From Oopsacas minuta (lineage: Eukaryota; Animalia; Porifera): DNA of 64,000 bases. The first letter of the stretch is position 1, and each line of letters begins with the position of its first letter. Under the pieces are notes generated by a model, which did not search any database, was not told the DNA's origin, and saw nothing but the letters and a program-made list of their open reading frames with translations. Of the stretch, positions 1-64,000 are shown one piece after another. The translations under genes were made by a program, and so were the position numbers. The DNA lies in contig JAKMXF010000222.1 of the NCBI GenBank assembly GCA_024704765.1, positions 62,001-126,000 on the forward strand, written 5' to 3'.

Positions 1-496
1 TCTTCCTGACGGTGTTTAGCCCTCCTGGAGCTGAGCAAAGAGGAGAGATAAGAGGAGGAATGCTGTGATTTATCTTCTGCATCCTTGGTGTCATTTATAT
101 CAAAGAACAGATCGAATACGTGATTCTCCAGCTGGTATATAAAGTCACTACATGTTTCAAGAATGATAGCCTACAAATAAAACATAAATATAGAACATTC
201 CAATTAGCCCTAATGGTTACCTTGCTGAAGTGTTTCCCATTTCCTGGACTTCTCTGTGTCTGGGGCAGCAGCATGTTCAAGTGGTGGAGAGATGAGTTGA
301 GCTTTTGAACACGACATCTTTCACGATGACAATTCTTAACTCTTTTAGTTTCTATCTTATCGACCTCACTCAGTCCTGTAACTGAAGTATAGCATTTTTC
401 AACGTGAGTGCACAATTCTGGCAATTCCTCATCCTCCGAACACAGAATTTCAGATGTTTTTGGTTGAAATTCCAATATATCCATAGCTACCTTCAA
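1..496 (-). CDS. bHLH transcription factor (class A-like), 3' end runs off the window; exon 496-221, 50-nt intron 220-171, exon 170-<1
   Basis: Basic/helix 1 KRVKNCHRERCRVQKLNSSLHHLNMLLP, then loop ..KHFSK. Splicing AAG|GTAACC...TTTGTAG|GCT gives helix 2 SKAIILETCSDFIYQLE. The second exon stays open to the window edge. Confidence 0.85.
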
Positions 497-812
497 TTCC
501 TAATAATAAAGTAAATCTGCAGACTAAAATACTAACTGACTGACTTCAGAATCTATCCTAATTATACTTTTTATAAGGCCTATCTCTACAGAATCGGAAT
601 TGTAAAGTAAAAATAGCTTCGAGCGAAGATATGGAAACTATCAAATTTGATTGGTTCCAAATTCGTCTAAAAAATCACTAAATAAAAAATATTTACAAAA
701 TCCCACAAAAACAAATTCCCATAATAATTCCATTCTTAAGCTTTAGAATCACAATAAACAATCTTGTTAATTAAAGCAAATAAATTGTAACTAACTGAAA
801 TACACATAAATC

Positions 813-1247
813 TTAATTCCTAGTCAGATAACTAATTAAGGACCACAACAGCATAGCAGCAAAGTAAAAGAACATAACAATATAGTAGGCAAGCTTGATC
901 CAGCCCTCTCTCTGACACCTTTCAAGCTCTCTACGATTCATGATAGTAGTAGGATCATATATCCCAAGAGACCGCGAAGTTCTTCGTGTGTATCTGAACG
1001 CGTGATAAATCGTTATAGGAGCTGTGAGTAGAAGAGATACGAATTTGAAAGTTAGCAGAAATGTGAGTGAGAAAACAGCCTGTAGCGAGTACTCGGGTAA
1101 AACCAATGGATTAAGAGATTTACAAAGATCAACAGGGTTCTTAAAATCGTTTTTGAGTTCATCAAATGACACTACATTCCATATAGTAAGGAATATAAGG
1201 GCAATGTCTGCCAACAGTGCAGCTCCATACATAAATATGTGATACAT
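813..1247 (-). CDS. CNIH1: Cornichon homolog (CNIH1/2/3 type, ER-exit cargo receptor), intronless, 144 aa
   Basis: Motifs FDELKNDFKNPVDLC-LNPLVLPEY and YDPTTIMN...CQREGWIKLAYY; three hydrophobic segments. Confidence 0.93.
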   Translation of the reverse strand: MYHIFMYGAALLADIALIFLTIWNVVSFDELKNDFKNPVDLCKSLNPLVLPEYSLQAVFSLTFLLTFKFVSLLLTAPITIYHAFRYTRRTSRSLGIYDPTTIMNRRELERCQREGWIKLAYYIVMFFYFAAMLLWSLISYLTRN

Positions 1248-1324
1248 CGAGCTAGTGGTAAATTACGTCATAAATATTGTTAGTATACTCCTGTTATAGT
1301 TAAATCGAACGAGGATACATCTAA

Positions 1325-1431
1325 ATACCCGCTTATATAGAAGTCTTAAATGATACAAATATGCCCCAAACCGCGGTTATATCTAAGTAATTATCGCGAT
1401 TTCTTGAGCTTCGATATAACGGGATATACTG
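1325..1431. mobile_element. MITE family A (TA-flanked, CAGTCAACTCCCGTTATATCGAAG-type TIR), partial copy
   Basis: The reverse complement reads TACAGTATATCCCGTTATATCGAAGCTCAAGAAATCGCGATAATTAC, matching the copies at 21952, 51088 and 59519. Confidence 0.7.
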
Positions 1432-1591
1432 TAAATAAAATACGGAATATTATTAGTCAATAGTGATGGAGATTTGTGTGTTAGAAATATGAAATGAATA
1501 CAATGTCTCATGGAATTAAAATAATAATATCAATAAAATGCACGAAAAAGAACACATTAGTAAGCAAATCTCCGAGTAGTGTAAGGAATAA

Positions 1592-4500
1592 TTAGATATC
1601 AGTAGAAATACAATTGCTAGGAATATGTATCATCTCTACACCAGGTACGTGTTGAGATCCATTGGGCATCTGTAGGTTCTGGTAAAAAGGCTGTGAGTTG
1701 CTGTCATTAGAGATATTATCGAAGTTAGGAGCAGTCCTTACCGACGAAGGGGGAGATCCAACTCCATCTCGCTCGTACCTGAAACTGTTCATGCCTTCTG
1801 TGATTGTGAGACGTTTAGGGAGAGATACACTATCTCCAAACACTTCCTTCGTAGAGAAGGGGGGTGGTGGAGGGGGTCCTTGTATGTCACTGTCCACTTT
1901 ACTAGAAGGACTAGATGTACCCTCTAATCTTTCGAAATTAGCTCCAACAATAGACGGTCTGACTAGATGCTGTCTCTCAAAGGTACCAGACGGTGTGTTA
2001 CCTGTGTGTATGAAAGAGGTCGTGTATATACGCTCCTCAGTAAAAGGATCAACTGTTTCAGGCTCAAACAGTTGATCAGGCTCCAGGTTACTGTCTCGAG
2101 GTCCTAAGTGAGTATCTACCTCGGTTTTAAGAGGGTTGAATCCACTCCTCTCTCCTCTCAGAGGAGAATATATCGAAGTGTTAAGCCATGACTTATTAGG
2201 TATTCCAACTGGATAACGAGCATTTCGCACTTTTTGATGCCTACGAAAGCAACCAACGCAGCACAGCACAAAGAACAAAAGACAAAGGAAGGAAACGAAA
2301 CAAGCAAGAATAGCAACTACGGTTATCATCACCTCCAAATTATCCCTCAAGAAATCTATCTCATCAATTGTAATTAGTTTCGTTATGTATTGGTAAGCTA
2401 ACAAATCTCTAACTTTACAAGAATAGTTACCGTAGTGAGAAGAATCAAATTTAGGGATCACAAGATGGTTTTTATATAGATAGAAGTCCTCAGGTGGTGG
2501 GTCCATATTCTGCGAAAATTCACGCAGATCAACACCCTCCATATACCAAGACACATAACTGGGTGTGTATAAACCGTTGTACTTCTCAGAGAACATACAA
2601 CTCAGCTTGAACTTGTCTCCAATCAAAGGGATAGAAGGCCTCAGTACGATTTCTAAGGGAGGTAGAGTTGTAGTGTAAAACAACACCAGAGGGCTAACAC
2701 TGACGTCGTCACCATCTCGAGCAGTTATAGAGAATTTGTAGGTTGACAACGGTTCTAAATCCTGGAATGTGTAGGAGGTTTGTTCTGTTTTATATACGTT
2801 AGTAGGTTCAATAGAGTCCACTAGGAGAGAATATTGAATTTCGTATTCTAGAGCATCGCTAATATCTATGTATTCAACCGGTAACCAAGATAAAGAAATG
2901 GAGTTATGAGTGATAGATTCCGCAGTTACCATGGTTACAGCTCCGATAGCACTCTTAATACGTGTGGTAACCATGACAACACTATACTGACTACTTCCTA
3001 TCTCGTTATCAACCCAGATACGAATAAAATATGTTGTATTAGGCTGTAATTGCTGTGAAATTTCGTATTGATCTCTTGACACTACAAATGTGCCAATCAG
3101 GGTCCAATTCGCAGAATCCTCTGATATCTCAAGGGACCAATATAACAGAGGCTTACCCCCAGTGGTAGTAGCGGACCATGACACACGGATTGTCTGGAAG
3201 TCTATTGCAACAGCTGATAACCCAGGCTGACCTGGATAGGTGAATGTTGTTCTGTTTGCTACCGTAACGAATGAGCTGGTTCCCACAGAGTTGACTGCTC
3301 TAACTCTAGCTTCATACAGGGTCCCAGCTGTCAGACTCTGGAACACAACTTTAAACTGAGATGAAGAGGAACTGGCTATAGTACTCCACGTGCCTCCTTC
3401 TATGGTATGTATCTGATACTCATACCGTGTAACACGAGTATGTTCAAACGTCAGTAAAGGAGATTTCCAATGTAGTTCTAATTCTTTCTGTGACAACACA
3501 CGTAACATAACACTCCTAGGTTCAGGAGGAGGTAACGGTAAGGTAGTAGCAGACACAGATTCAAATTGACTAGTACCGATTTTATTCATAACATATACCT
3601 TAATAGTGTGTAGAGTATTAGCTCTGAGTTGAGTGAATGTGAATCCAGTAGTAAAGTTACCAGATATAAGGTTATTCTCCCAGATAGAGTTATTAGCTCT
3701 GTATTCTAGGAATGTGTTAGTTAGAGGTGAATTCCCGTTATCTCTATACACCCATTTTATTGAAATAGAGCTTGATGTGGTGCCGATTATGGAGACTGCA
3801 GGAGGTTGTGGGACTGTGAGTACTATCACTTGAAAGGAGGCGTGTGAAAATCCGCGAGTATTATTCGCGACACAAAAATAAAATCCTGTTTGATTATACT
3901 TAACAGAAGATATATTAAGTGTGACAGAATCCGCAGAATCAATCACGACACCATTAACTATTTCACTAGCACTAGACAATACATTATCCTCGTTAAAATA
4001 CCAAGTTACCAGAGGTTCAGGCTCTCCCTCGTAATAGCACTGTAGCTGTACAGTACTACCGATAGATGGATACCTGATTTCTCTACCTACAATTTCTATA
4101 GATGGTTCATACTCTACACTGAGGTACAGGTCAGTGCTTCTATTACCTAGAGGATTGAATACGGTACATGTGTAAGGTCCTAAATCATTTCGCGAGACGT
4201 TAGTCAGCTGATGTAGTCTGTTATTACTGAGCTTAATACCATCTCTATACCAAGAGAATCTAGGTGCTGGTTGTGTGTCAGATGCTGTGCAGGTTAGCGT
4301 AACGTCCGTATATTCTAATGCTGTTATGTTATGTGCAATAGGGGGAACGAGTATAGGTTGTATAAAAGCGAATGCAGGACAACTACCACCAGATTCAGGG
4401 CAGCAGACATTCCTAATATTTGTTCCTATTAAGGAGTGAGTAAGAGGAGTAATGAGAATAGAACCATTAAGATAAACCGTGTATTCAGAAGAATTATCAG

Positions 4501-4654
4501 TTAATTCAATACCATTCATTGTCCATGAAACTGGAGGAGGTAAAGGACATGTGTATAAGAGATCTTCTCCCAAATTAGCGTACACAATTGTTGTTGCTGA
4601 AACAATTGGAGATAGCGAGTAGTAGATGATCAAACCAAGCAATACCCGCAACAT
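1592..4654 (-). CDS. Single-pass IgSF/FN3 cell-surface receptor (SP-Ig x3-FN3 x4-Ig-TM-tail), intronless, 1020 aa
   Basis: Signal peptide; Ig motifs (TLTC..FSWYRDG..DLGPYTC; QLQC..VTWY..QTGFYFC; KLSC..VSWY..HYGNYSC); four FN3 repeats (ISIKW, LELHW, IRVSW, ISLSW with L-P-T-Y-V motifs); TM VMITVVAILACFVSFLCLLFFVLCC. Confidence 0.9.
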   Translation of the reverse strand: MLRVLLGLIIYYSLSPIVSATTIVYANLGEDLLYTCPLPPPVSWTMNGIELTDNSSEYTVYLNGSILITPLTHSLIGTNIRNVCCPESGGSCPAFAFIQPILVPPIAHNITALEYTDVTLTCTASDTQPAPRFSWYRDGIKLSNNRLHQLTNVSRNDLGPYTCTVFNPLGNRSTDLYLSVEYEPSIEIVGREIRYPSIGSTVQLQCYYEGEPEPLVTWYFNEDNVLSSASEIVNGVVIDSADSVTLNISSVKYNQTGFYFCVANNTRGFSHASFQVIVLTVPQPPAVSIIGTTSSSISIKWVYRDNGNSPLTNTFLEYRANNSIWENNLISGNFTTGFTFTQLRANTLHTIKVYVMNKIGTSQFESVSATTLPLPPPEPRSVMLRVLSQKELELHWKSPLLTFEHTRVTRYEYQIHTIEGGTWSTIASSSSSQFKVVFQSLTAGTLYEARVRAVNSVGTSSFVTVANRTTFTYPGQPGLSAVAIDFQTIRVSWSATTTGGKPLLYWSLEISEDSANWTLIGTFVVSRDQYEISQQLQPNTTYFIRIWVDNEIGSSQYSVVMVTTRIKSAIGAVTMVTAESITHNSISLSWLPVEYIDISDALEYEIQYSLLVDSIEPTNVYKTEQTSYTFQDLEPLSTYKFSITARDGDDVSVSPLVLFYTTTLPPLEIVLRPSIPLIGDKFKLSCMFSEKYNGLYTPSYVSWYMEGVDLREFSQNMDPPPEDFYLYKNHLVIPKFDSSHYGNYSCKVRDLLAYQYITKLITIDEIDFLRDNLEVMITVVAILACFVSFLCLLFFVLCCVGCFRRHQKVRNARYPVGIPNKSWLNTSIYSPLRGERSGFNPLKTEVDTHLGPRDSNLEPDQLFEPETVDPFTEERIYTTSFIHTGNTPSGTFERQHLVRPSIVGANFERLEGTSSPSSKVDSDIQGPPPPPPFSTKEVFGDSVSLPKRLTITEGMNSFRYERDGVGSPPSSVRTAPNFDNISNDSNSQPFYQNLQMPNGSQHVPGVEMIHIPSNCISTDI

Positions 4655-5333
4655 TTTGAGTGAATTCAGCTAATGAATAAGGGATAGAGCTTTTATGCAA
4701 GTTCAGAAGAAGCTGTATGTATTCTGGCCTGCTCGAGTGATTGTAATAATTAATATTAACTATTCCTATTTACGTAAAGTTCGTATATCTAAGGATTTAT
4801 ATACCAAAGTATTAGCGAGATATTAGTCATATCAATAATTAGATCAGAGGAAATTATGGCGATTAATATGTATACTAGCTTATAAATTAATAATGTAATG
4901 GCTTGATGAATTGACAAAATACTAAAACTTTTAAAGTAATTTCATATATATATTTGTAGAGATATAATAGAAGGTACAAGACTATACGTACAGGTCACTA
5001 CCCACACAGTAGATTACACGCATACACACTGACAGACATAATTATAAGCAGTATATTGATTCGTAAACATCTGCAAGGTTCTAGCCAATTATAAATAATT
5101 AAACATATAGAAGGATTAATAAGTTAATAACAGTATTACACAGAGACTTATGTGTTCAAGATAATTATCGCACTAAAGTGTTTGAAATACAAACAAAATG
5201 AATACATAACACTTCCAATAAAATATTTTAATACAAGAAAGATCTACCTCACTAAATGTACACAATATACCAAGATGATGAAAATCAAACTAAATATGAG
5301 AGAAAATCTCTTTACACAATCATAGAGAACAGT

Positions 5334-6457
5334 TCATTTCTCGTCTACGTCATTCTCAGCAGGGGGGTCTCCATTCACCTCATCTGCTGGTTCTCCGATC
5401 TCTATACAACGTTTGGATTAGTGGAATGCATTGAGACAATAGTTGTACAACGATGATAATGCTACCAACATGTGTAATATATATGTATTAGTCCGCAGTA
5501 AATTGAATACAATTTGATCTTTCTTGAAAATTTTATAACATTTCAAAAAAGCATGTTCGGATTAAAAAACTGTACATACACACAAATATATATCATCTAA
5601 ATCAACTTACCATTATTCCATAGAGTGAGGTTATCTCTCAACAGCTGTAGAATAAGCGTAGCATCTTTATATTCACTATCTTGAAGTTGATCTATACTTG
5701 CTAAAGCTTCATCAAATGACTTCTTAGCAAGATCAATAGCCATAGATTGTTTCTTCATAATCTCATAGTAGAATACTGAGAAATTGAGTGCTAGCCCTAG
5801 CTTAATGGTATCAGTATGCTCTAGCTCTATTGACTTATCCAGAGCTTCATTGTACGCTTTCAAAGAGTTCTGAGCCACAGAGTCTCTTGCTTCATCCTTC
5901 TTATACTCAGCCATATAGCGGTAATAATCCCCCTTCATCTTGAGGTAGAATACTTTATCCTTTGTATTCACACATTTAGTATTAATGAACTCGTCTGATA
6001 ATATCTATAAGAAACATGAAATCAATCTAAAGCATGCGAGCGAGCGGATCATTATCATTATCACGGGAAAATTGGATGTATCCTCTAATCTTTCGATGCT
6101 GAAACATGCTTCCTTACAATTAGACTATACAGAGCATCTAGTTAAACTCACGTCAGATATAATCTCATTACATCTCTCATCTAATTCATATTCAACCCTT
6201 TTAATATACTCAATAATTTGTGGGCTTCCTGGGTCCATTTCTAACATATGCCTGAATGTTCTTAAAGCAGTACGTCTTTGTCCTACAACATTCTTATAAC
6301 CTACTGACATCAAGTTACGCTCTTCAATCTCCATGGGAGAGAACTTTAAAGCAATGCATTTCATAGCTTCCACCATATCATCGTATCTCTCACAGTGCTC
6401 AGAGAGGCGAGCCTGATAAACCAATCTTTGACGTTCTTCTATCGCTTCTTCAGACAT
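5334..6457 (-). CDS. 14-3-3 protein, paralog A; exons 6457-6152, 6004-5611, 5401-5334
   Basis: ERYDDMVEAM, RNLMSVGYKNVVGQRR, YLKMKGDYYRY, KLGLALNFSVFYYEI, YKDATLILQLLRDNLTLW. Donors GTGAGT and GTAAGT splice in frame to an acidic tail ending ..ENDVDEK*. Confidence 0.93.
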
Positions 6458-6587
6458 GCTATTAATGACAAGCTAGTGTAAGTAATAATAGTATACTATA
6501 ACTTCCACAAACGGGGCTGCGTAAAACTGGGAACTTCTGGAACGGAGTGAAAATATATAAAGCGTATTCATATGCAAGCAAAAACTG

Positions 6588-6645
6588 AACCTACACAAAC
6601 GGGGTACCATTATTCGGCGTCCCTTGCACCCCGTTTGTGGACGTT
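6588..6645. repeat. Short palindromic element family E (ACxTxCACAAACGGGGT...ACCCCGTTTGTGxAxGT)
   Basis: About 17-bp terminal inverted repeats; related copies at 7797-7836, 53731-53787, partial copies at ~6501-6542 and 60374-60400. Confidence 0.7.
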
Positions 6646-6776
6646 ACACCGTATAATAATAAGCAGATTAATGAACTAAAATCTACACCATAGAGTACCA
6701 AGTTAGATAAACATAATTGGAAACTAAACAGAACAAACAAAACCTATATAGCAAGCAAAATATCAACAAACAAGAC

Positions 6777-7755
6777 TCAAGCATCATCATCATCACCATC
6801 ATCTTGTTTAGGAATATCTCCAGGTTCATCATCGATTGGATCAACAGAAGGCTCATCTAAACAACAACAAATTACGTCATAAATAATACATATAAATACA
6901 ATAATACATTACCTTGAGTCCATAGAGACAAGTTGTCTCTCAACAGCTGGAGGATCAGCATAGAGTCCTTGTAGTTTTCATCAGAGATGTCGTCTATCCC
7001 ACTTTTAGCCTCTTCAAACGATTGCTTAGCTAGCTTACAAGCCTCCTCCGACTCGTTCATTATTTCGAAGTGAAATACAGAGTAGTTAAGCACAAGACCC
7101 AGTCTGATTGGATCAGTAGCTGATAACTCCTTGCTAGCTGTCGCCCAAGCCTTTGAGTAGCAATCTTCAGCTTGCGTACAAACCTGTTTAAGCGCTTCTC
7201 CTTCCTTGTACTCGGCCATATAGCGGTAGTAGTCGCCTTTCATTTTCAAGAAAAATACTTGAGAACCGCATTCCTCCACTCTACCAAGGAATGCATCATT
7301 CAGAACCTATATGTATTGATAATAGCATAATAATTGACTCATTGAGATCAGATTTCTTGTAAATATGTGCTCGTCTTATCTGGAAATTCGTAATAACCGT
7401 GTTCGCATTAACGAGGTTTCATTATATAATATTAATACATCACCTGATCCAGCAATTCTAGACACAAAGCATCGAGTTCTGCCTCCAACTTGTCTCTGTA
7501 CTCAATCACAGTCTTCAGCTTGTATCCGTCAGGTTCTTTCCTCTCCTCCTTATCTTTTATACTTCCCAGTATACGTAGTGCATTACGGCGTGACCCTACT
7601 ATATTCTTGTAAGCTACAGATAGGAGGTTACGATCCTCAATCGCCATCTTCTCTGAGGACTGTGCAACCTCTTTCATATATTCCACCATATCATCAAACC
7701 GTTCTCCCTGCTCTGCTAGCTTAGCCATCTGTATCAGCTCTGCACGTGTCGACAT
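6777..7755 (-). CDS. 14-3-3 protein, paralog B; exons 7755-7444, 7306-6913, 6856-6777
   Basis: MAKLAEQGERFDDMV, RNLLSVAYKNIVGSRR, FLKMKGDYYRY, PIRLGLVLNYSVFHFEI, LQLLRDNLSLWT. Same two intron positions as paralog A; tail ..KQDDGDDDDA*. Confidence 0.94.
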
Positions 7756-7796
7756 TATTAATCGGCTAATATAGCAGCAATGCAATGAATATGTTA

Positions 7797-7836
7797 GCTA
7801 CGGGGTTGCATTTTGGTACCCTGTTTGTGTAGGCTA
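7797..7836. repeat. Palindromic family E, truncated copy just upstream of 14-3-3 B
   Basis: ACGGGGTTGCATTTTGGTACCCTGTTTGTGTAGG matches the core of 6588-6645 and 53731-53787. Confidence 0.6.
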
Positions 7837-7915
7837 TACAGTAATTATGTTATTAATATAAATCACTATTACCTCTAATTTTACCTCTAATATTAAGCTA
7901 ATAAGTCGAAAAATA

Positions 7916-9597
7916 TCAGAACCAACGTTTCTCATCTGTTCGAGATAATTTAAGTAGAGCGGGACTGACCTCCTGTTTAGAATCTTTCAACACTTTAATT
8001 AAATCTTTAGCTACAGTAGCATCAGCAGGAGTTAGTATAGAATAAGCCATACCCTTTTTCTCTCCACGAGCTGTCCTCCCAATTCGGTGTATATACTGAA
8101 CGATGTGTGTGGGAAAATCTACATTGACTACGTTCTTAATGCCTTGTATGTCTAGACCACGAGAAGCTACGTCAGTAGCCACTAGGAAATCAATATACCC
8201 CTTCCTGAACTGGTCTAGAGAACGCTCACGGTTATCTTGCGATTTAAGTCCGTGTATACTCGCGACTTTAAGCCCGTTTCTACGCATAACATCCATGAGT
8301 TTATCTGCTCTATTTCGTGTATTAGTAAACACTAGTGTCTTGTGATTAGGCTCCTCTAGGATTTTGTTAAACAAATCATCAAGAGTTGCTAAATATACAC
8401 AAATATTATCATAACTATATTATTAATAATAAACTATATAACTTACAATATTGTAAACGACCCTTGGTTACTATTATTTCCTGTTTGATGTTCTCCTTAG
8501 TGCGTAGGTCCTCTGAACCTATGTCTATTTTAATCGGCTTAGAAGTGACGTTTTTCGCAAGATCCCTCACCTCAGAAGGCCAGGTTGCTGTCCATAAAAG
8601 TGTCTGTCTATCTTTTCGCGTTTTATTAACAATATACTGTATCTGTGGATAGAATCCCATACTAAGCATTGTATCAGCTTCATCTATTACACAAAAGCTG
8701 ACCTACAAGAATAATACAAGGTTATAATTTGTTCAATTTATCTGTACAATTCAAGGCTTGGATATAAGGGGAGTTTACTGTTAGAATATAACTTACATTA
8801 CTGAGATCCAAATTTCCATTCTTTATGAAGTCCATTAGTCTCCCTGGTGTTCCAATACACAAATGGAATCCTCTACGGAAATGGACAAACTGGGAATCTT
8901 TACCAGATCCCCCGTAGAAAAGCGCAGTCTCAACATCAAAGAACTTTTTATAGTCCTCAGCAACTTGATTAATCTGTCTAGCCAATTCCCTAACAGGAGC
9001 TACTATTATTCCCATAGGAGCTACTCTATTACTACCAACTATAGTTTGTCTTTGAAATAATTCCTGAGCTTGTAAGTGTGCTAGTGCTGGGAGCATGAAT
9101 CCTAAGGTCTTACCGGATCCTGTCTCTGATATCCCGATTAGATCGTGTCCTGATAATATAACAGGCCAGGATTGACTCTGAATGGGTGTAGGCATTTGGA
9201 ATTTTGAGTACAACTCCAAATTCAGTTCCTCACCGAATTGTAACTCCTTTAAGTGTTTAATCGGTTTGGGGACGTGACTGGGTACCAGAATTCTACCATT
9301 CTTACGTATTTCTTCCACTGCTTCGTCAGTGCGCTTTTTCGTAGTTTCATTTTCTATGTAAATGTCCTTTCGAAACGGTTTTAACACTTTTTCTTTTTCT
9401 TTTACTTGATGTTCACTTGACAATTCTTTGAGGAAATCATTCATATATTCTTTCTTCATTCTCCCACGTGATCGGGTTGACCAACTATCTCTATAACCAG
9501 AGGGGTTCGCATCGAAACTGAACCCTCTCTCATTAGAGTACACTACCCGTGGTACGAGTCTGTACATACTCAATGTATTGTGTAGTATTCTCCTCAT
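7916..9597 (-). CDS. DEAD-box RNA helicase, DDX5/17/43 (Dbp2)-like; exons 9597-8797, 8702-8447, 8388-7916
   Basis: Q motif PTPIQSQSWP, Walker A ETGSGKT, Ia PVRELA, Ib TPGRL, II VIDEAD (formed after splicing), III TAT, V VATDVASRGLD, VI HRIGRTAR. Confidence 0.92.
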
Positions 9598-9924
9598 ATA
9601 TATTGGCTAATTGGTGCTAACTGGCATTATGACGACACAATTGTTCGCACAAATCAATGCATAATAACAGAACTTGACTACGAATAAGTAGATGACATAC
9701 TTCATAACGACATTATAGTTATGCTATATAAATCAAGCTGCGCCTACCTCACCATATTACCCTTTGTAATCATTGGGATAGTTTTACGGACGGTAATGTG
9801 ATCCCTACTAGTCATATAATATTCTATAGTTAGTGTAATAACGAGGGATTAGGAAGATACAATTGGGTATTTCTTGCCTTGTAGAACTGGACCAATTTAA
9901 TATACTTTTCAATATAGCAATAAT

Positions 9925-10779
9925 ATGGCGAAAATACCTAACATTGAACATTTAAAGCCGATACTCAAAAGCAATAAAAATACAGAATCTCTCGCAGGGC
10001 CTAGAGGGATAATCCAGGATTATGAATCTGAACTTATCTATATCGCAGATGCAGGAAGTGATGTTATTCGCGTTTTCACGCCTTCTCTAGAACCAGTGCT
10101 AAAATTCGGTGATAGCAAAATACTATCCACCCCAGCTGGTGTATGTATTGTAAACGGTGTCCTATTTGTGTGTAACTGGGGGCTACACACAGTAGCGATA
10201 TTCTCCTTAGATGGAGAGGAGATAACTCAAATGAAAGAGGTCACAACTTCTAATGGTTTATCACGGTTTACACAACCAATAGGAATAACTTATGACAAAC
10301 ATAAAGATGAGGTATATATCTGTGATTACGGGGGTAATATGGTGAAGAGATTCAATGACGTACAACACATATTCGCAATGATAAATAAACCATTTGATGT
10401 GAAGCTTACAGATGAGTTTGTAATAATTGTGACTGGAGAGACTGTATGTCTACATTTTTACAATAAAGAAGGGGATATGATTAAATCAATAGTGTCAAGC
10501 AATCAAGGAAATGAATCAGATATTGGGAATCCGTCCTTCTTTGGAATAGACGACAAGAATACAATCTGGCTATCTGATTATAGAAGACATTGTATATGCC
10601 AGATTAGCATGGATGGGAAAATATTAAGGAGAATTGGAGGAAAAAAACCGTCAAGAGGTAATACCGAATTATTCTCGTATCCAACTGGATTGCTACTGGA
10701 GAAGAATGGGTGCTTGATTAGTGCGTGTGTGAGAACCGATGACCAGATACAGTTATTCGATATTAAACATTTCCGTTAA
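9925..10779 (+). CDS. NHL-repeat beta-propeller protein, intronless, 284 aa, head-to-head with the DEAD-box gene
   Basis: Repeated P-GI/V...IYIAD/VYICD units (GPRGI..IYIAD; TPAGV..LFVCN; QPIGI..VYICD; KPFDV; NPSFFGI..IWLSD; YPTGL). No RING or B-box. Confidence 0.85.
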   Translation: MAKIPNIEHLKPILKSNKNTESLAGPRGIIQDYESELIYIADAGSDVIRVFTPSLEPVLKFGDSKILSTPAGVCIVNGVLFVCNWGLHTVAIFSLDGEEITQMKEVTTSNGLSRFTQPIGITYDKHKDEVYICDYGGNMVKRFNDVQHIFAMINKPFDVKLTDEFVIIVTGETVCLHFYNKEGDMIKSIVSSNQGNESDIGNPSFFGIDDKNTIWLSDYRRHCICQISMDGKILRRIGGKKPSRGNTELFSYPTGLLLEKNGCLISACVRTDDQIQLFDIKHFR

Positions 10780-10923
10780 ACTAAGTACATATATGCATTT
10801 TATATATTTCTAAGAATTGTATTTTGTAGTTTTCATACATGATAGGCAAATAATAATTTATTTTAATTTTTGTGTAAGTTATCTTTTCTAAGTTTATAAT
10901 GTTAGAATAATTGCAAATATCTT

Positions 10924-13401
10924 ATGTGTATTGATTGTTGGAAAGAAAAGTCTCTTGATCGTGTAAGCAACTAAATATGTTATCCATAGTCTAAATGAGT
11001 TATAGTGTATTATATTTTAGGGGACTATTTGTAATGATACAGGTGCTTATATGCTGAACTTTTCTGGCTGCAAACAGTGTGGGAGTTATGGGTTCCCGAA
11101 GGAAGGGAATAAGGTAATAGCAGAGGACGGCGCTGGAGATGAAACAGTGGAATATGAACGTCAGTTAATGTTTGAATATATCTATTGTGTATCTAGACTA
11201 GTTATTCTGTGAGTAGCATACACATAATCAAATGTTGAGATTGAAACTTTGGCTAATAGATAATTTGGCAATTTTGTTATTGTAACATTTCACCGATCTC
11301 AACCAATACACACTACCATTTATTTTCGTCTAATACGTTCTAGCATCAAATTCTAATATCCACTGAAATAAAGTGTCCCCCTCGGCAACTTCATGGCAGT
11401 CATTTGAATAGTCTAAATATGAAGAAATTAATCCCACCACCCAGATCTCAATTGCAACTGAATCAAGTCTATCATTAACGTGGCCTAAGCTGTAATCACT
11501 TAGCGGCTATATTATCTCGAATAATGCTGAATAATGTGCGTATACATTTGTATACTAAATAATATTCTAACATATGCAGTCAACCTAAATGAGTGGGAGA
11601 ATAACCTACCGACAGTGGGCAAGTGTTAGGGACTAATATTCTTAGTTCGTAATCGAACTTACTCTGAAACTACCAAATGAATAAGTACATTATAGATACT
11701 TCTTACCCTAAGTTTTATTATGAATTGTGTCCTCATTAGCCTTACATACAGTCTAAAATTCCTAGTTCAATTAACCATTGTTGCTTGTAGAAATTTTAAG
11801 CAATATGAACAGTACTAATGTGAATATTTATGTCACTTTTTCAAACTGCAATCCACTAATATATTCATTGCCAAACGAATTAATACGCTACGCAAGAGAT
11901 TGATTGATTATTAGCAGAGGGTATATAGATTAATTTACAAATTAGAATTACCAATTATGACTTCAATGTAGTTTGAGTGGGCAATTAATCACTAATAATA
12001 CATTAATTACTGTTATTTGCAGATATATGTGTGAATTGTGGACACTCAATCGCTAAGCATCATTATTCGTTTTCAGTGGATGAAGCTGAAGGATATCAGG
12101 TACAATTCTTACTCAGGAAATTACTTAACTAACAGTTGCATACGTACCACATTTCTATATTGAGGGAGGCGTTATATGTCTTGAATATTAGTGTACACCC
12201 TAGATAGTAATGGGAGGCCTGTATACACCTGGATAACCCGATACTTGGAACATCTGGACTCTTGTGATCCCTAAACAGGAATTAATATTAATAGTATGTC
12301 CGTACCTTATGCATTTATGAATAATTACTTTCAAAAAAGATTAAGTTTGAGAGTTCACCAAAATGCATTTCAACTATTTTAATACTAAATATGTATAATT
12401 CCATCTTCTGATTAACAGGAAACAATTCAATTAAAATTAATACTTGTTATCTTATAAAAATCATATAAAAACAGTTGTTATATGGTTATATCTTATGATC
12501 AGCCGTCATAATAATATTTCTAAGTACAGCATATCGTAATTATAACAATTTACATTAGTAGTCTACTGCTAGTTACAACCTACAAATTAAACCCACGCTA
12601 GCAGTGCTAGTATGATAGAATTTGGATGTGTACACTTTCTTATCATAATGTTATAGACAAAGCCAGAGGCGTATTTGAAGGGAGCTCCAGGGGCACCATG
12701 GAGCCCCCAGTCGGTGCGCCACTGAACCTCGTCGGAGGAAAAAATCAGAAGTGAGGTAAAAAGAAAGGGCTATTTTTCTCCATCTTATTTGTTGTTGTTG
12801 TTTAAAAGATATGATTATATTCAATTTTTTGATGTAGTGACTTTACGGAATTAGTAGTATATATAATATCTAATTAGTAGTAGAAAATATACAAGATGTC
12901 AACAAAAAGACACGCCAGTGACAGACATGTGTCATGAATGCGACTTATGTTAAGGAATAACAACATATATTTTGACTACTTTAGATTAAAAAACTTGATT
13001 TTGTAAACTTTAGCTTATATTCTTTATTATCATTAGTTAAGTCGGAGAAATTTACGGAAAAACTCGTCGGAGCTGAAGTTGTGGAGCCCCCTCTTTTGTT
13101 TGGGGGCCCTACGCCCTGGACAAAGCATAGTAGTGGTGAATTGTCACGGAAATATCTATAAAGGGGGGTGGAAAGCCTGCCCTATGCTCTTATGACACCC
13201 CTCTAGTACTTCCCTAAAGTTATTACAGAGGGTATAGAGCACAAGTTATAAGAACATATTTTATACTCCCAAGTGTGTTCTCATAAGCGATAATCACTGT
13301 ATTCCATTTAGGATTTTGAGATGAATTGTATGCTCTGTGGATTTGGACAAGACAGGAGTAGTATTCTGCCCAATGATCCATCCAAAGATTACCTGTACTA
13401 A
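10924..13401 (+). CDS. CHURC1: Churchill zinc-binding protein, 114 aa; exons 10924-10962, 11021-11159, 12023-12099, 13312-13401 (not in the ORF track)
   Basis: Spliced product MCIDCWKEKSLDR|GTICNDTGAYMLNFSGCKQC..DETVEYEH|ICVNCGHSIAKHHYSF..GYQ|DFEMNCMLCGFGQDRSSILPNDPSK matches the Churchill Cys/His pattern. All introns are GT-AG with compatible phases. Confidence 0.92.
12664..13118. mobile_element. Non-autonomous hAT-type element (455 bp) in Churchill intron 3
   Basis: Perfect 8-bp TSD GACAAAGC at 12656-12663 and 13119-13126; termini CAGAGGCGTA / TACGCCCTG; GC-rich subterminal GAGCCCCC and CTCGTCGGAG repeats; no ORF. Confidence 0.85.
13226..13299. mobile_element. MITE family C (TA-CAG..TATAAGAACA / TGTTCTTATA..CTG-TA), degenerate copy
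   Basis: TA-flanked; shares ATAAGAACAT and ATACTCCCAAG-GTGTTCT core with 26953-27091 and 30640-30707. Confidence 0.6.
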
Positions 13402-14521
13402 TTCTCAATGTATATACGTATATAATAATCCAGTTATGTATGTATTGTGTGGATATGTGCACAATTATTATGTTTAGTCTCTGTAAACCAATTTACAGTG
13501 AAAAGTTGGAATTGTGCTAGTCTTCTTCTGGTTACTTAGATACGCAACAAATATACAAGTGTTCAGCTAATTAATAGTGAGGTGTTGTGTTTCCTAGCCA
13601 CTAGACTTTTTGGAATACTATATTAGTCTAAATACGACAAGAAGTAATTATCCAATGAATATTTAGAGGAAGGGTAACATGCATTACGGATAAGTATTGC
13701 GAATAACAAAGTCTGCGTAATTGCTATTTAATTATTAAACATGATATGATAAAAAATTAATTTCTTCTAATAGTATCATTCTCTGATCTAGGATAGAATT
13801 ACAAAATTGGATTATTTCATAGTTACCACACCAATCAATTGTAATGTTTCTATCCCGATAATATGGCTATAAGTGTCTCTTGACAACAATATATTTCAAA
13901 TTAAGCTTCAGACTAATTACAGCCCAATCGTGGACCAAGGTTAGTCGTTATTAGCATATTCTGCAATAAACTGCAGAACTCTTTGTCATAAAGTTCGATT
14001 ATTCATTCAGTTTTTGTGATTATCAGTTTCTATGTAAATTGCAGCGAAATTCGTATGAATTTAAAAGGAGCTCAGGAAATCTGACTGATCTGTTCTACAC
14101 AGAGATTATAATGAATACTGGATTGAACAGAAGTGGAAAGTATTAAATTCATAATACAAGCAGGTATGTTAGAACATAGAATTATAGAAGACCGCATCTA
14201 ATAGTAGAAGAAATACTATACTATCATTACTATGGACGTATAAAGGCCAGAATCTATATATTAAGTAAGTTTACTCCGGACAAGAGTTATTCGACAGAAA
14301 ATACACAAAATATCTGAATAACTTTGAAAATATTTTAACACAAGTCAAAGGACTAGCAACTCGTTCATCCTTACAAATCTTGAAATCAACAAAAGTAAGT
14401 GATAGAAACTACAACGCTACGAACATGGTGCAGATCAGAATAATATTAAATTCTTACATAAATGTAAAACGCTTTTCCTAGTTATTAGTAATGAATAAAA
14501 GCATATTATTTGCAGGGTAAG

Positions 14522-17500
14522 ATGTCTAGCATTCAAGCACCGATTCAAAATCAGCTGACTGGGGTAGGGATGTCTTCCAACCAAAGGTAAGTATTCGATA
14601 CGTTCAATGATTAATCTTAAGATATTATCACAATTGTAAAATACGTATTTTGCCTACTCTGCTCTAATAGCATTGTTCTAAGAGAATTCTACGTACTTGT
14701 AATTAATACAAGAGGATTATCACTTTAATTATTCACTGGAACACAATTATTAGAGTATTTTCTTTCAAGTGATTTCATTTAGCCTATCCGAACAATTAGA
14801 GCTGACCAGAAGTTATAATTGTGTCATCTTTAAGATACGAGATAGATTATGATAATATATTTTACTTGTATCTTCACAAATAATACATAATTCCTAAAAT
14901 GCATTATGAGCCTTATTAGTAATTATTAAATTGTAAAATAAATATGAATTGATATCGTAAGGCAAATCATACATAATTGCGATTTGTTACTTAAAACTTC
15001 TATCTTTATGATTATTTAATTATCTTAATTATAATTGTGGCTGGTGTGTTATTGATGGTTACTTAATGCGCATAATTCCACCGAAATATATCTGTAAATC
15101 AAATTTTCATGGACTACTGTCAATAGAGACTTAATATATTTGTAGTATAATGGATGAGTTTAATAATATTTGGAATATTCCAAGGGGGTTATTTAGTAGA
15201 GTAATGTAACCACTGGAAATGTAGTTAATATGAAACTAAAGATACAAGGGCATGCACAAGCCAGGTAGAAAGCAGCTGAAGGGAGGGCTTAGAGATAGAT
15301 AGTCATCGTCATGGTTTGAGTAGAATTCAGAATATTATTTTCACAATGAGCCCCTACTATGATAATTATCTAATTTAAGTAACACATTAGATAAAGTATG
15401 TATGCTTTCAGTATAAAATAAATTCAAGACAACCCTCTGTGAATTAGTTCAAATAGCATGTAGCAATGCAATATTTGCGATAATGAGGTATTAGATTTAT
15501 TATCGCCTATTCTTATAGTTTAAATTACTGTAATCAAAAATCAAAATGCGGGAATATGGATGTTCCACAGTGTGGTTCGAACAACATGCTAGCAAAATGT
15601 GAGATGTGTGACAAGAGTTACGACCAGCAGGGCCTGACGTCATGTCCAGAATGTGAGCTAATCTACTGCATGGGTTGTTGTCAGGATATTCACTCAAAGG
15701 GTAAATTAACTTGTCATACAATCTTCCAATACATGTGCAATATATGTAATGAACTCCCCGGAGGATATGACTGTTTTGATTGTGGACTATCCTTCTGTGA
15801 AGTCTGCTCTACCAAGAGACACTCCCGAGGAGCGTTCACCAGACACACACTAGCTATCAGACAAAGTCACTTAGCTGTAAATGTCTTTAAAACGTCAATG
15901 CATTCAATGGACACGCCATGCACCAATAATAATAACAACAACAACCCGATTACATCAGTAGCATCTATGAAGTCTAATTCGATGCATAATTTCGCGCATA
16001 ACCTAGATAGTGAGGAGTACATGCCTATGTCAAAGAAACAGAGACTCTACGACCCTAATTCGAACGATTATAGCACAATTGTTAACTCGCCGTGTCCAAA
16101 GAACCTAGAAACATGGACACTACTGAACTCCAATGGAATTATGAGTCCAGGACCTTCCAACATAGTACAGCATGGTAACTCAATTATTAACAACTATATG
16201 CCGCCAATGAATGGACAGGTGAGGGATATGTTTTATGAATTATATTGTTTGTAGATAACTAAAATAGAGTGTAATTTGTGAGTTAGATTTTCATCCAAAC
16301 TATAGATTAATAGATAATAACCAAGAACTATTTCTTAACTAAATCTACATAAAGCCCTCTCAATTAGCTATTAATACACATGATGTATCCGTAATAATTA
16401 TTTGTGAATAATAGCTTACCAGACAAATAGATCTCCTGATTGTTTTGGTTAGTAAATTAAAATATATAAGATTACAGCTACAAACTTCCACCAATAAAAA
16501 TGAGTAGGTAGTGTAGAATGTTATGGTCAGACGGATTTCCCAAGTACAACTGTAAATTAAAATGGTAGCGTTTTTATTGGACTATTTTGGTAAACAAAAA
16601 GTGGTTACAAGTAGTTGCGGGGTATTCATATTGTGGCGTATTTTGGTCCAACTATGTATGTGAAAAAATCTAACTAGAAATTAGTATAATATTAACAACA
16701 CCCTTAAAATGAACCTGTCCACATGTGCCAGATTTTCACATAATTTGTCAGTTTCCATTGAAATATATTATAGAAGTAATATGCAAGGAACTTTATAGCG
16801 GAGAATACAGTGCTCTGCCTAAACAATGGCAAACTCAATACCTATTCGAAAGTTAATAAGTGAACTGAAGTACAGTTTGAACTGGCTTGCTGTATTGTAG
16901 TATTGTCAGTTGAACCAGTGTTTAAAGGTATAAATGTGTATTTGTAGATTCGTAACCAGCAGCTACTCAATGCTATGTCGATGCCAGCTTCGATGCTCCA
17001 CCAGTCATCTCAGCTAGGCGAGCATTCACACGGAAACGCGGTTGATCACACTTTACAAGACAGTATAGCAAGTTCTCACGCCCTGAGTGCGCTTGTTAAC
17101 GAGTTCGACCCTGTAGACCACGTAGGAGAGAGTCACTGCGAACTTCCAAACGATGGATTCGGAGTTCCATCTCCACCACACGCAGATGTAGGTATAAATC
17201 CAAACTTATTAATGCTACATAGAAATGGTAACTTCCCTTCTGTTAGCCCGAAAAAGAATCTCGACGAGACAGAACAGCTGAGCTCAGAATTCAAGAACGA
17301 AACGTTAGGCAATGCAGACGCCAGCTGTTTTATAACCAACATCAGTCATGACCAAGTAGTGAATAAAAAGCCTTCATTAGGTAGTCCAATACGCTCTCCC
17401 ACCAGTACAACTGACGTAGGGAAAATATCGAATGGTAAAAAATTGGTTTCTGGTGATAATGTAGCTGAGAAGTTTGATTTATCGTTTTTAAATGAAAAAC

Positions 17501-17883
17501 CAAAAAAAAAACGACGAATTTTTAACCCAGACGAAAAGAGTCGATTGACACATTTCGCAGAATCACTTAACTGGACATGGCAAGCGAGGGAAGTTGAGGA
17601 GTTCGCAAGAGACAACGATTTCACAGTGCAACAAGTAAAAGATTTCATCTATAACCGAAAGCGCAACATGAAACACAGCATCCCAGACCTGACAAAGTCA
17701 CAAACTAAGGCCGACAACTTACAGAGCCTTTCTATGGGAATGTCACCACCACATTGTGCAATCGATCAAGCACTTGAGTCGATAACTCAATGCTCGTATC
17801 TCAGCTCTCCAGATAGCAACCACGAAACACTACCAATGTCAGACTGTGTATTTCTACTCGACACATCTATCACTGCAGATTAA
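14522..17883 (+). CDS. Double B-box + atypical homeodomain protein, ~566 aa; exons 14522-14586, 15519-16218, 16948-17883
   Basis: Two Cx2C-x8/11-Cx2C-x4-Cx2C-x4-H-x7-H B-boxes (15598-15846). Homeodomain-like KKKRRIFNPDEKSRLTHFAESLNW...VKDFIYNRKR (17497-17673). Splices AG|GTAAGT..TTATAG|T (phase 2) and CAG|GTGAGG..TTGTAG|ATT (phase 0) keep the frame. Confidence 0.8.
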
Positions 17884-18588
17884 CGAACCCTCCTCACCCA
17901 TAATCCCACTTATTAGATAGCCAAAAAAGAAATCAAAACACCAATAAACAAGGCAGAAAATCTTAATAATAACAATTAGAATAGAATTAGGAAATAACGT
18001 TAACTCTACTGTACATTATTAACTATTGATTGCAAACCGCAATTATACAAATAATACAATGTATTTTGATTTCCTGTAGCCATGATCTTCTGATATTCTC
18101 ACTTGTGTATAGGATGTGTGAGGTATTAGTGGGCAAGTATATGTGTATAATGTGTTGTATTATTTTGATTAAACCTCTTTAACAAAACCTTACTTTATAC
18201 TACTGGACTATCGTATAACGGGAGTCGAGTCTATTGCTTAATCTAAACTGCTGTAACGACAGAATATATAGTATTAATTTTATATAGTTCAATTCGTTAC
18301 AATGAAAGTGGAATTGAGCTAATACTGATCTGCCATGTACTCGATTCTCTAGTTAATTTTCACATAGAGAAAGTATTAGTCTAAAAAGTATTGTAAGTTA
18401 CAAGAAGTAGATCGTAATAATGCAAGAATTGAATGGAAAATATTAAGATTCAAACAATTAATTGATCTCTTACATCTCATGATGGAAAACATAGCCAAAA
18501 TCTGTATTTTCTTAACTTCTTATCGCTTAGGGATCTTCTCTTCCATTTCCTCAGCAATCAGCTGTTCCTCTCAAAGAATATTCTCTAT

Positions 18589-21500
18589 TCAATCTTTTTT
18601 AATCGCCATCCACTTGTAAAAAAACTCTGACACGCTCATCCACGCAACACCTGCCTCGCCAGCTGTTTCCAACACAGGTGCAAATTGGTGGTAAGTTCTA
18701 CTACCGGGGGCGATGAAATTCTGAATTATACTTTCATCAAAGAGCAAGCAAACTGCTTCGCTGGACATCCTACTCTCAATTTCTGCGTGCTTAAAACCGA
18801 CATCAAATAATTCGCTAATGCAAGCAACTGTAGGATTGCTGAGCTGTCTACGTTTATCTCTACCTGCCGATTTGACCTGGACATTTAGGGCCTGAGGTCT
18901 AACTGTCTGGTCAGAACTCTCAAACTCGTGTTCAATGTATCTAAGTGCCTGCCGAACGTGGAAATTCTTCTTCTGCCCTTTCATTTCGTCTAGTATGCGT
19001 AGAGTTACATTAGCTATTATCAGAGTAAATTTCTTCGAGTTAACTAGTCTCTTCAAAGTGTTCAACTGATTACACAAACTAAGAGCATCAGGGATCAGTA
19101 TAAACGGAAGTAAGTTGTCTTTCAAATGCTGTTGTTGTGCTCTGAGCATATCTACTTGTCCTTTCAGCCTCTGATTAGCCAGAGCTCTCATTAGATTATT
19201 TTGTTTCTCTCTTGCTTGTGTTTGTTCTATCAGTTTTATTTCTTCTGCTAATTTAGCATTTTGTAGTTCTTTCTGTGCAGGGCCTACAAACAGCTGGGTA
19301 AGGGGATCAAACGTGAAGGCAGGAGCCAGCTTGTTAGCAGCCATTAACAGTCCGAATTTCCGTAGATATATTAACCTAGTTAGACACTGCTCCTCTTCAG
19401 GTGTAGAGCTTATGAACATGTTCTTAAGATTACTGAGCTGTTCATCTTGTAGAAATCCATATAATAACTTATCTTCTAATAGAGGATGTGATTGAGACCA
19501 ATCTCTAGCTAGAGAGAAAGAATCAGGAGAAGATTTGTACTCAGGGAATACTCCCTCTTGAATAAACTCACTAGTGCTGGGTAGAAAATTGAGCAGTGCA
19601 GCTAGATGCGACCAGAGTATAGCAGAGCTCTGTGCACATGTAGCTAGTATAACAGGGTTATTGTGTAGCCAGATAGAAAACGCACGTATAGCACAGAGAG
19701 TTGATTCATCTTGTATATCTCTACACAGCTTGGTTAGATTATCAGAAATATACACTGTATTATCTGGCTTTATAGTAGCTGTGGGTATTTCTATATCTTC
19801 CATGGAGAACTTAGCTGCTAAGATTATCTTAGCCGTTTCAATTGGTTCTTCGAATGAAATGGATTCTGTACGAGTTTCTAAAGGTGTTAATTTGGGTGAA
19901 TTCAAGTCAGCTGATTCCAATTCACTGGTGTCCTTCAAATCTTGTGTAGTCATGATACTCTCTGGAGATTCATCACTGACATTATTCAGTACAATTTGAG
20001 TATTATTCTGCGGTTTATCACAGCTCGTATCATCCTCATCACTAGAGTGATCAGTCCCTAATATTTCAAATCCACTACTTGAAGAAGAATCAGATCTAGA
20101 AGACAAGATAGAATCAGATACATTTCCCTCGCTCAGATCATCATCATTATCTCTAGCAATTCTCACTCTCTGCACACGACTAACACGCTTGCTACTACTC
20201 ATTGACCTTTTGTTAATACAAATATCGTTATCAGAATCTGGTCCATATTTGTTGATGTTTTGGGGTAATATAGGCGTTGATGTCTTATGCTCAATATCAT
20301 GAGGGCTTTGAGTAGCATCTGGAGATATGTTATCCACCAAAACTATAGACGAATCATTGTTTAGACGTTCAATTTCCTTGGAGAGAAGTTGAATTGCAGT
20401 CAGACTAAACTGTGGTTCACCTCGCTCTGTAGATAATGGTGAGAGTATTATCTTTCTAACCCGTGTAATACAACATTGTATAATCAATGAAAATATAGCT
20501 ACTGCAAATGAAGTTGCAGCAGGGGTGTGTGTCGAGCCATGTGCACGTAATATGTGTGACGTCAGAATAGAAATAATACATATTTTGAATAGAGGATCGC
20601 CTCCTACAATAGAAGTTAGAATACCTTCGTTATCAAACGAATCCTTGGATGTAGAGCATAACTCATCAATTGCTAAACACTCTTCGAAATCTTTCAACAA
20701 TCTAGAACACATATATTCCATATCTTGACCGTTCTGTTCAGAGCTGTGTAGAGGGGAGAATATTTCCTGTAGTCGTAAAAACCCGTGAATAAACCGTTGT
20801 AACAGCCTCTCATTGTGTTCATACTCACTCGCATTAACACACGGGGGTAATGCATTAACGATATCTAGCTGCATACGATTTTTATCATAAATAACCTTAA
20901 TATTAACCTCGCTTAGTGCGACGATAGAATCTGTACAAGCCAACGCACGCAAATAGAAATAAACCGAATCAAGATTGTAATTAATTCCCGGATACATTCC
21001 CGCTATCTGGTTATAAGCATGTCCAAGTGATGGATTAAGAATAATAGCTTGATAATAATATCGTTTAGTGACGTCATAATTATGAGTAAACACTTGTTGA
21101 TATCGTGAGAGATCACCTAGATGTATTAGACACTTGTAAATATACACTTCATATTGTTTATCAGTATTTTTGCAAATCGTACTATCCTCTTGATAACGAT
21201 TCCAGTCTAGAAAGCTAGCTGTTGTTATATTGTGTGTGTCAGTCATTTTAGCTAGTAAAGATATGTAGAATCCTATTCCAGCAGTGATATGTGTTCTATA
21301 ACCTATTTGTAATGGTGTATCTCCTTGTATTTCTGGTGAATTACGGCATTTTTGTATAAGTCGATAGAAACCAAGATTCCATAAGATATCTTCTATCTTA
21401 TCCAACTGTGGGAAAGTAAATTCGTTAGATAGCAGAGCTCTGGAACATCTATCTTTAAGACGTTTCCGTAGTACGAGCGGTTTTGTTTGAAATAGACTAT

Positions 21501-21609
21501 CATTGGAGGGAGAATTCTTCATATGAATATCTATCTGATTTGCGAGGGCAGAGATTGCTTTGTATCGATGTTGAACACTTGTTTCAATTTTACTGACTGC
21601 CTCTGCCAT
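18589..21609 (-). CDS. SMG5: SMG5 (EST1B) NMD factor, intronless, 1006 aa
   Basis: Est1 TPR/14-3-3-like region (CLIHLGDLSRY, YYYQAI.LNP..GHAYNQ, DSVYFYLRAL), acidic linker, and C-terminal PIN FILIPDALSLCNQL...LDEMK...ALRYIEHEF of SMG5 type. Confidence 0.88.
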   Translation of the reverse strand: MAEAVSKIETSVQHRYKAISALANQIDIHMKNSPSNDSLFQTKPLVLRKRLKDRCSRALLSNEFTFPQLDKIEDILWNLGFYRLIQKCRNSPEIQGDTPLQIGYRTHITAGIGFYISLLAKMTDTHNITTASFLDWNRYQEDSTICKNTDKQYEVYIYKCLIHLGDLSRYQQVFTHNYDVTKRYYYQAIILNPSLGHAYNQIAGMYPGINYNLDSVYFYLRALACTDSIVALSEVNIKVIYDKNRMQLDIVNALPPCVNASEYEHNERLLQRFIHGFLRLQEIFSPLHSSEQNGQDMEYMCSRLLKDFEECLAIDELCSTSKDSFDNEGILTSIVGGDPLFKICIISILTSHILRAHGSTHTPAATSFAVAIFSLIIQCCITRVRKIILSPLSTERGEPQFSLTAIQLLSKEIERLNNDSSIVLVDNISPDATQSPHDIEHKTSTPILPQNINKYGPDSDNDICINKRSMSSSKRVSRVQRVRIARDNDDDLSEGNVSDSILSSRSDSSSSSGFEILGTDHSSDEDDTSCDKPQNNTQIVLNNVSDESPESIMTTQDLKDTSELESADLNSPKLTPLETRTESISFEEPIETAKIILAAKFSMEDIEIPTATIKPDNTVYISDNLTKLCRDIQDESTLCAIRAFSIWLHNNPVILATCAQSSAILWSHLAALLNFLPSTSEFIQEGVFPEYKSSPDSFSLARDWSQSHPLLEDKLLYGFLQDEQLSNLKNMFISSTPEEEQCLTRLIYLRKFGLLMAANKLAPAFTFDPLTQLFVGPAQKELQNAKLAEEIKLIEQTQAREKQNNLMRALANQRLKGQVDMLRAQQQHLKDNLLPFILIPDALSLCNQLNTLKRLVNSKKFTLIIANVTLRILDEMKGQKKNFHVRQALRYIEHEFESSDQTVRPQALNVQVKSAGRDKRRQLSNPTVACISELFDVGFKHAEIESRMSSEAVCLLFDESIIQNFIAPGSRTYHQFAPVLETAGEAGVAWMSVSEFFYKWMAIKKD

Positions 21610-21951
21610 AATCTATAGATCTACAACCTAATTATTCAATAGCCTCAGAGCACTCGTAACTTACAGGTAAAGTCATCAAATTTAAACATTTGATAAGAAA
21701 CCCACTGAATTGGCAATATTTTAGGAGGATAATCAAATGAATTTATAAGTGTATGACACTGGAACTAAGCACAAATTACATACATCACGCAGGATGTACA
21801 TTCAAACCTGTTACTATGGTTGCTAATGGAAGTAAAACCCCAGAAATAAGATATGGGGGTTGGCAAGTATGTAGTTGATTATGAAATACATTTTTGACCT
21901 TGGTGGAAGTAAGTGCTTTTCTAATGTAGTCGTGTAGGACTTGGTAATATA

Positions 21952-22117
21952 CAGTCAACTCCCGTTATATCGAAGCTCAAGGAACCGCGATAAATGCTTT
22001 GATATAATCGATAAATATATATATATATGTACTTTAACGGTTTGGGACCATATTAGCACAATCACAGACTTCGATATAAGCGGGTGTTTCCATATTTGAT
22101 GTAACAGGAGTTGATTG
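21952..22117. mobile_element. MITE family A, full-length (166 bp), TA TSD (Tc1/mariner-pogo-like)
   Basis: TA|CAGTCAACTCCCGTTATATCGAA ... TTTGATGTAACAGGAGTTGATTG|TA. Confidence 0.8.
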
Positions 22118-23047
22118 TATTACTTGTACTCTTCTATTAGCGAGGATAAATTACTAATGATTCAGTCGTTTCAACAGGCTAGATTATCCAGCAGCTGTGT
22201 GTAAATTAGTCTGAGAATGGAGGGAGATATATTTGCTAGTTCAAACAACAATGTTTTGTATACAAGTTTGTTTTGAATAAATTGCAAGCAAAGCTCTATA
22301 AATTAAGATCTATGGAGGCGAGTATCTCTCTGTTGATTTAATAATAAAAATTCAATCTGGAAGAACTGTCTCCAGAAGTAATGTTTCGATGGTCATTGAA
22401 ATTAGCAGCTTGCCCCTTATATTCATGAATAAATTTAATATATCGATATAGTCTAGATAATAACCTCAGACGGATATAAGTAGGTTGTGTTAGCACACTA
22501 AATACATGCACAGAGTATAATTAGAATACTCAGATGAAATATAATGCAGTCTAGTAGAATATTGTAGAGACAGACACTAACCAAAGAATAGATAGAAATT
22601 AGTTAGAATTACAAAAGGGCGGGAATTCAAACCGAGAATATAATATTAATAATGTATATGTATATATCAGATATCTGCATTACTACACATGGCATAGAAG
22701 GATGGCTTAAATAACCAAAATTATTTAAAACGAGTTAATAAGGTGAATTGGACGTTTACATGAGCCAATAAATTAGATAACTAGTCATTTAAAAGAATAA
22801 AAGAATTCATATCTCCAATTTATCTTAAGAAATGTGTGTATAGATGCAATCAAAATTCATATAACATATTTGTAAATAAAAATAAGACAGAAATATACAT
22901 GAATGTTCAAAAAGTTGAATCTAAAATATAATTATCAGTAAATACACACAAACAGTTATTCTCAAGAATACATACCTGCAAATATACAAATATAAAATCA
23001 GTTTCCTAGCTTTATAAGACGGCAATTCAAGAACGTGCCTGTCTCTG

Positions 23048-26000
23048 TTACTTGAAGTTCATGTGACGATACGGACCGTGAAACCTCAAATACTAAAATA
23101 AATGAATTTATTAAACTTCATTCTAATTAATAATTGAAATATATTATTAACAAATACAAAATTCCTATCAAACACAAAACCGAATTTCCATCGGATGAAT
23201 GGTGTTCTTTCGATATTAAAATTATCGGTATATTAAAATATAGAATCACACAAGTTAGCAGAAATTGTGACCAGAATTAACACAATTTCTAAAAACAAAC
23301 AATAACACACCACACAGATTAACTAACCATAAGATCAAGTGGGTTAAGGTAATGTGGTTGATTGCCAACCAAATTAAACATAAATATGCATAATGTGTAA
23401 TCACAAACCTGCATAATCGTAGAAGGGCCTCCGTCAACAGCTTGTGGGGGCATTCTTCCAAGAGAGCATCCCTCCACAGACATAAGTTGAAGGTTCTGAC
23501 ATAGAGCAAGTTCGAATGGTAATGAGTGTAGGTCTGTATTGTCATTCATGTACAGCTCTTCGAGCTTGCTAAGCGATCCTACATACACACAGATGGACTG
23601 AAAACTGAGAGAAATAATTGCTAGATAATCTATCGCATAGATGTAATCAATCAAGTCACAAGTGATTGATTAATTAAGTCTATGTAACCTTGCATAATTA
23701 TAGAATTTTGTGTAGGCCAAATGAAATGTATATGCTCTTTCGAGCACTGAATAGAACAGCGGTTCCCAACCATTTCACCCGTGGACCCCTATTTTGAGAT
23801 CATGTGAACCCCCTGTTGTAGTCCGTGGATCACCAAGGGGTCCATGTCCCCAGGTCAGGAACTGCTGGATTGGAAAAAGAAGCATTGAAAAGAATCCAAG
23901 CACACGTCACTGCATACAATACAGTATAATCAAAAGGAAAAAATTCAATGGTCAAATCACAATTACACTTTAGATCTGATGAATAATAGTATACACTGTA
24001 AATGTGAAAGTAATCATGGGGAATAATTGCTTCAATATCAATCTAACAAAACCATTCTACTACAAAATAATATTAGGAATCTGTATTGATTTCTAACCAA
24101 CTGAGTAGCAACTAGTCGACAATAATTCATAAAGACACACGAAGAAATAAGTTCCAAATTATGTCTCGTGTGGCTATACCACCCGAAGCCAACTCCACGC
24201 AAAGACGCCGAACAAACTTGCAAGTCTATCTACCAACCTGGAAATGATGATTACTCAAAGTCACTAATGGGTACTAAGTTCGCACTTTATTTGATGGTAT
24301 ATTAGCAGGCAATTAGACGAGTAATACCAACAAACAAACAAACAGGTGATTCATAAATATCTGCTGACATGGGGAATTTGAGATCGAATAATAGTCAGTC
24401 AGTCTAGTTGCCTGACTTATTTAATATATAATTATATACTAGTGCTAGTCTATTGATAAATTGGTTATCAATGCAATAATTAATAAGAAGAAATTGAGAA
24501 CTCACCGATCTCTTGGGGTATCTCTGTTATGTCATTCTCCCCTATACTCAGCACTTTCAAATTTGCAAGATTTCTATATGAACATAAGAAAATATAACTA
24601 CCAAAAAAAGGATTCGCTCAGCACAAAATACATCATAATGGACATATTATCACTTCAAATCGCCCTACAATCATACTCGGTTCTATTTGCAATTATCTGC
24701 TACAGTAAATTTGTACTAACGATATTGATATGGTATCATAATCACCTGTTAATCGATTTGACATTCAATGAATAAATATTTTAAGAATTCACATTCAAAT
24801 ATCACACATAAGCGTGAATTAACATTAGGTTACAAGGAACAAATTAATAGTATTCATATTGCTGCGTATCCGATACATTAAGCAAACAGCTGATTACAAA
24901 ACATGTATAGCCACATCTAACACACTTACCCTATACCCCTTGGCAGAGCTCGTAGTAGATTAGATTGTACATTTAACTTTACAAGTTCTCTTAAATAACC
25001 TGTGTGGAAATAATAATAATGATACAGTTTATTAATATTGAAATAATATAACTCACAGATTTCACCGGCTAACGCATCAAGCTTATTGCCCTCAAGATCT
25101 AAGATATTCAATTTTCTTAAGAAGCAGATGCCTTGTGGGATAACCTACACGATAATCAGTTAAACTACACAACACAACACACTAATACATGAATATTTAC
25201 CTTAATAAAATTGTTGTTTAGATGTAATACTTCAAGGTTAACCAAGTTTCTAATATCCTCTAAAACATAGCAAATTAATAGTTTTTGGTTTAATACATTA
25301 ATGCTGTGGTAAAACTTAACCAGAAATTCAACTGACCTGGTATGACTGTTATTTGGTTAGAAGCGAGGTTGATTTCTATGAAGTTCACCCAAGTACCGAA
25401 ATCTAAAGGCGATTTAGGGAATAGTGCTATTATAAGACAATTTGACTGAAGAAATGTAAATTACCTAATGGGAATGCTGTTATTTGATTATCCTTCATAT
25501 TAATCTTGTTCTATAATAAAATACAGAATTATAACGTAATATGAACCATGGATACAAATAACTAACTAGTTTAGGAGCTCCTGAGAACACAGCTTGAGGT
25601 ATCTTTGTAATACAGTTACTCTCCATTATGAGACACTGTAAAAAGCAAAATTATAAACACGAATAAGAGGTAGGTAGGTACATAGATATATACCATAACG
25701 TTCCCGAAATGTGTAGAGTCTATTACTGGTATTTCTTGGAATCTGTTTAAAGAGAGATGTAGCGTAGATAGCCGCGATAAGTTTAGCATTACAACTTCCT
25801 AAATAAACAAACAATTAGTAAACAAAAGCAACGAAATTCTCAAAACATCATCAACACACATGTAGGAGCTCTATCCTATTATTCTCTAACGTAAATTCCT
25901 GTAGAAATTTACAGTTAGCGAGTGAGTCAGGTAGAGAAGTAAGTCGATTGAACCTGTGATAAATAACACAATAAACATAACATATATCTAGTCAATATCA

Positions 26001-27658
26001 ATAGTACGAACTTTAAACCAAGTCTCTTCAGTTTAGTTATATTCCCTAATCCACTTGGTAGTTGCATTAGCTCGTTATGCTGTACATCTAGTGAAGTCAT
26101 GTTACGACATTGACATATTTCTAAACAAATAAATAAACTTAGTAATTACACACGCTTAATATTCCATAGGGCAATACCTTCAGGTAGTATCTCTAGTTGA
26201 TTATGGGATATATCCAATGCAGTTAAGTGTACCATCATTCCTATTAGAGAATATATGTGACATCATTGATAATAAAATGAGATGTTGAGTACTTACCGAT
26301 TTCTGGGGGGATTATCTTAATCTTGTTATCTCTCAAACTAAGTGTTGATATGTTCTAAAGTAAATACAAACAATAAACAAAGCTCAAAAGGTGTCGTGTA
26401 GATATACACACAGACTTTTAAATTTCCTATCTGACTCTTAATCTCTGTAATCTTATTAAACCGTAAATACAGAGTTTGTAGTTTGGAGAGCGAGTATATC
26501 TGGTCTGGTATCTAAGAATTGTAGTATATAATACAGATTTGGGGAAGAATAAAAGAGTTCTAGCCTAACCTCTCTCAATTTGTTATGTCTTAAGTCTAAC
26601 ACTTCCAACTTCGATAAATTACATACTTCCTCTACAAACAAATAAATAAACAACAACAAATAGAATATATCTACAAATTATACCTGGTAAATGTGTAATC
26701 TGGTTCTCACTAAGACCTAAAGTTTTCAAGTTTCCCAGTTTCCCAATTTCCGGTCCTAGTGTTTGTAATCTGTTCCCATACATATACAGTTGTTCCACAT
26801 GGTTACACTGTCAATATAGCAAATAATAATACAAAAATCAAACAAACAAACAAACAAACAAACAGAAGTGTACTTACATCTTTGATACTAGGAGGCATGC
26901 CAGGCAACTACAAGCAGTGAATATATATATGATACGGTAGTGATTGTATATACAGCAGATACCGGCTATAAGAACATGGATATAAGAACCATCCTCTGGA
27001 AAACAGTTCTCATATATTCCTGTATATTTATGCTGGTTATAAGAACATGCATTGCTACTCCCAATGGTGTTCTTATAACCGATATCCATTGTAGCTTATA
27101 CATATAACTCACATCTTGTTTAGCTAAGTCTAATCGCTTGGCTTTCTCTTCTTTAGCTTTTTGTATCTTTTTCTTTATTTCCTATAGAATACTAACATAA
27201 TAACAAATATACTTATAAGATAATAATCATTATCTTACAGGAGGTACATCAAAGTTGATATTATACTTTCTCCTTATAGATCCAGTGGCTTGTGGCTTGA
27301 CAGAATCAGGAGTAGATATTGTAACATGGAGTTCCTGTGATTTTGCTCCTCTCCTTCCCCCCTCTGGGACAAAGTCTGGTTCAGCGAACTTTACACCTCC
27401 TGAGGGTTCATGGAACTTGACCCCAGATGGTTCACTAAAGTTTACACCAGAAGGTTCTGCGAATTTGACCCCTGGCTGTCTCTGTGACGAAGGATCAAAC
27501 TTTACTCCAGATTGTATCCCTTCTGTAATATTAGCTACTTCGTTGTCAGCATCCATAAGACTGTTTCTATTATCTTGTGGACCTAGTCTGAAGCTTACTG
27601 GTGGCATTTCATCTTCATCTGAGTAATGGCGATTTGGTTCTTGGAATTGTACAGCCAT
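23048..27658 (-). CDS. SHOC2: SHOC2/SUR-8 leucine-rich-repeat scaffold, about 20 exons
   Basis: [68 protein letters not shown]|[11 protein letters not shown]: the diagnostic SHOC2 C-terminus. Exon 1 is 27658-27239 and the last exon is 23092-23048. Confidence 0.95.
23757..23867. mobile_element. hAT (Charlie-like) MITE family D in a SHOC2 intron
   Basis: CAGCGGTTCCCAACC ... GGTCAGGAACTGCTG; flanks GAATAGAA / GATTGGAA (6/8 match, decayed 8-bp TSD). Confidence 0.7.
26953..27091. mobile_element. MITE family C, full-length (139 bp), in a SHOC2 intron
   Basis: TA|CAGCAGATACCGGCTATAAGAACA ... TGTTCTTATAACCGATATCCATTG|TA. Confidence 0.8.
27377..27508 (-). repeat. Coding tandem repeat in the SHOC2 N-terminus: five GVxF units
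   Basis: [41 protein letters not shown]; the last four copies have a ~21-24 nt period. Confidence 0.9.
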
Positions 27659-27800
27659 CTTAGTATTCTAAGGCTAATTCGAAAACAATAAGACACTATT
27701 CAATTAGCCCCCAATTGTAAGTAGAGGCTTGGTTAGCCTAGAAATAAGAAACATAACATCCCTCATAATATATATTTAACATTCTACACAAATACTAGAG

Positions 27801-27926
27801 CTTTGTTTCCCAACCTTTTTGGCCTGTACCAATGTTATCATATTCTTGAGACCCCTCCCATATACTCAATTTTTACCTTTTCATGGACCACCAAGGGGTT
27901 CATGTACTCCAGGTTGGGAACCGCTG
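27801..27926. mobile_element. hAT (Charlie-like) MITE family D upstream of SHOC2
   Basis: CTTTGTTTCCCAACC ... GGTTGGGAACCGCTG; flanks TACTAGAG / TACTATAG (7/8 match TSD). Confidence 0.75.
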
Positions 27927-29398
27927 TACTATAGCAAAGCAGTGGTAAACAAATGCATTTGAAAAAAAGCAAACTGTTGAAATACTAAGGAAGTTGAAGT
28001 TTCTAGTGTAATCTGATAACTACAGAATGAGAGTATACACCATGGATAAGGTTAGTGATTGACGCTTAGTGCAATGATAATATTGGAAATTCAGAATTGT
28101 AAAGCTCTTAGTTCTCCATTTGCAACAAACTTTAGCAAACAAACAACAACAAAGAAACAACTCGTGTACTGCAGAGAACACTGACTAGATACTGTGAGAA
28201 CTATCTGTGAAATATTTTATCCTACATTTCTTTATACAACTACAAGGATGCTATAAGGAAGCTTCTATTATATTCAGCAGTACTCGAATAGGGTTTTGAA
28301 GCCCTCCACTTAATAGGTATATTAAAGACAACAATCGCCAGTAAACACACTCAAATTAACGTATAATAATATCATATAACATTATCGGAAGTTATTAATG
28401 AATCCTTTATTAATGACGTTGTATATGTGCAGATGTTTGTTGTTTGAGTGTATTTATACAGCTACATATTATTTGCGTAAAATATAATATAATCTTAATA
28501 TTGAAAAGAATATATGCTGGTGTACAAGGTTTGTGTCTTTGACATTACAGATTACGTATACGGACGACCCAAAATGCATGATGTTGAAATTAACACAATA
28601 TGATGTCATATCATAAAATTATTAATTATTTGTTGAAAAATAGATTGAAAATGAAGGATAATTTTAGACACAATTGGCCATCTTCTCGTTTGTATAAAAC
28701 ACCAACTTTTGTAAACATATGTATAGAAAGTAATCAATTACAATTGTTAAACACAGTCATTATTGATTTGCAAATTACATTTTGTAACACGATCCTTTAT
28801 GTATATAATTATTGCCCTAGTTTTCGACAAGATTTGTTGAGCTATCCTTCAATACATTTGTGTCCATTATTTGTAAGAAATATCGAATACTTACTTACTT
28901 CCACATACCATATTTGGAACTAATCTCACTGCATATGCCACTATTTCTGAATAATTCATTAATCACTCCACAATTTACAACATATGTATAAGAGAAACTG
29001 TATTGTATATTGCATTTTTGTGTATTTATTAATATTTGTAAACTATTAGCCTTCATACAGATGGTCTGTCTGTACTTATAAGATTCTCAACAGTTCCTCT
29101 TATTTCAAAGAGACTATTATAACACAAATTCTATTAGCTAGATCTAAAACATAATTTAAGTGAACTGTTCAGGTTTAGGAAACCAATATTAGATTGATTT
29201 ACCTTTTATTGATTTCACACGTCAGTAATTGATATTTCCTTTCGCTCTTTATAAGGTCATCATGTCACATTGTCTCTTTTACGCTAAAAAGCTATTCATG
29301 GCCATTCAGCTATCCAATAGGTTCCCTGCGGTACTATTAATACAGATTTTATTGATTGAGTGTTTGCCTTTATTAGCTAATACAGATAGTCACTAAAT

Positions 29399-32300
29399 AT
29401 GAGTAAGGGAGATGCAGTAATGGTCGTTGTCCGTGTGAGACCTTTGAATCGCCGCGAGATTGAAATGAACACAAAAATATGTATTGATATGAAAGGTAAA
29501 CAAGTATTGTTGTCATCAACAAATAAACAAAATCAAAAGAATTACAGTTTCGACCACTGTTTCTGGTCAATTAATCCAGACAACCCAAAGTTCACAGGAC
29601 AAGAGGGAGTATTCAATGCGCTAGGTGGTAACTTCCTCGACAATGCCTTTCAAGGTTATAACGGATGTGTTTTCGCGTATGGACAGACAGGTTCTGGGAA
29701 GTCTTACACCATGATGGGTCCCCCTTCAGGAGAGGAACAGAGGGGGCTGATACCTCGTCTCTGTGACTCCCTCTTCTCTAGAATAGAACAACAGACAGCA
29801 GATAAGCCAGACATAACTTCTACAGTAGAGGTTAGTACTCACGAATTTACCTTATAATTATATGTCTATTACTTGTCTAAATTATAGGTATCTTATATGG
29901 AAATATACAATGAAAAAGTCAGAGACTTATTTATGCCACGAGTATCTCAAAAAGAATTAAAAGTAAGAGAACATCACTCGCTAGGGCCATACGTAGAGGG
30001 CCTGACTAAACTAGCTACCACGACAAGCGGAGAGATTGAGAGACTCATGTTAGAGGGCAACAGGTCTCGGACAGTAGCAGCTACTCAAATGAATGCGGAA
30101 TCATCCAGGTAATAATCTCAAACATATAACTGTATTCTGTGACGACATTATATATATACTGACCTAATATAGATCACATGCAGTGTTTACAATCGAGTTC
30201 AGACAGACAGAATTCGATTCTGTAAGAGGATTAGGTACTGAGAAAGTATCACGGATATCTTTAGTGGATTTAGCAGGCTCAGAGCGTGCCTCTAAGACTG
30301 GAACAACAGGAGATCGATTGAAAGAAGGTTCTAACATTAATCTAGCTCTTACAACACTAGGTACGTATAATACATGGATAGATGTTTATGAATATAACAC
30401 ATGGATAGATGTTTATGAATATTTGTATATAGGGAGAGTAATATCGTCTCTAGCAGACATATCATCTGGCAAGAAAGGAACTCAGGACTTCGTACCGTAC
30501 AGAGATTCTGTGTTAACTTGGTTACTCAAGGACAGTTTAGGTGGTAACAGTAGGACTATTATGATTGCTACCATTAGCCCTGCTAAGGATAATTTTGAAG
30601 AGAGCTTATCTACTCTAAGGTAGTTAATATTACACGATACAGTGAATGCCGGCTATAAGAACATGTATTAATACTCCCAAGGGAGCTCTTATAACCAGCA
30701 TCTACTGTATTATAGAGAGACTGTTCTTATAAATATTACGTCATAGATATGCTGATAGCGCTAAGCGTATTGTGAATCATGCTATTATCAATGAGGATGA
30801 TAATTCCAGGATAATCCGTGAGTTGAAGGAGGAGCTAAATCGCTTGAAAGAGATGCTAGAGAGCGGAGGAGGAGGAGGGGGAGGAGCTCCGGGAGCAAGG
30901 GACATGCATACAGGAGATGATGAGCTCGCTGAGAAACTCAAAGATGCTCAGAATATGTTAGCTCAGCATGAACAGAGCTGGACAGAGAAACTAGATAATA
31001 CTCATAAACTTGAGGAAGAGAGACAACGGATAATGGAGGAGATGGGAATATCTATTCAATCAGCTGGGATACAAGGAAAAAGTGGTTAGTACAAATCATG
31101 CCACAACTCTTATATACAGGCAGTTAACTCCACTTATATTGAAGTCATTTTCGGGTTCCTTTAGCTTCGATATTACGAGAGTTGACAGATAATAATATAC
31201 ACTATTTATCACAGTTTCTCACTATAGGTCATTTCTATTTGGTGAATATGAATGCAGATCCCAGTATGAACGAGCTACTAGTATATAACGTTAAAGAAAC
31301 TACAATAATTGGTAGACCTGATAACAAACCACCACCTGATATACAACTACGTGGCCTTAGTATTAACAAACAACATTGTAAGATAGAGATTATTGGAACA
31401 GAATGTATTATATCACGATATGGAGATGCAGTCATATACGTTAATGGAAAGGAGATATTTGAACCTACACAACTCTACCATGGCTATAGAATGCTACTAG
31501 GTAACAACCATTGGTTCAGGGTCAACGCCCCTGGAGGACATGCTAATCCTCCAGAAGGTTTGTGTGATGCAGATGTAGATATAAATACAGCTAAGAAAGA
31601 GTTAGCTATGAATGATTATGATTCTATAGTTAATGATATGAAGGAAGAGAAGGAGGAAGCACTACGTAAAATACACAAGGAGTATGAAGAACAGTTACAA
31701 GAGTATAGAGATAAATTAACAGATGCAATGTCTACTCCAGAGACTTATAATCCTCCTTCAGAGCTAGATTCACAATCCCTAATACGATTACAAGAAGTAG
31801 TACTATATGCTAGTGATCTGGTTAGGACAGCTAATCAGTATAGTGAAGCTCTACAGAAGGAAGTAAAGTTCTCTGTTACACTACGTATTGATCCCAGCTA
31901 TCTAGCGCCTCGCTCCAGATTCCTATTTAGAGAGGATCTTACATACTGTGTGGCTATACGCGTTATATTCACGTCTAAGAGCACTGATGCTGTCTGGAGT
32001 CTAGACACACTACAGGAGAAGTTAGCAGTGATAGCAGAGATGTATGAAGAAATTGAGAGAAACCGCGAGGAAAAAGGAGAAGGTGTTAAAATGTGGTGGA
32101 ACGAGAGTATGGGTCCTGATCCTTTCTGTGACATGGAGAATCATTCATTGATAGGCGTGGCTAATGCATACTTATCTTGTTTGTTCCATTTTATACCAGT
32201 TGAATTCAGTGCTCCTATTCTAAGTCCACAAGGCCTAGTTATCGGTAAATTAAATTTAGTATTACAACGGTTAAACACACTACACCATGATATTGATAAC

Positions 32301-34859
32301 TTTGAGGATTGTGATCCGTTCTCTACAGCTAGTTCATATACTGGATCATCGATATCAGCGCTACAGGATATTCTACCTGGTTCTAATATATATATACGTG
32401 TAACAATACAAAATGCACAAGACCTTCCTCCTAATATTCAGTTCGTATTCTGTCAGTATAGAATGTTTGGATTTGAAGAGGCAGTGACTGTAGCCTCTAT
32501 CTTAGAAGCTGGACACCAAAATTCTATTACAGAAGGTTGTATACCTTTTAATCACACTAAAACATTCTCATTAGAAGCTACTGATGATTTTATTGACTAC
32601 TGTAGGGAGGGGGTGTTGTCAATTGAAGTGTTTGGCCATAGGGCAACAGCTGTTGACTACCGCGATTTATCTTCAACTACGTCAATCGATGAAAACCCAG
32701 AAAGGAAATGGGTAAGAATAAGGAACTTTATTAGTTTATCAGCTAAGATCTTAGAGCTTAATGTAGAAGGAGAACATTTCCCAGTGGAACTAAAAGAATC
32801 ATCACAATCTCTATGTGGTGGTACATACCAGTTGAAACAAGGTCAGAGTAGGAAGATTCAAGTTTCGGTGCAGAACGTGCAATCTTCTGGCCTGATAGAA
32901 CTCGGATCTATTCAGAATATCGAGATAGGAAGTATCGTAGTTCGATCTAAACAGGATATACCATTAGATTCATTTCAAGAACAAGATTTTAACATTATGA
33001 AAGAGAAATGGGGTCAAACACTGATGCTACGTAAAGATTATCTCGATAGCGAAATGAAAGACTTAATGGACAAACAGGAGAAGACATCAGATGATATTCA
33101 TAAAGAAACGAAACTAATCGATGAATGGCTACAAATGCAACAAGAAAGAAACCTCCTCGTTCACTCAGACTTCAGCCAGATATTAGGCATGTCTAAGAAT
33201 TGGTATCTACCTATTGGGTACGAATCTAGACCTCCTATAATATTTATAGACATTGAGAACGAGCTCATCCATAAAACAGGTTATATCCCAGGTGAACGAG
33301 ACCCCCAAATGCTCCCACTTAAATTCAAGGTAGAGAGTTCTTCTAAGCTCGATGCTACTGCTACGTGGGATGCAACTGATCATGAGAATAAACATCTAAT
33401 GAGTATTACGTCACCAAAAGAGAGAGTGTTTATAACTCTAAGGGTGACTGTAGCAATGAAACATCCACCTGGTTGTAAAATCAGGCTTAGGAAACGTTTA
33501 CAAATTCGTATTATTAAAGGAACACGCGGTGGGTTTCTTGCTGGCTTCCCATTCGCCAGAGAGCAGGTCAGGAAGTCTGGTGTTGTATTCGAGATATTTT
33601 GTGGTCTGCCCCGTACAGAAGGTGTACCAACTCGTGTAGATGTGCATCCTAGCATTTTAGAACCGAATAAAGGTGAATCGATCGTACAGGCATTTAGACG
33701 AGGCATGGAAGAGATTTCTAACCAGCTTCAACTTGACCGTTTACGTCAAGAGATATCCCTAAAGGAACAACTTAACAAAGCTGGTTCTGGACAACTTAAT
33801 CCACCCCCATCCGTAAGTCCTGGTTTACATAGCGGTATATCAAGTTCCCCAAGGAGTCAGGACGATTCAGAATCACCCGAGCTAGAAAACATACCCGGTA
33901 TCGTAGTGTCACCCCCCATACATCGTCCCTTGAAGCAATCCCCCCTGATACCTCACTCAAGCAGTAACTCAGACCTATTCACTCCCCCAATGAGCAGGAG
34001 TCCTGTAGATGAGGTTACACAACAAGTAACTAACCTACAAACAGCTGATATAACACCAACACCTAATGAACAAGAACCTATCCCTAAATTACTGGTTGTA
34101 TCAGCTACAATAGATGAGACTGATGAAGGTTTGGTCATAGCAAAACAAAGTTCTGATGCTAATGATCTTGGGAGGCAGTTTGATTTAGATTTAGCAATAA
34201 ACCTTAAAAATTTACCTCGTGAGTCTCCAGAGGCCCTATTGACCCCTGACCTTTCCGATAACGAGAGTCAGGACAGGTTCACGAACCCTGATACTCACCA
34301 GAGCTATGATATGGGAAATTCACAATTTAAATCTCCATCAGTTTCCCCACTCCAGTCTCCCATCAAGTCTCCGATACATAAGAAGTCATCAGCACCAGCT
34401 ACAACACCCAGTAAGAAGTCTAGCCTAGGGAGAGCTATCCCTCCCCGATCTGTTACACCAGATCTTATAGGCAAGTCTCGAATTAACATCAATAACCGGC
34501 ATTCAACACCTGGAGCTGCTTCCCCTGGTGTGGACTTTAAACTTAACGATACCGTTCTTGTGGATCTCAAAGCAGGTAACAAAGTAGGTAAAGTGCGATA
34601 CATTGGGACATTTCTCCCTGCAAAAGACAATGAGATCTGGGTGGGTCTACAACTTCATGAGCCAATTGGCAAACATAACGGTACAGTAGAGTCCAAAGTT
34701 TACTTTAAATGCAAAGAAAAGCATGGTGCATTTGTTCCTCTATCAAAAATCATCTGTGTTTGTAATGACAGAGCGAAAACAAGCTCAAGTGCTGGTCCGC
34801 GGATAACACGATCATTCACACCGCTAGACAACACCTCCAGAGGAAGAATCAAGAATTAA
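29399..34859 (+). CDS. KIF13: Kinesin-3 KIF13A/B ortholog (motor-coiled coil-FHA-stalk-CAP-Gly); about 6 exons, last exon 31228-34859
   Basis: VRVRPLN, FDHCFWS, P-loop [52 protein letters not shown]; FHA IGRP..DIQL.G..I.KQH; C-terminal CAP-Gly [15 protein letters not shown]...YF.CK.KHGAFV. Confidence 0.95.
30366..30419 (+). repeat. 27-bp tandem duplication inside a 72-nt KIF13 intron (30361-30432)
   Basis: TATAAYACATGGATAGATGTTTATGAA x2. Confidence 0.9.
30640..30707. mobile_element. MITE family C, short copy in a KIF13 intron
   Basis: TA|CAGTGAATGCCGGCTATAAGA ... TCTTATAACCAGCATCTACTG|TA. Confidence 0.75.
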
Positions 34860-35492
34860 TAGCCTTTTTATTTGTATCTATACACTGCATGTCAGTATTT
34901 CTACACACACCGGTACACAGATATATATTTTCTATGTTTAAAATGGTCAATTCATTATTAACATAACTTCTCTCTTTGTGTATATTTTGGATAAGAATTA
35001 CTGAATATTGTAGTTTTGCATCTGCTAATACTGTTCCGTTATTTTAGATGTAAATATAGCTTGTGCATTTTAACTTTTCTGTTTACTTTACGACTAATAA
35101 TATCCCTGTAGTATTTCACCGGACCACGCAGTTTTACCAAGAAAATTGCAACAATTGGCATATTTCACATGCAAGGCACAACTTTAATCATTGGTTTCAT
35201 ATATTTGCAATCATTGCATGTAATATTAATATTTTATTCCAATATCCCTTGCGTTAAATGTAATGCGTGGATCTTCTCACCATAATTTGTGGATTATTGA
35301 TTAATTCTGAATCGATACGATTGATTCTATAAATAAGCTAAAAGTATAGACGATCATTCTAACTTGAAAAAGAAGGGCAAAACTCTTACCAGACTGTTTC
35401 ACAAAGATCAGCGTTATCAAGAATCGCCTTTGAAAGCTGAAATGAAACAGAGACCTCCGTACCAGTCTGATCCAAATCTCCTGGATGAAAAT
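30841..35492 (+). repeat. Tandem segmental duplication, unit 1 (KIF13 neck-to-3' region plus the start of the downstream gene)
   Basis: Colinear with 35493-39966; ends in the QSDPNLLDEN exon copied from 39775ff. Confidence 0.95.
31121..31188. mobile_element. MITE family A, internally deleted copy in a KIF13 intron
   Basis: CAGTTAACTCCACTTATATTGAAG ... CTTCGATATTACGAGAGTTGACAG; the longer counterpart is at 35767-35933. Confidence 0.7.
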
Positions 35493-38400
35493 CGCTTGAA
35501 AGAGATGCTAGAAAGCGGAGGAGGAGGAGCGGCAAGAGCAAGGGACACGCATACAGAAGATGATAACCTGGCTGAGAAACTCAAAGATGCTCAGAATATG
35601 TTAGCTCAGCGTGAACAAAGCTGGAAAGAGAAAATAGATGATACTCGTCGTATACTCGGGGAAGAGAGACAGCGGATAATGGATGTGTTGGGAATATCTA
35701 TTCAATCAGCGGAGATACAAGGAAGAAGTGGTTAGTACAAATCATGCTATAACTCTTATATACAGGCAGTTAACTCCCATTATATCAAACACGGATATAT
35801 CGAAGTCCGCAATTGTACAAATATGTTCCCAAACCGTTAAATAGTATATATTTGATCGGTTGTTTGAGTTCGAATTCCGCTTATAACGAAGTCATTATCG
35901 GATCCCTTTAGCTTCGATATTACGGGAGTTAACAACGCCCCTGGAGGACATGCTAATCCTCCAGAAGGTTTGTGTGATGCAGATGTAGATATAAATACAG
36001 CTAAGAAAGAGTTAGCTATGAATGATTATGATTCTATAGTTAATGATATGAAGGAAGAGAAGGAGGAAGCACTACGTAAAATACACAAGGAGTATGAAGA
36101 ACAGTTACAAGAGTATAGAGATAAATTAACAGATGCAATGTCTACTCCAGAGACTTATAATCCTCCTTCAGAGCTAGATTCACAATCCCTAATACGATTA
36201 CAAGAAGTAGTACTATATGCTAGTGATCTGGTTAGGACAGCTAATCAGTATAGTGAAGCTCTACAGAAGGAAGTAAAGTTCTCTGTTACACTACGTATTG
36301 ATCCCAGCTATCTAGCGCCTCGCTCCAGATTCCTATTTAGAGAGGATCTTACATACTGTGTGGCTATACGCGTTATATTCACGTCTAAGAGCACTGATGC
36401 TGTCTGGAGTCTAGACACACTACAGGAGAAGTTAGCAGTGATAGCAGAGATGTATGAAGAAATTGAGAGAAACCGCGAGGAAAAAGGAGAAGGTGTTAAA
36501 ATGTGGTGGAACGAGAGTATGGGTCCTGATCCTTTCTGTGACATGGAGAATCATTCATTGATAGGCGTGGCTAATGCATACTTATCTTGTTTGTTCCATT
36601 TTATACCAGTTGAATTCAGTGCTCCTATTCTAAGTCCACAAGGCTTAGTTATCGGTAAATTAAATTTAGTATTACAACGGTTAAACACACTACACCATGA
36701 TATTGATAACTTTGAGGATTGTGATCCGTTCTCTACAGCTAGTTCATATACTGGATCATCGATATCAGCGCTACAGGATATTCTACCTGGTTCTAATATA
36801 TATATACGTGTAACAATACAAAATGCACAAGACCTTCCTCCTAATATTCAGTTCGTATTCTGTCAGTATAGAATGTTTGGATTTGAAGAGGCAGTGACTG
36901 TAGCCTCTATCTTAGAAGCTGGACACCAAAATTCTATTACAGAAGGTTGTATACCTTTTAATCACACTAAAACATTCTCATTAGAAGCTACTGATGATTT
37001 TATTGACTACTGTAGGGAGGGGGTGTTGTCTATTGAAGTGTTTGGTCATAGGGCAACAGCTGTTGACTACCGCGATTTATCTTCAACTACGTCAATCGAT
37101 GAAAACCCAGAAAGGAAATGGGTAAGAATAAGGAACTTTATTAGTTTATCAGCTAAGATCTTAGAGCTTAATGTAGAAGGAGAACATTTCCCAGTGGAAC
37201 TAAAAGAATCATCACAATCTCTATGTGGTGGTACATACCAGTTGAAACAAGGTCAGAGTAGGAAGATTCAAGTTTCGGTGCAGGACGTGCAATCTTCTGG
37301 CCTGATAGAACTCGGATCTATTCAGAATATCGAGATAGGAAGTATCGTAGTTCGATCTAAACAGGATATACCATTAGATTCATTTCAAGAACAAGATTTT
37401 AACATTATGAAAGAGAAACGGGGTCAAACACTGATGCTACGTAAAGATTATCTCGATAGCGAAATGAAAGACTTAATGGACAAACAGGAGAAGACATCAG
37501 ATGATATTCATAAAGAAACGAAACTAATCGATGAATGGCTACAAACGCAACAAGAAAGAAACCTCCTCGTTCACTCAGACTTCAGCCAGATATTAGGCAT
37601 GTCTAAGAATTGGTATCTACCTATTGGGTACGAATCTAGACCTCCTATAATATTTATAGACATTGAGAACGAGCTCATCCATAAAACAGGTTATATCCCA
37701 GGTGAACGAGACCCCCAAATGCTCCCACTTAAATTCAAGGTAGAGAGTTCTTCTAAGCTCGATGCTACTGCTACGTGGGATGCAACTGATCATGAGAATA
37801 AACATCTAATGAGTATTACGTCACCAAAAGAGAGAGTGTTTATAACTCTAAGGGTGACTGTAGCAATGAAACATCCACCTGGTTGTAAAATCAGGCTTAG
37901 GAAACGTTTACAAATTCGTATTATTAAAGGAACACGCGGTGGGTTTCTTGCTGGCTTCCCATTCGCCAGAGAGCAGGTCAGGAAGTCTGGTGTTGTATTC
38001 GAGATATTTTGTGGTCTGCCCCGTACAGAAGGTGTACCAACTCGTGTAGATGTGCATCCTAGCATTTTAGAACCGAATAAAGGTGAATCGATCGTACAGG
38101 CATTTAGACGAGGCATGGAAGAGATTTCTAACCAGCTTCAACTTGACCGTTTACGTCAAGAGATATCCCTAAAGGAACAACTTAACAAAGCTGGTTCTGG
38201 ACAACTTAATCCACCCCCATCCGTAAGTCCTGGTTTACACAGCGGTATATCAAGTTCCCCAAGGAGTCAGGACGATTCAGAATCACCCGAGCTAGAAAAC
38301 ATACCCGGTATCGTAGTGTCACCCCCCATACATCGTCCCTTGAAGCAATCCCCCCTGATACCTCACTCAAGCAGTAACTCAGACCTATTCACTCCCCCAA

Positions 38401-39269
38401 TGAGCAGGAGTCCTGTAGATGAGGTTACACAACAAGTAACTAACCTACAAACAGCTGATATAACACCAACACCTAATGAACAAGAACCTATCCCTAAATT
38501 ACTGGTTGTATCAGCTACAATAGATGAGACTGATGAAGGTTTGGTCATAGCAAAACAAAGTTCTGATGCTAATGATCCTAGGAGGCAGTTTGATTTAGAT
38601 TTAGCAATAGACCTTAAAAATTTACCTCGTGAGTCTCCAGAGGCCCTATTGACCCCTGACCTTTCCGATAACGAGAGTCAGGACAGGTTCACGAACCCTG
38701 ATACTCACCAGAGCTATGATATGGGAAATTCACAATTTAAATCTCCATCAGTTTCTCCACTCAAGTCTCCCATCAAGTCTCCGATACATAAGAAGTCATC
38801 AGCACCAGCTACAACACCCAGTAAGAAGTCTAGCCTAGGGAGAGCTATCCCTCCCCGATCTGTTACACCAGATCTTATAGACAAGTCTCGAATTAACATC
38901 AATAACCGGCATTCAACACCTGGAGCTGCTTCCCCTGGTGTGGACTTTAAACTTAACGATACCGTTCTTGTGGATCTCAAAGCAGGTAACAAAGTAGGTA
39001 AAGTGCGATACATTGGGACATTTCTCCCTGCAAAAGACAATGAGATCTGGGTGGGTCTACAACTTCATGAGCCAATTGGCAAACACAACGGTACAGTAGA
39101 GTCCAAAGTTTACTTTAAATGCAAAGAAAAGCATGGTGCATTTGTTCCTCTATCAAAAATCATCTGTGTTTGTAATGACAGAACGATGACAAGCTCAAAT
39201 GCTGGTCCGCGGATAACACGATCATTCAAACCGCTAGACAACACCTCCAGAGGAAGAATCAAGAATTAA
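35442..39269 (+). CDS. Chimeric motor-less, FHA-less KIF13 tail gene or pseudogene; model 35442-35730 + 35965-39269 (~1197 aa)
   Basis: The exon MKQRPPYQSDPNLLDEN (from the downstream gene) is fused in frame to [12 protein letters not shown] (KIF13). An intact 3.3-kb ORF runs to the CAP-Gly. The acceptor CTAATCCTCCAG at 35964 is phase-compatible but inferred. Confidence 0.55.
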
Positions 39270-39966
39270 TAGCCTTTTTATTTGTATCTATACACTGCAT
39301 GTCAGTATTTCTACACACACCGGTACACAGATATATATTTTCTATGTTTAAAATGGTCAATTCATTATTAACATAACTTCTCTCTTTGTGTATATTTTGG
39401 ATAAGAATTACTGAATATTGTAGTTTTGCATCTGCTAATACTGTTCCGTTATTTTAGATGTAAATATAGCTTGTGCATTTTAACTTTTCTGTTTACTTTA
39501 CGACTAATAATATCCCTGTAGTATTTCACCGGACCACGCAGTTTTACCAAGAAAATTGCATATTTCACATGCAAGGCATAACTTGAATCATTGGTTTCAT
39601 ATATTTGCAATCATTGCATGTAATATTAATATTTTATTTATTCAACTATCCCTTGCGTTAAATATAATGCGTGGATCTTCTCACCATAATTTGTGGATTA
39701 TTGATTAATCCTGAATCGACAAATTGATTATACATATACATAAGCTAAAACTACATTTGTATCCAGACTTCAGTATGAATACACCCGTGTACAAAGTTAA
39801 ATCAATGCCAATGGCAAGTATAGACGATCATTCTAACTTGAAAAGGAAGGGCAAAACTCTTACCAGACTGTTTCGCATAAATCAGAGCTATCAAGAATCG
39901 CATTTGAAAGCTGAAATGAAACAGAGACTTCCGTATCAGTCTGATCCAAATCTCCTGGAAGAAAAT
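35493..39966 (+). repeat. Tandem segmental duplication, unit 2
   Basis: About 17-18 substitutions by my manual count over the 3.3-kb coding core versus unit 1; flanks more diverged; ~337-bp deletion corresponding to ~31187-31523. Confidence 0.95.
35767..35933. mobile_element. MITE family A, long copy whose right end abuts the FHA-exon deletion
   Basis: CAGTTAACTCCCATTATATCAAA...CCCAAACCGTTAA...CTTCGATATTACGGGAGTTAAC; internal sequence matches the 21952 copy in reverse orientation. Confidence 0.75.
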
Positions 39967-40672
39967 GATGAGATTAAAGACCCCTCCAAGAAGATTCGAA
40001 CCTGGAAATGGCCCTTTCCGCGACACAGAATTGATAAAGAGCTTCCAGACCACCTTGTTAAAGGCATTCGACCTATTTCTATATCCAGCAAGTTAGCTTA
40101 TTTCCCAAAGTAAGTAAGACATTATTCACACTATAATATTCATACAAATGTTATAATGCTATTATTCTATTAGCATGCCACTTAGAGAACCACATTTTGA
40201 GCCATCCTCTTCCCACCTAGCTGGTAGTAATGTACAGGAGATAGAGGAGTTAGTGGTGAGAATTTTATATACATATGTATATAAGAATTATATATATCTA
40301 CGATTTATTACTGTTATATGTGTGTAGATTGCGTTTCAAGACGATCAGCTGGTCACGGAGATAGAGCCTATAAGTGATATGAGAAACCCGCTTACTGACA
40401 GTGATAGATGTGAAGACCACCCCTGTCCTAATATATCTCCCCTCTCTACAAAACCAAAGGCATTTACAATTAATTGCTCTCAAATACAATGTAATTTTAA
40501 TTTAGTTTTTCGTTAGATAATACGTCGTGAGAGTAGTCGGAGAATAAAGAAATCTTTGAGCTCTGTTACTCGAACAGATAGCTTTGAATCTGAATCAGCT
40601 GATTATTCTCAGAACCAAGAATACACTAATGGAGATATGATACCAAATATGAATTCTGGATCTAAGGCAAAG
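39775..40672 (+). CDS. Four 5' coding exons of a low-complexity N-terminus, probably the start of the RasGEF gene at 47259-51598
   Basis: MNTPVYKVKSMPM..AYFPN|MPLREPHF..EELV|IAFQDDQL..STKPK|IIRRESS..SGSKAK|. Phases are compatible; the last donor AAG|GTTTGT is phase 0. Confidence 0.6.
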
Positions 40673-40848
40673 GTTTGTGTTTTATTTATTCATTCGTTTA
40701 TATGTGTACTTATGACCATAACCACTTGAATATCCAATATATCAAATTACGAAAAAATAACTGGTTTTCTTACTAACCCATAGTAAGTATAATTTACCTA
40801 TAAAATGGTTTGTGTTGATAATCCATTTACACATATATTGTCTCAATA

Positions 40849-42729
40849 ATGTGGTGTTACAGATTGTTTGTGTTGATAAAATTCTCACTTATATTCGTTC
40901 AATTCCATGGGCTTACTGATCCAACCGATTATTCACACACAACAGAAATACTAGCTGGAGATATCTTGAAAGTGAATCATCATACTTCTTGGGTTTTCAA
41001 ATCAACTTTCCCAACCCAATCTATAACCGTATCGTATTTGGCATACGGTCTACCTGTATATCTATTCTCTTTATTCACAACAGGTTCTGTATACAAATTG
41101 GAGTATTTTCAGATAGTGATAAAAGCATGGGTATTTTTCCTATCTCTAATCGTTGACTATTTCTACTACAAAACATCTTATTATATGAAGTGTTATTCAA
41201 TGTCTATGTTCTTATTCGCTACCTATTACGTTACGTATACAGTAGCATACAAGCCATCTCTGCTTATCTTTGAAAATCTTATATTTTCATCTCTCATATA
41301 TCTCTCCATATATTTCTCAGTTTTATTTCAAGAAAATCGTAACATATCAACCTTGATCCCTAGTACAATTGGTGTGCTCATTAGTATTGGTATATTCACA
41401 AATGTGTCATTCATGTTCACTGGATTATGGCTATTCATCTGGCCGTGTATCTGGGTAATGACACGTAACTCCCGCTACAAATTATTCCAACTTCTATCCT
41501 TCATTAATCTTGTCTTAGTCTCGTTTATACTCACATCATTTGCCATCAGTATAATAGACTCAATCTATTTCAAACAGCTTACGATATCCCTCAATCAACA
41601 GAGGTGTCCTAAGAATTTAATCCCCGGTTTAATATCCTCCTATATGTCCTCCTTCCTTAGAATACATTTATGTGTAAGTGGCCGCTTCATTCTAACGCCT
41701 TATAACGCTATACAGTATTATTTCGATAAATCAACAGCTGCTCACACTACCCCTACAAATGCATTATACAATATATTTGGATTCGTAACAGTATTCGGGC
41801 CAATAATTACACTATTCTCTTACTCGTCTTATAAGATCCTTTGTCGAGCTTATTCTAAATGGGTAGCACTTGCTAGAATACAGAAACCTCCGCTGCTTAG
41901 CCGTATCTATTGGATATTCAAGATTTATCAATTCGGTCTTATCCTTAACGTCATGGTGATATTCTTTTTCAATTTCACCAGAGCTTATTACGCTCCCTTC
42001 TCTCTCGCTCCCCTGTTTCTCCCAATGTTCTTAGTGTGCGGCTACTCCCTTGAGTACTATATGTCTAAGAAATTACGTTACATATTCTGGACTGCATGGC
42101 TTATGTTTAATGCTACTTTACTCGTTTATTACGGGACTCTCCATGAAGCTGGAGTAACTAAATCTCTATCTACAATACAGCATAGCATCATTGATAAAAT
42201 TAAAGGAAGTGAAGATTGCAAAACTTCTCTCTTACCATGTTTAACTTGTACAAGTGCATCGCCTTGCCACTATCATATATTCTACTCACATACAATGCAA
42301 CCGCCAGAGCATTTCTTATTGTGGCCACATATGTATCGTTCTTATAACTTTACGTTATCATGGGAGAATGAAGGCAATATTCAGGTGCTTAAAAGCAAGA
42401 TAGGACAGATGAAGGAGAAATGTACTAAATCACAGTGTAGTATATTATTAGTGTCGCTAGCCCCAGATAACTTGGGAGAAGAATTACATCTTGGAACGCC
42501 CTTGAATACAATTTTCCCTCATTTTGGGAAAGGAACAATTCCTCAACAATTCGACAGGTTTATGAAGGATATTATAGTCCCTGTAAAGGGGGAACCTCAA
42601 ACAACCTTCAATATTATAAAAGGATTCTTCAACTATTTTACGTCTAACAAAATGACCATTTTAGGCAAACTAAATTCTATAATCGCGACAGGCCGTAGAG
42701 CATTTTCCCTTAGAATCTATCAAGCATAG
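40849..42729 (+). CDS. PIGZ: Divergent PIGZ/Smp3-like GPI mannosyltransferase (GT22, GT-C fold), intronless, 626 aa
   Basis: Multi-TM topology; E(I)LAGDIL, SW.F, LTPYN..Y, YYGTLHEAGV, IFYSHTMQPP align with PIGZ blocks. HPDE, RTFSN and NRPTF motifs are degenerate. Confidence 0.7.
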   Translation: MWCYRLFVLIKFSLIFVQFHGLTDPTDYSHTTEILAGDILKVNHHTSWVFKSTFPTQSITVSYLAYGLPVYLFSLFTTGSVYKLEYFQIVIKAWVFFLSLIVDYFYYKTSYYMKCYSMSMFLFATYYVTYTVAYKPSLLIFENLIFSSLIYLSIYFSVLFQENRNISTLIPSTIGVLISIGIFTNVSFMFTGLWLFIWPCIWVMTRNSRYKLFQLLSFINLVLVSFILTSFAISIIDSIYFKQLTISLNQQRCPKNLIPGLISSYMSSFLRIHLCVSGRFILTPYNAIQYYFDKSTAAHTTPTNALYNIFGFVTVFGPIITLFSYSSYKILCRAYSKWVALARIQKPPLLSRIYWIFKIYQFGLILNVMVIFFFNFTRAYYAPFSLAPLFLPMFLVCGYSLEYYMSKKLRYIFWTAWLMFNATLLVYYGTLHEAGVTKSLSTIQHSIIDKIKGSEDCKTSLLPCLTCTSASPCHYHIFYSHTMQPPEHFLLWPHMYRSYNFTLSWENEGNIQVLKSKIGQMKEKCTKSQCSILLVSLAPDNLGEELHLGTPLNTIFPHFGKGTIPQQFDRFMKDIIVPVKGEPQTTFNIIKGFFNYFTSNKMTILGKLNSIIATGRRAFSLRIYQA

Positions 42730-43088
42730 GAACAGTATAATAATTGAATTTCTCAGTCACAAGTATACGTAGTTGCTCTATCTTCTTTCTCTCTCAGTAA
42801 TAGTAGTGTTTTAATATATTTTAGAACTGACAAACAGTACAATAAACCTGATTATACAGAGTTTCCAAACATTGTTAATTTCACACCTGATATTTAGTTG
42901 TATAAGGAGATTTGCTAGTCTCTCTTAGACTGAAACAGTGACAATACTACAAGCACCATCTTCTGAAAACTGTTCTCATATATTCCTATATGTTTTCCCA
43001 ATTCTATATAATGCTTGGTCCATACAGGGTCTCACATAGTTTTAATAATATCTCACAGAGTTATTGCAATATAAAGAATTGTATTTAT

Positions 43089-43656
43089 TTATTTAAAATG
43101 ATTGCCAGACATCATTTCTTTGAATTCATCAAAGTATATAACACCATCTCCGTTTTTGTCGATATTACGCATTATTTTAGAGATTTCTAAATCAGTGTAT
43201 TTAGCCCCGAGTTTGTTCATTGCCTTTTTCAGTTCTGCATGCGAAATTTCGTTGTTGTTATCCTCGTCAAAGAACGCGAATACTTCTCGTAACTCACAAT
43301 CAGGGTCTTTCTTGTTGAAGGTTATCGCGAAATAGCTCATAAATTCCTTTATATCGATTGTCCCATTCTTGTTCCTGTCAGTGACTCGGATAAACTTTTG
43401 CACTGCGTCTCTTATCTCCTCTCTAGTGTAGATCTTCCCCATAAATTTGAATAGAGAATTCACCAATTCATCCCTCGTTAGTTCACCTATTATTATAAGA
43501 GATAATTGAATTATACTCTGATTATTAAAATGCTGCCAACTTACCGTCATTATTCACATCAAACATTTTGAAAAGACATTCGAGGCTGGTAGTTTCTTTT
43601 GGAGTCAATAGCTTAACCAATTTCTGTTGCGAACACATCTTGTCTTTGTTTAGCAT
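43089..43656 (-). CDS. Calmodulin-like 4-EF-hand protein; exons 43656-43545, 43486-43089
   Basis: EF loops DVNNDGELTRDE (across a 58-nt intron), DRNKNGTIDIKE, DEDNNNEISHAE, DKNGDGVIYFDE. Confidence 0.88.
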
Positions 43657-44058
43657 AATTGTTCTTTGAGGGCTTGTCTGGCCTTTTATATTTAGTCTTT
43701 CAAACCACCATTTGACGTACCTTACGCATATAATTTTCATAGAACAATGCATTCCTAATATAAATACTGCTCTACTAACAATCACAATAGTTATGAATTC
43801 TACACCACTTCCAAATACGAATCCATGAGATGAGTATTTTCGAATATGTCACTTGGTTAGGATGATACATTAGAAATATTTACGTCTTTGATTATGCTTC
43901 AGTGCTTGTAAACGTCGTTACGATTACCAATTTGTAAGGATAAGTTGGTGTGTATTAATTACATAATAACACTACTGCGCTTTATTTATCTTATTCTATT
44001 TACGGAAATTCAAATAATAATTAGCATTCTACAATCTACAACGTCAAGACATCAAGGG

Positions 44059-44250
44059 ATGCTAACTCGATTATTCATGGCCTTCATGGCTAGATATGAC
44101 CGGCAAATGGTCAACAAATTAGCCGAGACACGATTTATGCGGCGAACAGCTCAACTGATCTATTATATGTGGCTACGAACATTCGACAAAAGTCACAAAG
44201 CATTCGAGAATTTTCAAAAGAAACTCGAGCAAAAGACGCATAAAAAATAA
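44059..44250 (+). CDS. NCBP2AS2: NCBP2-AS2-like microprotein, 63 aa
   Basis: MLTRLF...QMVNKLAETRFMRRTAQL resembles the family motif QLVERLSESRPIRRAAQL. Confidence 0.7.
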   Translation: MLTRLFMAFMARYDRQMVNKLAETRFMRRTAQLIYYMWLRTFDKSHKAFENFQKKLEQKTHKK

Positions 44251-44699
44251 ACCTTTACCAATTGTAATAACTTCCCTAAACATGACATGATAGTAAGAAA
44301 TTTGTCTTAAAATTCCTTTAAACTGCTAGCTGGGTGTTATATTTTGCAGTATTAGTTATGCGAATATATGAATGATTATTAGCTAAATAAATGTGTAAAT
44401 ATTTGCAAGGTTTAAGTTGAAAATATTTCAAATATTCCAATTATTTGTTGTGAAGAATCTTCTTTATTTGGTCACTATTTTGGTCTAATTATAGCATTTA
44501 TTTATCACATATGGCATAGAATTCTTTCCCGATATATAGCTACCGTTACTATTCCTATCAACCCATAACACTATAGCTCTATTCAACTAGCTTATAGTTA
44601 AAGTTCTCAAACTATGCACTTACACCGATTTCATCAAACTTTCAATTTACTGATTTATTCCTTTACCAATTACCATCTTCCGCCATTGATTCAGTCAGC

Positions 44700-46859
44700 A
44701 TGGCAGGGTACGAACAAGAACCAAGTATTTCCCCCGAGCCAGTTGAATTGTCCTCGCTAATGGAAGTAGAATTTCTCAGAGGCTCAGCATGGTACAAAGC
44801 ATTTCTAATTGACTATGAGACAGATAGTCAGCAGGCAGTTATCACATTTGGTGGTCATATGAATCGTGATCAACAGGTTCCGCTCAAGTTCCTACGCTAC
44901 CCTCCTCCCCCATCAAGCAGTCCAGTGATACTCCAGGAGAAAGGACCAGTGGAGGCCTTAGCTCCAGCTGCAGAGGGCGAGCCAGAGGGTTGGTGGAAAG
45001 GAAAAATCGCCAAGATGAAGGGCGAGTTCTATGTTGTGGAATTCGACAGTCAGGGAGCACTTTTCACGGACATATTTGAGGGTTCAAAAGTCCGCACTCC
45101 AAACTCTAATCAACCTTTCTCAGAAACCAACTTCTCGATCTACAGAACAGCTATAGAAGTTCCGTTAGATTTGCATTCCTTCTGCTCTAAAGATGTCCAC
45201 AGCTCCTTTAGTAAATCAATAGGAGCCCTAAGTGTTAGCTACCGTCGTGACCAGAATCTTCTCGTATTCCTGGCTAAATCTCAAGCAGTTATACAACGTG
45301 CGAACCTTCTATCTGATATGCACATGCGAAATCTACGCACCAAAATGAATTTAGAGCAACGTGCTATTGAAGTTGATAGAACCAATCCTTCCTCTGGTCC
45401 TGCACCCTCCTACATGGGTGTGTCACGTGAAGCTACTTTCCGAGTAGAGCCAGAACTCCTGGGGTTAGCTATTGGTCGTCAGGGTACCAACGTAACGAAT
45501 GCTAGGGGTCTAGGCGGTATACTACGAATTGATTTAGATGAGGAGACTTGTACTTTCCATATTATTGGAGAAAGTGACCAATCCATTGAAGAAGCAAGGA
45601 AGAGACTTGAATTCATAGATTTGACTATAGATGTACCCCGTAAGAGTATTGGACGTCTTATTGGTAAGAAAGGTAGTTTGATTCAGGAAATTGTCGATAA
45701 AAGCGGAGTAGTGAAAGTAAAGATAGAAGGAGATGATACAACACAGCCTCGTAACCAGCTGTCTCCAGATGATCAGGTTCCATTCCATTTCATAGGCCGT
45801 AAGGAAAATGTAGAAACAGCACAGATAATGATGGATTATCAAATGGCGCACATACGTGATTTGGATAAATTTATCTCTGAGCACGATGATATACCGTCTC
45901 CTTCTATCAGCACCCGTCCCAACCGACCAGCTGATGAGCAGGGTGGATATAGAGGAGGTCATGCTTACGGCGGGACTGGGAACTTTCGGGGCTCTGAAAG
46001 AGAGCGAGAGGATAGATATTATAGTGGTCAGCGTCGTGACCGTGATAGGGAAATCCGCGACCCCAGGGAGACACGTGACCGTGACCGTGACCGTGACCGT
46101 GAGCGAGATCCACGCTCTCTTCGTTCTGATGAAAAGCGCGATGAGGAGCATCAGTCTACTGTGCGTGTAATTGATAGGGCTGTTAACCGTAGAGGCGATA
46201 GAGGTGGACAAAGGAATTTCCAAGGCAGTGGTGGATACAGAGAACAAGGGGGTAATGGCTACCGCGGAGATCAAGGTCGTAACGGGGATAGACGTAGACA
46301 ACAAGGACGGTCTGGGGAATTCGGTTTTGATAGTGGGTATGATGCAGAGAGACGGAGGCCTTTCCGTGAGAATCGGGACAGAGATCACCCTGAGAGAAGG
46401 GATAGAGGTGATAACGAAGAACGCCGTCTTGCAGAGCGCTCTGATAGAGGACGTAATGACCGACGGGGAGCTAGAGGGGGTAGGAAAGATGGACAACGAA
46501 GATACAGTGGGAACCGTGTTGGCGGCAATAGAGCAAAGCGAGAAGAAGATGCTCAAGAAACAGGTGATACTGCTGAAGTTAATCCCACTAACGAACCAGG
46601 TACAGAAGGAGGTGAAAACTATTCTAATATTACAGCTGACGAAACAACTGATCAACCAGCTGTTCCTACTACTGAATCAGCTGAGAACGGAGATGATCCC
46701 CCAGTTGATAATGAAAGTGAACAGGTTGATTGGTCAGTTGTAGCAGAACAGGAACCTGATGATGTTAAACCTATCAAGCACTCTCAAACAGCTGATATCG
46801 TGAATGGCGCCGACAAAATAACTCTCAGCGATGACAATACTGAAAGTGCAGAACCCTAA
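44700..46859 (+). CDS. FMR1: Fragile X family RNA-binding protein (Agenet x2, KH0, KH1, KH2, RG/RD-rich tail), intronless, 719 aa
   Basis: VEF..GSAWYKAFL, EPEGWW.GKI.KMKGEFYVVEF, MHMRNLRTK, LLGLAIGRQGTNV, IGRLIGKKGSLIQEIVDKSGVV. Confidence 0.95.
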   Translation: MAGYEQEPSISPEPVELSSLMEVEFLRGSAWYKAFLIDYETDSQQAVITFGGHMNRDQQVPLKFLRYPPPPSSSPVILQEKGPVEALAPAAEGEPEGWWKGKIAKMKGEFYVVEFDSQGALFTDIFEGSKVRTPNSNQPFSETNFSIYRTAIEVPLDLHSFCSKDVHSSFSKSIGALSVSYRRDQNLLVFLAKSQAVIQRANLLSDMHMRNLRTKMNLEQRAIEVDRTNPSSGPAPSYMGVSREATFRVEPELLGLAIGRQGTNVTNARGLGGILRIDLDEETCTFHIIGESDQSIEEARKRLEFIDLTIDVPRKSIGRLIGKKGSLIQEIVDKSGVVKVKIEGDDTTQPRNQLSPDDQVPFHFIGRKENVETAQIMMDYQMAHIRDLDKFISEHDDIPSPSISTRPNRPADEQGGYRGGHAYGGTGNFRGSEREREDRYYSGQRRDRDREIRDPRETRDRDRDRDRERDPRSLRSDEKRDEEHQSTVRVIDRAVNRRGDRGGQRNFQGSGGYREQGGNGYRGDQGRNGDRRRQQGRSGEFGFDSGYDAERRRPFRENRDRDHPERRDRGDNEERRLAERSDRGRNDRRGARGGRKDGQRRYSGNRVGGNRAKREEDAQETGDTAEVNPTNEPGTEGGENYSNITADETTDQPAVPTTESAENGDDPPVDNESEQVDWSVVAEQEPDDVKPIKHSQTADIVNGADKITLSDDNTESAEP
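46074..46109 (+). repeat. (CGTGAC)n hexamer encoding an RD dipeptide run in the FMR1 tail
   Basis: CGTGAC x4 + CGTGAG CGAGAT = RDRDRDRDRERD. Confidence 0.9.
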
Positions 46860-47258
46860 TTAGCTATCATATCCTAATCATTAGCTCATTTTCCGTAGAA
46901 CATAGCATGTTTGTCTTTCTGTTTCTCTCTTACCTACCTATTCCTTCTTTCCTACTATCTTAGTGCTCCACACTACTTGATTACTACTACCTACTACTAC
47001 TGCACCATACTGATCCTATATAATCTCCTAACGATCTTCATTAGCTCCTATCTGTACACCTGTACGACCTATAGGCAATACCGCTCTTTAGAGATTTAGA
47101 TTCATGACTTATTAGACCTGATTATGTATTTTTGTTGATATAGTGAATTGTTGTTCTGTTTCTTTCTTGAAGTTCTATTGATTGAAGATTCGTCCTATTC
47201 CTGTATATTTCATTTATAGGGGGTGATTATATATACATAATCATATTTCCTTGTTTAG

Positions 47259-50200
47259 AGGCCATTAAAAGTATCCCAGAGTGCAAAACAACCATTACGT
47301 CACAAGAAATCACTTATGTTATGTGACTACTGCCTCATGACAGTGTCTACCCCAGCATTTTATGCTTCCGGTGAGAAGGGTAAAGGCAAGGAGATCACGT
47401 TTAGATTCTCTCCTCTTGCCAAGATTGGTCTCTTAAGAGGTGCTATCCTAAGAGTAAGTTGCCCTCAGATTTGAAGTGATGTACGTGTGATTGTATTATG
47501 AATATTGTAGGAATTCTTAGAGAGGACTCACTCATCACCAGCACTACTATCAACCTTACATCTCTGTTATTTTAATGACGTAAGATCATAACTATTTTAT
47601 ATGTTCCAAACCTGGGATGGACACCTTGTTAGTCCGCGGAAGACAGCAGGGGGTCTACAGGCGAAAAAGGTTGGGAACCACTGAGCTAGAGCAATGCCTG
47701 AATTTGTTTTCTTTATAGAGAGATAGAACCTGGATTTGGCTAGATGAGAGTCTCCCCCTATTCACCTACAATCTACAGAGAGAAGTTAGTAGACTCAATA
47801 GTAACACTGACAATTGAATTAATATTGTACATTTACAGTGTAGAATAGAGCTTAAACCATCTACACCACATTCTACAGGAGTACGTATCGTGTTACCGGA
47901 TATTGAACGGACTATGATGGTTACATACGACCAATTTACCATTGTATCTGACCTGCTTAGTCAGGTTCTTCAAACTCAAAAACTTAGAATTAAAGACACA
48001 AAAGGCTTCTCTCTATTCCACGTCAGACTTAGAATTACGTTAGTTTGTTTATTATTTGTGTTATTTGTTAGTTTACTTTTGTATACTATAGGCTAGATCC
48101 AAATCGATCATTGACATATTACGAGACTTTATCCCAAGTAAGTTTTGTGATATCATAAATTATCCCTAAGGAATAGATTAATGCTTATTCCCTCCTATAG
48201 GATACACTGGAGTGTAGGGTAGCACCAGGTAAAATGGAGTGTAGAAGTATTAGTATTTATAGCCCACAAACAGATACCTATCACCATGTAGATGTATGTC
48301 TAGATCAAACCATAGGAGACTTAATCAGGTATTTACCTCAAATAAACTGATAATATCTACATTCTATAAGCTATCCCTCTCTAAAGTCTCTTAATACGAC
48401 AGTTACCTAATTACGATTACAGTCACTGGCATCATTCAGCTTTATACTACAAACCAAAGGATGGATCAAAAGGTCAATGGTTGGATGATTACAAATACCT
48501 TTACTATTATTCTATTGATCCAGATGTAAGCTATATTATTTACTCGTTAATAATCGAATGTGATTATATGGCCCTTTAGGAAAGTTTAGAGTTCAAAGCA
48601 AGATATAGGCCGCTTGTATTTGACCTACATATATACTTTTCTAACAGAGATCAGCGTGAGAGAAGTCTTACCTTATTGTTATCGCAGAATATATTAGTTC
48701 AACAAGTTCTTGAGTTATTACATGCTACATGGTGTGTGAAGTTATTTTTCTGAGGTTTATCTGGTTATTTACATATAATCTTTAGTTCATTCGAGTTTGA
48801 AACAGAGTTCTACGGCTTGTATCAACATAATGGACAGCAGATACCAAATGAAGTACGACTATGCGAGTATCTAGATAACATAGCAAATAGGAAATACGAG
48901 GTTATTACGTCATAAATGTGTATTCGTATGGCAACTGACGCTAGAATTACGTTATATTACTGTAGGATACAGTCCGTGTGCAGATGATACCAATGCCAGT
49001 AGAAGTTGAGCTGGTTGAAGAAGGTAGAAGAGATCAGGAGCAATGGTAATTATACAATGTGTATAAACTGTAATTATAAATATTTACGGATTCTCCGTAT
49101 TTATAGCTCTATTGTGACGTATGTGGATTTTAGCCGTCCAAGCAGAGATCTCAGAAACTTGCTAACTAGAAGATTTGGTGTTAGAAATAAACACACGTGT
49201 ATTATAACCTTCGAAGGTGACAAAATGTGTGTGTATACACTTAAAATATATCTTATCATATTGTACCGTTTTTAGATATAGAACTTGATCTGAAAATGTC
49301 TCTATTTGATAACGGTGTAACAGAGAAGTCTACTGTATATTTTGTGCACAAAACAGAAGAAAGATTGTTATCACCATCTCCTGTGTTAGATTATTCATAC
49401 AATAGCCTTGCTTGTACTATTACACCTGATCTATTAGCTGATCTTCCTAGAAAGGTGTGTATTGATATGATTAATGTTTATCAAATGAAAATGCACATTA
49501 TTTGTTTCTTAATAGATGGAGGTTATGCGATCAAAGTCATTAATGTTACCTTCAGGTATATATCTACAAATTAACAGTATTTATTTGTATTATTATTTAC
49601 TCTCTGCTGCTTCTACAGATATGCCGAACATATGGGATGATCAACACGAAGACCAGTATAATATACGTTATGTACAAGCTACTAAGAATGTATGTTCTCA
49701 GCAGACTAGCTATTAAATTTGTTAACTATACCAATCCCATAGGTATCAGCTGCTACATTCAATAAGCTGGTAATAAGACTCACCTCAGACCAAGATTTAG
49801 GTATCATCAACATACCATGGGTATGAGTTTAATGAATAGTTATTATATCTGTTTTGTAGATTTGGGATTTGTTAAAACATTTCTACTCACATACCGTGCG
49901 TATACTTCCCCTAAGATATTGCTACAGAAGCTAGAAGAGAGATACAATGTGATACGGTCACGTGATAAGTCTATAAACGATTTCAATATTTCAAGAACAA
50001 AGATACAAGTATGCTAATTAATCTGTTTACAAACCTCAACACAGTTAATATATTAACATTTATTTTAGCTTAGAGTTATAAATGCATTGAAGTTCTGGCT
50101 CGAATTAGGATTTGATTTCGAAGGTAAATGACCTGTCAATTGATATATGGATACGATTAAAAATTGATTTTGACAGATGACAGCTCTCTACAAAGACAAA

Positions 50201-51598
50201 TGATGGATTTCATTGATAATGTGTTATACGATGATCAACCTAAGATGTGTAGAAGACTCCGTACTCTCCTGTTAATATTACAAGTAACACCTTTCGATAT
50301 ATTTCATTTTAGCACCAGTTTATGAGATATTTATAGGGTAAACTCGATAAAAGTGATAAACAGAATACTCGCGAAAAACCTCCTCCAATTAAAGTGAATA
50401 AATCCGCACTTACAGCCAGCTGTTTAACCGAGTTAGATCCTGAAGAAGTAGCTAGACAACTGACTCTTATAGATTTCGCTATATACTCGAAAATAAAACC
50501 ATACGAGTTGCTTAACCAGGTAAATTACAGTTTTATACAAAATATGAAAAAATTTCTGACGTCATTATATTAACAGGCTTGGGCTAAACCTAAATACAAA
50601 CACAAAGCAAAGAATGTACATTGTCTAATAGAACGTCTCAATAACTTAACTCTATGGGTAGCTACAGTTATACTCTCATACACCGTGAGTTATGAATAAC
50701 TAACTGCTTAAAATGTTATTATTATTATTATTTGTGTTGTTTTAGGAAGATTATCAACGTGCAAAGGCAATTTCCGCATTTGTAAAGATAGCTTATGTAA
50801 GTTTTCAATCAGAGAGTTCTTCCAGTGTATTTATATGTAATTTTATCTGTAGCATCTCTATCGTCTTCACAACTTCAGTACCTTAATGGCTATATACTGT
50901 GGAGTACAGCATGGTTCTATTACCAGATTGTATAGAACTTGGTCTAAAGTAGATCGTAGCACTAACAAACTACTTGAGGATTTAACTACTGTCTGTGATC
51001 CTCAATTAGGACACAGTAATATGAGAGAAGAGATGACTAATGCAAATCCTCCTTGTCTTCCATACATGTTAGTTTCTTATTCAATTACAGACAACTTCAG
51101 TTATATCGAAGCCCAAGGGACCGCGATAATTACTTCGATATAACTGGAGGTGACTCTATGTAGTATAATTTACAAATATTTATTTGAATTCCTCTCTCTC
51201 TCCTTCATGCAACATCTGTTTTACAGAGGTAGGCCAATTTCTATTGTAAAATTTTTCAAATTCTTTAATGAATTTATTTGACAGGTCTATATATGAAAGA
51301 TCTGACATTAATCGATGAAGGTAACCCAAATTTAATGCAAGACGGCTTAATCAACTTTCTAAAATGTGATATGATATATAAGAGCATTAGAGACGTACAG
51401 ATGTACCAGGTAATTATTATTATATTATTAACTAGCTAGCTGAAATAATTATTCGTTTTTGTGTAGCAAAAGAATTACAACTATGAAGAAGAACGGTCTA
51501 TTAACGCTTCTCTGTCATCTTTCCAGTTTGTAGATGAAAAAACCGCTTACCAACGTTCAGAGCTTTATGAACCAAGGTTGTTCATTTATTTTACTTAA
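47259..51598 (+). CDS. Ras-family GEF (several probable ubiquitin-like repeats + REM + CDC25), more than 20 short exons
   Basis: REM: AATFNKLV.RLT, FVKTFLLTYRAYTSP..LL.KL.ERY, IQ|LRVINALKFW. CDC25: LDPEEVARQLTLID, ELLNQAW, HNFSTLMAIYCG, PPCLPYM|GLYMKDLTLIDEGN, LINFLK. Confidence 0.88.
47598..47683. mobile_element. hAT MITE family D, partial, in a RasGEF intron
   Basis: Right end AAAAAGGTTGGGAACCACTG followed by AGCTAGAG; left end degraded. Confidence 0.55.
51088..51156. mobile_element. MITE family A, minimal 69-bp hairpin copy in a RasGEF intron
   Basis: TA|CAGACAACTTCAGTTATATCGAAG ... CTTCGATATAACTGGAGGTGACTC|TA. Confidence 0.8.
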
Positions 51599-51880
51599 AA
51601 AATTTGTACAAAAATCACTGTATTTATTTGTATTAATTATTATAGGATTCGTAGAGTTTGAAAGATATTTATATATTGAGTGTATTGCATTTATATATTT
51701 GTGTCGTTTACATGTTTTTATTCATTTTATATGTTTTATTCCTTTTCATAAACAGAATTGTATATATTGTGTGTATGTAAATACGTACTGGATTTTAATA
51801 CTACTTCTTATAATTTGTCAATGATTTGAAGGGCTATTTATAATCGTGAAAATACAGATTGAGTTTGTTGTTGTAATAGA

Positions 51881-52965
51881 ATGGCTACAAATTCAAAACT
51901 AGCTGTATCAGGGACTGGTAGCTTAACTATAGCAAGCAATACTCCCCCACAGGTATCTACATTTGCTATATCATCTGTTGAAAAGGAATTAGATGCAAGT
52001 TTTATACGAGCACTTCATCTCCTCCATTCAACAGATCCTGACGCTAAGAATGAATTAAAACGTCTAGTTGAGCAACAGATAGAACAAGCTACCGCCAACC
52101 AAGCCAGCAAGCCTAAAAGCGCATTTTCATTTGACGGAAAGAAGTTATTCAACCCTGTTAGACTCAAGGAGAAATCTCCACAGGTATGTTATATATATTA
52201 AATACACATGACGTCAAGATAATACGTCATCACATTTTCAAGGTTGTAACCACTACTACTACTCTGGTATCAGGTGGAGTTAATACAATGCATATGGAGG
52301 ATATAATGTCTCCGTTATCTACCAGCAAATTGCCTACAGTTAAAGAACAGTTCATCAATAGACTAAGTTCTTCATCTTCTGATGAAGAATCTCCTATTCC
52401 TATAAATGGAAGAAGGCTACCTATACCTCTCACGAAACAGAGTTCTCCCAAGCGATTAAAACTAACTCACAGAGGTAATATATGTAGTATTGTCAGATCA
52501 TTAACAAAGTTCATAGATTTTGGCTTTGGCATGATCATGTAATGAACCTTAAACTTTTGATTTTGGCATACACTTGATATGAACTTTTCAAGTTTGTGAC
52601 ACTGTATACGTATGCGATTGAAATTTTGATTTTTATTGTATTTAGCTCTGTTGGGTGATTCAGATGACTCTGTTGATAATTCTACTGATAATGATTCATT
52701 TGAAGAATTATTAAAAGAGACAGATAAAACAGAATTACACCATACACCAATACAGAAACCTACCAGCGTAGAGCAGAGACCGAGATTGCCTCAAAAGTCA
52801 ACTACAGCTTTTATACAACTACCTGTTGATAAGAATAGCTCTGGACATATTAAGCAGAGACCTCTATCAAATATGACACATAAAAAATTAATAGGCGGCC
52901 ATCCTTCTCGTGTCAAAAATAAGAAAATGAAATTTGTGAAGAAACAATCTTTTAAGAGGAAGTAA
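51881..52965 (+). CDS. INTS12: Integrator subunit 12-like, no PHD finger; exons 51881-52183, 52243-52474, 52646-52965
   Basis: N-terminal ELDASFIRALHLLHSTDPDAKNELKRLV resembles INTS12 ELDPIFLKAL..LHS...D....LK.LL; basic C-terminus KKMKFVKKQSFKRK. Confidence 0.7.
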
Positions 52966-53041
52966 TATAATTTGCATGCAAATAACCTTTTGGATGTTAT
53001 TAATGTATAAACACATAAAACTAATTTCTCTATAAAATTCT

Positions 53042-53635
53042 CTAATATAACTTCAAATGCCCCGTTATCTCATCTATTTGCTTTGAATGATCAGGTCCTA
53101 TAGCTAATACAGTAGTTGTACCCGGAGCTAATTGTGTGTGACCCGCGTCTCTAATTGATTCTGTGTGTAGTCCGAAACTCATTGCTTTTTCTTTAATATT
53201 TTGCATTTCTTCTAAGCTCTCCACCTATAAGAATTAATTCGATATTGGAAACGACACATTCCTCCTATTTATAGTTTTTGCGAGGTTTGTTATGAACATA
53301 TTTGCATTTATTCTTACCTTCACAACTACTTTTTTCTGACCACAGTCCATCCATCTTTCAATCAGCTGATATTGATGTTCCTCTATCAGACTATGATACG
53401 TACTAGTAGCTCCATGAGCACACTGCGCAGCTGCTTTACCCTTACCCATATGTAGATCATTTCTGACTACAAGTACCATCTTATAATCCCCTGTATTATC
53501 ATCTGTATATGCTGTTGGGTTCTTATCCTTACTCTTAACTATATTCTGTATACTGGGCTTCTTAATGTGTGCTGCTAGGAATCCAATGCAAACACCAGCA
53601 CTGAGAGCTATGATTAGATTCATATTGCTAGACAT
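53042..53635 (-). CDS. PTRH2: Peptidyl-tRNA hydrolase 2 (Bit1); exons 53635-53318, 53224-53042
   Basis: N-terminal TM anchor; YKMVLVVRNDLHMGKGKAAAQCAH; W...GQKKVVVK|; IRDAGHTQLAPGTTTVLAIGP; ITGHLKLY. Confidence 0.95.
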
Positions 53636-53730
53636 ACATATATACTGAGTAGGTAGAAAATATCAAATAAGCATGTCTAATTGTTCCATGCGAAATTCGC
53701 TTAGAATCTATTTGTGAATTGGCTACAGTC

Positions 53731-53787
53731 TAACGTCCACAAACAGGGTATCATTTTCGGTGTCCCTGCCACCCCGTTTGTGTAGGT
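53731..53787. repeat. Palindromic family E copy in the ~190-bp head-to-head gap PTRH2/OSBPL1A
   Basis: TAACGTCCACAAACAGGGT...ACCCCGTTTGTGTAGGT. Confidence 0.75.
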
Positions 53788-53822
53788 GGTTATACTATAT
53801 TCACCGTTAGCATGACAGTATA

Positions 53823-56800
53823 ATGACAGAATTAACTAATTCAGAATCTCTACTGAGATATAACCACACAGAAGATTCGCCCTTCAGATCCCCTTCTCCA
53901 GATCTACAGGACCTAAGACTGAGTCCAAATAGCACCTGTGTGGACCCTAAGGAAGAAGAGCTAGAGAGTTTACTATACGCAGCTAGACACGGAGACATAC
54001 AGACTATACTCACTCTATTAGAGAGCTATTACTCAGGATCTCAGCTAAACCTCAATGCAATAAGGTTTAACCTGTTGTGACGAAAATGGTCTTCTATAAG
54101 GCTTATTAATTATTGAACCATGGATGGTGGATTTTGTTTATCTACTTGGATGTTGTTCTAGGTCATTTTGAGACACGCTCGCTTGGTTGAAGGTGGATTC
54201 TATACAAAATGAAATCTACAATCCATGGATAAATAGCTAATAAGCATGGACGTGGACCATTTCCTTCATCTCTATTATATTATAACTTTCCCATATGTTA
54301 TAGTAATAATAAGTCACATGGTTGGACTGCACTACATTGGGCAGCATACATGGGGCATGACAGTATCGTAGAGCTACTGCTAAAGAATGGGGCATCTGCT
54401 AACGTACAAAATGATCAGGGAGACACACCTCTACACAAAGCAGCATACACAAACAGATGCTCTACTGTATCTCTACTATTGAAGTATAATTGTGATGTGA
54501 GTTTTAAGAATTCGCTAGGAAATCAAGCTATTGCTCTATGTGAGAGTATAGATGTTAAGGATATGTTAAGAAGTGCTGCAGAGAGTCAAGATAAACAGAA
54601 AGAAGTTATATTCTTAGATGTAGCAAAGAGAGGAGATTTACGGCGTATACAAGAGTTGATTGATAGTCCTGATCCTCCATTTATTAACTGCCAAGATGAA
54701 GATGGTAAGATTTATCATATAGATATCTACAGTATAACATGCGTGTTTTGACGAAAACGGTCCCTTAGACATTTAACCATGGGTGGTGGGTTTCGTTTAT
54801 GTTATGTTATACAGAAATCCTCCTCCAACAAAACTAGGAGTGTCTCTGAACAATATCCAAGCAGATGAACGAAATCCACAATCCATGGTTAAATATATAA
54901 TAAGCATAATTGTATTTAATATTAGTGTAATATGAATAGGGAATACTGCTCTACACATAGCTAGCTACAGAGGACACACACACCTTATTATATACCTTAT
55001 GCATCATGGAATAAACATTCTTCTTAAAAACAACAACAATCAAACAGCTGCTGACCTAGCCAAGAACTCTAAAACACAACAATTGCTGAAAGTAGAGCCT
55101 TTACAAACTTCTATTGAATCTCTACAGACGTTTCAAGGCCCTCTCCTCAAGCGATATTTGCTGACGAAGTTTAAACTAGTCTGGGTAGTGCTTAGTAACG
55201 GATATATCGAGATATATCCTTATAAAGATGAAACGGTAATTTATGTGTCTGATACTGAACAACACCTTATATAATTCCCCGAGATTTCCAAGCCATAAAT
55301 TATAATTTTAGGATATTATTTAGGAAAAAATGAGCACTGAAATTTGCAAATAATTCTTTTGGTTTTCAAGTTTTACATCCATAAATCCATAAATAGCAAT
55401 TTTAGGCTATTATTCCGCGAGAAATGCATTATCGTATTTCCTAATAATATTATTTTTACGTAATTCATACTTTTATAGATAAATGTGACAAGAAAGAATT
55501 TGATTTCCAAAAAAGATCTGACTAACTGTCGAATAGGAGAGAGCAAGAAAGATACTCTAACCTTCAGGATAATATATGATTCTGATACAGATGACATATT
55601 TCGTATACCTAACACAATCACAACTATGAATACATCTGTCAAGTGTCAAATTACGCGAGAAATATGGCAGCAAGCGTTTAGATCACATACAGACCATTTA
55701 AATAAACGTTCCCCTGTTGTCATCATTGATCAAGCAGAATTGAATATTAACGGTAATGAAGTTAAAACAAAAGTAAATTCTCTCTCAGAAGGAATAAGAA
55801 TAGCAGAAGCGCATATGTCATTATTTCAGAAACATGTAACAGGAATTAACGAGGCTGCACAACGTATTGACACGACTATCCATCCAGTAGTATGTAAGTT
55901 AAATAAATGGACTAGGGATTGGTTTTTAATATATTTTTTAGCCGGCTTGGTACGACAACTGCATGATACGCTAACACTTGCAATGCAAACAAAGACACAA
56001 TTAACAGACTGTTTAACTAAACTACACCAACAGGAGGATATAAGTCAGTTGTTAGCTCATGAAGTTGAGAAAAACCGAATTTTAGAAGAGAGTCTTAGCA
56101 TCTTAGCCAGTGAGAATCAATCCCTCCAGCATCTATGTCGTTCAAGCTCCGTCCTAGCTACAGACAGCAGAACTCAGTTTATCTGCGGTCCCCCATACCC
56201 CGATCGTTTCTTATTGACACCCTGTGATCAGTTTGAAGATGCTCTAACTAATATAACTATTGAATCAGGCCATGGATATCAACTTGACGAGGAGTTTACT
56301 CCGCCTGAGCCTACTACTGAGATATCTCCAATGTTAGACTTAGCTATACGTAAAAATTTATTTTTAAATCCTAAATACCGTGATACGCTGCCAGCACCAG
56401 CTCCTAAAATAGATTTCAGTGTTTGGGCTGTATTAAAGAATTGTATTGGTAAAGATCTGTCTCGTATATCAATGCCAGTATTCTTGAATGAACCATTGAG
56501 TATGTTACAGCGTGTAGCAGAGAGTTTAGAATACTCAATGTTCTTCAGGAAGGTGTTAGAGTGTGAAGATCCTCTAATTAGAATACAAATGATCGCTGGG
56601 AAGCTTATATTAGGTGAGTTGTCCTTCTTATCCATAGTCATTTCGATAGAAGTAATACTCTTTTAAACGAAGTGGTCCCTGCTGTATTAAATAAATGAGA
56701 GACTATTTATCTGTTCCTTTAGCTCAGATAAGTCAAATCTACCGTTTCAAAAAGCCTTTTAACCCTGTGTTGGGAGAAACTTTCGAGTTTGTTGATGAAG

Positions 56801-57788
56801 AAAATCTGAAAGTTAAATTCATAGCTGAACAAGTGAGTCATCATCCACCTATAGGCGCGTTCAATTGTAAAGGTGAAGGGTTTGAGTCTCAGGGTACACT
56901 ACACGCTAAGGTTAGTTTCTGGGGCAAATCCGTGGAGATCAGTCCGCTAGGGGGTGTGACTATCCGACTAGACAACGGAGATGTGTATACTACGAATAAT
57001 GTCACTACAATAGTGCATAACATAATAGTAGGTAAGTTGATAATAATAAAATATAAGAAATATATTACTTTGAAACTTCCCCATGTATGGAAGTTACGCA
57101 CTGCAAACTTATAGAATCATTTACAAGGTAAAATGTGGATGGAAAAGTATGGAGTAATGGAGGTTACCAACCATACAACCAAAGATAGATGTATACTAAA
57201 TTTCAAACCAGCAGGCTGGTTCGGTAAGGATCTACATTGGGTAGATGGGTGTGTCCTAGACAGTGAGAAGAGGAGGAGGTACATTGTGCAGGGGAAGTGG
57301 CCCTATGAGTTATGGAGCTATCCAGCTGATGACATCATTGGAGAAGTGAATGGTACCTCAATTCTGAGAGGTATAAATAGGATATTGTGTGATTTAAATT
57401 TTTATTTATTACTTTATTTCTAGGTGGTGTGTTGATTTATCAATGCTCACTTGCTCCTGGTGAAGAGGAAAACTATTTCTTCTCCAAACTAGCTACGAAC
57501 CTCAATCACCTACTCCCAGAAATGGGAACTAGACTCCCTCCAACCGACTCGAGGTACAGAAGCGACATCCGGTCACTTGAAGAGGGGGACATTGACGGAG
57601 CAGGCACACACAAACACAGGATAGAGGAGAAACAGAGAGAGCAAAGAAGAGATAGAGAAGAACAAAATCAGAATTGGAAACCTCTTTGGTTTGAACAGAG
57701 AGAAAGTCCTTATACACATAAATTGGAGTGGACATTTACAGGGAAATATTGGGAGAGAAATTTTACAAATTGTCCGAAAATATTTTAA
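53823..57788 (+). CDS. OSBPL1A: ORP1L/OSBPL1A-like oxysterol-binding protein (ankyrin x3, PH, coiled coil, FFAT-like, ORD)
   Basis: GWTALHWAAYMGH, GDTPLHKAAY, GNTALHIASY; PH FQGPLLKR..FKLVWVVL; FFAT-like DQFEDA; ORD SVWAVLKNCIGKDLSRISMPV.LNEPLS.LQR, KPFNP.LGETF, EQVSHHPP, LPPTDSRYRSD. Confidence 0.93.
54079..54263. mobile_element. Foldback MITE family B in OSBPL1A intron 1
   Basis: AACCATGGATGGTGGATTT ... AAATCTACAATCCATGGATAAA with outer GACGAAAATGGT / GGACCATTT arms. Confidence 0.75.
54746..54907. mobile_element. Foldback MITE family B in OSBPL1A intron 2 (opposite orientation)
   Basis: TTTAACCATGGGTGGTGGGTTTCGTT ... AACGAAATCCACAATCCATGGTTAAA. Confidence 0.75.
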
Positions 57789-58397
57789 ACAACTTTTAAC
57801 TAGTTTTCAAGTTTTTGGTGTAAATTTGTATATTTTGAAGAACTTTACATTACAAATATTGTAACTCACAAGGGGTTATTACTTGTAGAAATTGATTGGC
57901 TTGTTGTAACAATTCAAAGAGGTAATTAATTCGAATCCTAATTCAATATTCCTAACAAATCTGGATTCAACAGTAAGTGGTTTCGTTCCCTTCATAGAAG
58001 TCGCGAGCAGGCTACCAATAACGAGAAATAAATAGCAAGTATACTACGAGTAATAGAGAATGTAATCAAACTCAATAAAATAAGATCATTAAAGTTTATC
58101 CAATGACTGTTCTAAACGGCGAATTCCACACCATCAAAATTGCTATACCCCCGTCATAGGAGATTGTTTGACGCACATTTTAACTAAATCCCCTTGTAAT
58201 TATATAAATTTAGCATCTTTTGAGTCATGCTTGAGTAGCCAAATTGATTTGATATGATATCTTGCTCGTATCTGCATTAACTTCATTACATGTGACTCAT
58301 ATAGCTTATGCCATTCTTACAGTATAATTACCTCTGTCTGCTATTCAATATAATAATTTACCTGAATTTATCCGTATTTTTAAGCCAAACAGACAAC

Positions 58398-61300
58398 ATG
58401 GTCGAAGGCAATGAAGAGGTTGCTAGATATCTAGTAACAAAACATTCTATATGGAAAGGCAAATATAAACGTATTTTATCAATCGGGAGCTTAGCAATCT
58501 GCACGCTCAGTCCACAAACTCTAGAAACTACAAATGCATGGCCTTATAATGAGATCACTAATGTACTACCATCTCCCAAAGCTAATAACGAATTTGTCTT
58601 GCATTTACGAAAAGGAAAGAAATCTGATAAAATGAATTTCTCGTGTGACCACCGGGCTGAGTTATTGACACAAGCCTTCAAATACTCGTCACTTTTCGCT
58701 GCAGAAGTGCGAAAGAATCATTCATCTTCAAAATACGAAGCATTCAAATACCACTGGTCTGAAACAAAAATCCGTTGCTATCTTACAGTCAGATCCTATG
58801 GAGTAATGCAATTAGACTATGCAACTGAAAAATGTTCAGCTACTTACGATTTCAAAGATATAGAGTGCTTAGCATTGGTGGAAGATTCTAATAAAGGGTG
58901 TGTTATACAAGCAGGTGGATTTGGACGGAAGCATTTATTCTTTGTTGATGCGTGTGAAGATTTTCTGGGTACTATTTCAGATAAATGCACTTATTTCTTA
59001 GGATTTGATCTAAAGCCGAAAAGAGAGAGAATATCAATAGCGAATTTCTCAGAAGTACGTCTTGGATCATGTTCATGTGACGAAGCTGTTACGAGTATCG
59101 CGGAATTTGTCGTATTAAAACATCACTCGCGTCATCATGAACCGATCAAACGCATTCTTTGTATATCAGAACGTTGTCTAGTAGAAAGAGACCCTTCAAC
59201 ATATGCTATTCCCACAATCCGACCTCTGAATGATATATTTGCCCTTATACGCTATACAGATGACCCTCAACTATTCACGGTTGAATACTGTAGAGGTTTA
59301 GTACGTAGATACTCTAGTACTGAGCGAGATAGCTTGCTTAGCACACTACTAGACAGCGTACGTGCTGCTGGTAATAGAGATGTGTGTGTTAAGATGTCTA
59401 GAACAAAACGAGGGTTGAGGTTAGGTCCTTTGCTAGTACCGATAGATGAAGAAGGAGAGAGTCTATGTCTTAAAACATTGTCTAACCCTGCTCCTGGTAA
59501 GTTAATACCTATTATGTACAGTCAATTCAAGTTACATCGAAGCTCAAGGGACCGCGATAATTACTTCGATAAGCGGGTATTTCGGTATATCCGTGTTCGA
59601 TATAACGTGAGTTGACTGTACTTCTAGGTATGACTTTTCAAGAGGCAATACAGCTGTTTAATTCCAACATATCCTATTCCGGTGTTATACATGCTGTAAC
59701 ACAAGAAGGATTCTTCACTGAGAACAAAGAGCGTCTCATTAATGGGGCTCTGCAGAGCTTAGTAAACAGACGGGGTGATGAACAAGGAGCTAGTAACGAG
59801 GAGCTAGAAGGACAGTTTCACGCTCTTAGAAGACTTGTAGCTTCTAGAGCTGGTTATGCAGGGTTCCTTAACGTGCTTAATTTAAGAGTGCTTATAGGTA
59901 TGACGTCATATTTATAAGAAGCCAATGTATGAAATAGTGCCATACATGTTTGTTAGATATTTAACCGTGGATTGTGGAATTCGTTCATCTGCTTGTTGCA
60001 TGTTGTTCTTATCTAGGTCATTTTGAGGCACTCCTCGCTTGGATGGAGTGGGATTTCTATATTACATAAAATTTACGAAATCGACCGAGAACAACACTCT
60101 TCAAATATTCTACTTTATCATTTTGTATATTTTTAAGGAGAAAAAGTGATAGAAGCTCTGAAGAGGAAAGATGAAGGTATAACTCATGCAGCTATGGATT
60201 TACTATGTACATTAATGCAGCCTATGCATGACAACTATGATTTGGGTCAGGAACAGCTGAATAAGAAATCTCTCCTTTCTTCTAAGTCATTTGTACAGAA
60301 ACTTCTTGATGAGTTTCAGCATCATGTTAATATTGGTGAGTATTCTCTTATAATTCGCATAATGTAAGGCCATTAACCTCCACAAACGTGACTTCTGGAA
60401 ACTAATGAACAAAAATTCCTAGTTCCATACCAATGATCCTCCATAAACGCGGAAAATTGGTAGAAACGGGGAAACTGGGTAGCATTTTTCAGCTTCACTG
60501 TTATACACACTATATATACACACATGTAGGTACTGGTGCACTAGCTGTATGCAGTATTCTGGACTTCTTAACATTCGCGATGTGTCCTCCATACTCAGAA
60601 ACAACCGAATCAGAGCAGTTTGACATGGTTCTAGAGTTAGTAGCAGCACTAGGTAGAACTGTATTCAAACTGTTTCTACACTCTAGCATGGCAATCGTAA
60701 AAGGTATTGTATTTATAAGAATTTTATTTGTAGTTATCCTAATCCATTCCTAAAATTTACGGATTCAATACTATTCTACATACTTATGCATCTTCAGGAG
60801 CTGGCCTACTCATGAAGGCGATTATTGAGGAAGCAGATGAAGAGGTTTCTAAGCGAATGCAGCTACTAGCATTAGCTGAAGGAGCTCTCTGTAAACATCT
60901 ACACACTTCTCTATTCACATATTCTACAGATAACAGAATGCTGACTCATAGACAGCTGAGTAGACATTTGGTAGCTTTATGGATACAGAATAATGAAGTA
61001 GCTATGGAGCTATTGAGGAGTATACTGCCTATTGGAATGCTGGATTTCTTAGAGTGTAAAGACGAGGTAAGTCAACTACCGTTATATAGAACACGGATAC
61101 AGTGAAAGTAATTATCGCGGGCTCTTGAGCTTTGATATAACAGGATTTGACTGCATAATTATTTTTACATTATTCCATCAAGGTCCCTGTGCGTGAAGAA
61201 GATAGAATGCACATTAGAGACAATGTACACGCTATACAGACTCTAAGCAAGAGAAGACTTAATCTAATCGAGGGTACTCTCTTACACTGGCGTAACAGAC

Positions 61301-64000
61301 TCAAATCTAAACCGGGGGATTCTCAAAGACCTGTGACCCTTCGTAGAAGACGACAAGTCCTTAAAACTGAGCTAAATTGGGATTATTTCTACTACCAGTT
61401 TATGGAAGATCACCAGAAAGCTAGCTTAATATGGAATCATAAGACAAGGGAAGAATTGAAGGATTCACTTGAAAACGAGCTCAGATCCTTTACAATTGAT
61501 AAAGACTTGATATCTGGTGCTGATATAACGAGCTGGAATTTTATTGAATTTGAAGTTCGTTACGAATGTCTTGCTGACGAGATAAAGATTGGAGATTATT
61601 ATTTGCGGTTGTTGTTAGATGAAGGAACTACAACTGCGAAAATACACAATCCTATGCAGTTTTTTAACGATATTTATCACAGATTTTTGTTGACTCAAAA
61701 ACCTAATATGCGTGGCATGTGTTTACAAGCAATGAGTATTGTTTATGAGAAATATTTTGAAGAAGTTGGTCCATTTAATGACGTCAGATTTCTGGTACGT
61801 ATTCTGGAGCATACGAAAGATAAGTTGGAAAGAGATAGACTACTGTTATTCTTTGATAAACTATTTCTAGTTAAACGCAATGTTAAAGAATTTGTCGATG
61901 GAAGTGAGTTCAAATTGACAATTATATATTAACCATGGATGGTGGATTTTGTTTATCTGCTTGGATGTTGTTTGAGTCATTTTGAGGCACTCCTCGACTG
62001 GTTGGAATTAGAATATTTATATGACATAAATAAAAGAAATCCACCATCCATGGTTAAATATCTAATAAGCATTTAGGGGACCATTTGGGTCAAAAACCGC
62101 GTTTCATCACAACTATTTTAGGTGGTTTAAAGGTATTACTTGATTTCGTCACTCTTGCCCATCTACACACAAGCAGAGCTCAGACCCCCATGCAATCCAA
62201 CTTACTAGAAGCCCCTCAAGGTATAGAATATGATATAGAGAGGGAATGGTATTACGGGAATAAGGATAAGGAAAGACTCGGTCCGTTCTCTTTCAAGGAA
62301 ATAAAAGAATTCTGGAATGAACAGGAAATAAACGAAACGACACGTTGTTGGGCTCAAGGGCTAGATGGCTGGAAACCATTGAGAGAAGTAGCACAGCTAA
62401 AATGGTGCTTATTTGCGACTGGAAACGCCCTAATGAATGAAACTGAACTAGCAACACTCGTACTAGGTAAGAAATACATGACCATATATGGTAATATCCC
62501 TTATATTATACTGATTATCTTCTTATAGGTATTTTTATTAAAATCGTAGAGTATTATCCTAGTAGAGATGTAGATAACGCTATCATACGGCCTCTACCTA
62601 AATGCAAGAGAGCCCTCAGTGATCCAAGTTATCTACCTCATATTGTACAGCTACTGGTCACGTTTGATCCTGGATTAGTTGATAAAACAGTCCGTCTACT
62701 CAATTTAGTCATGGAAGACAATCCGCAATTGCCTCGTATATTCATGACAGGTGCGTTCTTCTTCATAATGATGTACACAGGCTCTAATATTCTTCCAATT
62801 GGAAGGTTCCTAAAGTATACCCACATGAGACAGAGCTTTAGACCAGAAGAAATAACGCAAAATTCTAGTGATATAATGATACAGTCAGTGCTAGGACAAC
62901 TTCTCCCTGAAGCAATGGTGTGTTATCTAGAGAACCATGGACCAGAGAAATTCGCAGAAACATTTCTCGGCGATTTTGACACCCCTGAGGCCATATGGAG
63001 TCATGAAATGAGACGTTTGTTGATTGAGAGAATAGCCGCACATATCGGAGACTTCAGTCCCAGGCTCCGATCTAACACACGCTCTCTCTACCAATACTGT
63101 TCTATTCCAGTAATACAGTATCCACAATTAGAGAACGAGTTATTCTGTAACATATACTACCTCAGACATCTGTGTAACACAGATAAGTTCCCTGACTGGC
63201 CAATTAAAGAACCAATTAAATTGTTAAAGAATGTTCTAGAAGAATGGAAACGTGAAGTGGACAAGAAACCTCCAAGTATTACTTGGGAAGAAGCGTACAG
63301 AATATTGAATCTACGAACTGATAAAGGCCAACAAGATCAAGCTACAATCCGTAAGGCATATTTTAGAATGGCTCAGAAATATCATCCAGATAAAAACCCG
63401 AATGGAAGACAAGTATTCGATGAAGTTAACAAATCATATGAATTTCTATGTTCAGTACACGTGAACTCTACAGTCGGCCCTGATCCCATTAGAATAGTAT
63501 TACTACTCCAGACACAGTCTATTCTATTCAAAAGATACTCTGATACTTTACATCCTTATAAATACGCCGGATATCCTATGTTGATTAAAACCATCTCATT
63601 TGAGAACGATGATTCAAGTCTGTTTAAGAAGACTACTCCTTTATTGCCTGCTGCCGCAGAACTATGCTATCACACTATTAATAATTCTGCATTGAATGTT
63701 GAGGAGTTGAGACGTGAAAATGGCTTGGAACATTTACAGAATTCGTTTGACAGATGTCTAGATATTCTCAGTTTTGCTACAGTAGATACTGATACTCCTG
63801 CTATTATTCTAGGACATGTTCTAAAGTGTTATTCTGTAGCTGTTTGTTTTGAAGGGTGTCGTGAGAAAATATACGAAATGCCGGGGGTAATTCGCGGAAT
63901 TTGTCGCACTCTCTACTACAAGAATACTCAACAGCTGTGTATGGTAGCAGCTGATTGTGTGTGTGCATTTGCTCAAGACACAAAACTACAAACTTGCCTT
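58398..64000 (+). CDS. DNAJC13: DNAJC13/RME-8 endosomal co-chaperone, 3' end beyond the window
   Basis: N-terminus [26 protein letters not shown]; [15 protein letters not shown]; GYF-like WYYG...[22 protein letters not shown]; J-domain [18 protein letters not shown]. Confidence 0.96.
59519..59618. mobile_element. MITE family A, full-length (100 bp), filling most of a DNAJC13 intron
   Basis: TA|CAGTCAATTCAAGTTACATCGAA ... TTCGATATAACGTGAGTTGACTG|TA; only 7 nt lie between the right TSD and the end of the 3' AG. Confidence 0.85.
59945..60075. mobile_element. Foldback MITE family B, one arm degraded, DNAJC13 intron
   Basis: TTAGATATTTAACCGTGGATTGTGGAATTCGTTCATCTGCTTG...GTCATTTTGAGGCACTCCTCGCTTGG. 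Confidence 0.7.
61070..61153. mobile_element. MITE family A overlapping a DNAJC13 5' splice site
   Basis: G-TA-AGTCAACTACCGTTATAT ... TTTGATATAACAGGATTTGACTG. Confidence 0.75.
61929..62096. mobile_element. Foldback MITE family B, best-preserved copy, DNAJC13 intron
   Basis: TTAACCATGGATGGTGGATTT ... AAATCCACCATCCATGGTTAA (perfect 21-bp inverted repeat) plus the outer arm ATATCTAATAAGCATTTAGGGGACCATTTGGGTCAAAA. Confidence 0.8.

Follow-up and report, generated by a model that had tools for sequence, protein, structure and literature searches.

Two B-boxes and a divergent homeodomain in a predicted transcription factor of the glass sponge Oopsacas minuta

Which class a homeobox gene belongs to is decided by the domains found alongside its homeodomain, and the catalogue of animal classes is, as far as we are aware, regarded as complete. 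In plants, the ZF-HD proteins (PLINC; TIGR01565; PDB 1wh5, 1wh7) place an N-terminal zinc module before an atypical homeodomain, whose long loop 1 shifts the equivalent of Asn51 by four residues towards the C-terminus relative to a homeodomain of 60 residues. The plant BBX/CONSTANS proteins carry two tandem N-terminal B-boxes and, at the C-terminus, a nuclear or DNA-associated domain, and B-boxes self-associate or bind partners both in BBX proteins and in the TRIM family. Zinc fingers and a homeodomain are also joined in one factor in the animal ZF class (ZEB, ZFHX, ZHX, TSHZ), where the fingers are of the C2H2 type and the homeodomains typical or multiple, and in TALE/PBC proteins (PBX1, Extradenticle) the homeodomain is itself atypical, with an extended loop 1. 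The genome paper for Oopsacas minuta reports no ZF-class genes (PMC10280926).

The gene described here lies in a window of 64,000 nucleotides on O. minuta contig JAKMXF010000222.1 (GCA_024704765.1, forward strand, 62,001-126,000), to which all coordinates refer, and encodes two B-boxes followed by a divergent homeodomain. Its product is most likely a lineage-restricted transcription factor with a putative DNA-binding domain, and we consider it probable that the locus is a stand-alone, expressed gene of four exons, encoding a nuclear protein of 566 residues that binds DNA through this homeodomain.

All features lie on the forward (+) strand. One non-coding leader exon (14298-14394, its 5' end approximate) precedes three coding exons: a start-codon exon (14516-14586) with the ATG at 14522 and 21 codons plus two nucleotides; a B-box exon (15519-16218), which encodes the B-box pair, a linker rich in N/S and the conserved motif ETWTLLNSNGIMSPGPSNIVQHGNSIINNYMPP; and a last exon (16948-17883) of 311 codons plus the stop (17881-17883), which holds the homeodomain, the motifs SSHALSALVNEFD and DASCFITNIS, and a conserved C-terminal motif, MSPPHCAIDQALESITQCSYLSSP (17740-17811), in which a short helix is predicted with low confidence. 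The coding parts (14522-14586, 15519-16218 and 16948-17883) give the 566 residues by arithmetic from exon lengths, and the phases fit at both junctions, with AG/T forming a Ser codon at the first and phase 0 at the second. The leader donor, AAAA/GTAAGT at 14394/14395, joins 14516, as read from a loose contig end ahead of 14516, the final 30 letters of which are those of 14365-14394; from the leader-exon junction the RNA contig extends upstream by 97 nt or more. RNA coverage begins about 30-45 nt downstream of a TATA-like element, TCTATATATT (14253-14262), a candidate core promoter within a block shared with the compared locus L002 (GCCAG.ATCTATATATT.AGTAA). At the 3' end the RNA contig reaches 17952 and then continues into adapter sequence, and AATAAA (17943-17948) is a candidate polyadenylation signal.

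No RNA runs are listed, and splicing was read from the contigs of run X4, which shares its sample with the genome runs; its library kind is not on record and it behaves like RNA, with contig depths of 500-1500 in exons versus 34-45 in introns. In these contigs 14587-15518 and 16219-16947 are spliced out at GT..AG joints, one of them with just 28 letters on its shorter side. The gene is expressed, and the joints at 14586/15519 and 16218/16948 place the B-box exon and the homeodomain exon in one transcript. An earlier note on this DNA had proposed the junction 16218/16948, which is thereby borne out, the two exons not belonging to separate transcripts.

B-box 1 (15598-15717) has the full Cys/His pattern, C-x2-C-x11-C-x2-C-x4-C-x2-C-x4-H-x7-H, with every ligand position invariant in the three species aligned, and matches PF22586 (E 4e-4; 20.8 bits, a score that alone is under the Pfam cut-off). 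B-box 2 (15736-15846; C-x2-C-x8-C-x2-C-x4-C-x2-C-x4-H-x7-H) exceeds the cut-offs of both PF22586 (33.2 bits versus 27) and PF00643 (24.4 versus 24.1). The B-box type (PF22586 and PF00643) is that of animal TRIM and B-box-only proteins such as MID1, whose B-box 1 is matched at E 0.003, and ZFYVE19/ANCHR. Unlike TRIM proteins, the sponge protein adds a homeodomain, has no RING, coiled coil or TRIM C-terminal domain, and carries two B-boxes that are both B-box-1-like in pattern, not B1 plus B2. There is no RING because just ~47 residues precede B-box 1, and a TRIM-type coiled coil has no room because the linkers, read directly, are N/S/P-rich with many prolines and low in complexity; the Pfam search returned no TRIM family domain beyond the B-boxes. 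Exons, phases, Pfam matches and linker composition thus agree with the earlier description of a single spliced reading frame with two B-boxes and neither RING nor coiled coil. The likeness then drawn to CONSTANS/BBX proteins also stands, for the two tandem N-terminal B-boxes are of the same type and spacing and align without gaps over 80 residues to the CONSTANS pair (PDB 7vsq and 7wsj, E ~0.002), a weak and Cys-biased likeness in which the fourth ligand is Cys in the sponge and Asp in plants. A C-terminal domain of nuclear or DNA-associated kind follows the B-boxes in either case, but it is CCT in CONSTANS and a homeodomain in the sponge protein; Pfam found no CCT match in the B-box exon or the last exon. 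The AF2 model of the B-box pair is poor, with a mean pLDDT of 62 and the second B-box built as helices.

By its predicted fold the C-terminal domain is an orphan, highly divergent atypical homeodomain of 61 residues (17503-17685), an assignment that draws on fold, sequence and conservation and takes in the peptide quoted in the earlier note (17512-17664). Its basic arm, KKKRR, is followed by helices at approximately 17527-17565, 17584-17616 and 17626-17673; the AF2 model has three helices (25-37, 44-54 and 58-73) at pLDDT 87-90. With this model homeodomains filled all of the top 50 rows in Foldseek (TMt 0.8-0.88) and again all of the top 50 after realignment with VIA, where most reached Z 8.3-9.1 with an rmsd of 1.1-1.8 Å over 53-63 residues; the best VIA superpositions on solved homeodomains gave 1.1-1.4 Å over 55-58 residues. 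A SANT/Myb fold, or no fold at all, was rejected on these matches, which uphold the three-helix homeodomain that had been proposed. All nine sequence matches in the PDB were homeodomains whose alignments kept register through from the arm into helix 3; in the profile search eight of nine were. Among the hallmarks, R5, F8, L16, N51 and an aromatic residue at 19/20 are kept and invariant, and W48 is replaced by F, F49 by I and R53 by K. Residues D47 and Y50 are unusual; canonical homeodomains turn position 47 towards the DNA, where Asp is out of the ordinary. Neither the Pfam Homeodomain family (PF00046), a comparison put forward in the earlier note, nor Homeobox_KN (PF05920) matched even at E up to 10. 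The sole Pfam signal in the domain was a weak match to DUF7645 (E 0.024), and a feature search of the ESM Atlas with it gave no usable match.

The homeodomain is under strong purifying selection. It is nearly invariant across 11 orthologues, in assemblies whose neighbouring SMG5 shows no more than 55-66% identity, and the homeodomain region (81 codons) differs between the window and the compared locus L001 by 37 synonymous versus 7 replacement codon differences. The double B-box plus homeodomain architecture is restricted to a small clade, having come up in just a few related genome assemblies: among 1.84 billion representative proteins no relative was found outside a small clade of sponges. 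Word-index protein searches with exons 3 and 2 returned orthologues in ENA assemblies, ERZ20067936 and ERZ25072730 among those that hold the gene, and nothing else, in length windows (171-544 aa for exon 3, 128-408 aa for exon 2) that are blind to a full-length protein of ~566 aa. When exon 3 was searched exhaustively as a profile, the matches were a single cluster of orthologues, a plant ZF-HD protein and a false match through low complexity (P0009). The literature search yielded no paper that pairs a B-box with a homeodomain or homeobox, and the searched supplements of the O. minuta paper mention neither Churchill nor B-box nor contig JAKMXF010000222.1. The suggestion that the architecture is undescribed therefore holds for the literature searched and for proteins outside the small sponge clade; the gene itself is already covered by the public annotation, in a form merged with Churchill and with its homeodomain unrecognised.

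If the protein is a transcription factor, the basic arm would sit in the minor groove and probably serve as a nuclear localisation signal too, and helix 3, with its conserved Asn51, would contact the major groove. The unusual Asp47 and Tyr50 suggest a non-standard DNA target, and the domain thus offers a new, predicted binding specificity to measure. The two B-boxes may form a zinc-dependent module for self-association or partner binding, and co-regulators would dock on the short motifs that stay invariant within the disordered linkers; by analogy, the sponge protein may oligomerise and act in the nucleus. An alternative, which we judge unlikely, is that the homeodomain-like fold no longer binds DNA and has become a protein-interaction module, the protein being a B-box adaptor or co-regulator. 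The substitutions at W48, F49 and R53, the acidic residue at 47 and the missing Pfam homeodomain match are consistent with such a loss, and the invariance of the whole surface, including the flanks NVAEKFDLSFLNEKP and MKHSIPDLTK, fits a tight protein interface. Against this, the residues most closely linked to DNA contact are retained without variation (R5 and the rest of the basic arm, Asn51, K/R at 53-55, and K57), and the model fits DNA-bound homeodomain structures at 1.1-1.4 Å.

The extent of the gene bears on a second alternative. In the GCA_024704765.1 annotation it is present only within a 705-residue model merged with the upstream Churchill gene, in which Pfam recognises Churchill and ANCHR-like B-box matches and leaves the homeodomain unrecognised. 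Were this model correct, the real product would be a fusion of Churchill, double B-box and homeodomain, as the single annotated gene spanning both would have it; Churchill does lie upstream on the same strand, in an arrangement kept in L001 and L002, and the leader exon frame is open over 14269-14394. Nevertheless, in the window the last Churchill exon matches the profile from position 87 to 109 of 112 and then ends in a stop, and the Churchill C-terminus is conserved in L001 and L002. The leader frame has no ATG and is preceded by an in-frame stop (14266-14268), and the leader is not conserved as coding sequence, because indels of -1 and +2 relative to L002 break the frame. The peptide that begins at Met1 of the B-box/homeodomain gene (MSSIQ...) is kept in L001 and L002, and the conserved TATA-like block lies just upstream of the RNA-covered leader. 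Moreover, the annotation was made with BRAKER/Augustus from unstranded reads of a compact genome, a setting prone to merging neighbours, and no set of exons was found that yields 705 residues. The merger is probably an artefact, and a true fusion appears quite improbable, less likely than the loss of DNA binding considered above.

As to the class of the homeodomain, plant ZF-HD scores best of the known classes in each of three libraries, with values far under the family cut-offs. The domain matches TIGR01565 (homeo_ZF_HD) over profile positions 2-57 of 58 at E 0.0012 and 18.7 bits, versus a cut-off of 57.45; it matches the ZF-HD structure PDB 1wh7 at E 0.03, and one tandem ZF-HD protein of Nyssa at a library-wide E of 2.3e-5, a value that sums two homeodomains (36% and 29% identity over ~64 residues) of one, possibly merged, model. 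ZF-HD matches amount to 16-21 bits per domain, with PBX/TALE within 2-3 bits. Like ZF-HD proteins, the sponge protein has a zinc module ahead of an atypical homeodomain, with F-A-E-x-L-x-W in helix 1, E-x-F in helix 2 and N51 with K53 in helix 3. Unlike them, it has two B-boxes in place of the ZF-HD_dimer finger (PF04770), which is absent from exons 2 and 3 (positive control P0008, 4.6e-50), its helix 3 reads FIYNRK where plants have WMHNNK, and it is encoded in an animal among animal-type genes. Loop 1 has one extra residue in the sponge domain, and every alignment to ZF-HD needs a three-residue gap. The sponge protein is not a ZF-HD member, because the affinity is marginal, the ZF-HD zinc finger is lacking and loop 1 falls three residues short of theirs; the ZF-HD alignment first drawn thus survives as best-scoring class and not as membership. 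TALE/PBC is the second-best sequence class (E 0.08-0.9), is among the top fold matches and likewise has an atypical homeodomain with an extended loop 1, but the sponge loop has one extra residue where TALE has three, the alignment to PBX1 takes two single-residue gaps and no three-residue insertion, and the sponge protein lacks the P-Y-P motif of the loop, PBC domains and a W-F-x-N helix 3. No animal ZF-class protein was among the matches of any search with the sponge protein.

Very improbable, in our estimate, is that the homeodomain, perhaps together with the double B-box, is a class-level homologue of the ZF-HD (and CONSTANS-type) modules, by ancient shared descent or gene transfer. The rank of ZF-HD as top class in NCBIfam and the PDB, its place as the sole non-orthologous significant match among the 1.84 billion proteins, the shared F-A-E-x-L-x-W and K53, and the ungapped CONSTANS alignment would agree with it; the low per-domain scores with PBX/TALE so near, the summed Nyssa value, the missing finger, the shorter loop and the divergent helix 3 speak against it, as do the GT..AG introns of the gene and its place among sponge genes in conserved synteny. 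Least credible of all is that both halves are true homologues of a CONSTANS-type double B-box and a ZF-HD-type homeodomain, in which case 'plant-specific' modules would predate the plant-animal split or have crossed kingdoms, surviving among animals only in glass sponges. The likeness to both is best read as convergent or as old generic features, not family membership, and the gene is a concrete case for asking whether convergence or old ancestry underlies it.

A double B-box plus homeodomain protein would represent a further, lineage-restricted homeobox class, very strongly constrained in glass sponges. The published count for O. minuta is 20 homeodomain proteins, a number that probably misses this gene, because it is invisible to Pfam-based surveys and hidden in a merged model.

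The B-box/homeodomain gene of the glass sponge Oopsacas minuta (whole-genome project JAKMXF000000000, PMC10280926; record GCA_024704765.1, contig JAKMXF010000222.1) reads on the plus strand as three coding exons whose phases fit together. Exon 1 runs from the ATG at 14522 to 14586 (AAAG/GTAAGT), exon 2, carrying the B-boxes, spans 15519-16218 and exon 3, carrying the homeodomain, 16948-17883; by arithmetic the product is 566 aa. That both domains belong to one spliced transcript, as the earlier note proposed, is borne out by run X4, a sequencing run whose contigs behave like RNA and whose sample is that of the genome runs; none of the runs recorded as RNA holds the stretch. X4 contig depth is ~500-1500 on exons vs 34-45 on introns, and GT..AG joints, one with a shorter side of only 28 letters, excise exactly 14587-15518 and 16219-16947. 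The B-box and homeodomain exons are thus in one mRNA, with junction 16218/16948 directly seen; in the same contig set a leader exon ending at 14394 is joined to 14516.

The C-terminal domain is, by fold prediction and sequence comparison, a homeodomain in every test except Pfam, which gave no homeodomain match. When the domain was searched against PDB sequences all nine matches were homeodomains, with the basic arm, helix 3 and everything between them in register, and a profile search behaved much alike (8/9). AF2, given 17455-17880 and four orthologues, predicts the three-helix fold (model residues 25-37, 44-54 and 58-73; pLDDT 87-90), for which the best 50 Foldseek matches in the PDB were all homeodomains (TMt 0.8-0.88); VIA realignment to engrailed, Pdx1, Msx1 and others gave Z up to 9.1 and rmsd 1.1-1.4 Å over 55-58 residues.

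Word-index searches with exons 3 and 2 found orthologues in ENA assemblies and nothing else, and among 1.84 billion representative proteins there was no relative outside the orthologue clade at E 0.001 apart from one plant protein and a low-complexity match. The stretch that begins with NVAEKFDLSFLNEKP, takes in the homeodomain and finishes with SIPDLTK is almost invariant in 11 exon-3 sequences; SMG5 identity in the same assemblies is just 55-66%. Between the window and its most distant related locus (L001), 44 of 81 domain codons are different; 37 of these differences are synonymous and 7 replace the amino acid. Judged from these codons, the domain's protein sequence is under strong purifying selection.

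In the structural register (exon-3 R190, F192 and N236 being homeodomain positions 5, 8 and 51), loop 1 has one extra residue, and R5, F8, L16 and N51 are retained. The altered helix 3 to which the earlier note drew attention, FIYN for WFQN, is real: W48 is replaced by F, F49 by I and R53 by K, and positions 47 and 50 are an unusual Asp and Tyr. On balance we favour a product that would act as a nuclear, sequence-specific transcription factor. Its homeodomain would bind DNA, as homeodomains elsewhere do, and its B-boxes would give zinc-dependent self-association or partner binding, by analogy with oligomerising B-boxes elsewhere; the present results themselves establish anatomy, fold, expression and constraint only. 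Re-use of the homeodomain fold for protein binding is unlikely.

A true fusion with Churchill, less likely still, is what the public annotation would imply, in which one 705-residue gene with Pfam matches to Churchill and an ANCHR-like B-box spans the place. Directly upstream on the same strand lies a complete, CHURC1-like Churchill gene of four exons and 114 aa (10925-10963, 11021-11159, 12023-12099 and 13312-13401), a synteny kept in two related loci from ENA assemblies (L001 and L002), where the order is likewise Churchill, B-box exon, homeodomain exon and, on the opposite strand, SMG5. The last Churchill exon, which matches the profile at positions 87-109 of 112, runs to a stop, and its C-terminal peptide is conserved in both loci. 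Two separate genes are indicated because the B-box gene leader lacks an ATG and has a stop codon in frame at 14266-14268, shows frame-breaking indels against its L002 counterpart and lies just downstream of a conserved TATA-like block, because the Met1 peptide is conserved, and because the annotation was made with BRAKER/Augustus from unstranded reads in a compact genome. The predictor has thus probably merged the two genes, with read-through a less likely alternative; no exon set yielding the 705-aa model was obtained when its reconstruction was attempted.

Two B-boxes lacking RING or coiled coil had been claimed, and they are there. Exon 2 matches PF22586 (ANCHR-like B-box) in two stretches at 2.9e-9. 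Scanned alone, the second box exceeds its cut-offs (PF22586, 33.2 vs 27; PF00643, 24.4 vs 24.1) and the first gives E 4e-4. Both have a B-box-1-like ligand pattern, with all ligands invariant across three aligned species. RING is absent because just ~47 residues precede box 1, and a coiled coil would not fit into the N/S/P-rich linkers. The profile of the pair (15598-15846, +) aligns ungapped over 80 residues to the tandem B-boxes of Arabidopsis CONSTANS (7vsq, 7wsj; E ~0.002); MID1 B-box 1 is matched as well. The scores are weak, with a bias from cysteine content, and AF2 modelled the pair too poorly for use. For each half of the protein, then, plant transcription-factor modules rank among the best matches, at weak scores.

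The likeness of the homeodomain to the plant zinc-finger homeodomain (ZF-HD) class was reproduced as an alignment, and class membership was not. TIGR01565 is the best NCBIfam match (E 0.0012, 18.7 bits, profile positions 2-57 of 58), and the two ZF-HD structures in the PDB take the top two places in the single-sequence search (1wh7, E 0.03; 1wh5, E 0.1; then PBX1/Extradenticle, E 0.2-0.9) and places one and five when a profile is used. Once orthologues and low-complexity sequence are set aside, the exhaustive profile search (1.84 billion representative proteins) gave a single significant match, Nyssa sinensis KAA8536568.1, in which ZF-HD_dimer fingers and ZF-HD homeodomains, two of each, stand in tandem (36% and 29% identity over ~64 residues); its E-value of 2.3e-5 sums two domains of one model, ~20 bits each, and is significant because the homeodomain is doubled. 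This protein may be a merged model of two adjoining ZF-HD genes. Given the low per-domain bits, PBX scores within 2-3 bits of ZF-HD, a family cut-off of 57.45 bits against 18.7, the missing ZF-HD finger and the 3-residue gap that each alignment requires in loop 1, the domain is best classed from its sequence as an orphan, atypical homeodomain, with ZF-HD its nearest known class. It is very improbable that the plant modules are genuine homologues at class level.

The architecture had been called possibly undescribed, and the literature search agrees, in that no paper was found to combine a B-box with a homeodomain or homeobox, which does not prove absence elsewhere. The O. minuta genome paper counts 20 homeodomain proteins, none of ZF class, and the available supplements mention neither Churchill nor B-box (PMC10280926). 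The DNA-binding fold and the zinc finger are each known, and their combination here is undescribed and lineage-restricted; it matters for homeobox classification and sponge biology and is not a new principle.

On the minus strand adjoins the SMG5 homologue, a single exon (18589-21609) whose closest named relatives are animal SMG5 proteins. It encodes 1006 aa with EST1 and EST1_DNA_bind domains, and its precomputed Pfam list has no PIN domain (PF13638), unlike most vertebrate SMG5 among the matches listed. Some 4.7 kb upstream of the B-box gene, a single-exon 284-aa ORF (9925-10779, +) encodes an NHL-repeat beta-propeller (PF01436, 8.9e-13), itself without RING, B-box or coiled coil; this is curious given TRIM-NHL proteins, but the order is wrong for a fusion. 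A 291-aa ORF (8722-9597, -) with a GSGKT Walker-A motif resembles a DEAD-box helicase N-terminus and is presumably an exon within a larger gene.
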